In this document: positions 1-64,000 of the stretch, in pieces
Numbering within the stretch: position 1 is the stretch's first letter
Layout: each line of letters begins with the position of its first letter
IMG/VR virus record: IMGVR_UViG_3300032116_000013
Span: 32,001 to 96,000 of that record
Source: a virus
Strand: one strand, 5' to 3'
DNA: 64,000 bases
Made by a program: the position numbers and the translations under genes
The notes under the pieces: model-generated
The model's database searches: none
Told to the model about the DNA's origin: nothing
The model's input: only the letters and a program-made list of their open reading frames with translations

Positions 1-804
1 CTTGACTATCCATTCGAAGAAGATATGGAACAAATTGATGAGGTGTTCAACACAGTTTATCCACACACATATCACGGGACTTTACGCCCAGAAGACCCTA
101 AAAGCGAAAATGGACCTGAACACCTGTACACATTCCGAATCCCAGGAAAAGGAAATCTACAACATACTTATTCTGTCTCAATTAATCGCTTTCAAGGTAA
201 AAAGGGCAGTTTATCGTTCGGGTATCACGGAAAAAAACCTGCAGATTTTGTCCCAGTAGGTAAACATGGAGACAGAAAATATTTTGAAGCAGGGGAACAT
301 GAAATTACTGGCGAAGGTGGTGGAAAGGCTTCTTCAATCATCTCAACAGTTAAGTCTATTGCACAAAAACACGCGAAAAAACACGGTTTAAAAACAATGG
401 TATTTGCTGGCAGCAGCGATGAGCCATCGAGATCTAAACTCTACAATAGAATTGTAAATCGAATGGGCGGTAAAGAACACAGATCTGACGATGATGAGTT
501 TGATCCGTATAGAGAGTATTCGGTTCCTATGAAAGAAGAATCCGACCCAACAGATGGTAAAGGTATCGGCAAGCCATGGCGCGAAGGCGGCGGCGGTGCG
601 GTTTATGTCCGTACAGGCGATGGTGGCGTAAAGAAGGTTCGCTTCAGTCAATCTGGAATGGCTAAGAAATTTAATGATCCAGCCAGAGTTCGTTCTTTCG
701 TCGCTCGTCATCGCTGCTTGACCAACAAGGATAAGACCTCGGCTTCGTACTGGGCTTGCAGATGGCCAAGATTCTTTAGCAACTCTGGGAAGACTTGGTG
801 GTAA
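1..804 (+). CDS. 5'-truncated virion-associated protein, probable head polyprotein
   Basis: Frame is open from base 1 (LDYPFEEDMEQIDE), so the gene starts upstream. Contains EQIDE motif and ends in a W/C-rich module (SFVARHRC...SYWACRW). Confidence 0.75.
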   Translation, partial: LDYPFEEDMEQIDEVFNTVYPHTYHGTLRPEDPKSENGPEHLYTFRIPGKGNLQHTYSVSINRFQGKKGSLSFGYHGKKPADFVPVGKHGDRKYFEAGEHEITGEGGGKASSIISTVKSIAQKHAKKHGLKTMVFAGSSDEPSRSKLYNRIVNRMGGKEHRSDDDEFDPYREYSVPMKEESDPTDGKGIGKPWREGGGGAVYVRTGDGGVKKVRFSQSGMAKKFNDPARVRSFVARHRCLTNKDKTSASYWACRWPRFFSNSGKTWW

Positions 805-1073
805 TGGTGTCAGCATATACCGACGAAAAACTAAATAATAAAACGTTCTTCAGAACATTCTCGAAGGACGTTTTGAACGAAGAATTAGTATGGCATCGCG
901 ATAAAAATAATAGAATTGTGACTGTTTTGGAAGGAGAAGGCTGGGAAATTCAGTTCGAAGATGACCTTCCAGAGCCTTTGATAGTTGGGAAAGAGTATGT
1001 GATTCCGTCATATACCTTCCATAGAATAAAGCGCGGAACAACGGATTTAAAACTACAGATTAGCGAGTATTAA
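804..1073 (+). CDS. hypothetical protein, possible cupin-like
   Basis: ATG overlaps previous stop; WHRD...VLEG...HRIKRG pattern. Confidence 0.7.
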   Translation: MVSAYTDEKLNNKTFFRTFSKDVLNEELVWHRDKNNRIVTVLEGEGWEIQFEDDLPEPLIVGKEYVIPSYTFHRIKRGTTDLKLQISEY

Positions 1074-1074
1074 C

Positions 1075-3108
1075 ATGGCAGATCCAACAAAAGCATGGGA
1101 TAAAGCATTTACTTCTGGTTCAAAAGTAATGCAAGACAGACTAAAGAAAGTTCATGCTAAGAATCCAGCATTTCAATCATGGCTCAAGTCAAGCGGTCAT
1201 GGGGCTGGAGAAAGCGTCAAGCAAGCATCCAAAGAAGTCAAGCCAACTGTAAGAGCAAAGCAACTTGCAGCAGCAAGCGCAACTGCCTATGGTGCTACGA
1301 AGGGTCTTGCCGTTGGCGGAGAACATGGTGGTGCTGGAGTTTCTCAGAAAGCCGACAAGGGCAGAGTTTGGTCGCCAGATGAAGTTGCTGCATTGAACAA
1401 ACAACGCGGAACTGAGCCAGTTCAACTCACTCCTGCACAAATGAGAATGGCAGCAATCAAGGCTGCTGCTGAGAAGTCGGTTGCCAAAAAAGCAAAAAGT
1501 TTTGATGTTCCAACTCTACAGCGTCAACACGATGACTTGCGCGATGTCCATGACAGCCTACATTCCAAGGTGACCAGATCATCGATGGATGAAGAAGTCG
1601 AACTCGATGAAATGGATAAATCTCAACCATCTTCAAGTCGTGGTGCTGAAGGATTAGCATTAGGAAAAAAAGCGAATCCAGTTAAACGCGATAAAGTTAA
1701 ATCAGGTGCATTGAAAATATTGCAAAAACAATATAAAAAAGTAAAAGAAGAAGTCGAACAGATTGATGAATTAAAAAAGAAAACTCTGCAATCATACAAG
1801 TCAAAGGCTCAGAATGAAATTGAGTCTATGGCAAAAGATTTGAGAGGTAAAGAATATCAAACAGTAAACCCGCAAAAGATAAAAAACAGAGCATCGGGTA
1901 TAAAACTCGCGACAGCAAAACTTAAAAAAGAAGAAGTAGAACTCGAAGAAGGCAAAATTGCAAAGGCACTCGCAGTTGGTGCAATGTCATTGGCTTCAAT
2001 GGGAGCAAAAGCACACACTGATACAACAAAGTCAGTTGCTCAACTTGCCGCTGAACGTCCAGCATTGGCTCAGCGTCTACAGGACATTGGTGCAACGGGT
2101 CAAGTTCCAGCATCCGATGTTCGTGCTGCAGAGTTGCAAAGAAAACAAGATCAAGAAATGCCAGCATCAGAACGTCGTGCGAAAGAGTTGAAGAAAGAAG
2201 AAGTCGAGCAGATTGACGAAGCCAACATGCGCTTCGATTATGAAGCAGCCGCTCGCCCAAAATCATCTGATGTAAAAAACTTCTTAAATCGCAATAAAAA
2301 TCGTCGCGCGGCTGCTGCTACAAAAAAATATATTCGCCGCATGACAAAACTTGGCGGTCTTGGTCCAAATCAAACCAAGAAAGACACCGAAGCGCACATG
2401 AAGGCTTATTTTGAAGAAGTCGAGCAGATTGATGAAGTTACTAAACAGGAAGCCGAGGCAGCGCTCGGTGGTCCAGTCAAGGAGAAGCCAACTATGCCAC
2501 CAGGAAAACAACCAGCGGGTCATCGCTATGTCCGTAATCTTGCTAGAAGAGCAATGAAGGCTGGACTCAAAAAAGAAGAAGCCGAGCAGGTTGATGAACG
2601 TAATTTAGAAAATAAAAAGAAAAAAGACAATTGGGTTCGTGCTAAGGGCGTCGAAGCAGCAATCAAAGGCAAGGTGCCATTCGACAGAGGACATTCACCA
2701 TTGCGCTCTGGTCGCGAAGTTTTAGCCAGGGAAGATATAATGAACGAAGAACCAAAAGACGCTGCAGATGCAGGCGAGTATGACTACGAAGGTGATATGG
2801 CAAAGTCTCAACTTCGCAGCATTATGCATAACGCCAAGCGCATGCATGATATGCTAGAAGATAATACCAACCTTCCAGAATGGGTGCAGAGCAAGATTAC
2901 TCTAGCCGAAGATTACATCTCGACTACTGCAAATTATATGCAAGGCGAGATGAATGAAGAGTCTGAAATCTCAGAAGAAGGTAAAATTGCTGTGACACCT
3001 AGCGAAAAATCTCTCGCTAAATATCATGGCAACCCTAACAAAATTACTTATGGCGACGTGATTAAAGCCCGTATCAGATCTGCCGCTAAAAAAGCAATAG
3101 AAGGTTAA
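1075..3108 (+). CDS. large Lys/Glu-rich protein, probable internal head polyprotein
   Basis: 677 aa with recurring EEVELDE/EEVEQIDE/EEVELEE/EEAEQVDE motifs resembling T4 gp21 (I/L/V)xE cleavage sites. Confidence 0.75.
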   Translation: MADPTKAWDKAFTSGSKVMQDRLKKVHAKNPAFQSWLKSSGHGAGESVKQASKEVKPTVRAKQLAAASATAYGATKGLAVGGEHGGAGVSQKADKGRVWSPDEVAALNKQRGTEPVQLTPAQMRMAAIKAAAEKSVAKKAKSFDVPTLQRQHDDLRDVHDSLHSKVTRSSMDEEVELDEMDKSQPSSSRGAEGLALGKKANPVKRDKVKSGALKILQKQYKKVKEEVEQIDELKKKTLQSYKSKAQNEIESMAKDLRGKEYQTVNPQKIKNRASGIKLATAKLKKEEVELEEGKIAKALAVGAMSLASMGAKAHTDTTKSVAQLAAERPALAQRLQDIGATGQVPASDVRAAELQRKQDQEMPASERRAKELKKEEVEQIDEANMRFDYEAAARPKSSDVKNFLNRNKNRRAAAATKKYIRRMTKLGGLGPNQTKKDTEAHMKAYFEEVEQIDEVTKQEAEAALGGPVKEKPTMPPGKQPAGHRYVRNLARRAMKAGLKKEEAEQVDERNLENKKKKDNWVRAKGVEAAIKGKVPFDRGHSPLRSGREVLAREDIMNEEPKDAADAGEYDYEGDMAKSQLRSIMHNAKRMHDMLEDNTNLPEWVQSKITLAEDYISTTANYMQGEMNEESEISEEGKIAVTPSEKSLAKYHGNPNKITYGDVIKARIRSAAKKAIEG

Positions 3109-3112
3109 TAAA

Positions 3113-3940
3113 ATGAAGTATCAAGTACAAATCAAATATACAAACCCTGCTCATGAGCACGTTTCATTACGTCGTCGTGTTGATACAGTTACTCGTCTAG
3201 TAGAGGCTAAAAGCGAACAAGAAGCCTTGAATCGTGCTGCAAATCAGCAACGCGCTCTTGGCTTTATGATCAAAGAAGCCTCAGTTGTCAAGTCTAAGGT
3301 GATCAAAGAAGAAGCCGAGCAGATTGATGCAGCAAGTAACAAATACGAAGTCACAAAAACAAAGAGCCGCAAAATGCCAATGGAATTTGATTCAGAGGCA
3401 AAGATGCACCATTACGATGTGCATCATAATGATAAACGTGTTGGAACTTTAACGCATGACACCTATTTTGGTGGAACGAACGGAAAACTGCACGGAAAAG
3501 ATTTGCCTAATATTAGAAATTATGGTGATAATCCCCATAATCAACTGCATAATTTTTTGAAATCTAAAACTGGGCAAAAGTGGGCAGCCAATCTTCACAA
3601 ATATCAAAAAGAAGAAGTCGAGCAGGTAACTGAAGCCGAACGCGAAGCAGGATACAAGATGTCACCTGCAGTTCGTAAGGCTCAGGCTGAATCTGACAAA
3701 CTTTCAAAAGTCGAAAAGCCAGCACAGGCTGGAACTCTTGCTGCGCAACGCGCTATACAACGTGCAATGGAACGCGAAATGAAACGTATGGGCGAAGAAA
3801 CCGTTAATACTAAAATAACAAAAGCAGTCAATCGAGTGGTAGAAGCAGCAAAAAATGCTCGTGGCAATAAACAACTAAACCCTAACAAGCCTGCAACTAA
3901 AATTAACACCAAACCTGAAATGGATGCAAACATAAAATGA
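3113..3940 (+). CDS. probable internal head protein
   Basis: EEAEQID and EEVEQVTE motifs as in the upstream gene. Confidence 0.7.
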   Translation: MKYQVQIKYTNPAHEHVSLRRRVDTVTRLVEAKSEQEALNRAANQQRALGFMIKEASVVKSKVIKEEAEQIDAASNKYEVTKTKSRKMPMEFDSEAKMHHYDVHHNDKRVGTLTHDTYFGGTNGKLHGKDLPNIRNYGDNPHNQLHNFLKSKTGQKWAANLHKYQKEEVEQVTEAEREAGYKMSPAVRKAQAESDKLSKVEKPAQAGTLAAQRAIQRAMEREMKRMGEETVNTKITKAVNRVVEAAKNARGNKQLNPNKPATKINTKPEMDANIK

Positions 3941-4392
3941 AAACATTTTTAGATTTTTTAAAAGAAGAGTCTATTGACGTTCCATTCAAGTTGAGCGATC
4001 AGAACGTTGATACTCTGAATTCTGAATTAGAAGTATTAACTGATAAACCATATCAGAATGCACCAATATTCTTAGCGCAACTCAGAGGCACATTTGAGCG
4101 TTATGGGGTATTGCTTCCAGCAACGATGACGGATCAATTCCTAAATCTAGATGCTGAGATAACCTATGCTCTTCCTCAAAACCCTGGTTTCTACATCTAT
4201 ATCGTGTACAATACTAATGATAGTGGATATGTTGATGGTTATGCTCAGGTTGTCAGTCAGGATGAATTGGCTGATCTAAAGAACATGAGCACAGAGGATT
4301 TATTGGGTGATGAAGATGAAGCACCAATGAAGCCAAGATATCTACCAGCAAGAAGAGACGACGATAGCGGAAATAGTAACGAATACGTCTAA
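3937..4392 (+). CDS. hypothetical protein with capsid-targeting-like N-terminus
   Basis: Starts MKTFLDFLKEE, similar to T4 IPIII signal MKTYQEFIAE. Confidence 0.7.
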   Translation: MKTFLDFLKEESIDVPFKLSDQNVDTLNSELEVLTDKPYQNAPIFLAQLRGTFERYGVLLPATMTDQFLNLDAEITYALPQNPGFYIYIVYNTNDSGYVDGYAQVVSQDELADLKNMSTEDLLGDEDEAPMKPRYLPARRDDDSGNSNEYV

Positions 4393-4395
4393 TTT

Positions 4396-4782
4396 ATGTT
4401 TGAAAATTTGACTGAACAAAATATAGCAATGTATGCAGTGAAGTGTTATGATAAACCTAACTGCGTAGAAAGCGAATTCGATGAAGATTATAAAAGAATT
4501 CGATATATAAAAAGGCTACTCTATAGATATAGAGTGACTGGTGACATAAAAGAACGATTGTTATTAAACCATTTGGTTGTGACACAGAATGTATTTGGTA
4601 TTGAAGCAAGTACAAGAATGTTATTCTTTCGCATAGATCCTAAAGACTATAGCGCATTGAAAACCTTTCTAGTCTACACTTCTGCTATGCCAAATATTGT
4701 AAAGGGTATTAGAGGGCAGAACATTATCTCAAGTGATATTAGTTTAGATAATAAACTTGTAGATATATTGAGAAAACTTTAG
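4396..4782 (+). CDS. conserved T4-like phage hypothetical protein
   Basis: YIKRLLYRY...ERLLLNH...NVFG pattern recalled from T4-like genomes. Confidence 0.7.
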   Translation: MFENLTEQNIAMYAVKCYDKPNCVESEFDEDYKRIRYIKRLLYRYRVTGDIKERLLLNHLVVTQNVFGIEASTRMLFFRIDPKDYSALKTFLVYTSAMPNIVKGIRGQNIISSDISLDNKLVDILRKL

Positions 4783-4808
4783 AATCATTCATTATGCCAG
4801 ACATAGTT

Positions 4809-4837
4809 ATTGTATCATAAAGTCAATTAAAAGTCAA
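4809..4837 (-). promoter_or_regulatory. sigma70-type promoter, antisense to late genes
   Basis: Reverse complement reads TTGACT-17 nt-TACAAT. Confidence 0.5.
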
Positions 4838-4854
4838 ACTCTTGGAGTTTTTAA

Positions 4855-5910
4855 ATGTTTAAGTTTAAGCAATATATTGAAGAAGCCTACTCGAATATTC
4901 TTGTAGAAGCAGTATCCAATGACGACAAGGGTAAATTATTTGAACTCTTGCATGCCAGACATATGCACCCAGAGAAAACATTTCCAACTCATTATCGTGA
5001 TGAGATCTCTGGTAAGTCTCCAGAAGAAACTCATAACGCTATTAAAGCAAGAATTACACCAGCAGAATATAAAACAATTGATTCTCATGCTAAGTCTTCT
5101 GCTGAACATATGACTGCGCATTTAACCGAACAAGGTCACAATCCTAAGCATATTACTCATGTTGCTTGGACTAGCAATGGCGCTAAAGACGTTGCCAAAT
5201 TTACAGGTAAAGACGATCCAAATAACGATTCAGACGTTATGTATAGATTTAAGCATCCAAAAACTGGTGCTACAAAACATGTTGGCGTTGGATTAAAATA
5301 TGGTTCTCAAAAAGAGCCAAATATTCGCAATCCAGGTTTAGAAAGCCTCCAGTCCATGACTGGAGCCAAGACTTTATTAAGTAGATTTGCAAGCCATAAA
5401 AAGAAACTTTCTGCTTTAGGCTATACTGGTAGTGGAGAAAAGAATCACGAGCAATGGAAAAAAGAGAAAACATCAACTCGCGGTAAAGCAGCAAATGAAA
5501 GTAAACTTCAAACAACTCGAGCAATGGCTAAAGATATGCACAAAGCACTTTCTCAAAAATCTTCTGATGAATTGAAAGACTATGTTCGTGGAGTCGTAGC
5601 AGCAAAAACTAAAAGTCCAGTTTATAGAATGCATGCTCGCACTTCTCACAATGAGGCAGGATCAAGTGTGACGCATCATATCGATGAGCCATCAAAAGAT
5701 ATTGATACTCATTTGTCTCAATTTTCAGAATTAAAAATGGATAAACAAGGTAGCGGAATATCTGTTACTATTAAAGGCGTACACAAAGAAACTGGAAAAA
5801 CAGTAAATGTTTTGACGCATGCTGTTAAAGGTATAAGTGGACCAATGAAAGGTCTTGCTGCAACAACTAAACTCCCAGGATATCGTTCTGGAAATAAAAA
5901 GAAAAAGTAA
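4855..5910 (+). CDS. putative PD-(D/E)xK nuclease-like protein with capsid-targeting-like N-terminus
   Basis: MFKFKQYIEE start; KLFE...DSDV...VGLK motif. Confidence 0.55.
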   Translation: MFKFKQYIEEAYSNILVEAVSNDDKGKLFELLHARHMHPEKTFPTHYRDEISGKSPEETHNAIKARITPAEYKTIDSHAKSSAEHMTAHLTEQGHNPKHITHVAWTSNGAKDVAKFTGKDDPNNDSDVMYRFKHPKTGATKHVGVGLKYGSQKEPNIRNPGLESLQSMTGAKTLLSRFASHKKKLSALGYTGSGEKNHEQWKKEKTSTRGKAANESKLQTTRAMAKDMHKALSQKSSDELKDYVRGVVAAKTKSPVYRMHARTSHNEAGSSVTHHIDEPSKDIDTHLSQFSELKMDKQGSGISVTIKGVHKETGKTVNVLTHAVKGISGPMKGLAATTKLPGYRSGNKKKK

Positions 5911-6275
5911 TGAAAACATTCAAAGAATTTCTGAGCGAAGAAGCGCCAGCAAATTCAGTTGGCGCTGGAATGCAAGGATTGGGTTCTGCTCAAGGACAAC
6001 CGATTGCGGGATATGACACAATCCTCGCAAAGAAAATATTGCGTAGAAAGCCTCATGATGTTTTTGGTGGAAAGCCAGTATTCAAAGTGAATTCTGAAGC
6101 CTTTAACAAGGCATTGCACGGAAAGAAACACAGAAAGCATTACTCCAGTTATGTTGGTAGGGATGAAGTTGGACAGGAGATCAAAGAGTATGCTCGACAA
6201 AATCCAAATTCTCCAATAATTGTCCAAGATGAAATAACTGGAGCGATGTATTACTTAAAACACGGAAAGAGGTAA
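5910..6275 (+). CDS. hypothetical protein with capsid-targeting-like N-terminus
   Basis: Starts MKTFKEFLSEE. Confidence 0.7.
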   Translation: MKTFKEFLSEEAPANSVGAGMQGLGSAQGQPIAGYDTILAKKILRRKPHDVFGGKPVFKVNSEAFNKALHGKKHRKHYSSYVGRDEVGQEIKEYARQNPNSPIIVQDEITGAMYYLKHGKR

Positions 6276-6278
6276 ACA

Positions 6279-6530
6279 ATGAAAGCAGTATCACTAATTC
6301 TTGCTGCTTTGTTATTGGTAGGTTGTGAAGGTGGTTATAGATATCCTTGTCAGGATCCAGAAAATAAGGACAAAGAAGAATGCAATCGTCCTGCTTGCGA
6401 GGCTGATGGATATTGCTACGATACATTGAATGGATTGCCACCAGAGCAATCAGAAACACAGGTTGAACAAGTTGAAGAAACACCAGCAGCACCTGCTGCA
6501 GATTGTAATTGCGAACAGAAAGGAGAATGA
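6279..6530 (+). CDS. Cys-rich lipoprotein
   Basis: Lipobox LLVG-C; PCQDP...C..PAC...C. Confidence 0.75.
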   Translation: MKAVSLILAALLLVGCEGGYRYPCQDPENKDKEECNRPACEADGYCYDTLNGLPPEQSETQVEQVEETPAAPAADCNCEQKGE

Positions 6531-6532
6531 TT

Positions 6533-6865
6533 ATGTTTAAGGGTCCACGTTATACTGAAACTGAATTGATGGCTCGATTGAAGTTTACTGTCGGTCTATC
6601 ACTCGCATTCACGCTCACTGGAATTGTTTTTGTTGTTCTGTACTCACTTATCTTTGTGACACAGCCAATGACTCAGTCTCCAAATGATGCCAAGTTCTTT
6701 GAACTCATCACACCAATTGCTACGTTCCTAACTGGTATTCTATCAGGCATTATGCTTGGCAAGTCAGAAGATAAAAAGGAAGAGCCAAAGAAGGAAGAAC
6801 CAGAAGTTCTTGCTCCAGAGCCAATGAAAGACGTTGTTGATGAGGTCGATGATCATATCGCCTGA
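6533..6865 (+). CDS. two-TM membrane protein, possibly lysis-related
   Basis: Two hydrophobic segments, acidic tail, AGGAG RBS, directly upstream of the endolysin. Confidence 0.7.
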   Translation: MFKGPRYTETELMARLKFTVGLSLAFTLTGIVFVVLYSLIFVTQPMTQSPNDAKFFELITPIATFLTGILSGIMLGKSEDKKEEPKKEEPEVLAPEPMKDVVDEVDDHIA

Positions 6866-6874
6866 GGTTGAATC

Positions 6875-8026
6875 ATGAGTCTAGCAGCACTACAAAAGAA
6901 AATTGGAATTACAGCCGACGGTTCTTGGGGTCCAGGAACTTTCAAAGCAGCGATGGATTTTTACAAACTATCGCCTGTTCGCGCTGCACATTTCTTTGCT
7001 CAAACGGCTCATGAGACTGGCGGATTCAAAGCATTCGCTGAGAATCTGAATTATTCGGCAAAGGGTCTTCGTGGAATTTTTGGAAAATATTTTCCAACAG
7101 ATGCAATCGCAGCACAATATGAACGCAAACCAGAAAAAATTGCTAATCGAGTTTATGCATCGCGCATGGGCAACGGTCCTGAAGCGAGTGGCGATGGTTG
7201 GAGATATCGTGGTCGTGGTGCGCTTCAACTAACTGGCAAGGATAACTATAAAGCCTTCGCTGATTATTGCAAGCGTCCAGACGTCATGAGCAATCCAGAC
7301 ATCGTTGCAACTGAATTGGCTTTCGAGTCAGCAATGTTTTTCTTCGAGCGCAATAAACTTTGGGCAATCTGCGATCAAGGAGTAACCGATGCTGCGATTT
7401 TATCCCTTACTAAGAAAATTAATGGTGGCACACACGGCTTACAAGATCGCTCGGATAAGACGAAGAAATACATTGGCTGGGCAACATCAGCAACACCAGC
7501 GCCAGTAGCGAACGTCGTTGCAAGACCAGTCGCCGAGGCACTCACCGTAACGCCAGATATGCAGTTATCTACACATTTCAAATTGAATGAGTTTACGAAG
7601 TCCGAAACTGCAATTCGTAAGCGCATAGATAACACTCCTGGACCTGCCCATGCTGCAAATCTTAAAAAAGTCTGCGAAAAAATACTTGAACCTGTTCGCG
7701 CGCATTATAATAAGCCTGTCCGTATTAATAGTGGCTACCGTGGTGCTGCCCTTAATGCTGCTGTTGGTGGTTCTAGTAAGTCTCAACATTGTAATGGGGA
7801 GGCAGTGGACTTCGAAATCGACGGACTCCCAAATCCAGACCTTGCAAAGTGGGTCAGCGAAAATTGTGACTTTGATCAAATCATCCTAGAGTTCTATGAT
7901 CCGAAAGAAGGACCAAATAGCGGATGGGTGCATGCTTCCTATTCTGAAGGAAAGAATCGCAAACAAATTTTGACAGCAGTGACAGTCAACGGAAAAACAG
8001 TCTATAAACCTGGCTTCGTAGTGTGA
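6875..8026 (+). CDS. modular endolysin: GH19 glycosidase plus M15-family peptidase
   Basis: HFFAQTAHETGGF and YRGRGALQLTG (GH19); INSGYR, SQH, AVD, WVHASY (M15); short N-terminal ADG.WG..T PG-binding-like segment. Confidence 0.9.
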   Translation: MSLAALQKKIGITADGSWGPGTFKAAMDFYKLSPVRAAHFFAQTAHETGGFKAFAENLNYSAKGLRGIFGKYFPTDAIAAQYERKPEKIANRVYASRMGNGPEASGDGWRYRGRGALQLTGKDNYKAFADYCKRPDVMSNPDIVATELAFESAMFFFERNKLWAICDQGVTDAAILSLTKKINGGTHGLQDRSDKTKKYIGWATSATPAPVANVVARPVAEALTVTPDMQLSTHFKLNEFTKSETAIRKRIDNTPGPAHAANLKKVCEKILEPVRAHYNKPVRINSGYRGAALNAAVGGSSKSQHCNGEAVDFEIDGLPNPDLAKWVSENCDFDQIILEFYDPKEGPNSGWVHASYSEGKNRKQILTAVTVNGKTVYKPGFVV

Positions 8027-8030
8027 TATT

Positions 8031-8876
8031 ATGAAAACATTGGAGGAGAAAAAACTCCTAGTGAAAATGGCAAGAGCATTCGGTCAGCCAGTTGACCCTG
8101 CGCTCGTCGAGTCCATTCGTCGCGAAGAAGAACTCACAAAATTATTATTTAAAGAAGAAAAGAAGATAGTTGCCTACGAAGAAGGGACAACTTTTTTAAA
8201 TCGCAAACCTATTTTTGAAGAACCTCAAGTTTTAACAGAGATCGCTCCACTTGACGAACTTCCGCCGCAGCCAGCTAAACCAGCCGAAACTAATTTACAA
8301 CCTCCAAAAGAAGAATTGGTGCAGCAAGTCGTTAATGTTCTTGGTCCAAAAGCAAATACTGCCAATAACTTCTATAGAGACAAAGAGATCGAAGGCATTC
8401 GTAAAACTCTTGCTGAGATGATGCAGAAGATTTCCACTCTTTCTTGGGGTGGCGGTGGTACTGGTATTGTTCGCATTTATGATGCTGACGATTTTGCAAG
8501 ATCGACAATACAAGACCCAAAACAATTTGTAACGTGGCGTAATGGTTACTTTCAATTAGATTATATCAATCCAAATGAAATTGTAGCAAATACAGTTTAT
8601 CTAACTTCAAATACTTACCAGATAACAAACGATGATTATTATATTGGCGTCAACGTTGCATCAAACGTAGTTGTTACATTGCCACCATCTTCTGATATAT
8701 ACACTGGAAGAGAATTTTACGTCAAGGATGAATCTGGGACAGCGGGATATCCTTATCGCTATATCGACATTTATCCAACAGCGCCAGATAAAATAGATAA
8801 TAAGAGTTATGTTCGTTTAAATATTAACAACGGCGGATTGAAGTTTATTTACCGCGACGGCTGGAGAGTCATATAA
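8031..8876 (+). CDS. hypothetical, probable virion structural protein
   Basis: Long ORF with C-terminal beta-rich DYYIGV...TLP...VKDESG module. Confidence 0.65.
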   Translation: MKTLEEKKLLVKMARAFGQPVDPALVESIRREEELTKLLFKEEKKIVAYEEGTTFLNRKPIFEEPQVLTEIAPLDELPPQPAKPAETNLQPPKEELVQQVVNVLGPKANTANNFYRDKEIEGIRKTLAEMMQKISTLSWGGGGTGIVRIYDADDFARSTIQDPKQFVTWRNGYFQLDYINPNEIVANTVYLTSNTYQITNDDYYIGVNVASNVVVTLPPSSDIYTGREFYVKDESGTAGYPYRYIDIYPTAPDKIDNKSYVRLNINNGGLKFIYRDGWRVI

Positions 8877-10093
8877 TGTCACATTTATACAATAGAGAAG
8901 TTGATTTTATCTATCAGAGAAAGGACGCATTCGGGCGTTTGCGCGTTTCAAATCCAGTCACTCTATTTGACAGTTTCAATCGTTACATCGTGAATGACAA
9001 ATTTCACACAGCCAACAGCGCCACTGGTTCAAGCACAAGTTTCAATGCAAACACCAGCATGATTTCGATGAACGTCAATACTACTAGCGGAAATTACGTT
9101 TACAGAGAATCAAAAAGAGTTTTTGCTTATCAGCCTGGTAAATCACTTTTGATTCTAAACACATTTGTGATGAATTCTGCAAAAACTGGACTTCGTCAAA
9201 GAGTGGGTTATTTCGGATCACAAAACGGAATATTTTTTGAATTGGACGGGACAACTCTCAATATTGTGAAAAGAACAAATATTACGTCAACGCCAACTGA
9301 TAATCCAATTGCTCGCAATGACTGGAATTACGATAAACTTGACGGTAATGGTCCTTCTGGAAAAACACTTGATATTACAAAAGCGCAGATTTTCTTCATA
9401 GACATTGAATGGCTTGGAGTGGGTTCCGTTCGAACGGGATTTGTCATTGACGGCGAATACTGTTTGTGTCACACGTTTGAACACGCCAATATTCTTGCAA
9501 GCACGTACATGACAACTGCATGTCTACCAATCCGTTATGAGATTGAGAACACTGCAGGAACTTCTGGTAGTTCTACGTTGAATCAAATCTGCTCTACCGT
9601 GATTTCAGAGGGCGGTTATCAAATTACAGGCAGACCAAGATCAGTCGGTCAAGAAATAAACGCACCATATAGCATGGCTACTGCAGGAACTGCATACCCA
9701 ATCGTAGCAATGCGACTAAAAGCCGCTACGTCAGACTGTATTGTAACTCCAAGAACATTCTCATTCTTGGGACTTTCGAATGGAAACTATAAAATAAAAA
9801 TTATGAAAGATGTAACTGTCTCAGGCGGAACTTGGGTTGATTATGGCTCAGATTCGAACATAGAATATAACATAACAGGAACTTCGTTCACAGGTGGAAC
9901 AGAATTATCCTCTGCCTTCCTTTCGACCACTAACCAAGGCACAGGCGTTTTGAACCCTGTTGCTGACATTTTCACTTTCCAATTAGAGCGTAATTCATTT
10001 ACTTCTACGCCTTCAGTGTTCGTCCTCGCAGCAATCGGAAGCACCGCGACTATGTCTGCTTGCGCTGCTATTGATTGGCAAGAAATCACCTAA
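8876..10093 (+). CDS. probable virion structural protein
   Basis: 405 aa, Thr/Ser/Gly-rich; DAFGRLRVS...YQPGKS pattern. Confidence 0.65.
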   Translation: MSHLYNREVDFIYQRKDAFGRLRVSNPVTLFDSFNRYIVNDKFHTANSATGSSTSFNANTSMISMNVNTTSGNYVYRESKRVFAYQPGKSLLILNTFVMNSAKTGLRQRVGYFGSQNGIFFELDGTTLNIVKRTNITSTPTDNPIARNDWNYDKLDGNGPSGKTLDITKAQIFFIDIEWLGVGSVRTGFVIDGEYCLCHTFEHANILASTYMTTACLPIRYEIENTAGTSGSSTLNQICSTVISEGGYQITGRPRSVGQEINAPYSMATAGTAYPIVAMRLKAATSDCIVTPRTFSFLGLSNGNYKIKIMKDVTVSGGTWVDYGSDSNIEYNITGTSFTGGTELSSAFLSTTNQGTGVLNPVADIFTFQLERNSFTSTPSVFVLAAIGSTATMSACAAIDWQEIT

Positions 10094-10166
10094 TCGGTAC
10101 AGTTTTAGCATGTATATTGAGGGGCGACGTAAAACCGTCGCTTCTTTGACGTGCACCTTTCAATAC

Positions 10167-10173
10167 CTAAATA
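10167..10173 (+). promoter_or_regulatory. T4-type late promoter variant (CTAAATA)
   Basis: Upstream of the secreted-protein cluster. The same motif occurs at 831, 13457, 26186, 29076 and 45400. Confidence 0.5.
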
Positions 10174-10205
10174 TGAGAACTGTAATTATTTTTTAGGGTG
10201 TTACA

Positions 10206-10790
10206 ATGAAATTAGGGAAATTGATTTGCTTGATGGTGATTTTAGTTTCTTCGCTATCAATAGCACAGGCTCAGACGACCACTACGAATACGACTGATCC
10301 AGTGCCTATTGTGACGGAATCTACGACGACGAGTACGGTAACAACGAACTCTACGTCGGAAACGACGCTAAAATCACCGCCACCATCTGCAATTTCCCCT
10401 ACCATCAACACCTCTAACAGCGACTTATGTACATTTGGCGTTGCGGGTGCTGTCCAAACTCAAATTTTGGGTCTCTCAACAGGGACTCAAGTTCGGGATA
10501 TGAATTGCGAAATGTTGAAGAATGCCAAGACGCTATATGATATGGGAATGAAAGTCGCAGCAGTCTCCGTTATGTGTCAAGATAGAAGAGTGTTCGATGC
10601 AATGATGAATGCGGGCACTCCATGTCCATATGATGGAATGATTGGTAAAGATGCGAAGGCTGCATGGAATGATAATCCTCAAATGCAGCCTGGTGTAAAT
10701 CAGAAGAAGCGTGGAGGCATGTCGGATGAAACTAAAACATTATTGGGCACTGGCGGCGTCGCTAGTTTGCTCCTCTTACTCTTACTCTGA
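10206..10790 (+). CDS. secreted Thr-rich, Cys-containing protein with C-terminal hydrophobic tail
   Basis: Signal peptide (AQA), four Cys, terminal LLLLLL. Confidence 0.75.
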   Translation: MKLGKLICLMVILVSSLSIAQAQTTTTNTTDPVPIVTESTTTSTVTTNSTSETTLKSPPPSAISPTINTSNSDLCTFGVAGAVQTQILGLSTGTQVRDMNCEMLKNAKTLYDMGMKVAAVSVMCQDRRVFDAMMNAGTPCPYDGMIGKDAKAAWNDNPQMQPGVNQKKRGGMSDETKTLLGTGGVASLLLLLLL

Positions 10791-11604
10791 AGATCTAGTA
10801 TTCGGTCAGACGCAGAACGCAGCGTCTGCTGGATATAATTGGGTAATGAAGAATATTCTGCCTCAAGTGGCAGGATTGCAAATCAATGGCGTGGTGTATC
10901 GTTACACGGCTGAGAAGAAGCCTGAAGACGATATGCTCGTTCACATTTCAAATTTAAACGCGAAAGGCGATGGCTATATCTTTCGCAATACTGACAACTG
11001 GTCTAAATTGCCAGGAAACACGATTCAGAAGTCCGTTCCAGTTCCTATTGTTTTTGCCGATAACTGGGGCGATGGATCTATCGACGTTGAAGGAAACGGT
11101 AGAGTTCTAGACGCTTCTGTCATTTACACTTTTCAATATGATCCTTGCTTTGATCCGCAAAGCAGCCCAGCATGTCCTGGATACAAGAATCCAGAATATA
11201 ATGTTGAGACCACTGAAATTGACGATCCACTGAACGATGAATACATTCGTAAAGAGTTTGAGCGTAAAGCCTCTTTAGATGAAGAAGATGAAAAGGAAAA
11301 GCAACGCGCAAGAGCAGCGGCGAATGCCGAGCGAAGACAGAATCGTATGGAAGCAGCATTGAGTGCTGTGAATACTGCTTTACTTACCGCTGACGCCGCA
11401 GTCGCTGCACAAAACTTTTTTACTCTTGCTGAAATTCCAAGTAGTTATGAAATTACAATTCCAGGTGGAGAATATAAAGACGCAATTCGTCTAGTTGATG
11501 CAAAGTTGCCTGATAACACCAGAGCACTTCGTAACAACTTGGCGCAACAGTTACTTCATGAGCAAATGGTTGACCTTCAGTATGCTAATCTAGAAACCGA
11601 ATAG
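10726..11604 (+). CDS. secreted protein with beta-rich N-terminal and helical C-terminal parts
   Basis: Signal-peptide-like start; CFDPQSSPACPGY motif. Confidence 0.7.
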   Translation: MKLKHYWALAASLVCSSYSYSEDLVFGQTQNAASAGYNWVMKNILPQVAGLQINGVVYRYTAEKKPEDDMLVHISNLNAKGDGYIFRNTDNWSKLPGNTIQKSVPVPIVFADNWGDGSIDVEGNGRVLDASVIYTFQYDPCFDPQSSPACPGYKNPEYNVETTEIDDPLNDEYIRKEFERKASLDEEDEKEKQRARAAANAERRQNRMEAALSAVNTALLTADAAVAAQNFFTLAEIPSSYEITIPGGEYKDAIRLVDAKLPDNTRALRNNLAQQLLHEQMVDLQYANLETE

Positions 11605-11614
11605 GAGTAATTTA

Positions 11615-12121
11615 ATGTTCAAGAAATCACTAGCAATAGGATTTGTAATTGCTTTGTCTATGGTTACAAGGGCTTCTGCTGTAGAAGTTCCTATTGTTGG
11701 TAATGTTGCTGCGAAGTGCGTGATCGTTTCAGACACCTCAGGTGTTTATGGAAACCCAACCCCAGATAAACTCAGCACAGCAGCGGCAGATGGTGGCGTG
11801 CAACCAGTTGTACGTTTTGATGTATTACAGGCTAATTTTTTCAAGGCTGTAATCTCAACACCAAGAACATTCTCATCCAGCCCAGCGTTATCAGACGTTG
11901 TAAACTGGACAGGAAGCGTTTCTACTGCTCGTGTTTCTGATCCATTGATGTCAGCCTATGATACAAACAAGGTTGTATTCGATAACGTGACTGAGTTTGA
12001 TCTAACCGTTGCAGGAACCACCTGGTTCAAGGCAAGTTCAACTGCTGAATACGGTTATGATAAGGCACTTCCATCTGGAACATATCGCGCTGTGATCAAC
12101 GCAGAGTGCATCGCTAAGTAA
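11615..12121 (+). CDS. secreted pilin/fimbrial-subunit-like protein
   Basis: Signal peptide (ASA), 168 aa, beta-rich, early G-V-A-C, C-terminal G.Y.A.I.A.C. Confidence 0.5.
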   Translation: MFKKSLAIGFVIALSMVTRASAVEVPIVGNVAAKCVIVSDTSGVYGNPTPDKLSTAAADGGVQPVVRFDVLQANFFKAVISTPRTFSSSPALSDVVNWTGSVSTARVSDPLMSAYDTNKVVFDNVTEFDLTVAGTTWFKASSTAEYGYDKALPSGTYRAVINAECIAK

Positions 12122-12125
12122 TTAT

Positions 12126-12500
12126 ATGAAATATTTGTTATTTTTATTGTTCGGGTTTATGGGTATGCAGGCAGAGGGACACCAGTTCACCCCTGCATAC
12201 CCTAAACTCGAAGTATCCTATATAGATGATATACTCGTTGCTAAAATGGAGTTGTTCAACAGTAGAAACGACGTGACGTTCTACGAATTATCCGTGTTTG
12301 ATGGAAATTGGAATCCGATGCCATTCGCAACTACAGACAAAATAATTGAAGTTGGATATTTACAACGCAAGAACATTGAAATTTACGTTCGTGCTAAAGA
12401 CAAAGATAAAATTGTTTATATTTGCTCCAAATCTAAACTCAGTCCCGTTGGGGATCAGATTACGGTAATATCTTCGAGAATATGTTCGAAGGTAAAATGA
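12126..12500 (+). CDS. secreted Ig-fold or pilus-chaperone-like protein
   Basis: Signal peptide, alternating beta pattern, two C-terminal Cys. Confidence 0.45.
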   Translation: MKYLLFLLFGFMGMQAEGHQFTPAYPKLEVSYIDDILVAKMELFNSRNDVTFYELSVFDGNWNPMPFATTDKIIEVGYLQRKNIEIYVRAKDKDKIVYICSKSKLSPVGDQITVISSRICSKVK

Positions 12501-12509
12501 GGATGTTTG

Positions 12510-12941
12510 ATGAAAAATGTGATTTTATTTCTCATCATGTTCGTTATTTGCAGCGTTGGATTTGCGCAAACAAGTTCATTAAATTTGGCAATCCCTAACG
12601 CTCCGCAAAACTTTCAGTCCGATCGAATTCGTGCTGGTGAACTTGAATGTGATGCTGCAATTGGTTCGGCGACCAACGTTGAATTCGGCGTTGTTGGAAT
12701 TATCAATAATGGAAGTCCATATGATAATCTATCAAACAATGTGATCGTGAATCCGAATATGTCGAGCCAGTTAGTAAAAGACGTCGGTGTGTACGCAAGA
12801 ATTACCATTCCCATCGGCGCACCAAAGCAGCGATTAAATTGTAATATTCTTTATGAGTTGGAATTAGAAAAGAAACGATTGGAAGTTTTCAAATTGAGAC
12901 AAGAAGTTGAAAGGCTAAAAAATCTAAAGTTTGAGAACTAA
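12510..12941 (+). CDS. secreted protein with C-terminal coiled coil
   Basis: Signal peptide (GFA); two Cys; LELEKKRLEV coiled coil. Confidence 0.7.
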   Translation: MKNVILFLIMFVICSVGFAQTSSLNLAIPNAPQNFQSDRIRAGELECDAAIGSATNVEFGVVGIINNGSPYDNLSNNVIVNPNMSSQLVKDVGVYARITIPIGAPKQRLNCNILYELELEKKRLEVFKLRQEVERLKNLKFEN

Positions 12942-12942
12942 A

Positions 12943-13452
12943 ATGGCAAAAAACCTAGACGAAAAAGTAGATGAGTTAGAAGCCGCTGTTGATCCGAACA
13001 CGGTCATTAGTATTGGCGGTTACAGTTTCACTCCAGCCAAACTCACGATCGCCGCTGGTATCGTTTCATCTGTCTTGGGTGGTCTTTACGGCATTTTTGA
13101 GTTTTACAAAGACTACATGGACATGAAACAGCAGATTCAAGAATACGTCGCCCCAGACCTATCTGGCATTCAAGAACGCCTGACCGAACTCGAAACAAGA
13201 ATCGAGAATACCGAAACGCTAGTCGCCGAGACCAACGATTACGTCGGTGAAATCCGCACCGATCTAAAGAACGATATCCGAGATATTCAAGCGACCGTAG
13301 ACCTAGCAGACCGTCGAAACAGAGAACTCGAAAGAGAGGTTCTGACGTCAATTCGCTCCATCGACAAGGAAAACGACGCCAATCTGAAGGCGTTGGAAAA
13401 GAAGGTCGATGAGAAGATTCAGAAGGCTCTGGACAATCCTTTAGCCAATTGA
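12943..13452 (+). CDS. single-TM coiled-coil protein
   Basis: One TM followed by long heptad repeats. Confidence 0.7.
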   Translation: MAKNLDEKVDELEAAVDPNTVISIGGYSFTPAKLTIAAGIVSSVLGGLYGIFEFYKDYMDMKQQIQEYVAPDLSGIQERLTELETRIENTETLVAETNDYVGEIRTDLKNDIRDIQATVDLADRRNRELEREVLTSIRSIDKENDANLKALEKKVDEKIQKALDNPLAN

Positions 13453-13522
13453 AAACCTAAATAAAAGAAGATAATGTCTCTGTAATGGATAGTTGATTTA
13501 TTGGCTTTCCCAGGAGACAACT

Positions 13523-13747
13523 ATGAGTTTATTAGCAGGTCTACGATCAATGGTCGCTGACGGGTGTGACGGTTCCGTTTCATCCAAGCGTGTTATTACT
13601 GCATTGGCAACCTTTCTAGTTGCCCTAGCGTTTTTGTTAAATATGTTTTTTGGATTGACTGTAGATAAGAATATGTACGATTCTATGATGATGATTGTTA
13701 TTGCTGGTTTGGGTACTACTGTTGCAGAGAAATTTGCTAAAAAATAA
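13523..13747 (+). CDS. small two-TM protein, holin candidate
   Basis: Two TMs, basic C-terminus, AGGAG RBS. Confidence 0.5.
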   Translation: MSLLAGLRSMVADGCDGSVSSKRVITALATFLVALAFLLNMFFGLTVDKNMYDSMMMIVIAGLGTTVAEKFAKK

Positions 13748-13764
13748 TATATTAGGAGTTTAAA

Positions 13765-14019
13765 ATGGGTACATTACTTGTTGTAGTATTGGTTGCTGTT
13801 GCTGCTTGGGTTGTCTGGAAACTATGGAAGAAGCCTGATCTCAATAACGATGGCGCATTCGATTCCAAGGACGTGGTTGCTGCTGTCAAGGAAGTCGCCG
13901 CTGAAGCCAAGGAAGAAGCCGTTGCCGTTGTCGCAAAGACAGAAGAAGCGGTAACTGAAGTGGTTGAAAAGGCTAAGAAGGCTCGTAAGCCACGCGCACC
14001 AAAGAAGAAAGCAGAGTAA
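13765..14019 (+). CDS. membrane-anchored protein with basic tail
   Basis: N-terminal TM, DLNNDG loop, KKARKPRAPKKK. Confidence 0.7.
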   Translation: MGTLLVVVLVAVAAWVVWKLWKKPDLNNDGAFDSKDVVAAVKEVAAEAKEEAVAVVAKTEEAVTEVVEKAKKARKPRAPKKKAE

Positions 14020-14438
14020 TGCGTTACTTTATTGCATCCACACTTCTAGCGTTCTCAAGTGTAGCAAACGCCAATCCTTACGATTGGAAAATCATCAAAG
14101 TAGCCGATGGCGATACAGTGGTGTTCGAAGCACCATTTATGCCAGCACCACTCAAACCGCAACTCAGTTTGCGCGTTCTTGGTGTTGACACTCCAGAAAA
14201 AGGTGCACGTGCTGGATGCCCATCGGAAGCCGCTGCCGCTGAAAAGGCAAGCGCATTTACCAAAAATCTTGTCGCTAATGCTAAAAAGATTCAAATTGAA
14301 TTGAAAGAGCATGACAAGTTTGGCGGTCGTGTGTTGGGTGACGTGATTATTGATGGTCAGAAACTTTCTGAACTATTGATTAAAAATGGTCACGCTCGTG
14401 CATACTTTGGCGAAAAGAAAGCCAGTTGGTGCGAATAA
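14019..14438 (+). CDS. thermonuclease (SNase-like), secreted
   Basis: VADGDT, LRVLGVDTPE, DKFGGRVLG, GHARAY; signal peptide. Confidence 0.9.
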   Translation: MRYFIASTLLAFSSVANANPYDWKIIKVADGDTVVFEAPFMPAPLKPQLSLRVLGVDTPEKGARAGCPSEAAAAEKASAFTKNLVANAKKIQIELKEHDKFGGRVLGDVIIDGQKLSELLIKNGHARAYFGEKKASWCE

Positions 14439-14608
14439 TGTACATCTTCGCGCAAGTTGCGGTTCCGTTCATTTGGATTCTTCGTTTACTTGCGGAATTG
14501 TTCCGAGGGTTATCAAATGGCTTTTTCTGGCTGTATGATAAATTCCTCGGAGCAAGCATTTGGCTGAATGATATCACTGAGGCTGAAGTCTGGCCAAAGG
14601 ATTAATCT

Positions 14609-15160
14609 ATGTTGATTCCATTACCTTATAAGATCCTCGCAGTCGTTCTTATCGTTGGCGGCGCATTTGCCGCTGGATACAAAAAAGGCATTGCTCAAGG
14701 TGAAGTGGAAATTCAAAGAGCGGCAAACGAAGCAGAAGAACTTTCTATCGCTCTAAAGAAAGAGCAAGCAATGATTCGTGAAGTTGTCAAGGTCGAATAC
14801 GTCGACCGCATCACGAAGATAAAAGAAAAAGAAACGAAGATCATCGAAGCAGCAACCGACACCGTTCCTGGACAGTATGACTTGTCGAACGGTTGGGTTC
14901 ACACGCATAACGCAGCAGCATCACCATCGCTTGAACTTGATCTAAATCTTGCCGCTGATGCAAGCAGTTCATTTGTAAGAGACAACTCAGCACTTATAAC
15001 TGTAACGCAAAACTATGCAATTTGCTTACAAAACGCGCAGCAATTAACTTCACTTCAGAAGTATATCATCGAAGTAAATAATAAGATTGACGAAGAGAAC
15101 GAAAAGCGCGGAATAAATATTAAACTTCCTGATTTACCATGGAAGAAGAAGGAGGGATGA
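14609..15160 (+). CDS. i-spanin (Rz-like) candidate
   Basis: N-terminal TM plus coiled coil, followed by an overlapping lipoprotein gene. Confidence 0.65.
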   Translation: MLIPLPYKILAVVLIVGGAFAAGYKKGIAQGEVEIQRAANEAEELSIALKKEQAMIREVVKVEYVDRITKIKEKETKIIEAATDTVPGQYDLSNGWVHTHNAAASPSLELDLNLAADASSSFVRDNSALITVTQNYAICLQNAQQLTSLQKYIIEVNNKIDEENEKRGINIKLPDLPWKKKEG

Positions 15161-15336
15161 TGAAATACCTTCTAGTGATTTTACTTTCATTCAGCCTCGC
15201 TGGTTGTGCAAAACAACTCACGAGATTGATGCCAAAACTTGAAAAATTGGAACCGCCAGCAGAATTGATGGTTCCACCGAAAGATTTGAAAATTATAGAA
15301 AAACCTACGGAGAAACCAAATGGCGACAACTTATAA
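15157..15336 (+). CDS. o-spanin (Rz1-like) lipoprotein candidate
   Basis: Lipobox LAG-C, Pro-rich PPAELMVPP. Confidence 0.65.
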   Translation: MMKYLLVILLSFSLAGCAKQLTRLMPKLEKLEPPAELMVPPKDLKIIEKPTEKPNGDNL

Positions 15337-15649
15337 ATGGGATTTTTATGCATTTGATGTTGCACCTTCAGAAAATGGATATACTGATTTGATTAAATCT
15401 ATAAGTTGGAAGATGATAGCCAATAACGGAACTCATCAGTGCGAAATGCATTCTAAGTTGCCACTAGAATACCCTAATCCTGAAAATTTTATTGCATTTG
15501 AAAATTTAACTGAAGAACAAGTTATTTCTTGGGCAGAAAGTAAAGTTAATGTTGCAGATTTTAAATCTTCTTTGGATTATAGTTTAGAATTGCTCACTAA
15601 TCCTCCGATAGTAACAAAACAAGCACCATGGAATTCTACTTCACCATAA
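15320..15649 (+). CDS. conserved phage hypothetical protein
   Basis: TTYKW...FIAFENLTEEQVISW pattern. Confidence 0.65.
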   Translation: MATTYKWDFYAFDVAPSENGYTDLIKSISWKMIANNGTHQCEMHSKLPLEYPNPENFIAFENLTEEQVISWAESKVNVADFKSSLDYSLELLTNPPIVTKQAPWNSTSP

Positions 15650-15655
15650 TCTAAA

Positions 15656-15856
15656 ATGTCGCATCTGAGTAATAGCGGCTGTAATTATTTCACGCACCTA
15701 TTCCGTGCGTGGAAGTGGGCATTCATTTTGATTGTTCATGGCTTGTTTCCTTTTATTTGGGAAACAAAGGCGAGTGATGAGATTTGCAAAGATAAAAATA
15801 AAAGAGCGAGAGCATATCTCCTAAAAAATCACTACGGGATAGAAGAAAATGATTGA
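15656..15856 (+). CDS. small hypothetical protein
   Basis: YFTH...ILIVHGLFPF; in-operon spacing. Confidence 0.6.
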   Translation: MSHLSNSGCNYFTHLFRAWKWAFILIVHGLFPFIWETKASDEICKDKNKRARAYLLKNHYGIEEND

Positions 15857-16193
15857 TTTCGAGGCAAGACTATTGAAAATAGAATCAGATATGGCTGCAA
15901 TGAAAGAGAAGGTTTCTTTCTTCACAGTCATTTATGATAAGTTTGACAAAACTTTAGACAAGTTAGATCAAAGAACTATTGAAGATAAAAAAGAACTTCA
16001 TGATATGATGGACGAATTGCGTTCAGATATTATGACTGAAATAAAAGCAATGCGCGCTGAAGTTGCTGATCAACATCTAGCGCAAGCGAAGAAGATAGAA
16101 GATTTAAACAAGTGGCGTTGGGTTGTAATGGGCGGTGCAGTTGTAGTTGGTTGGGTCCTATCAAAATTAGGGTTGCCTTTTCCTATCAAATAG
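15849..16193 (+). CDS. coiled-coil protein with C-terminal TM
   Basis: Heptads followed by KWRWVVMGGAVVVG. Confidence 0.7.
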   Translation: MIDFEARLLKIESDMAAMKEKVSFFTVIYDKFDKTLDKLDQRTIEDKKELHDMMDELRSDIMTEIKAMRAEVADQHLAQAKKIEDLNKWRWVVMGGAVVVGWVLSKLGLPFPIK

Positions 16194-16235
16194 TGTATAA
16201 TATAAATCCGTTGGTGTCATTATGATTTTATCTAT

Positions 16236-17297
16236 ATGTCTGTTTATATTGATCGCAAGTATTTGTCTTTTGTATCCACGCGATTAGAGCAGTTCAAGCA
16301 AAAGCAAACTGACCTGTATAATTTCCGTTGCCCATATTGCGGTGATTCCAAGAAGAACAAACTGAAGGCGCGTGGCTATGTTTATCGCAAGTCCAACGAC
16401 TATTTCTTCGTCTGTCACAATTGCAGCAAGTCAACAACTTTTGGAAAATTCCTCGAAAGTATTGATGGCGCAACCTACAAGCAATATGCCCTCGAAAGAT
16501 ACAGCAACGGGGAAACAAAACAGCACAACTACAAGAAGCCCGATTTTGCCGAACTCAAAGGCAATGCGTTCAGCCACTTCCAGTCCACAAGAAGTGGAGA
16601 GGCAACTGAGAAATTGGCGAAAAAATGGAACGAAACTTCACTTGATAGTGTAGAAAAACTACCCTCCGACCACTACGCCAGAGCCTATATAGAAAAGAGG
16701 CGAATTCCTAGCAAGTTTTGGAACGAGATATTTTTCGTTTCAAAATTCAAGGATTTTCTCGACTCTGAATTCCCAAATCACGGCAAAGACGAGGTCCCAA
16801 ACGACGATCGTATTGTACTCTTTTACACTAACGAAAAGGGTGAGATTACAAACGTCGCTGGCAGAGCCTTGTCTGACACCAAGATTCGGTATGTTACGAT
16901 AAAGGTTTCAGATGAGAAGAAGGTGTTTGGATTGCATCGCTTGCGCAAGCAAGAACGTATCTACGTCTTGGAAGGACAGTTTGATTCTTATTTTGTTGAG
17001 AATAGCGTTGCCAGCGGCGATAGTAATTTGGGCGGCGTGGCAGCAGTTCTTCCAGAGTTAGATGTTGTTCTTGTTTATGATAATGAGCCACGAAATCGTG
17101 ACATCGTAAAACAAATTGAAAAATCTGTTGATCTTGGTCACGCGGTTTGTCTTTTTCCTGAGAGTGTAAAAGGAAAAGACGTCAATGAAATGATACAGAA
17201 TGGCTTTACTTCAGACGAAATAAAAAGTATAATAGATACAAATACGGTCAAAGGTTTAGTAGCCAAATTGAGGCTATCGAGTTGGAGAAGGTGCTGA
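16236..17297 (+). CDS. gp61: T4-like DNA primase
   Basis: CPYCGDS...CHNC zinc finger, VLEGQFDS and DNEPRN TOPRIM motifs. Upstream TTGCCT-17-TATAAT promoter. Confidence 0.92.
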   Translation: MSVYIDRKYLSFVSTRLEQFKQKQTDLYNFRCPYCGDSKKNKLKARGYVYRKSNDYFFVCHNCSKSTTFGKFLESIDGATYKQYALERYSNGETKQHNYKKPDFAELKGNAFSHFQSTRSGEATEKLAKKWNETSLDSVEKLPSDHYARAYIEKRRIPSKFWNEIFFVSKFKDFLDSEFPNHGKDEVPNDDRIVLFYTNEKGEITNVAGRALSDTKIRYVTIKVSDEKKVFGLHRLRKQERIYVLEGQFDSYFVENSVASGDSNLGGVAAVLPELDVVLVYDNEPRNRDIVKQIEKSVDLGHAVCLFPESVKGKDVNEMIQNGFTSDEIKSIIDTNTVKGLVAKLRLSSWRRC

Positions 17298-17298
17298 A

Positions 17299-17553
17299 AT
17301 GAGTAACAATCTATCAGATTTGGGAATGGAGATCGTCAATCATCCTATTCTAAAAGTAAGATTACAATTTCACGCAGGTAAGTGGTACGTTGAGTATCAG
17401 CGCAAGCCAAAATATTTTTTTGACAAGTGGTGGTGGTTCGATGACAGCACGTTCACCGAATACAATGATGCATTTGTCAGAGCACAAACATTAGCAGCAC
17501 AAGGTGCAGTAAAAGAATTACAGCATAAGAAGCCAACAATATTTTTGACGTAA
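17299..17553 (+). CDS. hypothetical protein
   Basis: ORF tightly packed between primase and thyX. Confidence 0.6.
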   Translation: MSNNLSDLGMEIVNHPILKVRLQFHAGKWYVEYQRKPKYFFDKWWWFDDSTFTEYNDAFVRAQTLAAQGAVKELQHKKPTIFLT

Positions 17554-17562
17554 GGATTTATT

Positions 17563-18225
17563 ATGAAAGTAAAATTGATTTCGTATTCTAAACCAGTTTT
17601 AGAGGGATTGGAGACACCAACGGACCTTGTTGCTTTTTGCGCAAGAGTTTCCAATCCCTCTAATCAATTTAATAATGAGACCGCAGAAAAACTCATCAAG
17701 TATTTGATCAAGCATCAGCATTGGTCACCACTTGAACTCTGCAACGTTGTTCTTGAAATTGAAACGACACGCGACATTGCTCGCCAAATTTTGCGTCATC
17801 GCAGTTTTTCGTTTCAAGAATTTTCTCAGCGTTATGCTGATCCGACAAACGATCTAAAATTTGTAACACGTCAAGCACGTTTACAAGATCCGAAGAATCG
17901 ACAGAACTCTATTGCTGATGGTGTTGATATCATGTTGCAATATGAATGGGATGCACGTCAACGTGATCTGATTGCACTCGCAGAAACCACTTACCGTTGG
18001 GCTGTAAGAAACGGTATTGCAAAAGAACAAGCACGCGCTGTTCTTCCAGAAGGATTAATTATGTCTCGGATGTACATGAACGGAACATTAAGATCCTGGA
18101 TTCACTATATACAACTCCGTAGTGCTAACGGCACTCAACTGGAACACATGGAAATTGCTAAAGAATGCGCGAAAGTGATTGCTGAGGTATTTCCGCTATC
18201 GAACGAATTTATCGCACAAGAATAA
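17563..18225 (+). CDS. thyX: flavin-dependent thymidylate synthase
   Basis: HWSPLE and RHRSFSFQEFSQRY motifs. Confidence 0.95.
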   Translation: MKVKLISYSKPVLEGLETPTDLVAFCARVSNPSNQFNNETAEKLIKYLIKHQHWSPLELCNVVLEIETTRDIARQILRHRSFSFQEFSQRYADPTNDLKFVTRQARLQDPKNRQNSIADGVDIMLQYEWDARQRDLIALAETTYRWAVRNGIAKEQARAVLPEGLIMSRMYMNGTLRSWIHYIQLRSANGTQLEHMEIAKECAKVIAEVFPLSNEFIAQE

Positions 18226-18235
18226 GGAGAAAGAG

Positions 18236-20125
18236 ATGACGACCAGACTTCCCAGCATTTATCAAGATTTTATTCACATTTCACGTTACGCAAGATTCAA
18301 CGATGAATTTGGTCGTCGCGAAACGTGGGATGAGACCGTTGATCGTTACATTAGTTATTTTAAAAATAAGACAAACAATAATAAGAACGTTCCATGGGAT
18401 GAGTTGCGTTCAGCAATTCTAAATCTTGAAGTCATGCCATCAATGCGTTGCTTGATGACTGCTGGTCCTGCTCTAGAAAAAGATCAAGTTGCTGGTTATA
18501 ATTGCTCTTACGTTGCCATTGATACGCCAAAGGCATTTGATGAAGTCATGTACATTCTTATGTGCGGCACTGGCGTTGGATTCTCTGTTGAATCAAAATA
18601 CACGAACAAACTTCCTGAAGTGCCAGAAGAACTTCATGATACTGCCACGACTGTTGTCGTTGCTGACTCCAAGATTGGTTGGGCTTCAGCATATCGCGAA
18701 TTTATTTCGCTTTTGTATTCTGGAAAAGTTGCCAAGTGGGATGTGAGCAAAGTGCGTCCTGCTGGTGAGCGTCTCAAGACTTTCGGTGGTCGTGCAAGTG
18801 GTCCAGAGCCACTCGTCGATCTTCTCAAATTTACCCTTAACATCTTTCAAAAGGCACGTGGTAGGAAACTATCCACGTTGGAGTGTCATGACATCGTCTG
18901 TAAAATTGCTGATATTGTCGTTTGCGGTGGCGTTCGCCGTTCTGCTCTCATTTCTCTTACCGACCTCAACGATGACCACTTGCGTCACGCAAAGTCAGGT
19001 GAATGGTGGACAGCGAACGGTCAAAGAGCGTTGGCAAATATATCAGCGGTGTATGATAAAAAGGTAGACATGGATACATTCATGAACGAATGGCATGCTC
19101 TATACATGTCACGTTCAGGTGAGCGTGGTATTTTCTCACGCGCTGCTTCACAGGCTGTTGCTGCCAAGTACGGTCGTCGCGATCCAAAGCATGACTTTGG
19201 AACCAATCCATGTTCCGAAATTATTTTGCGTCCATTTGAATTCTGTAATCTTTCAGAAATTGTTGTGCGCGCAGAAGATGATGTCGATTCATTGAAGCGT
19301 AAGGCACGTCTTGCCACAATCATTGGCACACTTCAGTCAATGCTTACTGACTTCCGTTACATCAACAAGCGTTGGAAGAATAACTGTGACGAAGAGCGTT
19401 TGCTTGGTGTTTCACTCACAGGCATTTGCGATAACAAGTTGCTCAACAAGCCATCACAGAAACTTGCTGACGCGCTCGATTCAATTCGTGAACATTGCGT
19501 TGCTGTAAACAAGGAGTTTGCTGATGAACTTGGTATTCCACAATCTGCTTCAATCACTTGCGTCAAGCCTTCTGGTACTGTTTCACAGTTGGTTGATTCA
19601 GCCTCAGGCATTCACCCTCGTTATTCTCAATACTATATTCGTCGCGTCCGCGCTGACATGAAGGATCCGCTTGCTCAGTTTATGATTAACAAAGGATACG
19701 TTGCTGAAGAAGATTTCTACAGCAAGAGCAACTGGGTGTTCTCATTCCCAATGAAGGCGCCAAAGAACTGCGTCACTCGTCACGATATGACTGCGATTGA
19801 ACAGTTGGAACTTTGGAAGGTCTATCAGGATCACTGGTGCGAACACAAGCCTTCGATCACCGTATACGTCGGTGATGATGAGTGGATGGATGTTGGTGCA
19901 TGGGTGTTTAAGAACATCGCATCGTTGTCTGGCGTTTCATTCTTGCCACGTGACAATGGTTCTTATCGCCAAGCACCATACGAAGAAATTGATGAAGCGA
20001 AGTATAAGGAACTTCTTGCAACTCAGAATGTTGACATCAACTGGATTGAGTTCATGGAAGAAACCGATACGACGACTTCAGCAAAGGAACTTGCTTGCAC
20101 GGCTGCAGGCGGGTGTGAAATTTAA
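18236..20125 (+). CDS. nrdJ: class II (B12-dependent) ribonucleotide reductase
   Basis: TNPCSEI...FCNLSE, TCVKPSGTVSQL, C-terminal ACT...GCEI. Start set at MTTRLP after the AAGGAG RBS. Confidence 0.92.
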   Translation: MTTRLPSIYQDFIHISRYARFNDEFGRRETWDETVDRYISYFKNKTNNNKNVPWDELRSAILNLEVMPSMRCLMTAGPALEKDQVAGYNCSYVAIDTPKAFDEVMYILMCGTGVGFSVESKYTNKLPEVPEELHDTATTVVVADSKIGWASAYREFISLLYSGKVAKWDVSKVRPAGERLKTFGGRASGPEPLVDLLKFTLNIFQKARGRKLSTLECHDIVCKIADIVVCGGVRRSALISLTDLNDDHLRHAKSGEWWTANGQRALANISAVYDKKVDMDTFMNEWHALYMSRSGERGIFSRAASQAVAAKYGRRDPKHDFGTNPCSEIILRPFEFCNLSEIVVRAEDDVDSLKRKARLATIIGTLQSMLTDFRYINKRWKNNCDEERLLGVSLTGICDNKLLNKPSQKLADALDSIREHCVAVNKEFADELGIPQSASITCVKPSGTVSQLVDSASGIHPRYSQYYIRRVRADMKDPLAQFMINKGYVAEEDFYSKSNWVFSFPMKAPKNCVTRHDMTAIEQLELWKVYQDHWCEHKPSITVYVGDDEWMDVGAWVFKNIASLSGVSFLPRDNGSYRQAPYEEIDEAKYKELLATQNVDINWIEFMEETDTTTSAKELACTAAGGCEI

Positions 20126-20142
20126 TTTTTGGGTGTATCTTT

Positions 20143-20976
20143 ATGGACTATAGCGAAAAGTTAAAGAATTTTCCATCAATAAATTTTCCGAGCCTAAAAA
20201 CATCTGAGGCTCGTAGAGACAATATGGTTAATCAGTTTATGAAATATGGGCTTACTAAAAGTAATTGTCTAATAACTGAACCATATGAGAAAATTAAACA
20301 AAACTATAAAATTCATTGCTGGTTTACAGATAGCGGATTTTCTGATTATTGTTCGCATGGAATTAATATAGCATTTTTAACTTTAATCAAACATTGGTAT
20401 GATATGGCTGAAGAAGAATATGCTATTTTCGTTGATGATGATACTGATATTTCTACTATTGATTATTGGTCTTTTACCTGGGATGAATTTGTTGCTAATT
20501 TACCTAAAGATTGGGAATGTGTTCAACTTCTAAGAGAAAATCATTGGGATGGAGATACATACATCAAATATGGGATAGAGGAAATTCCATCATTGTCTTT
20601 AAAACTAAAAAGATGGGACGACTTTGGATCATTTTTTATGATGAAAAGAAGTCACGCTAAAAAAATTCTTGACAGACACTATATTTCTAGAACCGAATTA
20701 GTTATGGATATTGTGCCACCAGATAGACCTGACGTGAGACTTTTTCCAATTGTTGAAAATATGCTATTTACTAATCACGGTACAATTTATAATTTTCCTT
20801 TATTTTTAGAGGCAGTTCAATTTTTAGATTCTTCTTTAAATATGAATAATGCTCCAAAAAATAGCGATGTTTACCAAAAATATTATAACTATCACATAAA
20901 ATCATATCAGTATTTTAAAAAATTGTGGGTTGAAACAGGATTAAACACTCCAATACAAAATATGATGAAACTCTAA
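20143..20976 (+). CDS. glycosyltransferase family 25-like protein
   Basis: FPSIN...RRDNM, AIFVDDD; paralogue of the next gene. Confidence 0.6.
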   Translation: MDYSEKLKNFPSINFPSLKTSEARRDNMVNQFMKYGLTKSNCLITEPYEKIKQNYKIHCWFTDSGFSDYCSHGINIAFLTLIKHWYDMAEEEYAIFVDDDTDISTIDYWSFTWDEFVANLPKDWECVQLLRENHWDGDTYIKYGIEEIPSLSLKLKRWDDFGSFFMMKRSHAKKILDRHYISRTELVMDIVPPDRPDVRLFPIVENMLFTNHGTIYNFPLFLEAVQFLDSSLNMNNAPKNSDVYQKYYNYHIKSYQYFKKLWVETGLNTPIQNMMKL

Positions 20977-20981
20977 CAAAC

Positions 20982-21758
20982 ATGAATTTTTTAGATAAAT
21001 TGAAAAATTTTCCATCGGTCTATGCAATTAATTTACAAGAAAGCATAGATCGAAGGAAATACATGCTAGATCAATTTATAAAATACAATATAAAATATCA
21101 TATCTATGTAACTCCTAGGTTTTCTAGTTTTAAAGATAAAATTGATGTTGTAATTAATTCTCCAAGATTAGAAATCCCAAATCTACACATAGGGGCTACT
21201 ATCTCATTCATAAATGCAATAAAAGCGTGGTACGATAGTTCAGACGAAGAATATGCAATTTTTTGCGAAGATGATATCTCTTTCGAGAGTATAGAATATT
21301 GGAATTTTACTTGGGAAGAATTTTATAGTAAACTACCTTCTGATTGGGAGTGCCTTCAGTTAGTAAGAATGCATTCTGAAATTAACACCAAAACTTTAAG
21401 CGATTTACAGTTAGACTTTAGATGGGGAAGATGGTGGGGTTCTTCTCTCATGATTAAAAGGTCGCACGCTAAAAAATTGTTAGACATTATGTATGTTGGT
21501 CCTGGTAAATATAAAATATCCTCTCAAGATGGGCTATATGATCCTTGTGTTGAAAATTGTTTGATGTTTAATTATAATACTGTATGCAACTTTCCATTGC
21601 TTTTCGAAAATAACTTTGATCACGATCCAGTAGATGGAATAAACGATTCTAATTGGGTTGTTGCTGAAAGTAGAATGATTAGTAACTATATAATACGTCA
21701 TCAATGGAAAACTAAAGGAAAAAGTTTAAATCTTGATGAAATGATGATACTAAAATGA
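20982..21758 (+). CDS. glycosyltransferase family 25-like protein
   Basis: YAINL..SIDRR, AIFCEDDI. Confidence 0.65.
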   Translation: MNFLDKLKNFPSVYAINLQESIDRRKYMLDQFIKYNIKYHIYVTPRFSSFKDKIDVVINSPRLEIPNLHIGATISFINAIKAWYDSSDEEYAIFCEDDISFESIEYWNFTWEEFYSKLPSDWECLQLVRMHSEINTKTLSDLQLDFRWGRWWGSSLMIKRSHAKKLLDIMYVGPGKYKISSQDGLYDPCVENCLMFNYNTVCNFPLLFENNFDHDPVDGINDSNWVVAESRMISNYIIRHQWKTKGKSLNLDEMMILK

Positions 21759-21782
21759 TGGTTATAATATAGGAGATACGAA

Positions 21783-21968
21783 ATGAAGAAGTTTATTCTA
21801 GTTAGTTTAATTGCTCTTGGTCTTGTTGCTTGTGGTGGAGAGGCTCCGGCACCTGCTGAAGCACCTGCTGCTGATGCTCCAGTGGTAGAGGCTCCTGCCG
21901 AAGAAGTTCCTGCTGAAGGCATTTCTGCTACAGCAACTCCAGCAGAACCAGCCGTTGCTGCTGAGTAA
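21783..21968 (+). CDS. small Ala/Pro/Glu-rich lipoprotein
   Basis: Lipobox LVA-C, low-complexity body. Confidence 0.7.
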   Translation: MKKFILVSLIALGLVACGGEAPAPAEAPAADAPVVEAPAEEVPAEGISATATPAEPAVAAE

Positions 21969-21978
21969 TAGGTGATTT

Positions 21979-22389
21979 ATGCGTAAATGGCTCTGGAGAA
22001 GTCTTGGACTGTTATTTGTAGGTTGTGCTTATATTGGCGCAATCGTTCCTGGCATTCCAATGACAACTTTTGCGGTATTAGCACTTTGGTGTTTCGCTAA
22101 AAGTTCTCCAGAACTCCATGACTGGCTGTACAATCATCCAAAATTTGGACCTTACCTGCAAGATTGGAAGTCTAAAAAGATTTATCCAACTCGCGTGAAG
22201 TTTATTATGTTGGGTTGTTGTGCAGCCAGTTACGCATGGCTGATATATATTAGTATGAAGCCAATTGCGTTAGTTTCTATTGGCTTGTTTATGTTATTCT
22301 GGTTAGTTTGGGCGTGGCGTTATCCAGGCAGTCACGAAGAATATGATCGTAGAGTAGCAGCAGGAAAGCGAATTGGTTGGTTAAAATAA
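21979..22389 (+). CDS. YbaN/DUF454-like membrane protein
   Basis: IG...PG.P.T.F..LA..CF.KSS...H.WL..HP.FG signature. Confidence 0.8.
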   Translation: MRKWLWRSLGLLFVGCAYIGAIVPGIPMTTFAVLALWCFAKSSPELHDWLYNHPKFGPYLQDWKSKKIYPTRVKFIMLGCCAASYAWLIYISMKPIALVSIGLFMLFWLVWAWRYPGSHEEYDRRVAAGKRIGWLK

Positions 22390-22407
22390 TATTATTCGGT
22401 GGTAATT

Positions 22408-23397
22408 ATGCAAAATTTTGTAAAATATGTATTAGATAATGGTGGTAAAATATCCCCTCTGGTCATTCCAGCCACATTTACAAATGGGACTGGGCTGTTT
22501 AACCCATCAATATACAAAGATGATACGACAAATTCATTGCTCTTAAATCTAAGACACTGTCAATATACGTTGTATCACTCTGAAAAAAATATCTATGAGC
22601 ATGAGTATGGTCCTCTAGTATACTTAAATCCAGAAAATGATATCACTCTAACTACAACGAATTACTTTTGTACTGTAAATAAAGATACACTTTTAATTGA
22701 ATCATTTTCCCCAATTAATACTAAAGCACTAGACGTAAAACCAATATGGGAATTTGTTGGTTTAGAGGATTGCCGTGTAGTAAGATGGGATAATAAACTT
22801 TACGTCAGCGGTGTTAGAAGAGATACGACGACTAATGGTCAGGGTCGTATGGAATTGTCTGAACTTGCCATACTTGACGGTGAAGTTAAGGAAGTTTCTA
22901 GATTTCGAATTCCTGCCCCAAAGAAAGATGATAGTTATTGCGAAAAGAACTGGATGCCAGTCACAGATATGCCATATCATTATGTGAAGTGGTCTAATCC
23001 AACTGAAGTTGTCAAGGTTGATCCAGTCACTAAAACTTGCACAACAGTTTATTTGGACGAGAGCAAGTTTGTAAAACTTCCTTACGATTACAGAGGAGGA
23101 AGTCAAGTTATTCCTTATGGCGAACACAGAATTGCTCTTGCTCATACAGTAAACTTGTTTAAAAGTGCAGCAGGAAGAAAGAACGCCACATACAGACATG
23201 CATTTATTGTTTGGGATAAAGATTGGAATGTGGTGAAGTATGGGAATCAGTTTGACTTTATGAGAGGAGAAGTCGAATTTTGTGCAGGTATGACAGAATT
23301 CGAAGATAATATTTTGATTTCTTTCGGGTTCCAAGATAACGCTGCATATCTTCTACAAGTTCCAAAGAAAATTTTTGAGGATTTTATCTATGAATAA
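22408..23397 (+). CDS. beta-propeller glycosidase/phosphorylase-like protein
   Basis: FNPSI, GLEDCR, EKNWMP, VEFCAG motifs. Confidence 0.65.
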   Translation: MQNFVKYVLDNGGKISPLVIPATFTNGTGLFNPSIYKDDTTNSLLLNLRHCQYTLYHSEKNIYEHEYGPLVYLNPENDITLTTTNYFCTVNKDTLLIESFSPINTKALDVKPIWEFVGLEDCRVVRWDNKLYVSGVRRDTTTNGQGRMELSELAILDGEVKEVSRFRIPAPKKDDSYCEKNWMPVTDMPYHYVKWSNPTEVVKVDPVTKTCTTVYLDESKFVKLPYDYRGGSQVIPYGEHRIALAHTVNLFKSAAGRKNATYRHAFIVWDKDWNVVKYGNQFDFMRGEVEFCAGMTEFEDNILISFGFQDNAAYLLQVPKKIFEDFIYE

Positions 23398-23992
23398 TTT
23401 GACCAAAAAAGTTGTACAATTTGCTAACGATACAGAAAACGATGAAAGTAATTATGCGTTAGCAAATGAATATTACAATATAGGGCACACTGCTTCCGCT
23501 CTTTCTTATTATTTGAGATGTGCAGAGAGAACAACAAATAAACTTTTGGCGTATGAATGTATGCTAAGAGTGGGGTTGTGTTTTGAAGTTCAAGGTAATA
23601 GAGTTAACAGTGTGCGTGGAGCATACAAACACGCTATCAATATTCTACCTAAAAGACCAGAAGCATATTATCTTTTGAGTAGAATTAATGAGAGAACTAA
23701 TTGGTACATTGAATCTTATATGTATGCTGAAATAGGATTAAACACTATTGATTTTAGTGATGATGCTCAACTAAGAACTGATGTTGGCTATCCAGGAAAA
23801 TATGGATTAATTTTCGAGAAAGCAGTTTCTGCTTGGTGGTGGGGTAAAATTGAAGAGTGCAAGCAACTGTTTACAGATTTGAAATATAATTATGTTTTGG
23901 ATAAGATCCATCTAGATGCAGTAAACAATAATGTGGCAAGACTTGGAATCGACGAATCAATGTATTTGAAGCCTAAATTTGCTTTGACTTGA
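23390..23992 (+). CDS. TPR-like protein
   Basis: Helical repeats such as YALA..YY..G...A; P.RPEAYY.LS. Confidence 0.7.
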   Translation: MNNLTKKVVQFANDTENDESNYALANEYYNIGHTASALSYYLRCAERTTNKLLAYECMLRVGLCFEVQGNRVNSVRGAYKHAINILPKRPEAYYLLSRINERTNWYIESYMYAEIGLNTIDFSDDAQLRTDVGYPGKYGLIFEKAVSAWWWGKIEECKQLFTDLKYNYVLDKIHLDAVNNNVARLGIDESMYLKPKFALT

Positions 23993-24001
23993 GGTTAATT
24001 T

Positions 24002-24802
24002 ATGGGTGACATGGCAACAGTAGTTATTCAAGGACCGTTTAAAGAATACTCGAACAAAGTAGTTAAATCGTTTTTGAATGCACCATTTATTCAAGAAGTG
24101 ATTGTTTCTTGTTGGGATGAGGATAATACTGACTCTTTATCTTCTATTGAAGATTCACGCATAAAATTAGTCAAAACTCAAAAACCAAGCAATCCAGGAA
24201 CTGATAATAGAAATCTACAGATAGTTTCTTCTATAGAAGGAATAAAGAGATCAACTAGTAAAGTAACAATTAAAACTAGAAGCGATCAAGTGTACACAGA
24301 TGAAAGTCTTGTACTGATGGATCAATACTACAAACAAACTAAAGTTGCTGGTGATAAGAGAATATTTGTTTCTGGAATTTATGCTAATCTTTTATATCAT
24401 CCATGTGATCATATCTTCTGGGGTGAAACTGCAGATTTGATTCACCTATTTGATATACCACTAGAAACAAATGGATTGATCGACAAGATAAGAGTAGATA
24501 AGTCAATTCTTCATGAGTATTATCCATTTTTTGTTAGAACTGAAACTTATATCTGCGCAAGATATTGTGCTCAATTTGAGCAGATAATTAACAAATATGT
24601 TTTGCAGCCAGAATTATATCTTTATGATAATTCTCCTAGATGGAACGAGGCACATCATTTTAGCAAAAATGTGATGCCTAAATGTTTTAAATCATTTCCA
24701 AGAACTGGTTTAAGTATGTATTGGGAAGGAAAAAATACAGAATACAAATATAGTTATCAAAGAAAACATAACAATCAATATTGGGCTGAAGAAGGCTATT
24801 AA
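24002..24802 (+). CDS. WavE-like glycosyltransferase-fold protein
   Basis: VVIQGP, EVIVSCW, N.N.QI.S...G, KTRSD, HPCDHIFWG. Confidence 0.7.
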   Translation: MGDMATVVIQGPFKEYSNKVVKSFLNAPFIQEVIVSCWDEDNTDSLSSIEDSRIKLVKTQKPSNPGTDNRNLQIVSSIEGIKRSTSKVTIKTRSDQVYTDESLVLMDQYYKQTKVAGDKRIFVSGIYANLLYHPCDHIFWGETADLIHLFDIPLETNGLIDKIRVDKSILHEYYPFFVRTETYICARYCAQFEQIINKYVLQPELYLYDNSPRWNEAHHFSKNVMPKCFKSFPRTGLSMYWEGKNTEYKYSYQRKHNNQYWAEEGY

Positions 24803-24805
24803 AAT

Positions 24806-26182
24806 ATGAATGAAGCAATTACACAATTAAACACAGACTCTATCCCCCAAACAATTAATCCGAACTTACTAGATGAAATGAATTGGGGTCCTAATGAACC
24901 AAATTTTGTAAATCTACTGAAGTCTGAGATTTTAATTGAAAAAATATATGAGAAATATTTTGAGGTTAGAGAAGGTGATACAGTAGTAGATGTTGGCGCC
25001 AATGTTGGCGCATTTGCAGCCTCTATTCTACACAAAAAACCTAAACATGTTTATTGCGTAGAGCCATCTAATGTCTTGGTAAAGTGCATACAAGAAAATG
25101 TTCTGAAATACTCAGAAAAGAATCCAGTTCCAGTTACAATTGTAAACGCTGCTATTTCTAATGAGAATAAACTCGCAACTGAAATCCCAGATAATGACGG
25201 AGTTTTTGTATATTATAATGAAGGTAATTTATACAATAAAATAACTTTCAAAGAACTATTATCTGTAACAAATATCAAAAAGATAGATTTCTTAAAATTC
25301 GACTGTGAGGGCGGCGAATACGACATCTTTACTAAAGAAAATTATGATTTTATTTCTAACAACGTAAAGCATATGGTCGGTGAGTGGCATATCAATGACC
25401 ATAAAAACGCTGTGGAAAGGTTTATAGAATTTAGAGATTTGTATTTAAAAAATCATAAGAATTTTAAAGTCTTGGAAAGAGACGGTAAGGATGTAACTTT
25501 TGAGATTTTTGATAACAATTTTTTATACAGATTCCAGGAATGGTATCGAGAAACTCAACACGGACAATTTTTTATCTATATGAACAACGACAAACCAGAA
25601 GAAGCATTTCTAATTAATAAAAACTCTAACTCTAAAATTTGGGTTGTAGAAGATTTTTATGTGAATCCATTCATGGTAAGAGACTTTGCTTTAAAGCAGC
25701 AGTACATGGAAGGTGGATTCGGTAGAGGATTCATAGGTAAGAGAACATATCTACAGTTTCTATTCCCAGGTCTGAAAGAGCGTTTCGAAGAAATTATGGG
25801 AGTTAAGATTACTAGATGGGAAGATCATGGAATGAATGGCAGATTCCAGTTGTCTTATGCTGGAGAGCCATTAGTATATCACTGCGACGAACAGAGATGG
25901 GCTGCTATGCTGTTTTTGACTCCAGATGCTCCATTTGAAGCAGGAACAACAATGCACGCGCACAAGAAAACTAGAATGCGCCACAAAGATCACCCTGAAG
26001 TTTATTCTGTATTCACAGGGCATACAACTCTAGATAAAACACCATACGAAGAAGTTGATGTTATCGGGAATGTCTTTAATAGATTAGTTATATTTGACGC
26101 TGGAAACATACACTCTGCTTCTCAGTATTTCGGATACAATAATGATAACTGCAGATTGTGGCAAATGTTTTTCTTCGACTAA
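24806..26182 (+). CDS. FkbM-family methyltransferase fused to a 2OG-Fe(II) oxygenase-like domain
   Basis: VVDVGANVG and KFDCEGGE; C-terminal HCD, YLT-like FLTP..GT, NRLVIFD..H, R..Q.FF. Confidence 0.75.
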   Translation: MNEAITQLNTDSIPQTINPNLLDEMNWGPNEPNFVNLLKSEILIEKIYEKYFEVREGDTVVDVGANVGAFAASILHKKPKHVYCVEPSNVLVKCIQENVLKYSEKNPVPVTIVNAAISNENKLATEIPDNDGVFVYYNEGNLYNKITFKELLSVTNIKKIDFLKFDCEGGEYDIFTKENYDFISNNVKHMVGEWHINDHKNAVERFIEFRDLYLKNHKNFKVLERDGKDVTFEIFDNNFLYRFQEWYRETQHGQFFIYMNNDKPEEAFLINKNSNSKIWVVEDFYVNPFMVRDFALKQQYMEGGFGRGFIGKRTYLQFLFPGLKERFEEIMGVKITRWEDHGMNGRFQLSYAGEPLVYHCDEQRWAAMLFLTPDAPFEAGTTMHAHKKTRMRHKDHPEVYSVFTGHTTLDKTPYEEVDVIGNVFNRLVIFDAGNIHSASQYFGYNNDNCRLWQMFFFD

Positions 26183-26221
26183 AAACTAAATAGGGTTTTC
26201 GTATCATGGAAATTTATTCCC

Positions 26222-26383
26222 ATGAAAAATCCATTTCGTGTTATCAAATCAAAAATTTTAAAACTGAAAACTCTGTTCACATACTTCTCAATAGTAAAAG
26301 AACAGAAAGGGTTCACTGCAGCCGTAAAATTTATTCCTAAAGCATACAGAAGAATAAACAGAAAAAATACCTATATAAAATAG
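26222..26383 (+). CDS. small basic ORF (53 aa)
   Basis: Open frame after CTAAATA, below the ORF-track cutoff. Confidence 0.35.
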   Translation: MKNPFRVIKSKILKLKTLFTYFSIVKEQKGFTAAVKFIPKAYRRINRKNTYIK

Positions 26384-26532
26384 ATGTCTGCCGTGGTGCG
26401 CACGGAGTGGCTGAGAGGAAGCTGGAGGGGCACAATAATAACCCTGCATATCTAAGGCAATTTCCGCCTCAGTGGTAAGGAGTCTGATACTGGCTCACTG
26501 CGGCACCCCGAGAGGACGAGCCTCTACATCTA
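26381..26532 (+). ncRNA. putative structured ncRNA, family unknown
   Basis: GC-rich intergenic island closed by TAGATGT/ACATCTA, with several internal helices. Confidence 0.5.
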
Positions 26533-26550
26533 TTGTATGGAGATATTTTT

Positions 26551-26892
26551 ATGTCAACTCTACCGAATGATGACTATGATTTCGGATTCAGTTTTGCTGA
26601 TGAAGAAACACTGCCATCTGCACCAGTTAAGAATAACAGCAATGATGAAATTGCTGTGCTCCAGGCTAAAATTGACTCTCTATTAGACTCGCAAGAAAAA
26701 GTTATTCAGTCAGCCATGAGTGCTGCTATAGAAGAAAAATATAAGTCTAAACTGCGAGAAGTAGAAGGTTTAATTATGCCGCTACTTTTAAATCTAAAAA
26801 AGAATCCAGACAAAGCGTATATAAATTGGCCAAATAGAGTGCCAGTAATTGATAAGCAAATAGAAAAAATTACTGCAGTAACAAGGAGTTGA
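26551..26892 (+). CDS. conserved hypothetical protein
   Basis: DFGFSF start; PLLLNLKKNP.K.YI.WPNR pattern. Confidence 0.7.
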   Translation: MSTLPNDDYDFGFSFADEETLPSAPVKNNSNDEIAVLQAKIDSLLDSQEKVIQSAMSAAIEEKYKSKLREVEGLIMPLLLNLKKNPDKAYINWPNRVPVIDKQIEKITAVTRS

Positions 26893-26894
26893 GT

Positions 26895-27110
26895 ATGCCA
26901 GATCTAAAACTAACATGTGATAATTGCGGTTCTATGTTCGTGTTGTCTTATGACAACGACGAAGTTAGTTATTCGCCTAGCCATTGCCCATTCTGCGGCG
27001 ATTTCTATGATAATGAGAATGAAGAATTGGATTTTAATGATGATGGTGAATATGATGACGACATTCTTGAAGATCCTTTAGATGATGAAGACGATTTACG
27101 TCGTCATTAA
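26895..27110 (+). CDS. zinc-ribbon protein with acidic tail
   Basis: CDNC...CPFCG. Confidence 0.7.
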   Translation: MPDLKLTCDNCGSMFVLSYDNDEVSYSPSHCPFCGDFYDNENEELDFNDDGEYDDDILEDPLDDEDDLRRH

Positions 27111-27134
27111 CATTAAAAATACAGGAGTTATACT

Positions 27135-27845
27135 ATGAGTGGTTCAGCATTTTTTGATTGGGGGTGGATGCATATCAATGATGTGACTCTAATCACAAAA
27201 GAAATTTTTGTGGATAGGATTTATGAGAGATATAGAGAAGTTAAAGAAAATGATATTGTTATGGATATTGGTGCAAACGTCGGTGCATTTACGGCTTCTA
27301 TCTTAAAAAAGAAACCTAAAAGAATTTTTGCAATTGAACCTTCTAATACTCTAATTAATTCTCTTTGGACTAACACCCGATCAGAATATGTAACCTACAT
27401 AAATGCTGCTATAGAAGATGAAAAAAGAGAAAATGTTGATTCAACTGGAAGAGATACATTTGTTTATAATAACAATGGAAATTATTATAATGCAACAACT
27501 TTTAAGTCTATAATTGATGCGCATGATATCAAAACCATAGACTTTATGAAGGTTGACTGCGAAGGTGGAGAATATTCAGTCTTTAATGAAGAAAACAGAG
27601 AATTTATTTTAAACAATGTTAAATACATTGCTGGAGAATGGCATTTTGCTCCGAGCATACCTCAATTTGCACAAAAATTTAGATTGTTCAGAGACTTGTA
27701 TCTTGCAAATCACAAAAATTTCCACATATTCAATAATTCTAATATAGAAGTAACCGAGCATATTTTTAATGAATATTTTATGGATCTTTACGATTCGCAA
27801 CTTAAAGAAGACGCGCAACTAATGGTATACATTATTAACGAATAA
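27135..27845 (+). CDS. FkbM-family methyltransferase
   Basis: MDIGANVG, KVDCEGGE, GEWH. Confidence 0.85.
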   Translation: MSGSAFFDWGWMHINDVTLITKEIFVDRIYERYREVKENDIVMDIGANVGAFTASILKKKPKRIFAIEPSNTLINSLWTNTRSEYVTYINAAIEDEKRENVDSTGRDTFVYNNNGNYYNATTFKSIIDAHDIKTIDFMKVDCEGGEYSVFNEENREFILNNVKYIAGEWHFAPSIPQFAQKFRLFRDLYLANHKNFHIFNNSNIEVTEHIFNEYFMDLYDSQLKEDAQLMVYIINE

Positions 27846-28402
27846 TGATTTACGTTGGCATAGACTACAGTTTAACTTCGCCTTGCGTTTGTATCTCCAG
27901 AGACAAAACATTCTCAAATAGTTTCTTCTACTTTCTGAATGATCGTAAAACAGTTCTAGGAAAATTTCACAATATTCTTGGCGAACAACACGAAGAATAC
28001 CTAACGGACCAGGAGCGATATGAAAATATTGCTTCCTGGGTTCTAGGAATTCTTGCCGATTTTAAGAAAGAAGAAGTGATGGTCTTGATTGAAGATTATT
28101 CTTTTGGTTCCAAAGGCAGAGTTTTCAACCTTGCCGAAAATTGTGGAATTCTAAAGTACATGCTTTACAAGCAAGGATATAAATTCTTTACAGTTGCACC
28201 AACAGTTATCAAGAAGTATGCAACTGGCAAGGGTAATGCTACGAAAGAAAAAATGTATGATGCGTTTTTAAACGATACTTTTGTAGATTTACATAGTATA
28301 ATAAGTCCTACGACAAAACTGGGCTCACCGACAACTGACATCGTTGACGCTTGGTACATTGCAAGATATATGATAGACAAGACGGAAAAAGAAAAAGTAT
28401 AA
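27845..28402 (+). CDS. RuvC-like Holliday junction resolvase
   Basis: GIDYS, IEDYSF, GKGNA.K, DIVDA acidic residues. Confidence 0.75.
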   Translation: MIYVGIDYSLTSPCVCISRDKTFSNSFFYFLNDRKTVLGKFHNILGEQHEEYLTDQERYENIASWVLGILADFKKEEVMVLIEDYSFGSKGRVFNLAENCGILKYMLYKQGYKFFTVAPTVIKKYATGKGNATKEKMYDAFLNDTFVDLHSIISPTTKLGSPTTDIVDAWYIARYMIDKTEKEKV

Positions 28403-28424
28403 CACATAAAAGAGGAGCGTTACT

Positions 28425-28805
28425 ATGACCGAAAAGGAAATAAACGAAATAGATGGCGCTTTATGGGGACTTACACTTTCCCCTGATGGACAAGAAATTG
28501 AGTGTGACACTACAGTATACAAGTTTAACGACAAAGAAACTCCAATGAATGAGGATATTGGTTCACACAAATATAATATTTTCACGTTCAAGCCTAATGA
28601 GCCAGCAAACACTGCAGAGTTTATGAAGGCTCATATTGGCGATGTGCGTAGATTTATTGACAATTATGCGAAAGCAGGGTATAATGGTCTTATGGTAAAG
28701 GAAGGTTGTATACCAAAAAAGACAATCAAAGACATGATTAAAGTTACTTGTAAGAATTTTGATATTCCACAAAAAACATTGAAACCAATTTTAGCGCAGG
28801 TGTGA
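28425..28805 (+). CDS. hypothetical protein
   Basis: ORF with GAGGAG RBS. Confidence 0.65.
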   Translation: MTEKEINEIDGALWGLTLSPDGQEIECDTTVYKFNDKETPMNEDIGSHKYNIFTFKPNEPANTAEFMKAHIGDVRRFIDNYAKAGYNGLMVKEGCIPKKTIKDMIKVTCKNFDIPQKTLKPILAQV

Positions 28806-28810
28806 TACTT

Positions 28811-29071
28811 ATGACTATGTTTACTCGTGATGGTTTAGTTGATATGCTCAAGAACAACGTCGTGGTTGTTACGTTCACCAAGGTCAATGGTGAAGAGCGA
28901 GTGATGACTTGCACACTTCAAGCAAGTCACATTCCAAATGCTCCGACGCAAAAGGGTGAACTTGTGGTTGAAAAGAAAAGCAATAGCAATACTGTTTCAG
29001 CATGGGATGTAAATGCGAATGGCTGGCGTTCTTTCCGAGTGGAAAACGTCAAGTCAATTTCAATGGGATGA
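28811..29071 (+). CDS. WYL_2/SH3-like small phage protein
   Basis: FTKVNGEERVMTCTL...WD....WRSFR. Confidence 0.75.
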   Translation: MTMFTRDGLVDMLKNNVVVVTFTKVNGEERVMTCTLQASHIPNAPTQKGELVVEKKSNSNTVSAWDVNANGWRSFRVENVKSISMG

Positions 29072-29200
29072 AATACTAAATAACGAACCAGCCGCACAAC
29101 CTTTCGGTGTAGTGTTTGTCGCACAGCGATGGCTGCTTTTGTAAAAGAGGAATCTAGGACGCATTGCGCAGTGCGTGACGATAGATGAACCGAAACCTTT

Positions 29201-29398
29201 ATGATTCTACAACCAAAAACAAAATACGGACTGCAGTTCTTGCAGATGTACGGAAGCGAATGGTTTCTCATTCGCAAAATGGACTCTCACTATTCTTCAA
29301 AACGTCCAGGACCATGGGGTTATGTTCAGCAAGTTGATGGGCTGAAAACTTTTTTCGTACATTTACAAGATGACCCCCATTTCGTAATACAACGGTAA
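29201..29398 (+). CDS. hypothetical protein
   Basis: Short ORF in gene-sized gap. Confidence 0.5.
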   Translation: MILQPKTKYGLQFLQMYGSEWFLIRKMDSHYSSKRPGPWGYVQQVDGLKTFFVHLQDDPHFVIQR

Positions 29399-29437
29399 TA
29401 TCTTTTCTCTATATAATGACTCCATCAGGAGTCTCTA

Positions 29438-30211
29438 ATGCAATACAAATCAATCTTTATCTCCGATGTCCATCTCGGCTCCAAGGGATGCAAGGCTGAA
29501 TTACTTTCTGATTTTCTAAAAGAAAATACTTGCGAAAATCTATTCCTAGTCGGTGACATTATTGATGGCTGGCGACTCAAGAGAAAATTCTTTTGGTTGC
29601 AATCACACACTGATGTGATTCGTAAAATTCTCAAAGCAGCAAAAAATGGAACGAAGGTTATCTATGTTGTAGGCAATCACGATGATTCTTTCCGCGATCT
29701 TCTGCCGTACGATATTCATTTTGGTAATATCGAACTAGTCAATCAATGCCGCTATAATGCAATCAATGGCAAGAGATATATGGTAATTCATGGCGATTTA
29801 TTTGATGCTGCTCTTGCAACAAAACTTTCTTGGTTGTATCATGTTGGCGATTGGTTTTATGATATACTTTTGAGCATCAATCATGGATTGAATAAACTCC
29901 GCACTAAACTCAATATGCCATATTGGAGTTTGAGTGCATATCTAAAAAATAAAACAAAAGAAGCAGTTGCATTTATGTCTGATTTTGAAGTTCTCATCAC
30001 AGACTACTGCAGGAAATATAATACACAGGGTGTTATTTGCGGACACGTTCACAAAGCAGCAATCAAGGAAATCAATGGTATTGAATACATGAACGATGGT
30101 GACTGGGTTGAATCATGCACAGCATTGGTCGAGAATCATGATGGATCTTGGGAGATTGTGAATTATCTTCACAATATCGATAAGCGTAAAAAAATTGAAA
30201 AATTTTTGTAA
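29438..30211 (+). CDS. metallophosphoesterase, PlcP/LpxH-like
   Basis: ISDVHLG, VGDIIDGW, GNHD, HGD.FD, GHVH, NDGDWVESCTALVE. Confidence 0.85.
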   Translation: MQYKSIFISDVHLGSKGCKAELLSDFLKENTCENLFLVGDIIDGWRLKRKFFWLQSHTDVIRKILKAAKNGTKVIYVVGNHDDSFRDLLPYDIHFGNIELVNQCRYNAINGKRYMVIHGDLFDAALATKLSWLYHVGDWFYDILLSINHGLNKLRTKLNMPYWSLSAYLKNKTKEAVAFMSDFEVLITDYCRKYNTQGVICGHVHKAAIKEINGIEYMNDGDWVESCTALVENHDGSWEIVNYLHNIDKRKKIEKFL

Positions 30212-30236
30212 TATAATCTAAACGAAGGAGTCAGAA

Positions 30237-31271
30237 ATGAAAAAATTATTAGCAGTTATTGCATTGTCAACATTATCTGTTGCATCATATGCGCAAGGCA
30301 GAGATCAAATCGCAGTAGTCGGATCATCAACAGTTTATCCATTTACAACAACAGTCGCTGAGCAGTTCGGTCGTGCTGGAAAGTTCAAGTCACCTAAAGT
30401 TGAATCAACAGGCACAGGTGGTGGCATCAAGTTGTTCTGTAACGGTGTTGGTCCACAGTTTCCAGATGCTGTCAATGCATCACGCCGCATGAAGGCTGGT
30501 GAATTTGTTACATGCTCACAGAATGGTGTGAAAGATATTATTGAGATCAAGATTGGTTTCGATGGTCTTACGATTTCAGAATCAAAGAAAGGCAAACTCA
30601 GTGCGCTTACTCGCAAGGATGTTTACCTTGCTCTCGCAAAGCAGATTCCAAATCCATCAAATCCAACTGAATTGATTGCCAATCCAAACAAAACATGGAA
30701 GGATGTAAATCCTGCACTTCCAGCAATGAAGATTGAAGTTCTTGGACCACCGCCAACTTCTGGCACACGCGATTCATTTGCTGAATTGTTTATGGAAGCA
30801 GGATGCCAGCAATTCTCTTGGATCAAGTCACTCAAAGATATTGATGAAAAAAGATACAAGAGAGTTTGCCACACTATCCGCGAAGATGGTGCTTATATTG
30901 AAGCAGGTGAAAATGATAATTTGATTGCGCAAAAACTTGCAACCAATTCAAACGCTGTTGGTATTTTCGGTTTCTCATTCTTGGAAGAGAACGCAGATAA
31001 ACTAAAGGGTTTGAAGATTGATGGGATTGAGCCTACTTTCGAAACAATCGCCTCCGCTAAATATCCTACATCTCGACCATTGTTCGTTTATGTCAAGAAA
31101 GCACACATCGGTGTGATTCCTGGTTTGAAAGAATTCATGGCTGAGTATGTGAGTGATAAGGCAATCGGTGAGGAAGGTTATCTAACTGACCGTGGTCTTG
31201 TTGCTCTTGAAAAGTCAGCACTTACGAAAGTGCGTGCTGATGTCAATAATATGAAAAACTTTAAGCCATAA
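30237..31271 (+). CDS. pstS: phosphate ABC transporter substrate-binding protein
   Basis: VGSSTVYP, STGTGGG, ASRRMK, PP.SGTR, SRPLFVY; signal peptide. Confidence 0.9.
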   Translation: MKKLLAVIALSTLSVASYAQGRDQIAVVGSSTVYPFTTTVAEQFGRAGKFKSPKVESTGTGGGIKLFCNGVGPQFPDAVNASRRMKAGEFVTCSQNGVKDIIEIKIGFDGLTISESKKGKLSALTRKDVYLALAKQIPNPSNPTELIANPNKTWKDVNPALPAMKIEVLGPPPTSGTRDSFAELFMEAGCQQFSWIKSLKDIDEKRYKRVCHTIREDGAYIEAGENDNLIAQKLATNSNAVGIFGFSFLEENADKLKGLKIDGIEPTFETIASAKYPTSRPLFVYVKKAHIGVIPGLKEFMAEYVSDKAIGEEGYLTDRGLVALEKSALTKVRADVNNMKNFKP

Positions 31272-31297
31272 TTTCGTGGCGCAACAAGGAGAAAGAT

Positions 31298-32479
31298 ATG
31301 CGTAAAGCAATTCAATCATTAGTTATTTTGGGATCATTACTCGTCGGAAGCGTGACACATGCTGCAGACTCTGCTGAAATTCAACAAGCAGTAGATGGTT
31401 TGTCAGATGCGTTCGCTAAAGACATTGCACTTCGCTGGAAGTGGAAAGGTGATTTTCGTGTAAGAAACGAGAACATCGATCAAGCACTTGCAGTTGAGCG
31501 CAATCGTAGTCGTGTTCGTGTTCGTCTTGGTTTTGATGCTGAAGTAAATCCAACTGTAAGAGCAGGTTTTCAATTTGCTACAACAGAAAATGGAGATGCT
31601 CGTTCAAGCAATCAAACACTTGGTGATGTCAATTCACGAAAGGCACTTGATCTCGATCTAGCATATGTTGAGTGGGCACCAAACGCAGTATCCAAGGTTA
31701 CACTTGGTAAGATGAAGCAACCTCTTGTTACAACGACATCTTATTTCGTTGACAAGGATATTAATCCAGAGGGTGCTGCTCTTGCGTTTAATCACGCACC
31801 AACAGGCGCATTTGTAAATGCTGCAATGTTTGATCTCGTTGAGCGTGGCTCAGCAGTTGATTCAACAGCAGTTGCAATGCAAGTTGGTCTACGTGGAAAA
31901 CTCAATGACGAAACTGCTTATGTTGTTGCCGTTGGTCAAACAAACCATCGCGCAGTGAAGAATCAAGCAGTTGTGCAGTCAGGTGCTGCAGGTGGTTTCT
32001 TTGGCAACACGACCAAAACAACTGGATGTGCTGCTGGAGTTGCTACATGCCTTGCTAATGAATTTGAAGTCCGCAATGCACTTGCTGAACTTTCAACAGT
32101 TGTTGCTGATTATCCAGTAACAGTATTTGTTGATTGGGCAGAAAATGCAAAAGCAGCCAAACTCAACAAGGCACTTGCATACGGAGTCACCCTCGGAAAA
32201 GCATCACTTCCAAATTCATGGGAAGTTGGTGTAGTTTCTCAGAAGGTAGAAAAGGATGCATTGTTTGGTCAATGGATTGACTCAGACTTCGCTGCTGGTA
32301 ACACAGATGGCGACGGATACGCACTTCGCGGCGTTTATCAGGTTGCTAAGAATTGGAAGTTGAACGCCACTTACATGGTGAATAAGACTAACAATGATGT
32401 GCCAGTTGTGATCAATGGAAAGAATGTTCTAGATCGCGATTATAAGCGACTACAACTTGATCTGAACTTTGCGTTCTAA
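31298..32479 (+). CDS. outer-membrane beta-barrel porin, probably phosphate-related
   Basis: Signal peptide, GDFRVR, amphipathic strands, C-terminal LDLNFAF. Confidence 0.8.
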   Translation: MRKAIQSLVILGSLLVGSVTHAADSAEIQQAVDGLSDAFAKDIALRWKWKGDFRVRNENIDQALAVERNRSRVRVRLGFDAEVNPTVRAGFQFATTENGDARSSNQTLGDVNSRKALDLDLAYVEWAPNAVSKVTLGKMKQPLVTTTSYFVDKDINPEGAALAFNHAPTGAFVNAAMFDLVERGSAVDSTAVAMQVGLRGKLNDETAYVVAVGQTNHRAVKNQAVVQSGAAGGFFGNTTKTTGCAAGVATCLANEFEVRNALAELSTVVADYPVTVFVDWAENAKAAKLNKALAYGVTLGKASLPNSWEVGVVSQKVEKDALFGQWIDSDFAAGNTDGDGYALRGVYQVAKNWKLNATYMVNKTNNDVPVVINGKNVLDRDYKRLQLDLNFAF

Positions 32480-32500
32480 TCTAGTCTGCTACTAGAGATT

Positions 32501-32530
32501 GAAAAGAGGGACTTCGGTCCCTCTTTTCAT
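32501..32530 (+). terminator. intrinsic terminator
   Basis: GAAAAGAGGGAC-TTCG-GTCCCTCTTTTC. Confidence 0.85.
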
Positions 32531-32536
32531 TTCTGA

Positions 32537-32626
32537 CGTAAGTTATTGATTTTATTAGGGTTTTCGTAAGTTATTGATTTCATTAGAGTTTTTACTATTG
32601 CCTTTTTAGGCGAAAAGGCGCATAAT
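32537..32626 (+). promoter_or_regulatory. repeated early promoter cassette A (two motif copies)
   Basis: CGTAAGTTATTGATT motif at 32537 and 32565; TTGCCT-17-CATAAT. Confidence 0.8.
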
Positions 32627-32636
32627 ATCTGATACT

Positions 32637-32840
32637 ATGAAAATATATTACGAAGTTTACGAAAACGCGCGAGTCAACCACCCGATTACGGGGGAACGGG
32701 TCAACGGGAATAAAAAAATCCTGACGACCAAGAACCGTAAGAAGGCGCTCGACCTATACCGCGAGAAGGAAAAGACTCGGTGGGTCGAGGAAATTACAGA
32801 CTATGGGAGCGGCGGGAGCACCGATATCATAACTGAGTAA
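32637..32840 (+). CDS. early hypothetical protein
   Basis: First ORF after cassette A. Confidence 0.6.
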   Translation: MKIYYEVYENARVNHPITGERVNGNKKILTTKNRKKALDLYREKEKTRWVEEITDYGSGGSTDIITE

Positions 32841-32891
32841 GGGTAAACCCTGCGCCTCCCCTCGGGCTTTTAATGCGGTTCTAGGGGATGG

Positions 32892-32953
32892 CGTAAGTTA
32901 TTGATTTCATTAGGGTTTTCACCCTTTACTTTTTCGGTAAAATCACGCATAAT
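32892..32953 (+). promoter_or_regulatory. repeated early promoter cassette B
   Basis: Motif plus TTTACT-17-CATAAT. Confidence 0.8.
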
Positions 32954-32959
32954 ACTTCT

Positions 32960-33166
32960 ATGATAAACGAAAACACCGACGCGCAGGTTAAAGCGCAAAT
33001 TATCCAACGCATTAACGCACTCAAGCCCGACGCGATAGCGCACGGATTCGACTACCCGACGCAGGCACCCGAGACCGCAACGGTCGCCGAACTTTTAGAT
33101 TTTCTGGTAGAGATTTCAGCGTATATCGGCGCAGCCGCCAGCCAGCCGCCGACTGTAAGTCATTAA
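32960..33166 (+). CDS. early hypothetical protein
   Basis: First ORF after cassette B. Confidence 0.6.
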   Translation: MINENTDAQVKAQIIQRINALKPDAIAHGFDYPTQAPETATVAELLDFLVEISAYIGAAASQPPTVSH

Positions 33167-33215
33167 TTTCATTAGGGTTTTTACTATTGCCTTTTTACAA
33201 GAAAAAGCGCATAAT
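33155..33215 (+). promoter_or_regulatory. repeated early promoter cassette C
   Basis: Motif plus TTGCCT-17-CATAAT. Confidence 0.8.
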
Positions 33216-33247
33216 AGTTGTATGATAAATGATAAGGTGAAAGTCTA

Positions 33248-34126
33248 ATGCCTCGTGGTGTACCTAAGAACGGTTTCCGTAACACTCGCAAGCGTCGTCT
33301 TGCTGGAATCAAGGTTTCTTCTTCTCCTGCCTTCGTTCAGCCTGTTCGGGTTGAGTCGGTGGTCGAGATCGAAGCCAAGTTGAAGGATCGATTCGAGGCT
33401 CTCGAAATTATGTCCGAAGCAACGGGCAAGGGCATCAACCGATCGCTGATCGTTTCTGGTCCCGCTGGTCTTGGTAAGTCCTTCACGGTCGAAGCCAAGA
33501 TGGCGGAACTCGAGTCCAAGGGTCATAACGTAGTATACATCAAGGGTTACGTTCGTCCTCTTGCGCTCTACAAGTTGCTGTACGAAACTCGGTTCTCGAA
33601 CAGCGTTCTTGTGTTCGATGACTCTGACTCCATCTTTCATGATGACGTCAGCATGAATCTTCTGAAGGGTGCTTGCGATTCTACGGATCGTCGCGTTCTT
33701 CACTGGTTGTCGCGTTCACTCGAGCGTGAGTCGGATGAAGATGGCGAAAATATTCCTGAGAAGTTTGAATTCGAGGGTTCGATCATCTTCATCACCAACT
33801 ACGACTTCGACTCGCTCATCGCTTCGGGTAACAAGTTGGCTCCGCACTTTGAGGCTCTTGTGTCTCGTTCGCACTATCTGGATCTTGCGATGAAGACCAA
33901 GATGGATTATCTTGTTCGCATCAAGCAAGTTGTGCGTGGCGGTATGCTGAAGTCGCGTGGTCTGAACACCATCGACGAAACGCTGATCATGCAGTTTATC
34001 GAAAACAACGTTGACCGTTTGCGTGAGTTGTCGCTGCGAATGGTTGTCAAGATCTCTGGTCTGTATAAGATGGACAAGAGCAACTGGCAAAAGTTGGCGA
34101 AGCAGACTTGCTTCCGCGCTGCTTAA
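33248..34126 (+). CDS. P-loop (AAA-like) ATPase
   Basis: Walker A GPAGLGKS, Walker B VLVFDD. Confidence 0.85.
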   Translation: MPRGVPKNGFRNTRKRRLAGIKVSSSPAFVQPVRVESVVEIEAKLKDRFEALEIMSEATGKGINRSLIVSGPAGLGKSFTVEAKMAELESKGHNVVYIKGYVRPLALYKLLYETRFSNSVLVFDDSDSIFHDDVSMNLLKGACDSTDRRVLHWLSRSLERESDEDGENIPEKFEFEGSIIFITNYDFDSLIASGNKLAPHFEALVSRSHYLDLAMKTKMDYLVRIKQVVRGGMLKSRGLNTIDETLIMQFIENNVDRLRELSLRMVVKISGLYKMDKSNWQKLAKQTCFRAA

Positions 34127-34138
34127 TTGGAAAACAAA

Positions 34139-34327
34139 ATGTTTAAATTGCGAAATTACAACGAATTCAAAAATCATATACGGTGGCACGACTACTTTGC
34201 CATCATGATCAATGAATTTGCTGTCGTTCAAGTCCGCCGTTACGAATGGTTTGACAAGGAACAGTATACCTTTGTCATTCAAGTATTTGGATTTACCGTG
34301 TTTCAGCGCACAGGAAATATGCGATGA
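34139..34327 (+). CDS. hypothetical protein
   Basis: Short in-operon ORF. Confidence 0.5.
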   Translation: MFKLRNYNEFKNHIRWHDYFAIMINEFAVVQVRRYEWFDKEQYTFVIQVFGFTVFQRTGNMR

Positions 34328-34671
34328 CTGACATAAATCTTGAAGGATTATCAGACAAGCAACTACGACTATTCGCCGTCCGTTGTGCAAGGCGAGTACA
34401 GCATCTGATGACTGATCCACGGTCTATTGCTGCATTGGATGTTGCCGAGCGTTACGCCCATGGCGAAGCGACGGACGAGGAGTTGCGCGCAGCACAGGTT
34501 GCGGCAGGGGCTGCGGCGGATGCGGCGTGGACTGCGGCGGATGCGGCGTGGGTTGCGGCACGGAATGTGGCGTGGGCTGCGAAGGATGCGGCGTGGGTTG
34601 CGAAGGATGCGGCGCTGGCTGCCGAACTCGCCGAGCAACAAAAGATTTTGGATGAGATTCGACAGCAATAA
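34324..34671 (+). CDS. Ala/Trp-repeat protein with Imm5-like N-terminus, copy 1
   Basis: [10 protein letters not shown]...[19 protein letters not shown] followed by AAW repeats. Confidence 0.7.
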   Translation: MTDINLEGLSDKQLRLFAVRCARRVQHLMTDPRSIAALDVAERYAHGEATDEELRAAQVAAGAAADAAWTAADAAWVAARNVAWAAKDAAWVAKDAALAAELAEQQKILDEIRQQ

Positions 34672-34717
34672 TTGTTGAGTTGACTTTTTAAAATTGTTAA
34701 GGTACAATATATAAGTT

Positions 34718-35827
34718 ATGGCAAAATTTATTCCAAAGGTTGTTCCCGAGCCTACTTGGGATTCCAACGCAAAAAGTCCTTGCACACAGTTTGAATTGGT
34801 GCGAGCGTTTCAATGGTACAATCACAACAAGACTAACAAAGATGCAAGAAAGTATTTGTTAGAATATCTTGCAAAAGAACAGATGATCACTCCGCTGCAA
34901 ATACAAGCAGCGCAGTATCTCAACGACTCTTGGAATATTGTTGACGGTTGGCTTGCGCGATGTTTGGATCGCGGAGCACTTGTTCCTGATAATACTCTTA
35001 TCAATTTCGGCGATCGCATGAAAGAGTTTCTTGCGCGTCTTGATAAGATCGTACAAGAACGTGGTCTTGCAACTGTTGTTGTGGATACAAGCAACGTTGT
35101 TTCAATTCAAGAGCGTGTGACTGCCAAGACCGATTATTTCATCATGGAACTGGAAGCCAAGTTTGATGAGTTTTGGCATAAGAATTCTCCCGAGGACTTT
35201 GATCCATATACATGGATGATCGAGAACGAAGTCAAGCCAATGCATGCAGCGAAGATTGCTGAGTATTGTCGGCAGCGAGCCAAGGAATGGGTGAGTATTA
35301 TTGAAGGTCGCAAGACTGACGAATACATCAAGGAATCATATCCGCGTTCTCACAAGGAATATCTCCACGCTGCGAATCTCTTTTTGTTGTTTGCCACAGA
35401 TGCTGAGAAACTGGCATCTAACAAGAATGCTGCTCGTAAGCCGCGCAAGAAGAAGCCCATCTCCTTTGAGAAGAAGGTCAAGAATCTTAAATTTAAGAAG
35501 GAAGATACAGAGAACAAGTTGGTCTCAATCGACCCTGTTCGCATCATGGGTGCTGAAAAGTTATGGGTATATAACGTCAAGACTCGTAAACTTGGCGTCT
35601 ATGTAGCGGCTGATCAGGCTGGTCTTGGTGTCAAGGGTTCGGCGATCGAGAACTATAAATATGGTGAGTCCATCGGCAAAACTCTACGGAAGCCAAAAGA
35701 CGTTCTTCCGCGAGTTTTGGACGGAGGCAAGATTGTATTGCGTAAGGTCATGGGCGAGATTAATTCTAAGTCCAGCGAGTTGAATGGTCGAATCAACAAG
35801 GACACAATACTTCTAAGAGTGGAGTAG
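34718..35827 (+). CDS. conserved T4-like phage hypothetical protein
   Basis: 369 aa, preceded by TTGACT-17-TACAAT promoter at about 34680. Confidence 0.75.
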   Translation: MAKFIPKVVPEPTWDSNAKSPCTQFELVRAFQWYNHNKTNKDARKYLLEYLAKEQMITPLQIQAAQYLNDSWNIVDGWLARCLDRGALVPDNTLINFGDRMKEFLARLDKIVQERGLATVVVDTSNVVSIQERVTAKTDYFIMELEAKFDEFWHKNSPEDFDPYTWMIENEVKPMHAAKIAEYCRQRAKEWVSIIEGRKTDEYIKESYPRSHKEYLHAANLFLLFATDAEKLASNKNAARKPRKKKPISFEKKVKNLKFKKEDTENKLVSIDPVRIMGAEKLWVYNVKTRKLGVYVAADQAGLGVKGSAIENYKYGESIGKTLRKPKDVLPRVLDGGKIVLRKVMGEINSKSSELNGRINKDTILLRVE

Positions 35828-35836
35828 AGTAATCAA

Positions 35837-36370
35837 ATGATCACAGTCACTAGCAATTATTTGAACGCTAAAGATCTTGCTATGGTGCGCAAATATTCTA
35901 GGTTTGTAATGGATCGCTTGGTGCGTCGTGGAGTGCAAAACAAGTCTCGTGTTTCGATCAAGATTCTTGGCGAGCAAGAAATCAAAGATGCTGCTGATCT
36001 TCTTGATCTGAAGAAATACAAAGCCTGGTGCACTTATGATGGAACTGATGCCGAAGGCAGAAAACTCTTCACTGTTGTTCTAGATCACAAACGTCTGAAT
36101 AAGAATGGTAAGAAGCCGATCACAAGACTCAAGAATGTGATGATTGATCTTGGTCACGAATTGGTTCACGTCAAGCAATATTTGTGCAATGAGATTTTTG
36201 ATTATAAGAATGGTGATGTAAGATATAAGGGTTTGATCTTTGATGCTTCGCATTACATGGATGAAGAAAAGTATTTCGACAGTCCTTGGGAAGTTGAAGC
36301 ATATGGCAGAGAGTACGGAATGTACAAGATCTTTTGTAATAAACTTAAAGAGGAGCGTTTGAGTAAATAA
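35837..36370 (+). CDS. zincin-like metallopeptidase
   Basis: HELVHVKQ and PWEVEAY. Confidence 0.75.
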   Translation: MITVTSNYLNAKDLAMVRKYSRFVMDRLVRRGVQNKSRVSIKILGEQEIKDAADLLDLKKYKAWCTYDGTDAEGRKLFTVVLDHKRLNKNGKKPITRLKNVMIDLGHELVHVKQYLCNEIFDYKNGDVRYKGLIFDASHYMDEEKYFDSPWEVEAYGREYGMYKIFCNKLKEERLSK

Positions 36371-36372
36371 TT

Positions 36373-36558
36373 ATGTCTAGCAAGAAGAAGAATGAGTTCC
36401 GCGAAAAAGATTACAGTCGGAACAGCGAAGGATTGAAGCAGCGTCGTTTGAAGAATGAGTCGCGCTGGAAGTTTAATCCAAACTCAGATTACGTTGAAGA
36501 TGATTCGTTAACAGACGAAGAAGATTGGTTCCAAGACCCAGAGTACGATCAACGGTAA
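36373..36558 (+). CDS. small charged hypothetical protein
   Basis: In-operon ORF. Confidence 0.55.
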   Translation: MSSKKKNEFREKDYSRNSEGLKQRRLKNESRWKFNPNSDYVEDDSLTDEEDWFQDPEYDQR

Positions 36559-36561
36559 TAT

Positions 36562-37215
36562 ATGAATTGTTTTGACATAGTAGAAAATTATGCAAAACAG
36601 TTTTCTGAAATTTTAGCGAAAGATTCAGAGCCTGTACAGTTTCCAGAATTCCCTTGGAAAAATCAGATCTGGCGATCAAATAAATTTCGAAGAGCACACG
36701 TTGAAGAATTTGTAAGTCCAGCGATATCCGTTCTTCACGTTACAGTATTCCCACACTTAGATGATCCATCGCCGATCTATGGATTTGATGTTGTAACGGG
36801 TGCCAAGAAACCAGCAGGTGGATATATTGATATGTCACCTTCAGTTGAAACTTGGAATAGGTGGAGAAGTTGGATTCCTTTTGATGTTCCACCGAATAAA
36901 GCAATTCCAGAATGGGGAACTTGTTTCTCTGATGAATTCGTAGCAATTCCATTACGTGACTCAGCGCATCTAGAAGAATTGCTGAAGTATGGAGTTTCCA
37001 TGCTGTCTGAATATTTAAATCGAATACAACAAAATAAAGTAGCGCAAGAACAAGTTGTAGAACGCCAACTCTACTATTGCCAACAACAGCGTAACAACCA
37101 GAAGACCATGCAGATATTAGAACGCATGATCGGCTTGGAGCGGGCAAATCTATTCATGAATGAAGTCCTTTTCCCAGACCCCATTGCAGCCCCATCCACC
37201 CTCAGGGTAGGGTAA
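36562..37215 (+). CDS. ferredoxin-dependent bilin reductase (PcyA/PcyX-like)
   Basis: RRAHVE, LHVTVFP, IYGFDV, D.SP, PEWG..FS, Q..YC.QQ..N.KT. Confidence 0.8.
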   Translation: MNCFDIVENYAKQFSEILAKDSEPVQFPEFPWKNQIWRSNKFRRAHVEEFVSPAISVLHVTVFPHLDDPSPIYGFDVVTGAKKPAGGYIDMSPSVETWNRWRSWIPFDVPPNKAIPEWGTCFSDEFVAIPLRDSAHLEELLKYGVSMLSEYLNRIQQNKVAQEQVVERQLYYCQQQRNNQKTMQILERMIGLERANLFMNEVLFPDPIAAPSTLRVG

Positions 37216-37271
37216 GGTATACCCCAAAACCGACCCGCTGCAATGGGTTTATAGGACGTTCTGGGGGCACT

Positions 37272-37333
37272 CGTAAGTCATTGATTCTATTAAGGTTTTT
37301 ATCGTTTACTTTTTCGACGAAAAAGCGCATAAT
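37272..37333 (+). promoter_or_regulatory. repeated early promoter cassette D
   Basis: Motif plus TTTACT-17-CATAAT. Confidence 0.8.
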
Positions 37334-37339
37334 ATATCT

Positions 37340-37711
37340 ATGAAATACGAAACTTACACCTTCGACGAAAACATCCTTTCCGACCTTCACAAGGACGCCT
37401 ACGGGTTCCGTCCCAGCGGAGATTTCTTCCGCGAGTGGGATTTGCTTGACAACGATGGCAAGCAAGATCTCTGGGAACAACTTATTGATGCCGTTCGCGA
37501 TTCGATTCTCGAGGAAGCACGTTACCACAATATGGCGATTGCTGAGTTTGAGGGTTGGGTGAAACAGACGATGAAGATCGTCGTTGATTCAACTCGCGAA
37601 GATTGCATTCGCATGATGCATGACGCGCACGAAACTCGTGGTGATGTCGAGTATCTCGAGCATTGCCTCGGTGTCCCGTATGGTTATCTCAGTGGCAAAA
37701 ATTGGGGTTGA
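37340..37711 (+). CDS. early hypothetical protein
   Basis: SDLHKDAYGFRP pattern; first ORF after cassette D. Confidence 0.7.
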   Translation: MKYETYTFDENILSDLHKDAYGFRPSGDFFREWDLLDNDGKQDLWEQLIDAVRDSILEEARYHNMAIAEFEGWVKQTMKIVVDSTREDCIRMMHDAHETRGDVEYLEHCLGVPYGYLSGKNWG

Positions 37712-37712
37712 T

Positions 37713-38027
37713 ATGTTATTTGAAAATTATGATTTTGACATGGCTCTTTACAAGTACGCGGATCATCTCGCAGCGAATTACAATTCCACTGGCTCTACTG
37801 GCGGATACTCTATCAGTTATGTGAAGGGTCGCAAGTTTCTAAAGGTTGTCAAAACTTCTTGGAATTCTCCTTCGGTGCATTCTTTTATCTGCATCAAGGA
37901 ACATGACCAGTGGAAGTATGGTGACATTCTGAAGGCTGCTTCTTGGGCGCAGCCCGCGAAGAATTTTGCTCGCGGGAATGTTCTGGATACTAATTCTTAC
38001 AAAAATATATCATGGACGGGTGCTTAA
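37713..38027 (+). CDS. conserved phage hypothetical protein
   Basis: GDILKAASWAQPAKNFARGNV pattern. Confidence 0.7.
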   Translation: MLFENYDFDMALYKYADHLAANYNSTGSTGGYSISYVKGRKFLKVVKTSWNSPSVHSFICIKEHDQWKYGDILKAASWAQPAKNFARGNVLDTNSYKNISWTGA

Positions 38028-38239
38028 TGAATAATTGGAATCTCGAAGGTTTGCATGTGACTGGCATGTACATGGGTGAATTCCCTGTTTCTGGTCGCGT
38101 TGAATCGAGTCGTGTAAAGTATGGTGGTGGCGTTCAGCATACTGTCGTTCTTGATCAGTCAATTGAAATTTATAGTCAAGTGCGTGATCGTTTGCTTTTG
38201 AATCATGAAAATGTTACTCGTGTTCGGAGTGCTGCATAA
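38027..38239 (+). CDS. hypothetical protein
   Basis: Overlapping stop/start chain. Confidence 0.65.
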   Translation: MNNWNLEGLHVTGMYMGEFPVSGRVESSRVKYGGGVQHTVVLDQSIEIYSQVRDRLLLNHENVTRVRSAA

Positions 38240-38418
38240 TGGTAAATCTTCACGTGGAACTCATCAAGACGTTGGACGTTCGTGTCAAGAATCTTGAAGA
38301 TGTATTGATGCGCCTTGTTGTTGCTGTTGAGCAAGGCAAGCACATCGACTATAGCGAAGACTTGCAAGAATTGGTTGATGAAGCAAAGTCTGTAATCGAA
38401 GGGGAGTTTGAGGAATAA
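38239..38418 (+). CDS. small hypothetical protein (59 aa)
   Basis: Read by eye; TAATG overlap on both sides. Confidence 0.6.
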   Translation: MVNLHVELIKTLDVRVKNLEDVLMRLVVAVEQGKHIDYSEDLQELVDEAKSVIEGEFEE

Positions 38419-38564
38419 TGAGTAAGCAAGATGTTGCTGGTTTCGCTGCTTTGACGTTTATCGTTCTGGTTGTTGTAGGAACGATTTGGTTGAACGTTGA
38501 AGTTTGGGGTGAATGCCGTCAAACGAATTCTTTTTGGTATTGCGTAAAATTGGTGAGCAAATAA
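38418..38564 (+). CDS. small membrane protein (48 aa)
   Basis: Read by eye; one TM and two Cys. Confidence 0.55.
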   Translation: MSKQDVAGFAALTFIVLVVVGTIWLNVEVWGECRQTNSFWYCVKLVSK

Positions 38565-38565
38565 T

Positions 38566-38970
38566 ATGGCAGTTGCAGTTCCCAAAGTTGGTTCGCGTGT
38601 TCGAGTGACTACGATGTACCCGAACACGTATGCGTATCGCAATGAGTATGACAATTATGTCACATACACTCGCGAGGGTGTTGTCGTTGAGTCAATCTTC
38701 CGCGATCCGTTCATGTTCGCTGTCAAGACTGGTGATCCTGATCATCCTGTCAGCGAGTACAACGCAAAATCTTTGCACGTTGTAAAGATCGAGTATGTTA
38801 CTGGATCAGCAACGCAAGTTGCGACTGACAAGAAAGCCTGGAAGGTCAAGAGCGGCAAGGGTGATGGGTTCTACATTGTTGAACGTGTCAATGGAAAGTT
38901 CTCTTGCACGTGTAAGGGTTTTGAGTTCCGCAAAGACTGTAAGCATGTGGGTGCTGTGAGTAAAAAGTAA
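38566..38970 (+). CDS. SWIM zinc-finger protein
   Basis: CTCKGFEFRKDCKH. Confidence 0.8.
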   Translation: MAVAVPKVGSRVRVTTMYPNTYAYRNEYDNYVTYTREGVVVESIFRDPFMFAVKTGDPDHPVSEYNAKSLHVVKIEYVTGSATQVATDKKAWKVKSGKGDGFYIVERVNGKFSCTCKGFEFRKDCKHVGAVSKK

Positions 38971-39341
38971 TGAGTGTGAATGATTATCAACAATCATTAG
39001 TTGCTGCTGGTGCGCGAGTGATCGCGTTCCAGGAGTTTGGTGATTGGCAAGGATCATGGGTTGCTTTGGTCGAGTACCAAGGGCAACGTGGCTGGGTGCA
39101 GGGATCATATGGTTCTTGCGACCACTGCGATGCGTTTCAATCAGAGTTTTCTTGGGATTCTGATTTTGCATGTGAAGATGTACAAGATCGTTTTGCTCAG
39201 TTCGGTCGCACATACTTGGATGATATTTTAACAACTGAGCAAGTGTTGAGTCGGTATAATGCTGATGCAGAATGGGATTCAGAGTCGGCAGACGCTGCTG
39301 CGTGGGTTTACCATGCTCAGCGGCAATATGGAGTTGAGTGA
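38970..39341 (+). CDS. hypothetical protein
   Basis: YGSCDHCDAF motif. Confidence 0.65.
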   Translation: MSVNDYQQSLVAAGARVIAFQEFGDWQGSWVALVEYQGQRGWVQGSYGSCDHCDAFQSEFSWDSDFACEDVQDRFAQFGRTYLDDILTTEQVLSRYNADAEWDSESADAAAWVYHAQRQYGVE

Positions 39342-39365
39342 TGAACGAACAAACTAAACGCTGGA

Positions 39366-39689
39366 TTGATGAGGAATATTGAAATGTCTGAAATGACTAA
39401 AATCGTATACAGTGCTTGCTATGGTGGTTTCGGTTTGTCTGAGAAGGCAATCAGCCGATACTGGGAACTCAAGGGCGAACCTTGCCCCAAAAATTGGTAC
39501 GATAGAGGAATTGACCGTACTGACCCGATTCTTGTTCAGGTCGTCGAGGAACTTGGCGAAGATGCAAATGGTCCCTATGCGAAGTTAAGAATCAAAGAAC
39601 TACCAAAGGGTACAATCTATCGCATCGATGAGTATGATGGTTTTGAGAGTGTGAAAACTCAAGATGATTATGATTGGAGTGTTGCTTGA
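39366..39689 (+). CDS. conserved phage hypothetical protein
   Basis: CYGGFGLS...R.DP.LVQVVEELG...IDEYDG.E. Confidence 0.7.
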   Translation: MMRNIEMSEMTKIVYSACYGGFGLSEKAISRYWELKGEPCPKNWYDRGIDRTDPILVQVVEELGEDANGPYAKLRIKELPKGTIYRIDEYDGFESVKTQDDYDWSVA

Positions 39690-39865
39690 TGAACGAACGA
39701 ATTAAAGAACTTGCTGAACAATGCGTTGGCGACAGACCATACAACAATTCATTTGATTATGAAAAGTTCGCCGAGTTGATTGTGGAAGATATTATGCAGG
39801 AATTGTTTATCAATGGATATGAAGATGCCTTTGATCACCTGAACAAGTATTTCGGAGTTGAGTGA
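39689..39865 (+). CDS. small hypothetical protein
   Basis: MNERIKELA...KFAELIV. Confidence 0.6.
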   Translation: MNERIKELAEQCVGDRPYNNSFDYEKFAELIVEDIMQELFINGYEDAFDHLNKYFGVE

Positions 39866-40254
39866 TGGGCACTAATTATTATGTTGTTGAGAATGTTTGC
39901 GAATGCTGTAAGCGATACGATGAAAAGTATCACATTGGCAAGAAGTCCTATGGTTGGGCATTCTCATTCCAAGGTTACAAGTATGATGGTCTGACCACTT
40001 GGCAAAAGTGGAAAGAGTATCTTGTTGACAAAATTATCTACGATGAATATGGCGAACAGATTTCATTTGATAAGTTTGTTGAATTGATAGAAATTTATGG
40101 CAGACCAGGTTATGTGTTTGTGAATGAGTATCATCCACAAGGTCGCAAGGTGAAGGTTCACAACGAAGAAGGTCGTAAGGAAGGCTGGTTCAATCCAGAG
40201 TGGGATTGGGATGACCCAGAAGGTTATTCGTTCTGCTCAAGAGAGTTTAGTTAG
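39865..40254 (+). CDS. hypothetical protein
   Basis: MGTNYY...HIGKKSYGWAF. Confidence 0.7.
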   Translation: MGTNYYVVENVCECCKRYDEKYHIGKKSYGWAFSFQGYKYDGLTTWQKWKEYLVDKIIYDEYGEQISFDKFVELIEIYGRPGYVFVNEYHPQGRKVKVHNEEGRKEGWFNPEWDWDDPEGYSFCSREFS

Positions 40255-40267
40255 CAGGAGTTGAGTG

Positions 40268-40687
40268 ATGAATGACCTAAATCTTGAAGGATTATCAGAC
40301 AAGCAACTGAGAATTTTTGCTGTGCGGTGTGCAAGACGAGTACAGCATCTGATGACTGACCCGAGGAGCGTTGCGGCACTTGATGTTGCCGAGCGTCACG
40401 CGAACGGACAGGCGACGGATGAGGAATTGAAAGTGGCATGGGATGCGGCGAATGCGGCGTGGGCTGCGGCGAATGCGGCGTGGGATGCGGCGCGGACTGC
40501 GGTGAGGGCTGCGGCGTTGGATGCGGCTGGGGCGGCGGCATCTTCAGCGCGGGATGCGGCGTGGTATGCGGCGTGGGCTACGGCTCGCCCAGCGGATGCG
40601 GCGCGGGCTGCGGGGGCTGCGGCGAGGGATGTTGAACGTGTTGAACAACAAAAGATTTTGGACGAGATTCGACAAGAGCAAATGTGA
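40268..40687 (+). CDS. Ala/Trp-repeat protein with Imm5-like N-terminus, copy 2
   Basis: Near-identical N- and C-termini to 34324-34671. Confidence 0.7.
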
Positions 40688-40941
40688 TGATCCGCGACGA
40701 CATTATCCGCATGGCGAGGGAGGCGGGCATCTGCACGGGAAACAGCATCCTGCTGCCTGCCCCTGACGGGCAAATCGAAGCACTTGAACGCTTCGCCGCC
40801 CTCGCTACGGCTGAGAAAAACAAAGAGATTGAGCGGCTACGGGAAGTGCTAAACAAACTTGAATACTTCTGCGATGGCACCATTAGGCGATATCCAGATG
40901 AACATGAAGTGGAAGTTGCACTGCGGAGAGAGGAGCAATGA
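40687..40941 (+). CDS. hypothetical protein
   Basis: RDDIIRMAREAG...ERFAALA. Confidence 0.65.
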   Translation: MIRDDIIRMAREAGICTGNSILLPAPDGQIEALERFAALATAEKNKEIERLREVLNKLEYFCDGTIRRYPDEHEVEVALRREEQ

Positions 40942-41249
40942 CCCGCGACGACATTATCGGATGGATGCAAGAAGTTGGAGCGAAGAAAAGCGATCTGACC
41001 CCGCAAACCTATGATGGGTTTGTTGATATTTTTCAACGATTCGCTGCCCTTGCTGCCGAGCGAGAAAGAGAGGCTTGCGCTCAGTTGCTAGAGTCTCTAA
41101 CACTGGCATACCCTGATAGTGGTAAATTCACAATTGAACAATGTGTAAGAGCAATCAGATTGCGCAGCGTAAATCCAGAAAGTTTTGTGATGCTAAATGC
41201 ACCAACGCCCTATAAGAAAGGGTTTTGGGATCAACCAGAAATAAAGTAA
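40938..41249 (+). CDS. hypothetical protein, paralogue of the previous gene
   Basis: RDDII...QRFAALAAERERE. Confidence 0.65.
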   Translation: MTRDDIIGWMQEVGAKKSDLTPQTYDGFVDIFQRFAALAAEREREACAQLLESLTLAYPDSGKFTIEQCVRAIRLRSVNPESFVMLNAPTPYKKGFWDQPEIK

Positions 41250-41261
41250 GAGGATCGAATT

Positions 41262-41462
41262 ATGTTATCAGATGATGAATTGGAGGCATACGAACATGAT
41301 CTTGTTATTCTTCTTAATGCTTTGCAGCGAATCAAGCATAACAATTTCGCTGAGCAATTTACAAACGATCTTTACGCAAATGATCGTGCGCTCTTCGAAG
41401 AGTTGAAAGTGTTGTTTAATAAGAGAGATTCATATATGAGGAAGAGCAATGCACCATTCTAA
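41262..41462 (+). CDS. hypothetical protein
   Basis: In-operon ORF with GAGG RBS. Confidence 0.55.
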   Translation: MLSDDELEAYEHDLVILLNALQRIKHNNFAEQFTNDLYANDRALFEELKVLFNKRDSYMRKSNAPF

Positions 41463-41643
41463 GCCACAATGCTTCACTGACTTTCAGTGGAAGATCTATC
41501 AGCAAGAATTGCAAGAAGTCAAGAACAGCAAGACACTTGACATTTGCTTCGATTGTACGGTAGAATATCAGAGTAAGATGCGCAAGGAAGGCAAGTGTGC
41601 TTTCCCGATGAAGCGTCTTGATAGAATTGCGGAGTATGCATGA
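41449..41643 (+). CDS. small Cys-containing protein
   Basis: C..CFDC...C. Confidence 0.55.
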   Translation: MHHSKPQCFTDFQWKIYQQELQEVKNSKTLDICFDCTVEYQSKMRKEGKCAFPMKRLDRIAEYA

Positions 41644-41792
41644 TCATTCTTCCATTGCTTGATCTTTTGTTTCTTGGCATTTCTATTTTTGGTGCCGTGT
41701 ACAATCGCGGAACAATTGTTGGTTGGATGTGCACGTTCTTGGTGTTCTGGCAAATTTGGATGTTGATAAAATTCTTCAGAGAACATCCTTGA
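41640..41792 (+). CDS. small two-TM protein (50 aa)
   Basis: Read by eye; ATGA overlap. Confidence 0.5.
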   Translation: MIILPLLDLLFLGISIFGAVYNRGTIVGWMCTFLVFWQIWMLIKFFREHP

Positions 41793-41945
41793 TTTTTTTG
41801 GAATTGTACTATATAATATTTACTGTAACAAATTTCCAAGCGTGATTCGCGACGCCCAAACATTCTTTTGGTAGGATGAAGCATCCCAAGGTGCCCTTAG
41901 TATTTTCCCTCCGCACCGAAAACAGCGACCTTTTTAGTGTAAGAA

Positions 41946-42007
41946 CGTAAGTTATTGATTCTATTAGGTTTTTTAGTCTTTACTTTTCGACGCTTGTAGG
42001 GCATAAT
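41946..42007 (+). promoter_or_regulatory. repeated early promoter cassette E, upstream of the tRNA array
   Basis: Motif plus TTTACT-17-CATAAT. Confidence 0.8.
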
Positions 42008-42186
42008 AGTTCTATAGAGTTGAGTAAGGAAAGAAATATTGAGTAGTCGATAAAAGCGACTCACAGTGCTGATGCGGAACGAGACTGCGCGAGAGCACTA
42101 TAATATCTCGCAAATGGGCGGACAGGAAACATGAACGGGATGGCGAAAACTCCCATAGTAAGACTCCTGATGATATATGTAATTTT

Positions 42187-42261
42187 GCCTTCATAGCACA
42201 ACGGTAGTGCAACTGATTTGTAATCAGTAGGTTGGGAGTTCAAATCTCTCTGAAGGCACCA
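42187..42261 (+). tRNA. tRNA-Thr(TGT)
   Basis: Cloverleaf, loop TTTGTAA, CCA. Confidence 0.9.
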
Positions 42262-42444
42262 TATTGAAGCGCATTAGTATCTGGCTTGGAGAATGCCTAG
42301 AATTAAAAGAGAGTGGCTCCTTATTAAGACTCTGGCTAGTGTGTTTCAATATGGTTATCCTGACTGCTACCAGAGGTTCGTAGTAGCGGAGACTGTCACC
42401 CCGAAGCATAGTGTGACGCTGGATTAGTAACCAGCATTTTTTGC

Positions 42445-42519
42445 GGACCCATCGTCTAACGGTTAGGACACATCCCTTTCACGGATGGAATAGGGATTCG
42501 AATTCCCTTGGGTTCACCA
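42445..42519 (+). tRNA. tRNA-Glu(TTC)
   Basis: Loop CTTTCAC, CCA. Confidence 0.9.
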
Positions 42520-42525
42520 GATTTT

Positions 42526-42611
42526 GCGTAGTTGTGTGAGTGGTTAAAACAGACAGACTGTAAATCTGTTGCCTTCGGGCTACGGTGGTTCGAATCCATC
42601 ACTACGCACCA
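42526..42611 (+). tRNA. tRNA-Tyr(GTA)
   Basis: Loop CTGTAAA, long variable arm, CCA. Confidence 0.9.
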
Positions 42612-42628
42612 ATTTTTGTTATGATTTT

Positions 42629-42702
42629 GGGACTGAAACATTAAAGTGATGTAACGGACTTTTAATCCGTAAAAGAGGGAGCGTTACCCTCCAGTCCTAC
42701 CA
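42629..42702 (+). tRNA. tRNA-Lys(TTT), atypical T-loop
   Basis: Loop CTTTTAA; T-loop AGCGTTA. Confidence 0.85.
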
Positions 42703-42709
42703 TACGTTC

Positions 42710-42785
42710 GGGTCTATCGTATAACGGTGATTATATCTGGCTCTTAACCAGTTTGATGCAGGTTCGAATCCTGCTAGACCCACCA
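42710..42785 (+). tRNA. tRNA-Lys(CTT)
   Basis: Loop CTCTTAA, CCA. Confidence 0.9.
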
Positions 42786-42789
42786 ATTT

Positions 42790-42863
42790 ATCTCGATGGT
42801 GTAATGGTAGCATACGAGTCTCCAAAACTCTTGGTTGCGGTTCGAGTCCGTATCGGGATACCA
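42790..42863 (+). tRNA. tRNA-Trp(CCA)
   Basis: Loop CTCCAAA, CCA. Confidence 0.9.
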
Positions 42864-42865
42864 TT

Positions 42866-42914
42866 CTGTCTCTGATGAGTCCGTAGGGACGAAACGCTGT
42901 GAAGCGTCAGACAG
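42866..42914 (+). ncRNA. type I hammerhead ribozyme
   Basis: Stem I CTGTCT/AGACAG; core CTGATGA; stem II GTCC/GGAC; GAA; stem III ACGC/GCGT; GTC triplet ending at 42908. Confidence 0.9.
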
Positions 42915-43286
42915 CAGCGCGACCTTGTGGTGTAGCGTGATGCAAAAAACACGTGGGGTAAAAAGTCCATCATTAAGTTGGGAAAATCCACCTCTGTTTA
43001 GGTGCTGAGATGTATCCGATAGAGCCTGTGCATGGGCTTGTGTAGGCATCCAAAGCAAAACCACACTTTTGAATTCAGATGCATAGGTTCCTCGCGACCT
43101 TAAAAGCGAGCGCGTAGCATGATAACGAACTCTCATGCAGGAGCGGTGGTTACTTACACCGCACGTATTTTAAAAAATTCGCGCACCCGAGAAAAAGTAA
43201 CCAATCTTCACTCGAGCCGATCGCAGGAATACTTGACCCATCCTTCACGCCAACCAATACTGCGTGTAAACAACGGTCTCTTTTTT

Positions 43287-43361
43287 TGGCGTGTAGATCA
43301 GCGGTAGATCAAGTGACTGTTAATCACTCTGTCGTAGGTTCGATCCCTACCACGCCAGCCA
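43287..43361 (+). tRNA. tRNA-Asn(GTT)
   Basis: Loop CTGTTAA, CCA. Confidence 0.9.
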
Positions 43362-43547
43362 ACTTGGTGACATGCAAGAGCAGAATAATCTGCCTAGTAC
43401 CGTGTTCATCCGAATGTGTGATGGCTTGTCTGTTTGGGTAACACATTCGATATGAGGTGGAACAGAATAGATCATGCTGTGTGGGGGTATGATTGAGAAT
43501 AATTTAGTAGTGGGGATTCCCGCGAACGATAGCCCACACCATATTTT

Positions 43548-43621
43548 TGAGGGATAGATTAATGGCAGATCATCTGGCTTTGAACCAGAGAGTCGTGGTT
43601 CGAGTCCACGTCCCTCAGCCA
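43548..43621 (+). tRNA. tRNA-Gln(TTG)
   Basis: Loop CTTTGAA, CCA. Confidence 0.9.
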
Positions 43622-43633
43622 AAAACTAAAAAT

Positions 43634-43717
43634 GCGAGAGTGGCGGAACGGTATACGCGCTAGTCTTAGGAACTAGTACCGAAAGGTTTAAGAGTTCGAG
43701 TCTCTTCTCTCGCACCA
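43634..43717 (+). tRNA. tRNA-Leu(TAG)
   Basis: Loop CTTAGGA, long variable arm. Confidence 0.9.
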
Positions 43718-43734
43718 TTTTTGGAAATTATTTC

Positions 43735-43808
43735 GGGGATGTAGTTAAATGGGATAACTTCTGGTTTGCATCCAGAAATTGAGAGTTCGATTCTCTCCGT
43801 CTCCACCA
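43735..43808 (+). tRNA. tRNA-Ala(TGC)
   Basis: Loop TTTGCAT; G3:U70 pair. Confidence 0.9.
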
Positions 43809-44066
43809 TTTTTGTTATTCGTAAGCCATGGGTGATCGCAAAGCCCGAGTAACTGCGCCAAAAGAAAACTTCAGTTCTAGACACCTGAAGGTGAGACGCA
43901 GCAGATAGTGCGAATGACAATCTTTTTTGTTCACGTGTGTATGGTAACCCATATGTGATTAGCAGAAAAACCAAGCATATGCTAATGTACCTGATGTCCA
44001 TAGCAGACTTATGTCGAATAAGTCCAGCGCACAACTTGGAAATTGTGTGACGGTGAACAGCCTAAT

Positions 44067-44161
44067 TTGCGTCTAGTGTAATGGTAGCACAGGAAGTCCG
44101 AGACATCGCAAGATGGAGTAGGCATCAAAATGCCCAGACGTGGTTCGATTCCACGACGCAA
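44067..44161 (+). ncRNA. tRNA-like element lacking an anticodon arm and CCA
   Basis: TTGCGTC/GACGCAA stem, D-arm TAGTGTAATGGTAGCAC, T-loop GTTCGATT. Confidence 0.55.
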
Positions 44162-44418
44162 TCTAATATGCCCGAAGCCTCTGCAGCAATGTCGATCCAC
44201 TCTGTGTGGATCGCTGTACGCTTCGGCTATCTGACGTTCCGACTCATAATCGGATAGTGTGCGTCCGCACGATGAGAAGCGAGATCATGACTCGCAGGAC
44301 CTTACTCTTGGGTAGAGAAGAGCGTTGGCAATACGAAAATCTCCCTGTGGTGTGAAGCGGGTGGAAGGTGTAGAATTACACTACAATTACCGCCAGCAGG
44401 GGGAAGCAACTAATTTTT

Positions 44419-44507
44419 GGAAGTGTGGGTGAGTGGTTGTAAACCAACAGTCTTGAAAACTGTCTGTCCGCAAGGGCACGTAGGTTCGAATCCTACCACT
44501 TCCGCCA
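44419..44507 (+). tRNA. tRNA-Ser(TGA)
   Basis: Loop CTTGAAA, long variable arm. Confidence 0.9.
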
Positions 44508-44512
44508 AATTT

Positions 44513-44587
44513 GCGCGATTAACTCAGCGGTAGAGTAGCGCCTTTACACGGCGAATGTCGGGAGTTCAATCCTCTCATCGCGCACCA
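44513..44587 (+). tRNA. tRNA-Val(TAC)
   Basis: Loop TTTACAC. Confidence 0.9.
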
Positions 44588-44591
44588 TCTT

Positions 44592-44665
44592 GCCCCTTTA
44601 GTTCAATAGTAGAACACTAAACTGATAATTTAGAAACGGTGGAGCGTAACCACCAAGGGGCACCA
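44592..44665 (+). tRNA. tRNA-Ile(GAT), atypical T-loop
   Basis: Loop CTGATAA; T-loop AGCGTAA. Confidence 0.85.
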
Positions 44666-44670
44666 ATTAC

Positions 44671-44746
44671 GGTGGCTGTCGTCAAGTGGTTAAGACCATG
44701 GGTTGTGATCCCATTATCGTGGGTTCGATCCCCACCAGTCACCCCA
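44671..44746 (+). tRNA. tRNA-His(GTG)
   Basis: Loop TTGTGAT; G-1:C73. Confidence 0.9.
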
Positions 44747-44750
44747 TCTT

Positions 44751-44826
44751 GCGCTCGTAGTCTAGAGGATGAGGCATCTGCCTTCTAAGCAGATTAACGC
44801 AGGTTCGAGTCCTGCCGAGCGCGCCA
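44751..44826 (+). tRNA. tRNA-Arg(TCT)
   Basis: Loop CTTCTAA. Confidence 0.9.
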
Positions 44827-44827
44827 A

Positions 44828-44901
44828 GCCTCTTTAGTTCAATAGCAGAACACATTCTTGGTAAGGATGAAACGATGGAGCGTAACCATCATGAGGCACC
44901 A
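44828..44901 (+). tRNA. tRNA-Thr(GGT), atypical T-loop
   Basis: Loop TTGGTAA; T-loop AGCGTAA; one acceptor mismatch. Confidence 0.8.
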
Positions 44902-44906
44902 ATTTC

Positions 44907-44986
44907 GGCTCTTGGGACTGCATGGTGTGGTCGCTCGCCTGTCACGCGAGATATTCAGATGGGATCGTTACCCATAAGAGTCGCCA
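44907..44986 (+). tRNA. tRNA-Asp(GTC), atypical T-loop
   Basis: Loop CTGTCAC; T-loop ATCGTTA. Confidence 0.85.
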
Positions 44987-44991
44987 TATTT

Positions 44992-45079
44992 GGAAGGTTG
45001 GCAGAGCGGTGATTGCAAGAGTTTGCTAAACTCTCGTCCAGCAATGGGCGCATAGGTTCGAATCCTATACCTTCCGCCA
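44992..45079 (+). tRNA. tRNA-Ser(GCT)
   Basis: Loop TTGCTAA, long variable arm. Confidence 0.9.
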
Positions 45080-45084
45080 TTTTT

Positions 45085-45160
45085 GGCAGTGTAGCATAGC
45101 GGCTAATGCGGCACCTTCATACGGTGAAGATCGTGTGTTCGAATCACACCACTGCTACCA
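45085..45160 (+). tRNA. tRNA with CAT anticodon (Met or Ile2)
   Basis: Loop TTCATAC; G1:U72. Confidence 0.85.
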
Positions 45161-45164
45161 ATTT

Positions 45165-45239
45165 GCTGCTTTAACTGAGATAGATTAGTGCGAGTCTGAA
45201 GAACTCGATAGGTTGGTGCGATACCAACAGGCAGCACCA
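45165..45239 (+). tRNA. tRNA-Phe(GAA), atypical T-loop
   Basis: Loop CTGAAGA; T-loop TGCGATA. Confidence 0.85.
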
Positions 45240-45323
45240 ATCGCGACGACCCACTATCGTTAACAGTGGCGCTGCACCCAGAAGCGAGAGAAGAACCATG
45301 GTGGATCGACTGGGATTTGTTTT

Positions 45324-45398
45324 GCCCCTATAGTGAAATGGAGATCACGCGATGCTACGAACGTCGTATTCCAGGTTCGAGTCCTGGTAGGGGTGCCA
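45324..45398 (+). tRNA. tRNA-Arg(ACG)
   Basis: Loop CTACGAA. Confidence 0.9.
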
Positions 45399-45411
45399 AC
45401 TAAATATATGC

Positions 45412-45723
45412 ATGAACATGAATTTACAAAAAACACTACAAACATTTGCTGCGATTGCTGGAGCAATTTCCATCATCATCGTCGCATATGAATGGGTTGC
45501 CAGTAAACAATATGTTCAGCAAGCGACTGATCCAATTTCAAAAGATGTCAAACAAATTCTAGCGATTGGCATTGCGGATCAGATCAGCACACTTCACCGT
45601 TATAATTGCAACAATCCAGATGATGATCAGTTTGTGAGTCTAATGCGTGAAAAGAAATTGAAATTTGCAGAACTTACAGGGCGCGAATATATGGAAGTGC
45701 CTTGTGATAAGTTATCGAATTAA
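45412..45723 (+). CDS. single-TM hypothetical protein inside the tRNA array
   Basis: N-terminal TM, two Cys; CTAAATA upstream. Confidence 0.65.
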   Translation: MNMNLQKTLQTFAAIAGAISIIIVAYEWVASKQYVQQATDPISKDVKQILAIGIADQISTLHRYNCNNPDDDQFVSLMREKKLKFAELTGREYMEVPCDKLSN

Positions 45724-45725
45724 TT

Positions 45726-45800
45726 GTTGCGGTGGCTGAGAAGTGAGGCGACAGTCTGCAAAACTGTTCTATGCAGGTGCGAGTCCTGTCCGCAACTCCA
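45726..45800 (+). tRNA. tRNA-Cys(GCA), atypical T-loop
   Basis: Loop CTGCAAA; U73; T-loop TGCGAGT. Confidence 0.85.
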
Positions 45801-45813
45801 TTTAGAGATCGTT

Positions 45814-46041
45814 ATGAAAAAATACATTCATGTGAATCAACATGTGATTCGATCAAACAAAAAGAACAACGAAAACAATCCTGTCTTGACTATCAAGGAA
45901 GGCAGGAAGAATACCTATTGTCATCGAGTCAAGATTCATGGACCCAGTGAGGTAGTTTATTCTGGCAATGAAAAATTATTGCTGCCTTGTGGCGCGAGAG
46001 TTGCCGTAGTCACTGAAAGTGAGATAGAAATTATAGAATGA
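45814..46041 (+). CDS. conserved phage hypothetical protein
   Basis: IHVNQH.IR.N...CGAR motif. Confidence 0.7.
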   Translation: MKKYIHVNQHVIRSNKKNNENNPVLTIKEGRKNTYCHRVKIHGPSEVVYSGNEKLLLPCGARVAVVTESEIEIIE

Positions 46042-46042
46042 C

Positions 46043-46133
46043 GCTCCTGTAGTGTAATGTAGCACGACGGGACTTATAATCCCGAACTCCAGATTAGAGG
46101 TTAGTCTTGGTTCAAGTCCAAGCAGGAGCACCA
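46043..46133 (+). tRNA. tRNA-Ile(TAT) with long variable region
   Basis: CGGGA-CTTATAA-TCCCG arm, about 21-nt variable region, CCA. Confidence 0.8.
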
Positions 46134-46139
46134 AGTTTT

Positions 46140-46216
46140 GCGCCTATAGCATAATTGGTTAATGCAGCAAACTCATAATTTGTTGATTCTAGGTTCAAGT
46201 CCTAGTGGGCGCACCA
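46140..46216 (+). tRNA. tRNA with CAT anticodon (Met or Ile2)
   Basis: Loop CTCATAA. Confidence 0.88.
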
Positions 46217-46254
46217 GTTGACTTTTGAGACTAGATATAGTAAGATATAACAAT

Positions 46255-46331
46255 CGGACAGTAGCACAGCCTGGTAGTGCATCTGCTTTGGGAGCAGAGG
46301 GTCGGAGGTTCGAATCCTCTCTGTCCGACCA
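46255..46331 (+). tRNA. tRNA-Pro(TGG)
   Basis: Loop TTTGGGA. Confidence 0.9.
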
Positions 46332-46336
46332 TTTTT

Positions 46337-46420
46337 GCGATTGTGGTGGAATCGGTATACACAACAGACTTAAAATCTGTCGGCAATGCCATGTCGGTTC
46401 GAGTCCGACCAGTCGCACCA
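46337..46420 (+). tRNA. tRNA-Leu(TAA)
   Basis: Loop CTTAAAA, long variable arm. Confidence 0.9.
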
Positions 46421-46424
46421 GAAT

Positions 46425-46498
46425 GCGGGATTAGTTTAATGGTAAAACTAAAGTTTTCCAAACTTTCGTCATCAGTTCGATTCTGATATCCCGCTCCA
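46425..46498 (+). tRNA. tRNA-Gly(TCC)
   Basis: Loop TTTCCAA; U73. Confidence 0.88.
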
Positions 46499-46513
46499 CT
46501 TTAGAGTAAAGTT

Positions 46514-46999
46514 ATGTATGTATTTGACGGAGTCCTAGATCCAGATTTATTGCAAAAATTCAAAATAAAAATTGAAGACCATTTTATGCAAATGGTTTCT
46601 AAAAATTACAATAAATCAGATTTTTATCCTACAAGAAACATAATGATGAATTCTGATGATTTGGTTGTAAAATTAACTAAAGATTTTTTAGAATCAAAAT
46701 TAAAAATTAAATTAAACTGTTATCAATTTGAACTTCAGACTTGGCCAGTAGAAATTTTTTCATCACTGCATAAACATGATACTGGAATAAGATCGCGTGG
46801 AGATTATAATAGCATACTCTATCTAAATGATAATTTTGATGGTGGCGAATTTTATACTGAAAATGGAATTACTATAAAACCGAAAACTAATAGATTAATT
46901 TTATTTGATGGTAAAAATATAAACCATGGCGTTAAAACAGTAAGAAAAAATCACAGATACACAATGATTTTTTGGTGGGAAAACACACAATTCTATTAA
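46514..46999 (+). CDS. 2OG-Fe(II) oxygenase (prolyl-4-hydroxylase-like)
   Basis: HKHD, ILYLND.F.GGE, HGV, R YT. Confidence 0.85.
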   Translation: MYVFDGVLDPDLLQKFKIKIEDHFMQMVSKNYNKSDFYPTRNIMMNSDDLVVKLTKDFLESKLKIKLNCYQFELQTWPVEIFSSLHKHDTGIRSRGDYNSILYLNDNFDGGEFYTENGITIKPKTNRLILFDGKNINHGVKTVRKNHRYTMIFWWENTQFY

Positions 47000-47011
47000 A
47001 GGAATATCCAT

Positions 47012-47719
47012 ATGCATCCAAGTGCACTTTTAACAGGTGAAGATTTCTTTCTGACATATGCTGCAGAACTAAATGAACCAACTGTAGTTGAAATTGGTTC
47101 TCAAAATATCAACGGTTCACTTAGAGATGTTGCTACAAATAATGTCAAGAAGTATGTTGGTCTTGATTTTGCTGAAGGCGTCGGAGTCGATATAGTCTTG
47201 ACTGATGCATACAAATATCCTCTAGAAGATAATTCATTTGATATTCTTGTAACTTCCTCTTGCCTAGAACATTCTGAAATGTTTTGGCTGTCTTTTCTAG
47301 AAGGAATGAGAATTTTAAAGGACGACGGCATCATGTACATCAATGCTCCATCAGCATGGATGATGTATCATAGGTTTCCAGTTGACTGTTGGCGATTTTG
47401 GCCAGATGCTGGAAAGGCACTAGAAACTTGGGCTAGATATAATAAAATGAATTCAATGGTTCTAGAGTCTTATGTTTGCCCCCCAGGACCTGGAGAATAT
47501 GTAGCAGATTTTGTTTGTGTTATGCTGAAAAACGCAGATTATGTGAACAAATATCCAAATAGAATGATAGACTCTTTGGTTGAATCTCATCAATTTTTTA
47601 ATGGATTCAGATTCCCTAAGAATGAAAAATTCCCGCATGGATGGGATAAACCTACTGCAGAGCGTAAGCAGGATATTCTTTTGACTAATAATAATGGAAT
47701 AGGATTCAATATCAGATAA
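47012..47719 (+). CDS. class I SAM-dependent methyltransferase
   Basis: VVEIGS..NG, YVGLD...GVD, LEH, P.DCWRF. Confidence 0.85.
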   Translation: MHPSALLTGEDFFLTYAAELNEPTVVEIGSQNINGSLRDVATNNVKKYVGLDFAEGVGVDIVLTDAYKYPLEDNSFDILVTSSCLEHSEMFWLSFLEGMRILKDDGIMYINAPSAWMMYHRFPVDCWRFWPDAGKALETWARYNKMNSMVLESYVCPPGPGEYVADFVCVMLKNADYVNKYPNRMIDSLVESHQFFNGFRFPKNEKFPHGWDKPTAERKQDILLTNNNGIGFNIR

Positions 47720-47726
47720 AATTTTC

Positions 47727-47801
47727 GCGGAAGTAGCACAGGGGTAGTGCTTTTGCTTGCCAAGCAAAAGGTCGTGGGTTCAAATCCCATCTTCCGCTCC
47801 A
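47727..47801 (+). tRNA. tRNA-Gly(GCC)
   Basis: Loop TTGCCAA; U73. Confidence 0.9.
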
Positions 47802-47808
47802 ACCCATG

Positions 47809-47835
47809 AAACCAGCCTTCGGGCTGGTTTTTTTT
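47809..47835 (+). terminator. intrinsic terminator ending the tRNA region
   Basis: AAACCAGCC-TTCG-GGCTGGTTT plus T run. Confidence 0.9.
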
Positions 47836-47861
47836 CACCTGCAATCCCAGCCATTAATTCT

Positions 47862-47869
47862 TATAAATA
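47862..47869 (+). promoter_or_regulatory. T4-type late promoter
   Basis: TATAAATA; also at 50547 and 63930. Confidence 0.7.
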
Positions 47870-47902
47870 CCTTGATACAGGACCTACTCAGGGATATCCT
47901 AA

Positions 47903-48286
47903 ATGCTTCAAAACAAATATAATATTTCAATCTGGCAAGGTTCCACGTTTAATTTGTCCATTACTGTGCAAGATAATGATGGCTCAAATTTAGACTTGAA
48001 CACCTTTTCTGCTAGAATGCAAATTCGACCAAGTTACGATTCAGGTTCAATAGCAGAATCGCTAACAAGCGCAAATGGTGAAATAACAATAACTGGTAAT
48101 CTAGGTAAACTTGATCTAGAACTTCCTGCAGAAAGAACTTCAAATATCTATGTTGATCTTTCATCTACAACAAAACCACCTAAAAATACATACGTCTATG
48201 ATCTAGAGTTAGTAGACAATTCAACAAATACAGTCACTAAACTTATGTTTGGCGATGCAGTCGTTTATGGTGAAGTCACGCGATGA
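47903..48286 (+). CDS. tail/baseplate-associated Ig-like protein
   Basis: I.QG.TF...A.MQIR...YVYDLEL pattern. Confidence 0.65.
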   Translation: MLQNKYNISIWQGSTFNLSITVQDNDGSNLDLNTFSARMQIRPSYDSGSIAESLTSANGEITITGNLGKLDLELPAERTSNIYVDLSSTTKPPKNTYVYDLELVDNSTNTVTKLMFGDAVVYGEVTR

Positions 48287-50529
48287 CAATTCAAGTATCT
48301 TCTATAGTTGAAACTGGCAATACCATAACAGTTGTTGCTTCAACAACTGGTACCACAGTTACTGTCCAAGATTCAGGATATCGTGGACCTAAAGGCGCAC
48401 AAGGTACACAGGGTGTTCAAGGTACACAGGGTGAAACTGGTTCGCAAGGTACAGGTGGATCAGGTTTTACATGGAGAGGTCCATGGAACTCTTCAACAGT
48501 ATATTTAATTAATGATGCTGTAGAATATCAAAATTCGTCATATGTTGCTATTACAAATCACAGTAACGACGCGCCTCCTGGAACTAATTGGAATCTGATT
48601 GCCAAGGTTGGATCGCAAGGCACTCAGGGCGTATTTGGTGCACAAGGAACTCAAGGTCTAGATGGTCTCTTTGCTGGTCAAGGTGCTACTGGTACTCAAG
48701 GTGTACAAGGTAGAACTGGGGCGCAAGGTACTATTGGCGCCCAAGGAACAACTGGAACTCAAGGCTCAGTTGGAACTCAAGGCACATTCGGAACACAAGG
48801 AACAACTGGTTCGCAAGGCATTCAAGGAGTCCAAGGCACTACTGGAACACAAGGAACATTTGGTGTTCAAGGAACGCAAGGAACGCAAGGAACGCAAGGG
48901 TTTGATGGCATTCAAGGCGCACAAGGGTTTCAAGGAGAGCGTGGTGACTTCGGCGGCGCATCTTTCTATTATAAATTTTTAACCAAAACTGATTCCAATG
49001 ATCCTGGTCCAGGAAAGTTAAATCTAAATGCTATAAATTTTTCATCTGCCACAAATCTATCAATTGATGATATAGATAGAAACAGCACTGATATTTCTAA
49101 CTTCCTACAAACTGTTGACGATTCAACGAGTTCGATAAAAGGAACAATCAAACTTACAGAAGAAGCGAATACATTAAATTTCGTAATACTTCACATCGTT
49201 GGAACTCACACAGAGGATCAACATCACTTTGACATTCCCGTTGCATATGTCAATGGTACAACAACACCATATGCAAACAACTCTGATATTATTATATCTT
49301 TCGCCGTTACAGGCAACAAAGGTGATACTGGCGTTCAAGGAACTATAGGATCTCAAGGTCTTTCAGGAACGCAAGGATTTTTTGGAACTCAAGGATCTGT
49401 TGGCTCGCAGGGAACGCAAGGAGTCCAAGGAGAAATAGGTTCTCAAGGATTTACTGGTACTCAGGGCACTCAAGGATTGTTAGGTATTCAAGGAGTCCAA
49501 GGAGAAATAGGCTCTCAGGGTTTCACAGGAAGCCAAGGGTTTACTGGGTCTCAAGGTTTACTTGGCTCGCAGGGAACTCAGGGAACAACTGGATCTCAAG
49601 GAACAACAGGCTCTCAGGGTTTCACAGGAAGCCAAGGGTTTACTGGATCTCAAGGTCAGACTGGTTCGCAAGGAACTCAGGGTCTACTTGGTTCGCAGGG
49701 TTTAACTGGCTCACAGGGTTTAACTGGTTCAGGTTCTCAAGGTATTCAAGGTCCTTCTGGTACTGGTGGCGGATCAGCCATCACAGTGAAAGACGAAGGA
49801 ACAACGATCACGACTTCTTTGGCAAGTTTAGATTTTGTTGGGGTTGGAGTTCAAGCGACAAATGTTGGAAATGATGTTACTGTAACGATAACTGGTGGAT
49901 CAGGCTCTCAAGGCACAACAGGATCTCAAGGTGTTCAAGGTACAACAGGATCTCAAGGCTTTACTGGAAGCCAAGGGTTTACTGGGTCTCAAGGATTCAC
50001 TGGATCGCAAGGTCTAAATGGTTCTCAAGGTTTAACTGGATCACAAGGTTTAACTGGATCAGGCTCTCAAGGATTACAGGGTATTCAGGGACCATCTGGT
50101 GGTGGAGGTGGTGGAGGCGGTCTATCCACTTTCCCAGTGAGTGCAAACTCAGGATCAACTATAACTGCGAATGGTCTAAACTTCATAAATACTTCATCTA
50201 TTCTAGTTTCAGTAGGATCAGGTGAAACTGGAAATGCTAATGTATCATTTGTAGTATACAATAGCAACGTCAGTAGTAATGTTGAAAACTCATTTGAAAC
50301 AGTTAGTAAGAATCTAAGAGCATATGATGCAACACTAACTTATACTTCTGGATCATTAACCAGCATCGCATATACAGTTCCAGCCGTTGGAACAATAACA
50401 AAAACATTAAATTATACTAATGGTGTTCTGACGTCGATAGTTCTATCTGGAAGCACACCAGGTGGAATTGAATTGACTAAGACTTTGACTTATACTAATG
50501 GAATATTAACAGGGTTCAGTTACTCATAA
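48283..50529 (+). CDS. collagen-like tail fibre protein
   Basis: Several G-x-Q triplet tracts; C-terminal TLTYT.G.LT repeats. Confidence 0.8.
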   Translation: MTIQVSSIVETGNTITVVASTTGTTVTVQDSGYRGPKGAQGTQGVQGTQGETGSQGTGGSGFTWRGPWNSSTVYLINDAVEYQNSSYVAITNHSNDAPPGTNWNLIAKVGSQGTQGVFGAQGTQGLDGLFAGQGATGTQGVQGRTGAQGTIGAQGTTGTQGSVGTQGTFGTQGTTGSQGIQGVQGTTGTQGTFGVQGTQGTQGTQGFDGIQGAQGFQGERGDFGGASFYYKFLTKTDSNDPGPGKLNLNAINFSSATNLSIDDIDRNSTDISNFLQTVDDSTSSIKGTIKLTEEANTLNFVILHIVGTHTEDQHHFDIPVAYVNGTTTPYANNSDIIISFAVTGNKGDTGVQGTIGSQGLSGTQGFFGTQGSVGSQGTQGVQGEIGSQGFTGTQGTQGLLGIQGVQGEIGSQGFTGSQGFTGSQGLLGSQGTQGTTGSQGTTGSQGFTGSQGFTGSQGQTGSQGTQGLLGSQGLTGSQGLTGSGSQGIQGPSGTGGGSAITVKDEGTTITTSLASLDFVGVGVQATNVGNDVTVTITGGSGSQGTTGSQGVQGTTGSQGFTGSQGFTGSQGFTGSQGLNGSQGLTGSQGLTGSGSQGLQGIQGPSGGGGGGGGLSTFPVSANSGSTITANGLNFINTSSILVSVGSGETGNANVSFVVYNSNVSSNVENSFETVSKNLRAYDATLTYTSGSLTSIAYTVPAVGTITKTLNYTNGVLTSIVLSGSTPGGIELTKTLTYTNGILTGFSYS

Positions 50530-50586
50530 TTAAAACTGTGATAACATATAAATAATCTAAAGAATTATTGATAGGAGTCTTCTAAC

Positions 50587-51027
50587 ATGTCAATGACAAA
50601 TGCTGCAGAACAGGCTTTCCTTGATCTGCTATTCTTAAACATCGATTGGGCAAACATTGGTGATGCCAGCGGGTTGCAAAACTCAGCCGCTGCTGGTTCA
50701 TTCTATATTTCTCTACACACTGCTGATCCTGGCGAGTCTGGCGATCAAACAACCAATGAAACAGCATATACATCATATGCTCGTGTGGCAGTAGCAAGAA
50801 CCGCTGGTGGTTGGACAAGAACAGCATCAACAATCAGCAATGCTGCCAAAATTACTTTCCCACAGTGCACTGGTGGTACATCTACCATTACTCACTTCGG
50901 AATTGGTACTGATTCGACATCAACAGGAAATCTTTTGATGAAAGGTACATTGACTGCAAGTTTGGCAGTATCGAATGGTATTCAGCCAGAGTTCGTTATC
51001 GGTGCTCTAACAGCGGCTGTTGACTAA
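50587..51027 (+). CDS. minor tail/structural protein
   Basis: YISLHTADPG...NE..Y..YARVAV...ITFP...ITHFGI pattern. Confidence 0.7.
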   Translation: MSMTNAAEQAFLDLLFLNIDWANIGDASGLQNSAAAGSFYISLHTADPGESGDQTTNETAYTSYARVAVARTAGGWTRTASTISNAAKITFPQCTGGTSTITHFGIGTDSTSTGNLLMKGTLTASLAVSNGIQPEFVIGALTAAVD

Positions 51028-51028
51028 T

Positions 51029-51169
51029 ATGATTGTTTATATTTGCATGCACTGCCGCAAAGAACTTTACAAAGAAGGTGAAGAAGAAGTTCTTTGCGAA
51101 GATCACCCTTGGGCTCCAGCAGCCTATGTAAATGTTGAAAATGATTCGTCAGAAGAGGCTCCACAATAA
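51029..51169 (+). CDS. small Cys/His protein (46 aa)
   Basis: Read by eye: CMHC...C.DHP. Confidence 0.5.
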   Translation: MIVYICMHCRKELYKEGEEEVLCEDHPWAPAAYVNVENDSSEEAPQ

Positions 51170-52056
51170 TGCCATTTAATAATGTTGCAGACTATGCTGA
51201 CTATAGAAGCGAAGGCGCATGGCAGCAGTCGCACTATTTCAAAACTGGTAATCCAGCAACAGGTGTTGTTGGTCGCTGGCTAGACTTGAGTATGGGCGCA
51301 GGTCACCCTGTTATTAATTTCTATGCTGCTGCGCCTCTATCTGCAACACCACTAACTAATGTCAATGGCAACAAAGGTGTTTATACAGGACCGAATCCAG
51401 GCACTGGTAAAACAAAACACTTGCACACATTGACAATTGACACAACTGCTGTCTCTGTACCATCATCGTATATTCTTGCAGATTATCTGATGTACTATCC
51501 ATTCATTGACACGGACTCTTCAGATCTCCAAATAATGGATAACACGGCAACTCTTCCAAGATACACAACAGGAGAGGGTGTTCAGTGTTTTGTTGTTAGC
51601 CAAGGTGGTATGTTGGGAGCAAACTTCAACAGTGTGTGTACAATGGAATATACAAACTCTGATGGAGTTACGGGAAGAACAACGACATTTGCACTAATAG
51701 GCACGCCAGTGACAGGAGTGTTGGTTTGCGCAGGTAGCAATGCAACTGCAGCGACAACAACTCAATGCAGCCCATTTGTTCCATTAGCGACTGGTGATAA
51801 AGGAATCAGATCAATTCAAAACGTAACTGTCACAACTCCAATTGGTGGCGTTTGTGCATTTGTGTTGTGCTACTCTTTGGCATCTATTCCGCAATTCACT
51901 AACGTCACTCAAGTAGAAAAAACATTCTTTAGCAGAACTGGCAGAGCACCAATGATATACGATGGAGCATTCCTTCACTTCTTGATGACTAATAGTGGAA
52001 CGGGCGGGGCTGCTCCTGGCGTGCTTAGATCATCACTGACATTTGTTTGGGGTTAA
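51169..52056 (+). CDS. putative structural protein, paralogue 1 (divergent)
   Basis: GRWLDLS, LPRYT.GEG, PFVPLA.GD.G, terminal VWG. Confidence 0.7.
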   Translation: MPFNNVADYADYRSEGAWQQSHYFKTGNPATGVVGRWLDLSMGAGHPVINFYAAAPLSATPLTNVNGNKGVYTGPNPGTGKTKHLHTLTIDTTAVSVPSSYILADYLMYYPFIDTDSSDLQIMDNTATLPRYTTGEGVQCFVVSQGGMLGANFNSVCTMEYTNSDGVTGRTTTFALIGTPVTGVLVCAGSNATAATTTQCSPFVPLATGDKGIRSIQNVTVTTPIGGVCAFVLCYSLASIPQFTNVTQVEKTFFSRTGRAPMIYDGAFLHFLMTNSGTGGAAPGVLRSSLTFVWG

Positions 52057-52057
52057 T

Positions 52058-52960
52058 ATGGCATTCACAGGCGTAGATGATTTAGTTTCTGAAATTTCTA
52101 ATGAAAAAATCTTTAGAGCGGATTGGCAGTACCACAATCAATTTGCACCCACTACAGTTAGTATCTCTGTCGGTTTAGATCTGGGATCGTCTCCTGGTCA
52201 GTACGGCGCACCAAATGCATTCCCAGGAACTGCGCTAAACTGGGTTACGTGTAATGAGTCTGCTGGCAATGGTACGCAAATATTTGGCATTCCACATGGC
52301 GGCAACGTTTCCCCCGATAAAAAACATTTAATTAGTGCAATTACTGTCCACCCTGCAGGACCTCCAGTCGTTGGTGGTAATCTCGTTCTAGTGGATTTAC
52401 AGGGTTATTGGCCAGGCATTTCTCACACAACTACAACAACACAAACACTTGTTGGCACACCATCATTGCGTTATGCAAATGGTGATGGATGTAGATTGTA
52501 CATGGTTACGACAACTGGACTTGGTGCAACTGCGCATAATATTCGTATAAATTATTACGATCAAGGCAATAACCTAGCAAATACAGGTCTTGTTGCTGCA
52601 AGAGTTTCTTCTGTTGTTGGTCAAATTAATAGTTGTTTACCAGGCGCTGCTCCATCTCTATATTTTCCACTAGTAGATGGTGATACTGGAGTTCAAAATG
52701 CTGCCAACGTGACTATGTCTGCAGCATCTACTGCTGGAGTTTCAGCCTTGTGTTTAGCAAGACCACTTATTCACATTCCATTAGTTACAGCGGCGCATGT
52801 TGCGAACGAAAAAGAATTCGTATACCAAACACCAAGCATGCCAGAAATTAAAGATGGAGCATGTTTGACATGGCTTTACTTTAGTGGTACTGGTGGTACT
52901 AGTTCGACGGTCGCGGCAGGTACAAACTTTTATGGTGAAATACAGGTTGCCTGGGGCTAG
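52058..52960 (+). CDS. putative structural protein, paralogue 2
   Basis: DLQGYWPGI, GTPSLRY.NG, GDTGVQN, terminal AWG. Confidence 0.75.
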   Translation: MAFTGVDDLVSEISNEKIFRADWQYHNQFAPTTVSISVGLDLGSSPGQYGAPNAFPGTALNWVTCNESAGNGTQIFGIPHGGNVSPDKKHLISAITVHPAGPPVVGGNLVLVDLQGYWPGISHTTTTTQTLVGTPSLRYANGDGCRLYMVTTTGLGATAHNIRINYYDQGNNLANTGLVAARVSSVVGQINSCLPGAAPSLYFPLVDGDTGVQNAANVTMSAASTAGVSALCLARPLIHIPLVTAAHVANEKEFVYQTPSMPEIKDGACLTWLYFSGTGGTSSTVAAGTNFYGEIQVAWG

Positions 52961-53000
52961 TGATAAATAATTCAAATAAACAGTTTTTGGAGAACATAAC

Positions 53001-53882
53001 ATGAGTTTTTCCTCAATGGATGATCTAATTTCCGAGATGGCTAACGGAAAGACAAACAGATACGAATGGAACAAAGTTACTGGTGCTGCTGCATATACTG
53101 CAGGTCGTTGGTATGACTTTAGTTCTGTTGGTGGTTCACCAATCGCTAACGCATGGGCTGGCACAGCATTGAACTGGAAAACGTGCGATGAAAGCACTGG
53201 TAACGGTACTCAGATTTTTGGCATCCCGCATTTTGGCAACGTAAGCACAGATACAAAACACATTATCAACGTTATGGCAACCACTGCAGTTGCAACTGGT
53301 GTTCCTGGACAGTTGATGCTTGTCGATCTTCAAGGGTACTGGCCAGGTATTTCAACGAACTCTGCTTCGGCTCAAACTCTAGTGGGAACTCCATCATTAC
53401 GTTATGCTAACGGTGCTGGTTGTAGATTGTTTTTTGTAGCGACGGTTGCTTCTGGCGCCACTGCTCATAATATGTCGATATCATATACCAATCAAGCAGG
53501 AACAGGTTCAAGAGCATTTCCCTCAACAGTTGGTATGACCGCTTCAGCGATCGCTGGACACATTTCTCATTCAGGAACTGCAGCATTGAATTATGGTCCT
53601 TTCTTGCCTCTTGCTAATGGTGACACTGGCGTTCAAAACGTAGCGACCGTTACATTCTCAGCAGCATCGGGTGCTGGTACTGGCGCATTATGTTTGGCTC
53701 GTCCTCTGTTGACCATTCCATTGGTCACTGCTGCTGTTGCAAACGAAAGAGACCTACTGAATCAGTTGCCATCACTACCAAGAGTTCTCGATGGCGCATG
53801 TTTAGTTTGGTTGTACTATGCTGGTGCAGCAACTGCTGCAGCCACAAACTTCTATGGTTCTCTTGAATACGTGTGGGGCTAA
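53001..53882 (+). CDS. putative structural protein, paralogue 3
   Basis: Same motifs, terminal VWG. Confidence 0.75.
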   Translation: MSFSSMDDLISEMANGKTNRYEWNKVTGAAAYTAGRWYDFSSVGGSPIANAWAGTALNWKTCDESTGNGTQIFGIPHFGNVSTDTKHIINVMATTAVATGVPGQLMLVDLQGYWPGISTNSASAQTLVGTPSLRYANGAGCRLFFVATVASGATAHNMSISYTNQAGTGSRAFPSTVGMTASAIAGHISHSGTAALNYGPFLPLANGDTGVQNVATVTFSAASGAGTGALCLARPLLTIPLVTAAVANERDLLNQLPSLPRVLDGACLVWLYYAGAATAAATNFYGSLEYVWG

Positions 53883-53885
53883 TCA

Positions 53886-54740
53886 ATGCCAATTAATTCA
53901 CTAGACCATTTGATGAGAAAAACCACTGACGGCTCTTTGTTCAGTGCTGACTGGATGTTAACAACTAACATTGCTTTTGCTGCTGGTCGTTGGCAAGATA
54001 TGTCTAGAAATGGGATTTACCCATCACCAAATCTTTATCCTGGAACATCACTGACATGGGTAGATTGTAATTCTTCCACTGCATTCGCAATTCCAACAGG
54101 TCCTGATACCATCGCTGGATCTGGGATGACTAAACACTGCATTTTTGCAAGTGCTTTAACTGCTGCCCCAGCAGGTGTTCCAGGTATGTTTGTATTGGTT
54201 GATCTACAAGGTTATTGGCCAGGTATCAATACTGCCACTACGTTGCTACAAACATTATCTGGCACACCATCATTACGTTATACTAATGGCGAAGGGTTGA
54301 AATTATACCCCGTTGTGACAGCCACAACAAGCACTGGTACACCAAACATATCACTATCTTATACAAACCAAGCGGGAACTTCGGGGCGCGCATTGGGTCA
54401 AACTGTCACTTGCGTTGCATCTTCTCCAATCGGATCACTTTATGCTAATTTGTGGGCTCCATTTTTACCACTTGCTGGCGGTGATACTGGAGTTCAAAAC
54501 GTAGCAACGGTCCAGATGTCTGCAGCAACTACAGGAGCGATTGCTTTGTGTTTGGCGAAACCAATTTTAACTGTACCAGTTGCAACTGTCAGTAATATGG
54601 TTGAAAGAGATTTCGTAAATCAATTTACCAGTTTACCTAGAATTATGAACAACGCATGTTTAACTTGGTTGTTTTATCCTGGTGCTGCTACTGTTATTAA
54701 TAGTAATTTCTATGGCTCACTCGAATTTGTTTGGGGATAA
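53886..54740 (+). CDS. putative structural protein, paralogue 4
   Basis: Same motifs, terminal VWG. Confidence 0.75.
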   Translation: MPINSLDHLMRKTTDGSLFSADWMLTTNIAFAAGRWQDMSRNGIYPSPNLYPGTSLTWVDCNSSTAFAIPTGPDTIAGSGMTKHCIFASALTAAPAGVPGMFVLVDLQGYWPGINTATTLLQTLSGTPSLRYTNGEGLKLYPVVTATTSTGTPNISLSYTNQAGTSGRALGQTVTCVASSPIGSLYANLWAPFLPLAGGDTGVQNVATVQMSAATTGAIALCLAKPILTVPVATVSNMVERDFVNQFTSLPRIMNNACLTWLFYPGAATVINSNFYGSLEFVWG

Positions 54741-54743
54741 GTA

Positions 54744-55619
54744 ATGGCATTTCAAGCACTTGATCATATGATTCAAAAAGTTTCTGGCGGTAACTTTTAT
54801 CGCTGGGATTGGTCTGCTGTTATCCCTGCTACACTTACCGCATCTAGATGGTACGATCTAAGTTCTACAATGCGTAGCCAACCAGCCAATGCTTGGGCGG
54901 GTACTTCCTTGGCATGGCGCACGTGCGATGAGTCTACTGGAAATGGAACTCAGATTTTTGGAATGCCTCATGGTGGCAACGTAAGCACTGCAACAAAGCA
55001 TGTGATAACTGCTACAGGGGGGAGTGGCACCTCGACGGCATTGGGTGTGCTGCAACTAATAGACATGCAAGGTTATTGGCCAGGCATTTCAACTGCTTCT
55101 GCATCAGCACAAACATTAACAGGCACACCATCATTACGTTACACAAATGGCGCTGGTTGCAGATTGTATTGGGTGCAAACTGTTGCTGCTGGTGCCACTC
55201 CACACAACATTGCTTTGTCGTATACAAATACTGCAGGAACTCCAGGACAAGCACTCGGTAGAACAGTGTCGATGACTGCATCTGCAATCGTCAATCACAT
55301 CTCACATTCAGGAACTGCAGCAGGTAATATTGGTCCATTTCTTCCGCTGGCTGCTGGCGACACTGGTGTTCAAAATGTTGCATCAGTTACATTCTCAGCC
55401 TCTTCTGGTGCTGGTTCTGGTGCGCTAGTGTTAGCAAAACCGTTATTGACAATACCTCTCACAACAGGATTTTTGTTGACTGAGAGAGACTGTATCAGCA
55501 TGCTACCAAGTTTACCAGAAATCAAAGATGGTGCATGTTTGACGTGGATGTTTTATACACATGCAGCAACTGCTGCTAGTTCTAATATGCACGGCAATTT
55601 AGATCTCGGATGGGCATAA
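54744..55619 (+). CDS. putative structural protein, paralogue 5
   Basis: Same motifs, terminal GWA. Confidence 0.75.
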   Translation: MAFQALDHMIQKVSGGNFYRWDWSAVIPATLTASRWYDLSSTMRSQPANAWAGTSLAWRTCDESTGNGTQIFGMPHGGNVSTATKHVITATGGSGTSTALGVLQLIDMQGYWPGISTASASAQTLTGTPSLRYTNGAGCRLYWVQTVAAGATPHNIALSYTNTAGTPGQALGRTVSMTASAIVNHISHSGTAAGNIGPFLPLAAGDTGVQNVASVTFSASSGAGSGALVLAKPLLTIPLTTGFLLTERDCISMLPSLPEIKDGACLTWMFYTHAATAASSNMHGNLDLGWA

Positions 55620-55620
55620 A

Positions 55621-56106
55621 ATGTTAAGATATAATTTCAACAATGCCACTGGTCTTTGTGCAAGACAGTTTGGAACTACTTACGGACTGCAAAGATATTT
55701 TTACAGCAGAACCGAACTCCGTAACATGTATGCGGGAGACGGATTAGAAAACAATAAGGCAGGTATCCCAAACGGTCATACTGAACCCAGTTCTTGGGTT
55801 ATCCCTCAATCGACTGGTTCTATTTCTGCTTACGAAGAAACCAGAACAGTAATGAGTTTGTCATTGGCTGTTGGCTCTCCTCTAGCAGGAAATGGAAATA
55901 CCACATTTGCAGTTACAACTTCTGGTACACTCGCAGGTATTGGTAATATAATTGGCGCCGTTACACCGTTCACTGAATTGAGTCCAAAGAATCTTGCTGA
56001 TGCTGTTTGGACTGCTGAGTCAAACCAATACACAACAGCAGGAACGATGGGCAAGAACGCAAATGATGTCAAGACTAATAGCGGTTTGATTCCTGCACTA
56101 GTTTAA
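55621..56106 (+). CDS. putative structural protein
   Basis: GIPNGH...SWVIP; LADAVW. Confidence 0.65.
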   Translation: MLRYNFNNATGLCARQFGTTYGLQRYFYSRTELRNMYAGDGLENNKAGIPNGHTEPSSWVIPQSTGSISAYEETRTVMSLSLAVGSPLAGNGNTTFAVTTSGTLAGIGNIIGAVTPFTELSPKNLADAVWTAESNQYTTAGTMGKNANDVKTNSGLIPALV

Positions 56107-56121
56107 GGTATAATTTTCGTT

Positions 56122-56448
56122 ATGAAGAAATTTACATTTGATGATCTACAGCCACACGTGGATATGCTCTGCGATGCATTAGAAAATCGCGGAGCATCTT
56201 CCTCTGGCATTCCCAACGAAGCAGTCTATCCGCAAGCGAAAGCGTATCGCAATCTTTTGTCTAAGGTAAGATCAAAGTCCATTACAGGATATGATCTTGA
56301 GATGATGCTTCATACTCTTGCGAACGAAACCCTTGATCTTGCTAAAAACAATCAATCGCATAGAATTGGTAAGATTGTATCAGCCCTTGACTTTTATGTC
56401 CGAAAAGAGTACAATAGTATCTGTTCGACAAATTATAGCAATAGGTGA
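56122..56448 (+). CDS. hypothetical protein
   Basis: ORF; its 3' end overlaps TTGACT-17-TACAAT (56387-56415). Confidence 0.6.
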   Translation: MKKFTFDDLQPHVDMLCDALENRGASSSGIPNEAVYPQAKAYRNLLSKVRSKSITGYDLEMMLHTLANETLDLAKNNQSHRIGKIVSALDFYVRKEYNSICSTNYSNR

Positions 56449-56481
56449 ATAAAATGGAATTTATCGCAGCAAATTTAATCG

Positions 56482-56790
56482 GTGCATTCGCAATTACAAT
56501 TGCGGTTCTTAGTTGCATCGTTCCGCAACTTTGGGATCGTATTCGGGGAAATGATTCTAATGATTGATATGCATTTTACAAATGTTCTGAATCTTGTTGA
56601 TTCGATTGATAATGTTCATCTTTCTGATGCATATGTGTCTATCGAAAAAGAAAGAGTAGACGAGTTAGTTCAATTTCTTAAAGAGCATGATATTCAATCA
56701 GCAGTTGTGAATTGGAATCATCCAGAAAGTTTGTATGTTGGTGAGGATAAAACTAAAAAAGATCTAGTGGTTCTTGCAATACATTGGTGA
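56482..56790 (+). CDS. hypothetical protein (start uncertain)
   Basis: ORF filling a gene-sized gap. Confidence 0.45.
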   Translation: MHSQLQLRFLVASFRNFGIVFGEMILMIDMHFTNVLNLVDSIDNVHLSDAYVSIEKERVDELVQFLKEHDIQSAVVNWNHPESLYVGEDKTKKDLVVLAIHW

Positions 56791-56834
56791 TTCTCTAATA
56801 AATATTTTATTATGCGTAGAGTGATGAGGAAGAT

Positions 56835-57407
56835 ATGTCTCTCGTACTGATTGTTGATAAGGGTGGTACACCTAAAGATTGGGCAAATCATGAAATCGCA
56901 GCATGTTACTATGCTCGCGAGAAAGTGCTATGGGAACTTGGAACAAAGATCAAGACCATGCTCGGCGGACACAATCAATACGGCGAGCAATCAAGAATTG
57001 AAATTTCATCAATCATCGGCGTATCAGGTCCGATCCTTGGTGACAAATTCTACAACACTCAAACAGTATTTGCGGATCGCATGACGCTGTACGCTCGCGA
57101 TCAACATATTTGCGCTTACTGTGGCGATGAGTTTTCAACCAGTTCTTTGACGATCGATCACGTGCACCCAAAGTCGCGTGGTGGCACAAACCACTGGACA
57201 AATTGCGTAACTGCGTGTCGTCCTTGCAATCATCGTAAGGGTTGGAAAACTCCAGAAGAAGCAAAGATGCATTTGCTATACGTTCCTTATGCGCCAACAG
57301 TGCACGAAAGAATTCTATTGAAGAATCGTAAGGTATTAGCGGATCAAATGGAGTTCTTGAAGGCAAGCATTCCAAAACATTCTAGAGTGTGGAGAAAATT
57401 ATCATGA
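56835..57407 (+). CDS. HNH endonuclease
   Basis: CAYCG...TIDHVHPKSRGG...NCVTACRPCN..KG. Confidence 0.92.
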   Translation: MSLVLIVDKGGTPKDWANHEIAACYYAREKVLWELGTKIKTMLGGHNQYGEQSRIEISSIIGVSGPILGDKFYNTQTVFADRMTLYARDQHICAYCGDEFSTSSLTIDHVHPKSRGGTNHWTNCVTACRPCNHRKGWKTPEEAKMHLLYVPYAPTVHERILLKNRKVLADQMEFLKASIPKHSRVWRKLS

Positions 57408-57592
57408 GCGAATATCTAGTTGATAAGGTTCGCAATATCGGATTTGATATGCGAGACAATTATATGGATGGTTACACTCAGTTTCACGCAAAGAAAAAGT
57501 TGTACAAACTTTTGTGGGAAATTGAAAAGCAACTCAAGGATGCGCCAACTTTCGTCGGCGAAGAAGAGTGGCTAAAGGAATATGGTAAGTAA
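57404..57592 (+). CDS. hypothetical protein
   Basis: In-operon ORF. Confidence 0.6.
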   Translation: MSEYLVDKVRNIGFDMRDNYMDGYTQFHAKKKLYKLLWEIEKQLKDAPTFVGEEEWLKEYGK

Positions 57593-57594
57593 TA

Positions 57595-57699
57595 ATGGCA
57601 GGGAAAGGAAGCAAGCCTAGACCACTGAGTGTTCCGCGAAAACAGTTTGATGATAACTGGGAACGCATTTTTGGAAAAAAGAAACAACCTAAAAAGTGA
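57595..57699 (+). CDS. small basic protein (34 aa)
   Basis: MAGKGSKPRP...NWERIFGKK, read by eye. Confidence 0.55.
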   Translation: MAGKGSKPRPLSVPRKQFDDNWERIFGKKKQPKK

Positions 57700-57705
57700 G
57701 AGTAT

Positions 57706-58020
57706 ATGAAATATTTTGAGTTTAGTGGAAAGGTACAGCGATCAGAGTTCTGGGCTACTAGCATTATTCTTTTCGTTCTGTTTTTTATCTGCATTGTGTC
57801 AGCAACAGCCATAACAGCATTTAATATGTTTATTGGAATCATTGCTGTCCTTGCTACGATCGTTGCTTCTGCTTGGGCGCAGATGGCAGTGATTGCGAAG
57901 CGTTGCCGTGATGCAGGAATCAATCCTTGGTGGACTGCAGCGTGTTACATTCCCTATCTTGGATTTATCATTTGGATCGTTATCGGATGTCTTTCAACAG
58001 ACAAGGAAGTGCAAGCATGA
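57706..58020 (+). CDS. DUF805-like membrane protein
   Basis: F.G...RSEFW, KRCRDAG...W, three TMs. Confidence 0.85.
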   Translation: MKYFEFSGKVQRSEFWATSIILFVLFFICIVSATAITAFNMFIGIIAVLATIVASAWAQMAVIAKRCRDAGINPWWTAACYIPYLGFIIWIVIGCLSTDKEVQA

Positions 58021-58256
58021 AGAAGTTAGCAGTATTGTTTATTGGTTTGTTCTCAGTTTCAGTCAACGCACAGGATCGCGTTGCCAAGTTTGATACTGAT
58101 GGCGACGCAAAGGTTTCTTTCGAAGAACTCATCGCTCAGTGTCCAAACACAATGAAGGCATTGTTCAGTTTGGCTGATAAGGACAACGATGGCTTTTTGA
58201 CGAATGTCGAAATGCGAACAGCGAAAGAGTATTTGTTCAAGAAGTGTAAGAATTAA
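58017..58256 (+). CDS. secreted EF-hand protein
   Basis: Signal peptide; DTDGDAKVSFEE and DKDNDGFLTNVE. Confidence 0.8.
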   Translation: MKKLAVLFIGLFSVSVNAQDRVAKFDTDGDAKVSFEELIAQCPNTMKALFSLADKDNDGFLTNVEMRTAKEYLFKKCKN

Positions 58257-58268
58257 TATATAAGATAT

Positions 58269-58343
58269 TGCGGGTTAGTTCAGTAGCAGAACGGTGGACT
58301 CATAATCCACAGGTCGGGCGTGCAATTCGCCCACCCGCTACCA
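58269..58343 (+). tRNA. isolated tRNA-Met(CAT), 1:72 mismatch, atypical T-loop
   Basis: Loop CTCATAA; T-loop TGCAATT; CCA. Confidence 0.8.
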
Positions 58344-58359
58344 TCTTGAAGGAAACATT

Positions 58360-58593
58360 ATGAAAGCAATTGTTTGGTCTAAAGTCAACTGTCCTTATTG
58401 CGTGAGTGCTGGTGTACTTCTGCGCGGAAAGGGTTACGAAGTTGAAGAGCGCAAAATCGGCAACGGTTGGACGAAAGAGCAACTTCTTGAGTCAGTGCCA
58501 ATGGCAAGAACTGTTCCACAGATTTTTGTCGATGGTGAGTACATTGGCAACTATGATGATCTTGTTCGACATTTCAATTCTAACAACGATTGA
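58360..58593 (+). CDS. glutaredoxin
   Basis: CPYC, TVPQIF..G..IG. Confidence 0.92.
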   Translation: MKAIVWSKVNCPYCVSAGVLLRGKGYEVEERKIGNGWTKEQLLESVPMARTVPQIFVDGEYIGNYDDLVRHFNSNND

Positions 58594-58600
58594 GAAATTT

Positions 58601-58813
58601 ATGAAGCAACTAGATTTATTCGCTGAGGCTGGAATCTGTCGCGCTGCTCCTGATGGTGTACACATCGTTGTTGATTCTCCGAAAATCTACGAAAGTCCAG
58701 ATAAAGGCAAAACGGTCTACCAGCGCGAGTTTGGTGAGTCAGAAAGAACGCTGGTTAAGACCGCCGTTCAGCAGCAATGGAACATCACCTTCGGATCTCC
58801 GAACGGAGCGTGA
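58601..58813 (+). CDS. hypothetical protein
   Basis: IYESPDKGKTVYQREFG motif. Confidence 0.65.
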   Translation: MKQLDLFAEAGICRAAPDGVHIVVDSPKIYESPDKGKTVYQREFGESERTLVKTAVQQQWNITFGSPNGA

Positions 58814-58904
58814 GTTTCAGCCGTTTTTGGCTCTATCCCTACCCTATCCCTACCCCAAAACCGACCCGCTGCAATGGGCTTGCAGGAGGTTTTGCAGACC
58901 TTGT

Positions 58905-59039
58905 GCAAGTCATTGATTCTATTAGGGATTCCCCATCTGGGTAAATTCTTGTAAGTTATTGATTTTACAAGGGTTTTCGTAAGTTATTGATTCTATTAGG
59001 TTTTTTACTATTGCCATTTTGACCCATTTTAGGCATAAT
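58905..59039 (+). promoter_or_regulatory. repeated early promoter cassette F (three motif copies)
   Basis: Motif at about 58905, 58951 and 58978; TTGCCA-17-CATAAT. Confidence 0.8.
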
Positions 59040-59094
59040 ATGTCTATAGGGTTGGGAAACGGGTTCCCCCCAGATAGTAGGAAGGAATAGAATT

Positions 59095-59370
59095 ATGGGT
59101 TTCACTTTAAAGCAGCGTCGCGAAATGATTCAGGTCGAGCGTGACGTTATCAAGGGTCTCCGCGAGGATCTTTTTCGGATTCGTCGTGCGCTGAACCAGT
59201 CGCGTCTGAATATCAAAATGCACCAGGAAGTCCTCGCGGAAGAGCGCAAGTTGAAGCGCATCGTGATGGAAGATAATCGCGCCCTGCGCGCTCAGAAGCG
59301 AGCCGAAAAGCGAGCCGCTCAGATCGCGAAGATGGAAGCGAAGATCGCCGCTCTGAAGGCGGCTGCGTAA
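59095..59370 (+). CDS. basic coiled-coil early protein
   Basis: First ORF after cassette F. Confidence 0.7.
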   Translation: MGFTLKQRREMIQVERDVIKGLREDLFRIRRALNQSRLNIKMHQEVLAEERKLKRIVMEDNRALRAQKRAEKRAAQIAKMEAKIAALKAAA

Positions 59371-59377
59371 GGGACTG

Positions 59378-59439
59378 CGTAAGTTATTGATTCTTAACGG
59401 TTTTTTACTATTGCCTTTTTTCTCCTAATATAGGATAAT
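59378..59439 (+). promoter_or_regulatory. repeated early promoter cassette G
   Basis: Motif plus TTGCCT-17-GATAAT. Confidence 0.75.
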
Positions 59440-59446
59440 AGATAAT

Positions 59447-59779
59447 ATGAAGTCGATGACACAAACCCAAGTCGCGCTGGTTAATGCGCGTCAGGAACTC
59501 AAGAATACTCTTGAGCGTGCGAAGGAACTCCGCGCCATGGTCAAGGTGCTGAGTGTTGACGCTGCGGCTGAGCGTGCGTATCAGAAGTCTACGCGCCAGA
59601 TGCTACGGGCGCAGAAGCGTCTTGAGCGTATCGCGAAGATCGAGGCTCGGCTTGAGGCGATGCGTCTGAAGGCTTCGGCTCCGAAGCAGATTCGTAAGAA
59701 TTATCGGAAGCCGAGCGATGTGACGGTTTACTCGCCTGAGCAGATTGCTGCTCTTAACGCTGCGAACGGTGTTGCCTAA
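59447..59779 (+). CDS. basic coiled-coil early protein
   Basis: First ORF after cassette G; resembles the previous gene. Confidence 0.7.
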   Translation: MKSMTQTQVALVNARQELKNTLERAKELRAMVKVLSVDAAAERAYQKSTRQMLRAQKRLERIAKIEARLEAMRLKASAPKQIRKNYRKPSDVTVYSPEQIAALNAANGVA

Positions 59780-59970
59780 TGAAGATCGGTGCGATGATTA
59801 AGATTCTCGAGAAGATTCGCGAGAAACATGGAAATATCGATTTGCTGGTTTGCGACGACGACGGTCGAATCACTTCTCCGAGGTCGACGCAAGTTGTTGT
59901 TTCAGAGGGCGAGTACCCTGATCACTGGGATATGCCCGAAGGTTTCAAGTTTGTACAGGTAAACGCATAA
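59779..59970 (+). CDS. hypothetical protein
   Basis: TAATG overlap chain. Confidence 0.6.
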   Translation: MKIGAMIKILEKIREKHGNIDLLVCDDDGRITSPRSTQVVVSEGEYPDHWDMPEGFKFVQVNA

Positions 59971-60173
59971 TGACTACTGCTAATCCCCTTGCGCTGGCGA
60001 GCGTCAGCGATATCAAGACTCTGGTTTCTACTGGCGTGGCGACTCATGCTGATGCGCTCGTCCGTGTGGATGCGGTTCTGGCTCGCAAGAGTCTGACCGA
60101 TGGCAAGAAGGCTCGATGGACTCGGCTGCGTGAGTGGCTGGTTCGAGAGCAGGCTCAGGCTCAGGTTGTCTAA
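59970..60173 (+). CDS. hypothetical protein
   Basis: TAATG overlap chain. Confidence 0.6.
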   Translation: MTTANPLALASVSDIKTLVSTGVATHADALVRVDAVLARKSLTDGKKARWTRLREWLVREQAQAQVV

Positions 60174-60242
60174 TTCTTGCTGGTTGACTTTTGCTTTTGG
60201 TTATAGTAGAATTTTTATTGTTAATTTTCTGGAAGTAATCAT

Positions 60243-61004
60243 ATGTTGAAGTTGCACCATTTCAGTACATTCGGAAATCTACAATCACACAATCAAGAAA
60301 TGATTGAAGAAATTGTATATGAAGGAGTGTATGAGAAGTTCTTCAATGTACAAGAAGGCGACGTAGTTGTTGACATCGGTGCTAATGTCGGTTTCTTTCC
60401 TTTCACTCTACAAGGTAGAGGGATCAAAAAAATTTATTGTATAGAACCTTCGTTGGCTATTTGTCATGCATTAGATTATAATCTACAAAGGATGGATTTC
60501 GATTATTCGCTTTTAGCATGTGGTGTTGCTGACAAGAATGGAATGATCCCAACTAATAACAGCGAAAGCGAACATCGAGTTTATGGTTATGGTCTAGACT
60601 GCATTTTTGGAATGACTTGGCAAACTATTCTGAGAGGTTGGCAAATTCCTTACATAAATTTTATGAAAATTGACTGTGAAGGTGGGGAATATGATGTTTT
60701 CACTGATGACAATTATGAGTTCTTGACTAAGAAAGTAAAATACATTGTTGGTGAATGGCATATTCATAAAGCCGATGATCCCCTAGCCAAGTGGAGGAAA
60801 TTCTATAGGAAATATTTGTTAAATCATCCTAACCATAGAGTATTTGAACCTATGGGCGGCTATGCAAATTGGAAAGATGTCACTCTAGAATTGCTAGAGA
60901 ATAATGACTCTGATAAAAGGTACACTGATTGGTATTATTCGCATAACAACTTCTATCCAAATTATTATGTGTATATGAATAATGAGCATACTTTTGAACC
61001 CTAA
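60243..61004 (+). CDS. FkbM-family methyltransferase
   Basis: VVDIGANVG, KIDCEGGE, GEWH. Confidence 0.85.
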   Translation: MLKLHHFSTFGNLQSHNQEMIEEIVYEGVYEKFFNVQEGDVVVDIGANVGFFPFTLQGRGIKKIYCIEPSLAICHALDYNLQRMDFDYSLLACGVADKNGMIPTNNSESEHRVYGYGLDCIFGMTWQTILRGWQIPYINFMKIDCEGGEYDVFTDDNYEFLTKKVKYIVGEWHIHKADDPLAKWRKFYRKYLLNHPNHRVFEPMGGYANWKDVTLELLENNDSDKRYTDWYYSHNNFYPNYYVYMNNEHTFEP

Positions 61005-61082
61005 TTCTTGGTAGTTGACTTTTGCTTTTGGTTGTAGTACAATTGTTTTTGTCCGTTGTTAATTTAATTGAGGTAATTTGTT

Positions 61083-61490
61083 ATGAAGAAAGTTGAAGTG
61101 TTGTTTACGTTGATGCAGAATGGTAAGCCTGTGCAGGTCGAGAGTATGCTAAAGACTCTCCAGGTCAAGCAGGGTTCTATCATGTGTTTGATCTCGGCTC
61201 TCCGAAATGATTTCGGTGCAGAGATTGAGACTGTGCGCGATGGTCGTAAGGTTCTTTCCTATCAGTTGATGAACGCTGATAAGGTTAAGATTCCGACCAA
61301 GGCTGCGAAGGTCGCAAAGCCGAAGGCAGCGAAGGTGAGTGTTTCTAAGACCAAGACCACTATTGCTCGCAAGAGCAAGCCTGTCGTTGCTGACGAAACT
61401 CCCACTCTTGTGGTTGAGGAGATTGACAGCGATGCAGAACTTGCTTCGTTGAAGGCTGAGTTGGGTCTTTCGGGTTCTTATTCGGAGTAA
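61083..61490 (+). CDS. winged-helix-like DNA-binding protein with Lys/Ala linker and acidic tail
   Basis: Helical N-terminus, IS.LR...G.EI....G...Y.L, KAAK tract. Confidence 0.6.
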   Translation: MKKVEVLFTLMQNGKPVQVESMLKTLQVKQGSIMCLISALRNDFGAEIETVRDGRKVLSYQLMNADKVKIPTKAAKVAKPKAAKVSVSKTKTTIARKSKPVVADETPTLVVEEIDSDAELASLKAELGLSGSYSE

Positions 61491-61502
61491 GATCCCTGCT
61501 GT

Positions 61503-61529
61503 AGAGGGGAGGTAACACTCCCCTCTTTT
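61503..61529 (+). terminator. intrinsic terminator
   Basis: AGAGGGGAG-GTAACA-CTCCCCTCT plus T run. Confidence 0.8.
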
Positions 61530-61587
61530 ACTTGTCTCCATTGTGAGACGCAAATATGTGTCACCATTGTGTGACCGAGGAGAAAAT

Positions 61588-62928
61588 ATGAAAGTTGTAT
61601 ATACGCAGAAGTCTGCTTTTGAGATTATTCAGTTGGCTATCACAGGAAAGTTAAATCCTGATCCGATCGGTCAACGTCCGCCAACTTCGCAGGGTCATGC
61701 GAAGTACGAAGAAATCGTCAAGTCTTTGCTCTCTGGTGTTGGTATCGGCATGATCACATTGCGCGATATCTCTCAAGATGAAGAAATGCAAAAGATTTAT
61801 CCTGGCGTGCACTATCTTGTCATTGACGGTGGTCACCGTATTCGTGCGCTAGTGAAGTTCTATCAGAACAAGTTTGCTGTAAACAAGAAGAAGTTGAAGG
61901 ATCTAGATATTGATCTGAATGACTTTCAGATTGCTCTAGACATTACAACTTGCACTTCACAAGAAGCAATTGAGAAGTTTCGTAATCTGAATCAAACCAC
62001 GCCAGTAAATCCGATGGAGATGCTGATGTGCGATGACCAGTCAGAGATCTGTCGTGCTGTTCGTTCGCTCACTCGCTACTATGCTGAGTACAAGAACGAT
62101 TCGCATGAGTTGTTCGAGACTGCGTTTGATAAACATGGTGTTGAGAAGTCCAAGTTCTTTGACATGGCACCGAACCATCGTCGTAAGTGGGACGAATATG
62201 TTTTCCTTGCGTTGATCAAGTCTCATGGCAACGGCAACGTCGATGCTGGTATTCCAATTTTCTACGATGCTGTTGATCAAGAGTACAAGGGAAACAACAT
62301 TGCCACGAAAACAGTTCTAAAGAACGTTGAGCGTTTCCTCGACGACGTTCTTGGCTTTGCTTATGAGCGTAAGCCATACAAGTTGAACACCGATGTGTTC
62401 GCTGCTCTTCAGTTAGTTTGGTTTGCTCTGTATGAGAAGAACAAGAACTTCAAGATCGATGACTATCAGAAGTTCTATGAGTCATTCTTGGCTGGTTATT
62501 CTATCTTGACAGGAACTGCCGATACGAGTTATAATAACAAAACAATCAAGTATGATGGAGAAGTTTATTTGATCAAGGAATTCGTTCGCAAAAATATTAC
62601 TAACTTCTCGAACGGACCAGTACAAAAGAAGTGCGCAGAACTAATTCTTGAAGAAATGGGAGATGACATTGGTGTGATCTTCCGTGATGCCAAGAGAAGC
62701 CTGACGACTTCTGAGCGCGATCAGAAACTTGCGCTTCAGGGCTTCAAGTGTGCTATCGACGGTGAGCCGCTGCGTCTTGAGGACTCTGTATGGGGTCACG
62801 ATACTGCTTGGGCTCACGGTGGTGAGTTGATGGATGGTGCTGTGATACGCAAGACTCACAACCGCGATATGGGTACGACAACTCTTGACGAGTATCGTAT
62901 GATTCTGAATCTGAGGAAGAACAAATGA
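61588..62928 (+). CDS. DUF262/ParB-like protein with C-terminal HNH-like domain
   Basis: P..QR, VIDGGHR, F..LN..TP; C-terminal CAI...GH...W..GG...HN. Confidence 0.7.
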   Translation: MKVVYTQKSAFEIIQLAITGKLNPDPIGQRPPTSQGHAKYEEIVKSLLSGVGIGMITLRDISQDEEMQKIYPGVHYLVIDGGHRIRALVKFYQNKFAVNKKKLKDLDIDLNDFQIALDITTCTSQEAIEKFRNLNQTTPVNPMEMLMCDDQSEICRAVRSLTRYYAEYKNDSHELFETAFDKHGVEKSKFFDMAPNHRRKWDEYVFLALIKSHGNGNVDAGIPIFYDAVDQEYKGNNIATKTVLKNVERFLDDVLGFAYERKPYKLNTDVFAALQLVWFALYEKNKNFKIDDYQKFYESFLAGYSILTGTADTSYNNKTIKYDGEVYLIKEFVRKNITNFSNGPVQKKCAELILEEMGDDIGVIFRDAKRSLTTSERDQKLALQGFKCAIDGEPLRLEDSVWGHDTAWAHGGELMDGAVIRKTHNRDMGTTTLDEYRMILNLRKNK

Positions 62929-63158
62929 ATGACGATGTAAAGGAATTGCCGATTTCTGATATCTACAAGTTCTCAACAGAGATGGTAGAAAAAGGATATT
63001 CGCCGTATGCTATTGCCGCTATGTTCACTCTGGTGGCTTTGCAAATCTATAAGACTTCAATGTCAACAGAAGAATACAATCTCATGGTTGATATGATTTC
63101 TAACAATCGAGATCGTGTTCAGACTCTTCCTGCTGACGCTGTTGGGTCATTGCACTGA
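62925..63158 (+). CDS. hypothetical protein
   Basis: In-operon ORF. Confidence 0.6.
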   Translation: MNDDVKELPISDIYKFSTEMVEKGYSPYAIAAMFTLVALQIYKTSMSTEEYNLMVDMISNNRDRVQTLPADAVGSLH

Positions 63159-63421
63159 TGACACGTGAATGGCGAGATATTGATAAAGGCACACAATACT
63201 ACTATCAAGTACACAATGGTTTGATCATAGGGCAAGTGTATAGCATGGCTTACACTTCTATCTGGGGCGCAAAGATTCCAGTGTCATCTACCGAAGAACT
63301 AATCCTTGGTCAGTATATCTCGCTGGAGTTTGCTAAAGCAGCAGTTGTTGAATACTGGGACGAAAAGGATAGAACATTCGACGTACACCATGAACATCTT
63401 TTATCTGCACCAAGATCCTAA
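63158..63421 (+). CDS. hypothetical protein
   Basis: In-operon ORF. Confidence 0.55.
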   Translation: MTREWRDIDKGTQYYYQVHNGLIIGQVYSMAYTSIWGAKIPVSSTEELILGQYISLEFAKAAVVEYWDEKDRTFDVHHEHLLSAPRS

Positions 63422-63938
63422 AATTGCCGCTGAGTATCATGTCGACAAACACGTCGTCAAGATGATCATCGAGTATGCTCAGTTGATGTCAACTGCGCAT
63501 CGGTTGTTAGATGGGAATATGTATTTCGATTTGACTGCGAATGGTCATAAAATTAAGCGATGGAAGTTAGATGACTATCGCGAACCCATTCTATACAAAG
63601 CCAGTCATATCAATCACCCATCGGCGATCTGGGTTCGGCAAGATCTTTCTCACTATCAGTGGCTTTGGAATCTTGCCTCTGAACTTTGTCAAGAGTATCG
63701 GCATCGGTACGGTGGTGCAACAGATAAGCAACACAAGACTTCTATTGTGATTCAGAATCTCAGTTTCGCTCCGAACAATATCCCGCGAAATGGAATATTC
63801 CAGGAGCCACCCCAAGCCATGCCCGATACCGTAAAGGTTCCTGGGGATAGTATTCAAGCCTATCGCAACTACTATAAAGTCCATAAGGCAGCGTTTGCTA
63901 ACTGGAAGAATCGGAGTGCACCTGACTGGTATAAATAA
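63390..63938 (+). CDS. pyrimidine-dimer DNA glycosylase-like (DenV-related) protein
   Basis: MNIFYL...DKHVVKM..E.AQL.STAH, H.NHPS..W, PQAMP, YR.YY. Confidence 0.7.
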   Translation: MNIFYLHQDPKIAAEYHVDKHVVKMIIEYAQLMSTAHRLLDGNMYFDLTANGHKIKRWKLDDYREPILYKASHINHPSAIWVRQDLSHYQWLWNLASELCQEYRHRYGGATDKQHKTSIVIQNLSFAPNNIPRNGIFQEPPQAMPDTVKVPGDSIQAYRNYYKVHKAAFANWKNRSAPDWYK

Positions 63939-63942
63939 AGGA

Positions 63943-64000
63943 ATGAAGAAGTTCCTAGACTTTATAACAGAATCAGCCTCTCAGCATCTGCACTTTTTCG
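63943..64000 (+). CDS. 3'-truncated late gene with capsid-targeting-like N-terminus
   Basis: MKKFLDFITE directly after TATAAATA at 63930. Confidence 0.6.
   Translation, partial: MKKFLDFITESASQHLHFF

Follow-up and report, generated by a model that had tools for sequence, protein, structure and literature searches.

Genes and features at the locus

The DNA analyzed here (the window) is a stretch of 64,000 nt, corresponding to bases 32001-96000 of a 197,424-bp IMG/VR virus record that is rated complete (IMGVR_UViG_3300032116_000013). The DNA of the source phage contained 26 to 29 tRNA genes, as counted with ARAGORN and Rfam. No close cultured relative of the phage was found, and one of its structural proteins was about 50% identical to marine cyanomyovirus and Puniceispirillum phage HMO-2011 proteins. 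This suggested that the source was an uncultured aquatic phage.

All the features described at the locus lie on the plus strand. tRNA-Trp (CCA), the last of six upstream tRNAs, spans 42790-42863 (ARAGORN; Rfam tRNA model, 55 bits). The count of six, which had been given in an earlier note on this DNA, was correct if the tRNA at 42629-42699, detected by Rfam only, was included. This was one of three matches to the tRNA model that had no ARAGORN call (the others at 44828-44898 and 45165-45236; 43.7-49.5 bits), which may be atypical phage tRNAs. A type I hammerhead motif follows at 42866-42914, and the end of tRNA-Trp placed by ARAGORN at 42863 agreed with the 2-nt spacer reported in the same note. 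A conserved pseudoknotted RNA, recognized by covariance model R1, occupies 42909-43067 and starts at the predicted cleavage site of the hammerhead.

Behind this RNA is a trailing unit (43068-43171), made up of a hairpin at about 43091-43110 and a terminator-like hairpin with a T run at 43143-43171. The former has a 5-bp stem and a loop starting with GACCUU, which resembles the P2 loop of the knotted RNA (ACCUU; see below); the hairpin may represent a module that is related or has been truncated. The trailing unit is present two times in the related contig L258. tRNA-Asn is at 43287-43361, and just 5' of it is a weak promoter-like site (43233-43261; 9 of 12 matches in a consensus scan). The terminator-like and promoter-like elements weakly suggest that the cassette ends the first tRNA transcription unit.

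The hammerhead motif

The complete catalytic core and three paired stems claimed in the earlier note could be read directly from the sequence at 42866-42914. Stem I is 6 bp long (42866-42871 with 42909-42914) and is followed by the core CUGAUGA (42872-42878). Stem II consists of 4 bp (42879-42882 with 42887-42890), including the G10.1-C11.1 pair (42879/42890), and is capped by a 4-nt loop. GAA (42891-42893) leads into stem III, which has 5 bp (42894-42898 with 42903-42907) and a GUGA tetraloop; the 4-bp stem with a 6-nt loop drawn originally is equivalent. C17 is at 42908, and the cut is predicted between 42908 and 42909.

All the elements of a type I core were present (C3 U4 G5 A6 N7 G8 A9, G12 A13 A14, A15.1-U16.1 at 42894/42907, and G10.1-C11.1), and H17, being C42908, is not G. 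The free-energy minimum of 42864-42916 was exactly the three-stem hammerhead with an open-ended stem I. The folding energy of this segment alone was ordinary (z = -1.47). Folding of the 288-nt context gave an unreliable global minimum, in which even the tRNA was broken, and was disregarded.

The scan with hammerhead covariance models proposed in the earlier note gave, at a relaxed threshold, a match to RF00163 (Hammerhead_1) that spanned 42866-42914 end to end with 30.5 bits (E = 1.7e-5 for the search of 701 nt, and 1.1e-6 with respect to the 197-kb genome), though below the gathering threshold of 34 bits. The match was absent from the default Rfam scan, and routine Rfam annotation would therefore miss this hammerhead. 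The low score stemmed from the short stems and loops, and not from mismatches in the core.

A strict descriptor (6-bp stem I, core, 4-bp stem II, GAAA, 4-bp stem III and UH) matched the 64-kb window once and gave no match on either strand of 300 shuffled windows. A loose pattern of the core only was not enriched (12 found versus 14.9 expected). This indicated that the site was special by its pairing and not by its core words. Only one hammerhead was present in the whole genome. No match to an HDV-family Rfam model was detected in 42600-43300, even with E values up to 10.

Loop II (GUAG) displayed no complementarity to the stem I flanks, and neither a pseudoknot nor a tertiary contact of stem I with loop II was visible. 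The rate of cleavage at cellular Mg2+ could thus be low. Loop II and stem I were nearly invariant across the relatives described below, which hints at some further constraint on their sequences.

Conservation and covariation in the hammerhead family

The exact 24-nt sequence of the core and stem II was present in 31 IMG/VR contigs. Searches of IMG/VR and JGI metagenomes with wider patterns gave a family of 97 loci on aquatic viral and metagenome contigs, representing 30 distinct hammerhead sequences; estuarine and lake metagenomes were the source of most members. The relatives scored 30.5-31.3 bits with RF00163, and the whole subfamily therefore escapes default annotation.

Twenty-six distinct versions of 47-49 nt were aligned for the analysis of covariation; the large-insert forms in L027 and L032 were kept outside. 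The catalytic core was invariant in all 26. Paired bases occupied 98.4% of the cells, with 96-100% in each of the three helices. Compensatory double changes occurred from U-A to C-G in stem I, from C-G to U-A in stem II (in four sequences), and at three pairs in stem III. The observed level of covariation was reached in none of 500 shuffles, and the slid-partner controls paired at only 29-41%. The sequence of stem I was nearly invariant, beyond the need of pairing alone.

The loop of stem III can be enlarged by roughly 10 to 90 nt. Forms of 59 and 63 nt exist, and about 90 nt are inserted in this loop in L021, L022, L027 and L032, with the core and stems I and II unaltered. L027 and L032 have GUA as their cleavage triplet (the A17 variant).

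In a close syntenic metagenome contig, L258, the hammerhead was identical at 49 of 49 positions, whereas the RNA region and the spacer were only 56% and 53% identical. Taken at the sequence level, these comparisons confirmed 42866-42914 as a real and conserved type I hammerhead, probably of the active type.

The knotted RNA downstream

The match of R1 to 42909-43067 (68.8 bits, E = 1.6e-14) was the only strong one in the genome. The structured RNA that belongs to the hammerhead, and that the earlier note had placed downstream of it, takes up only about 160 of the 370 nt that precede tRNA-Asn. In 60 of the 97 family loci, R1 placed the start of the RNA precisely at the A of the cleavage site, and the RNA was 114-190 nt long. 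Two scans keyed on the RNA core only returned 13 true copies each, and a hammerhead was directly upstream in all 13.

RNAalifold on the alignment of the RNA gave helix P1 only. The remaining helices were recognized by eye, and counts of pairs in the 26 distinct RNA sequences served to test them. Compensatory changes were present in 16 of the 24 proposed pairs. None of 500 shuffles reached any of the five measures of covariation, and the slid controls paired at 30-43%.

P2 (42917-42920 with 42935-42938; 3 of 5 pairs covarying) encloses a conserved loop that holds ACCU, the 5' strand of P1 and GUA. The 5' strand of P1 (42926-42931) pairs with 43060-43065 near the 3' end, which is followed by a U-rich stretch, and thereby forms a pseudoknot. 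Four of the six P1 pairs covaried, and 98% of the cells were paired. A variable insert (42944-42999), absent in the minimal forms of 114 nt (such as L010 5531-5644, minus strand), separates P2 from an invariant AGGU (43000-43003). This AGGU could pair with the likewise invariant ACCU at 42922-42925, which would provide a second pseudoknot helix; since both are invariant, no covariation is possible between them. P4 (43004-43009 with 43051-43056) covaried at all seven pairs, contains a GA/AA internal loop and encloses the long hairpin P5 (43016-43046). In L025 and L026 the internal loop of P4 is replaced by Watson-Crick pairs.

No Rfam family scored above its threshold on the knotted RNA. Neither ARAGORN nor Rfam called a tRNA or tRNA-like structure in 42909-43286, and a tRNA-like identity was ruled out by the covarying helices, which form a pseudoknot and not a cloverleaf. 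When the hammerhead and RNA (the versions of the window and L010) were compared by megablast and blastn with 50,697 GenBank phage records, only tRNA fragments were matched.

The copy of the RNA in the window was atypical. It scored 68.8 bits versus 90-120 bits for most others, and it was without the nearly invariant UUAG segment after P4. In L258 (1101-1512), a single hammerhead heads two knotted RNAs in tandem, and between them lies a repeat of about 50 nt. The same repeat is present 3' of the RNA copy in the window (about 43068-43120), and the single copy in the window corresponds to the second one of L258, so that the window seems to have arisen by deletion. This second copy in L258 has no hammerhead of its own, which indicated that a hammerhead at the 5' edge is not strictly required by the RNA.

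Such rearrangements are what might be seen in a selfish or decaying cassette, that is, a mobile passenger among phage tRNA regions, of which the window copy would be a remnant with its cleavage useless or lost. The duplication in L258, the apparent deletion in the window, the missing segment of the RNA and the minimal-looking hammerhead without an obvious tertiary contact all agree with this, as do the sharp boundaries of the cassette and its patchy occurrence over unrelated phages, from T4-like marine myoviruses to 190-kb phages. However, decay does not fit with a hammerhead that is 100% conserved between flanks of 53-56% identity in L258, or with compensatory substitutions in all hammerhead stems and in the RNA. 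There is also one copy per genome, and nothing resembling an integrase or reverse-transcriptase partner was seen in the vicinity. We consider a selfish or decaying cassette unlikely.

Relation to the COG2908 motif

The COG2908 motif (RF02939, listed as cis-regulatory) has a model of 45 positions, with an outer stem, a hairpin with a ACCUUUCGGUGUAG loop and a second hairpin. The hammerhead-linked RNAs shared with it a short closing helix around an ACCUU-NN-GGUGUAG loop. They scored only 18.8 bits (at 42913-42944) and 20.3 bits (in L291) with RF02939, against a cut-off of 58.7 bits, and shared only the first hairpin; membership in this family was therefore rejected. The hammerhead-linked RNA is without the second hairpin and outer stem of the Rfam model. 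It has instead a P4-P5 arm and variable inserts, and lies in tRNA arrays without a gene to regulate.

A bona fide COG2908 RNA is present in the window at 29090-29134 (RF02939, 72.7 bits). It precedes a 65-aa ORF (29201-29398) and a gene for a 257-aa metallophosphoesterase of the LpxH/COG2908 type (29438-30211). The loop of this RNA at 29102-29108 is complementary to a tail at 29189-29195, about 55 nt past the end of the Rfam model. This suggested that the 45-nt motif of Rfam probably covers only the front of a longer RNA with a pseudoknot. In the COG2908-type loci matched by R1 (see below), the loop is likewise complementary to a distal tail, and this tail is preceded, as in R1, by AGAU(A/G)AACC.

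In the reverse direction, R1 in full length matched 29086-29196 of the window, which covers the COG2908 RNA and about 60 nt downstream, with 16 bits (E = 2.8e-4 on 601 nt). On the bona fide COG2908 RNAs of the window and of L348, a 62.8-bit member of RF02939, the full-length R1 scores were 16-19 bits. R1 also matched L363 (23 bits; below the RF02939 cut-off) and L393. Hammerhead-less relatives of the knotted RNA thus exist, of the COG2908 type. In L037 and L072, bare forms of 39-41 nt consist only of the ACCU, NNNGGU, AGGU and ACCNNN elements.

The reciprocal weak matches, the common order of elements and the shared logic of pairing argue with moderate strength, at the level of sequence comparison, that the hammerhead-linked RNA is an elaborated relative of a wider class of phage pseudoknots that includes COG2908. 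Scans with exact 14-15-nt patterns for the RNA or COG2908-like loops gave mostly chance matches, and a single scan of genome contigs returned only matches that looked like coding sequences.

The upstream neighbor

The earlier note had proposed that the hammerhead cuts behind tRNA-Trp and frees the block of six tRNAs. Processing of the tRNA operon, by detachment of the upstream block or by a start of the 3' maturation of tRNA-Trp, has the position of the hammerhead in its favor. The hammerhead begins 2 nt behind the CCA of tRNA-Trp in both the window and L258, and 3-6 nt behind other tRNAs in L280, L303 and L008. The subfamily is also enriched near tRNAs: 22 of 32 copies lay no more than 500 nt downstream of a tRNA on the same strand, compared with 4 of 122 other phage hammerheads with the same stem II. 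The theta ribozymes, which are discussed below, would provide a precedent.

Neither the identity of the upstream tRNA nor its distance was conserved, however. Distances ranged from 2 to 993 nt, and the neighbor was tRNA-Trp, Val, Thr, Asp, Cys, Ala or Glu. A site resembling a sigma-70 promoter lay between the tRNA and the ribozyme, ending 7-36 nt before the latter, in 24 of the 56 distinct contexts. In L131 (a complete record of 188 kb) and L280, tRNA-Trp adjoins tRNA-Asn, and the hammerhead-RNA unit is located between other tRNAs of the array. The cassette thus shifts within arrays along with its downstream RNA.

The products of the cut also speak against a role in tRNA maturation. A 45-nt structured trailer with a cyclic phosphate would stay on the upstream tRNA, the 3' end of which would still need host nucleases. 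Independence of the host, as had been envisaged for this processing, would therefore hold for the single cut only, and the tRNAs would still require RNase P and 3' trimming. We regard a function in tRNA processing as quite improbable. Judged from the variable neighbor and distance, and from the promoter-like site in the 24 contexts, the adjacency of the hammerhead to tRNA-Trp appears to be incidental.

In L010, L012, L016, L024 and others, a conserved promoter-like element, TTTACA-17-TATATA, was seen about 20-60 nt upstream of the hammerhead. In these loci the hammerhead would strip off a leader of about 60 nt that bears the 5' triphosphate.

Contexts without the knotted RNA

In contexts that have the hammerhead but not the RNA, the downstream side was likewise constant. 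In all 20 distinct contexts of this kind, the stem I strand that would be released by cleavage has a 5-bp partner with which it can fold into a 5'-terminal hairpin. The hairpin is followed by a ribosome-binding site and a gene for an 81-aa winged-helix protein. The constancy of the downstream side and the variability of the upstream side indicated that the hammerhead belongs with what comes after it. The idea of the earlier note that the downstream structured RNA would gain a defined 5'-OH end at 42909 is supported by the comparative data.

In T4-like marine contigs, the 81-aa winged-helix protein was followed by an Hsp20-type-like ORF and a T4-type DNA polymerase-like ORF, the latter two recognized by eye. 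A homologue of the small winged-helix gene is present in Pelagibacter phage HTVC008M. In the annotation of that phage, an S21 ribosomal-protein gene lies 2 nt upstream of the homologue and leaves no room for the cassette. In the marine loci L262, L308 and L309, an ORF lies within about 25 nt of the RNA, and its N terminus resembles PII (GlnB-like) proteins, by eye only.

The alternative partner of the 3' strand of stem I, which in the RNA-bearing form is an extension of P2, together with the near-invariance of stem I beyond the need of pairing, might also be taken for a regulated switch, in which this strand toggles between the ribozyme and a downstream helix, and conditional cleavage tunes the knotted RNA or the downstream gene; yet no ligand-binding or sensor element was identified, and a fold that forms after cleavage and caps the new 5' end would account for the alternative hairpin just as well, so that we consider this very unlikely. 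Cleavage with religation into a circular RNA was rejected on the basis that no RtcB and no RNA ligase family of the Rnl2 type was found and that the genome contains a single hammerhead, with which a circular or rolling-circle form is not possible; a search for T4 Rnl1 gave no match in the phage, nor in any of the control genomes.

Proposed mechanism

The reading that we favor, with a probability of roughly 0.6, is that the hammerhead is the 5' module of a portable cassette and gives the downstream RNA a defined 5'-OH end. After transcription, the ribozyme would fold and cut after C42908. Nearly the whole ribozyme would then leave with the upstream fragment, which in the window would consist of tRNA-Trp and the 45-nt trailer and bear a 2',3'-cyclic phosphate at its end. 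The same cut would free the downstream RNA with a 5'-OH at A42909, and the segment 42909-43067 would fold into a compact pseudoknot, in which the P2 loop is joined to the 3' tail (P1) and probably to AGGU, with the P4-P5 arm inserted. Its new 5' end would be tucked beside the knot or, in the RNA-less contexts, into the hairpin.

In this way, a transcript that is not a tRNA would acquire a fixed, phosphate-free 5' end, whatever stands upstream, tRNA or promoter. RNase P is unable to make such an end on an RNA that is not tRNA-shaped. 5'-end-dependent decay of bacterial RNA prefers a 5' monophosphate. Cleavage would have to take place in vivo, and the 5'-OH may be the selected property, for instance through escape from decay that senses the 5' phosphate.

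A more far-reaching interpretation, which we put forward tentatively and at somewhat less than even odds, is that the hammerhead and the knotted RNA together form a self-maturing RNA gene that is moved between promoters and tRNA arrays and represents a new class of functional phage RNA. The RNA would then be an elaboration on an H-type pseudoknot of the form ACCU-NNNGGU...AGGU...ACCNNN, related to COG2908. It might work as a cap-like protector of the 5' end, or act on the transcription or decay machinery.

Comparison with known systems

Type I hammerheads of phages and prophages (RF00163, clan CL00010) have been found in intergenic positions of polycistronic transcripts, and it was suggested that they divide long phage transcripts into units (Perreault et al. 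2011, PMC3088659). The word tRNA appears in that paper only in the reference list. The present subfamily has the same fold, an identical catalytic core and the same open stem I. It differs from the hammerheads described there in that it scores below the cut-off and is without their loop II pseudoknots, and in that its members are located within or next to tRNA arrays and are tied to one particular downstream RNA.

The theta ribozymes, minimal HDV-like ribozymes that adjoin tRNAs of gut phages, have been suggested to take over a processing step from the host (Kienbeck et al. 2024, PMC10879173). They share with the present hammerhead their being a small self-cleaving type of ribozyme amid phage tRNA genes. 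However, a theta ribozyme has a nested double-pseudoknot fold, cuts at its own 5' edge and frees the 3' end of a tRNA, whereas the present one has a hammerhead fold, cuts at its own 3' edge, would serve what lies downstream, and belongs to aquatic instead of gut phages. Because a type I cut leaves the 45-nt structured trailer on the upstream tRNA, its role would be unlike that proposed for the theta ribozymes.

The arrangement found here also has engineered counterparts. In insulators of the RiboJ type and in hammerhead-led tRNA transcripts, a hammerhead placed upstream makes the 5' end independent of the promoter, often with a hairpin after it. These are man-made, and the RiboJ hammerhead remains with the downstream product; in the present case, nearly the whole ribozyme would leave with the upstream fragment.

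Type I hammerheads fused directly to tRNAs were present in L091 and L094, in which the 5' strand of the tRNA-Tyr acceptor serves as the 3' strand of stem I and the predicted cut falls at +1 of the tRNA. RF00163 was too insensitive for these (20.8-25.7 bits), and a custom search was used. The fused hammerhead of L091 is at about 8393-8530. In L094, a 347-kb IMG/VR contig, two consecutive tRNA-Tyr-like genes, each with its own hammerhead, occupy about 6477-6620 and the next 200 nt or so. On their sequence, such cuts would be a 5' maturation without RNase P. This again would be a 5'-end-making role, and it supports the general theme.

The full-text literature searched, mostly from outside the subscription journals, contained no description of hammerheads within phage tRNA arrays or of this knotted RNA.

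Implications

Routine Rfam annotation overlooks this hammerhead subfamily. The purpose of bacterial and phage hammerheads has been a puzzle since thousands of them came to light in 2011, and the present family gives an unusually clear handle on it: about 100 natural sequences, in which one ribozyme stands in fixed register with one partner, in two contexts (promoter and tRNA array) and with rich covariation. The vague idea that hammerheads cut phage transcripts thereby becomes testable, by relating the 5'-OH or the knotted RNA to stability or fitness. If the more far-reaching interpretation is true, it would mean, together with the hammerheads that are predicted to cut at +1 of a tRNA in other phages, that aquatic phages routinely make the 5' ends of RNAs with ribozymes instead of host enzymes.
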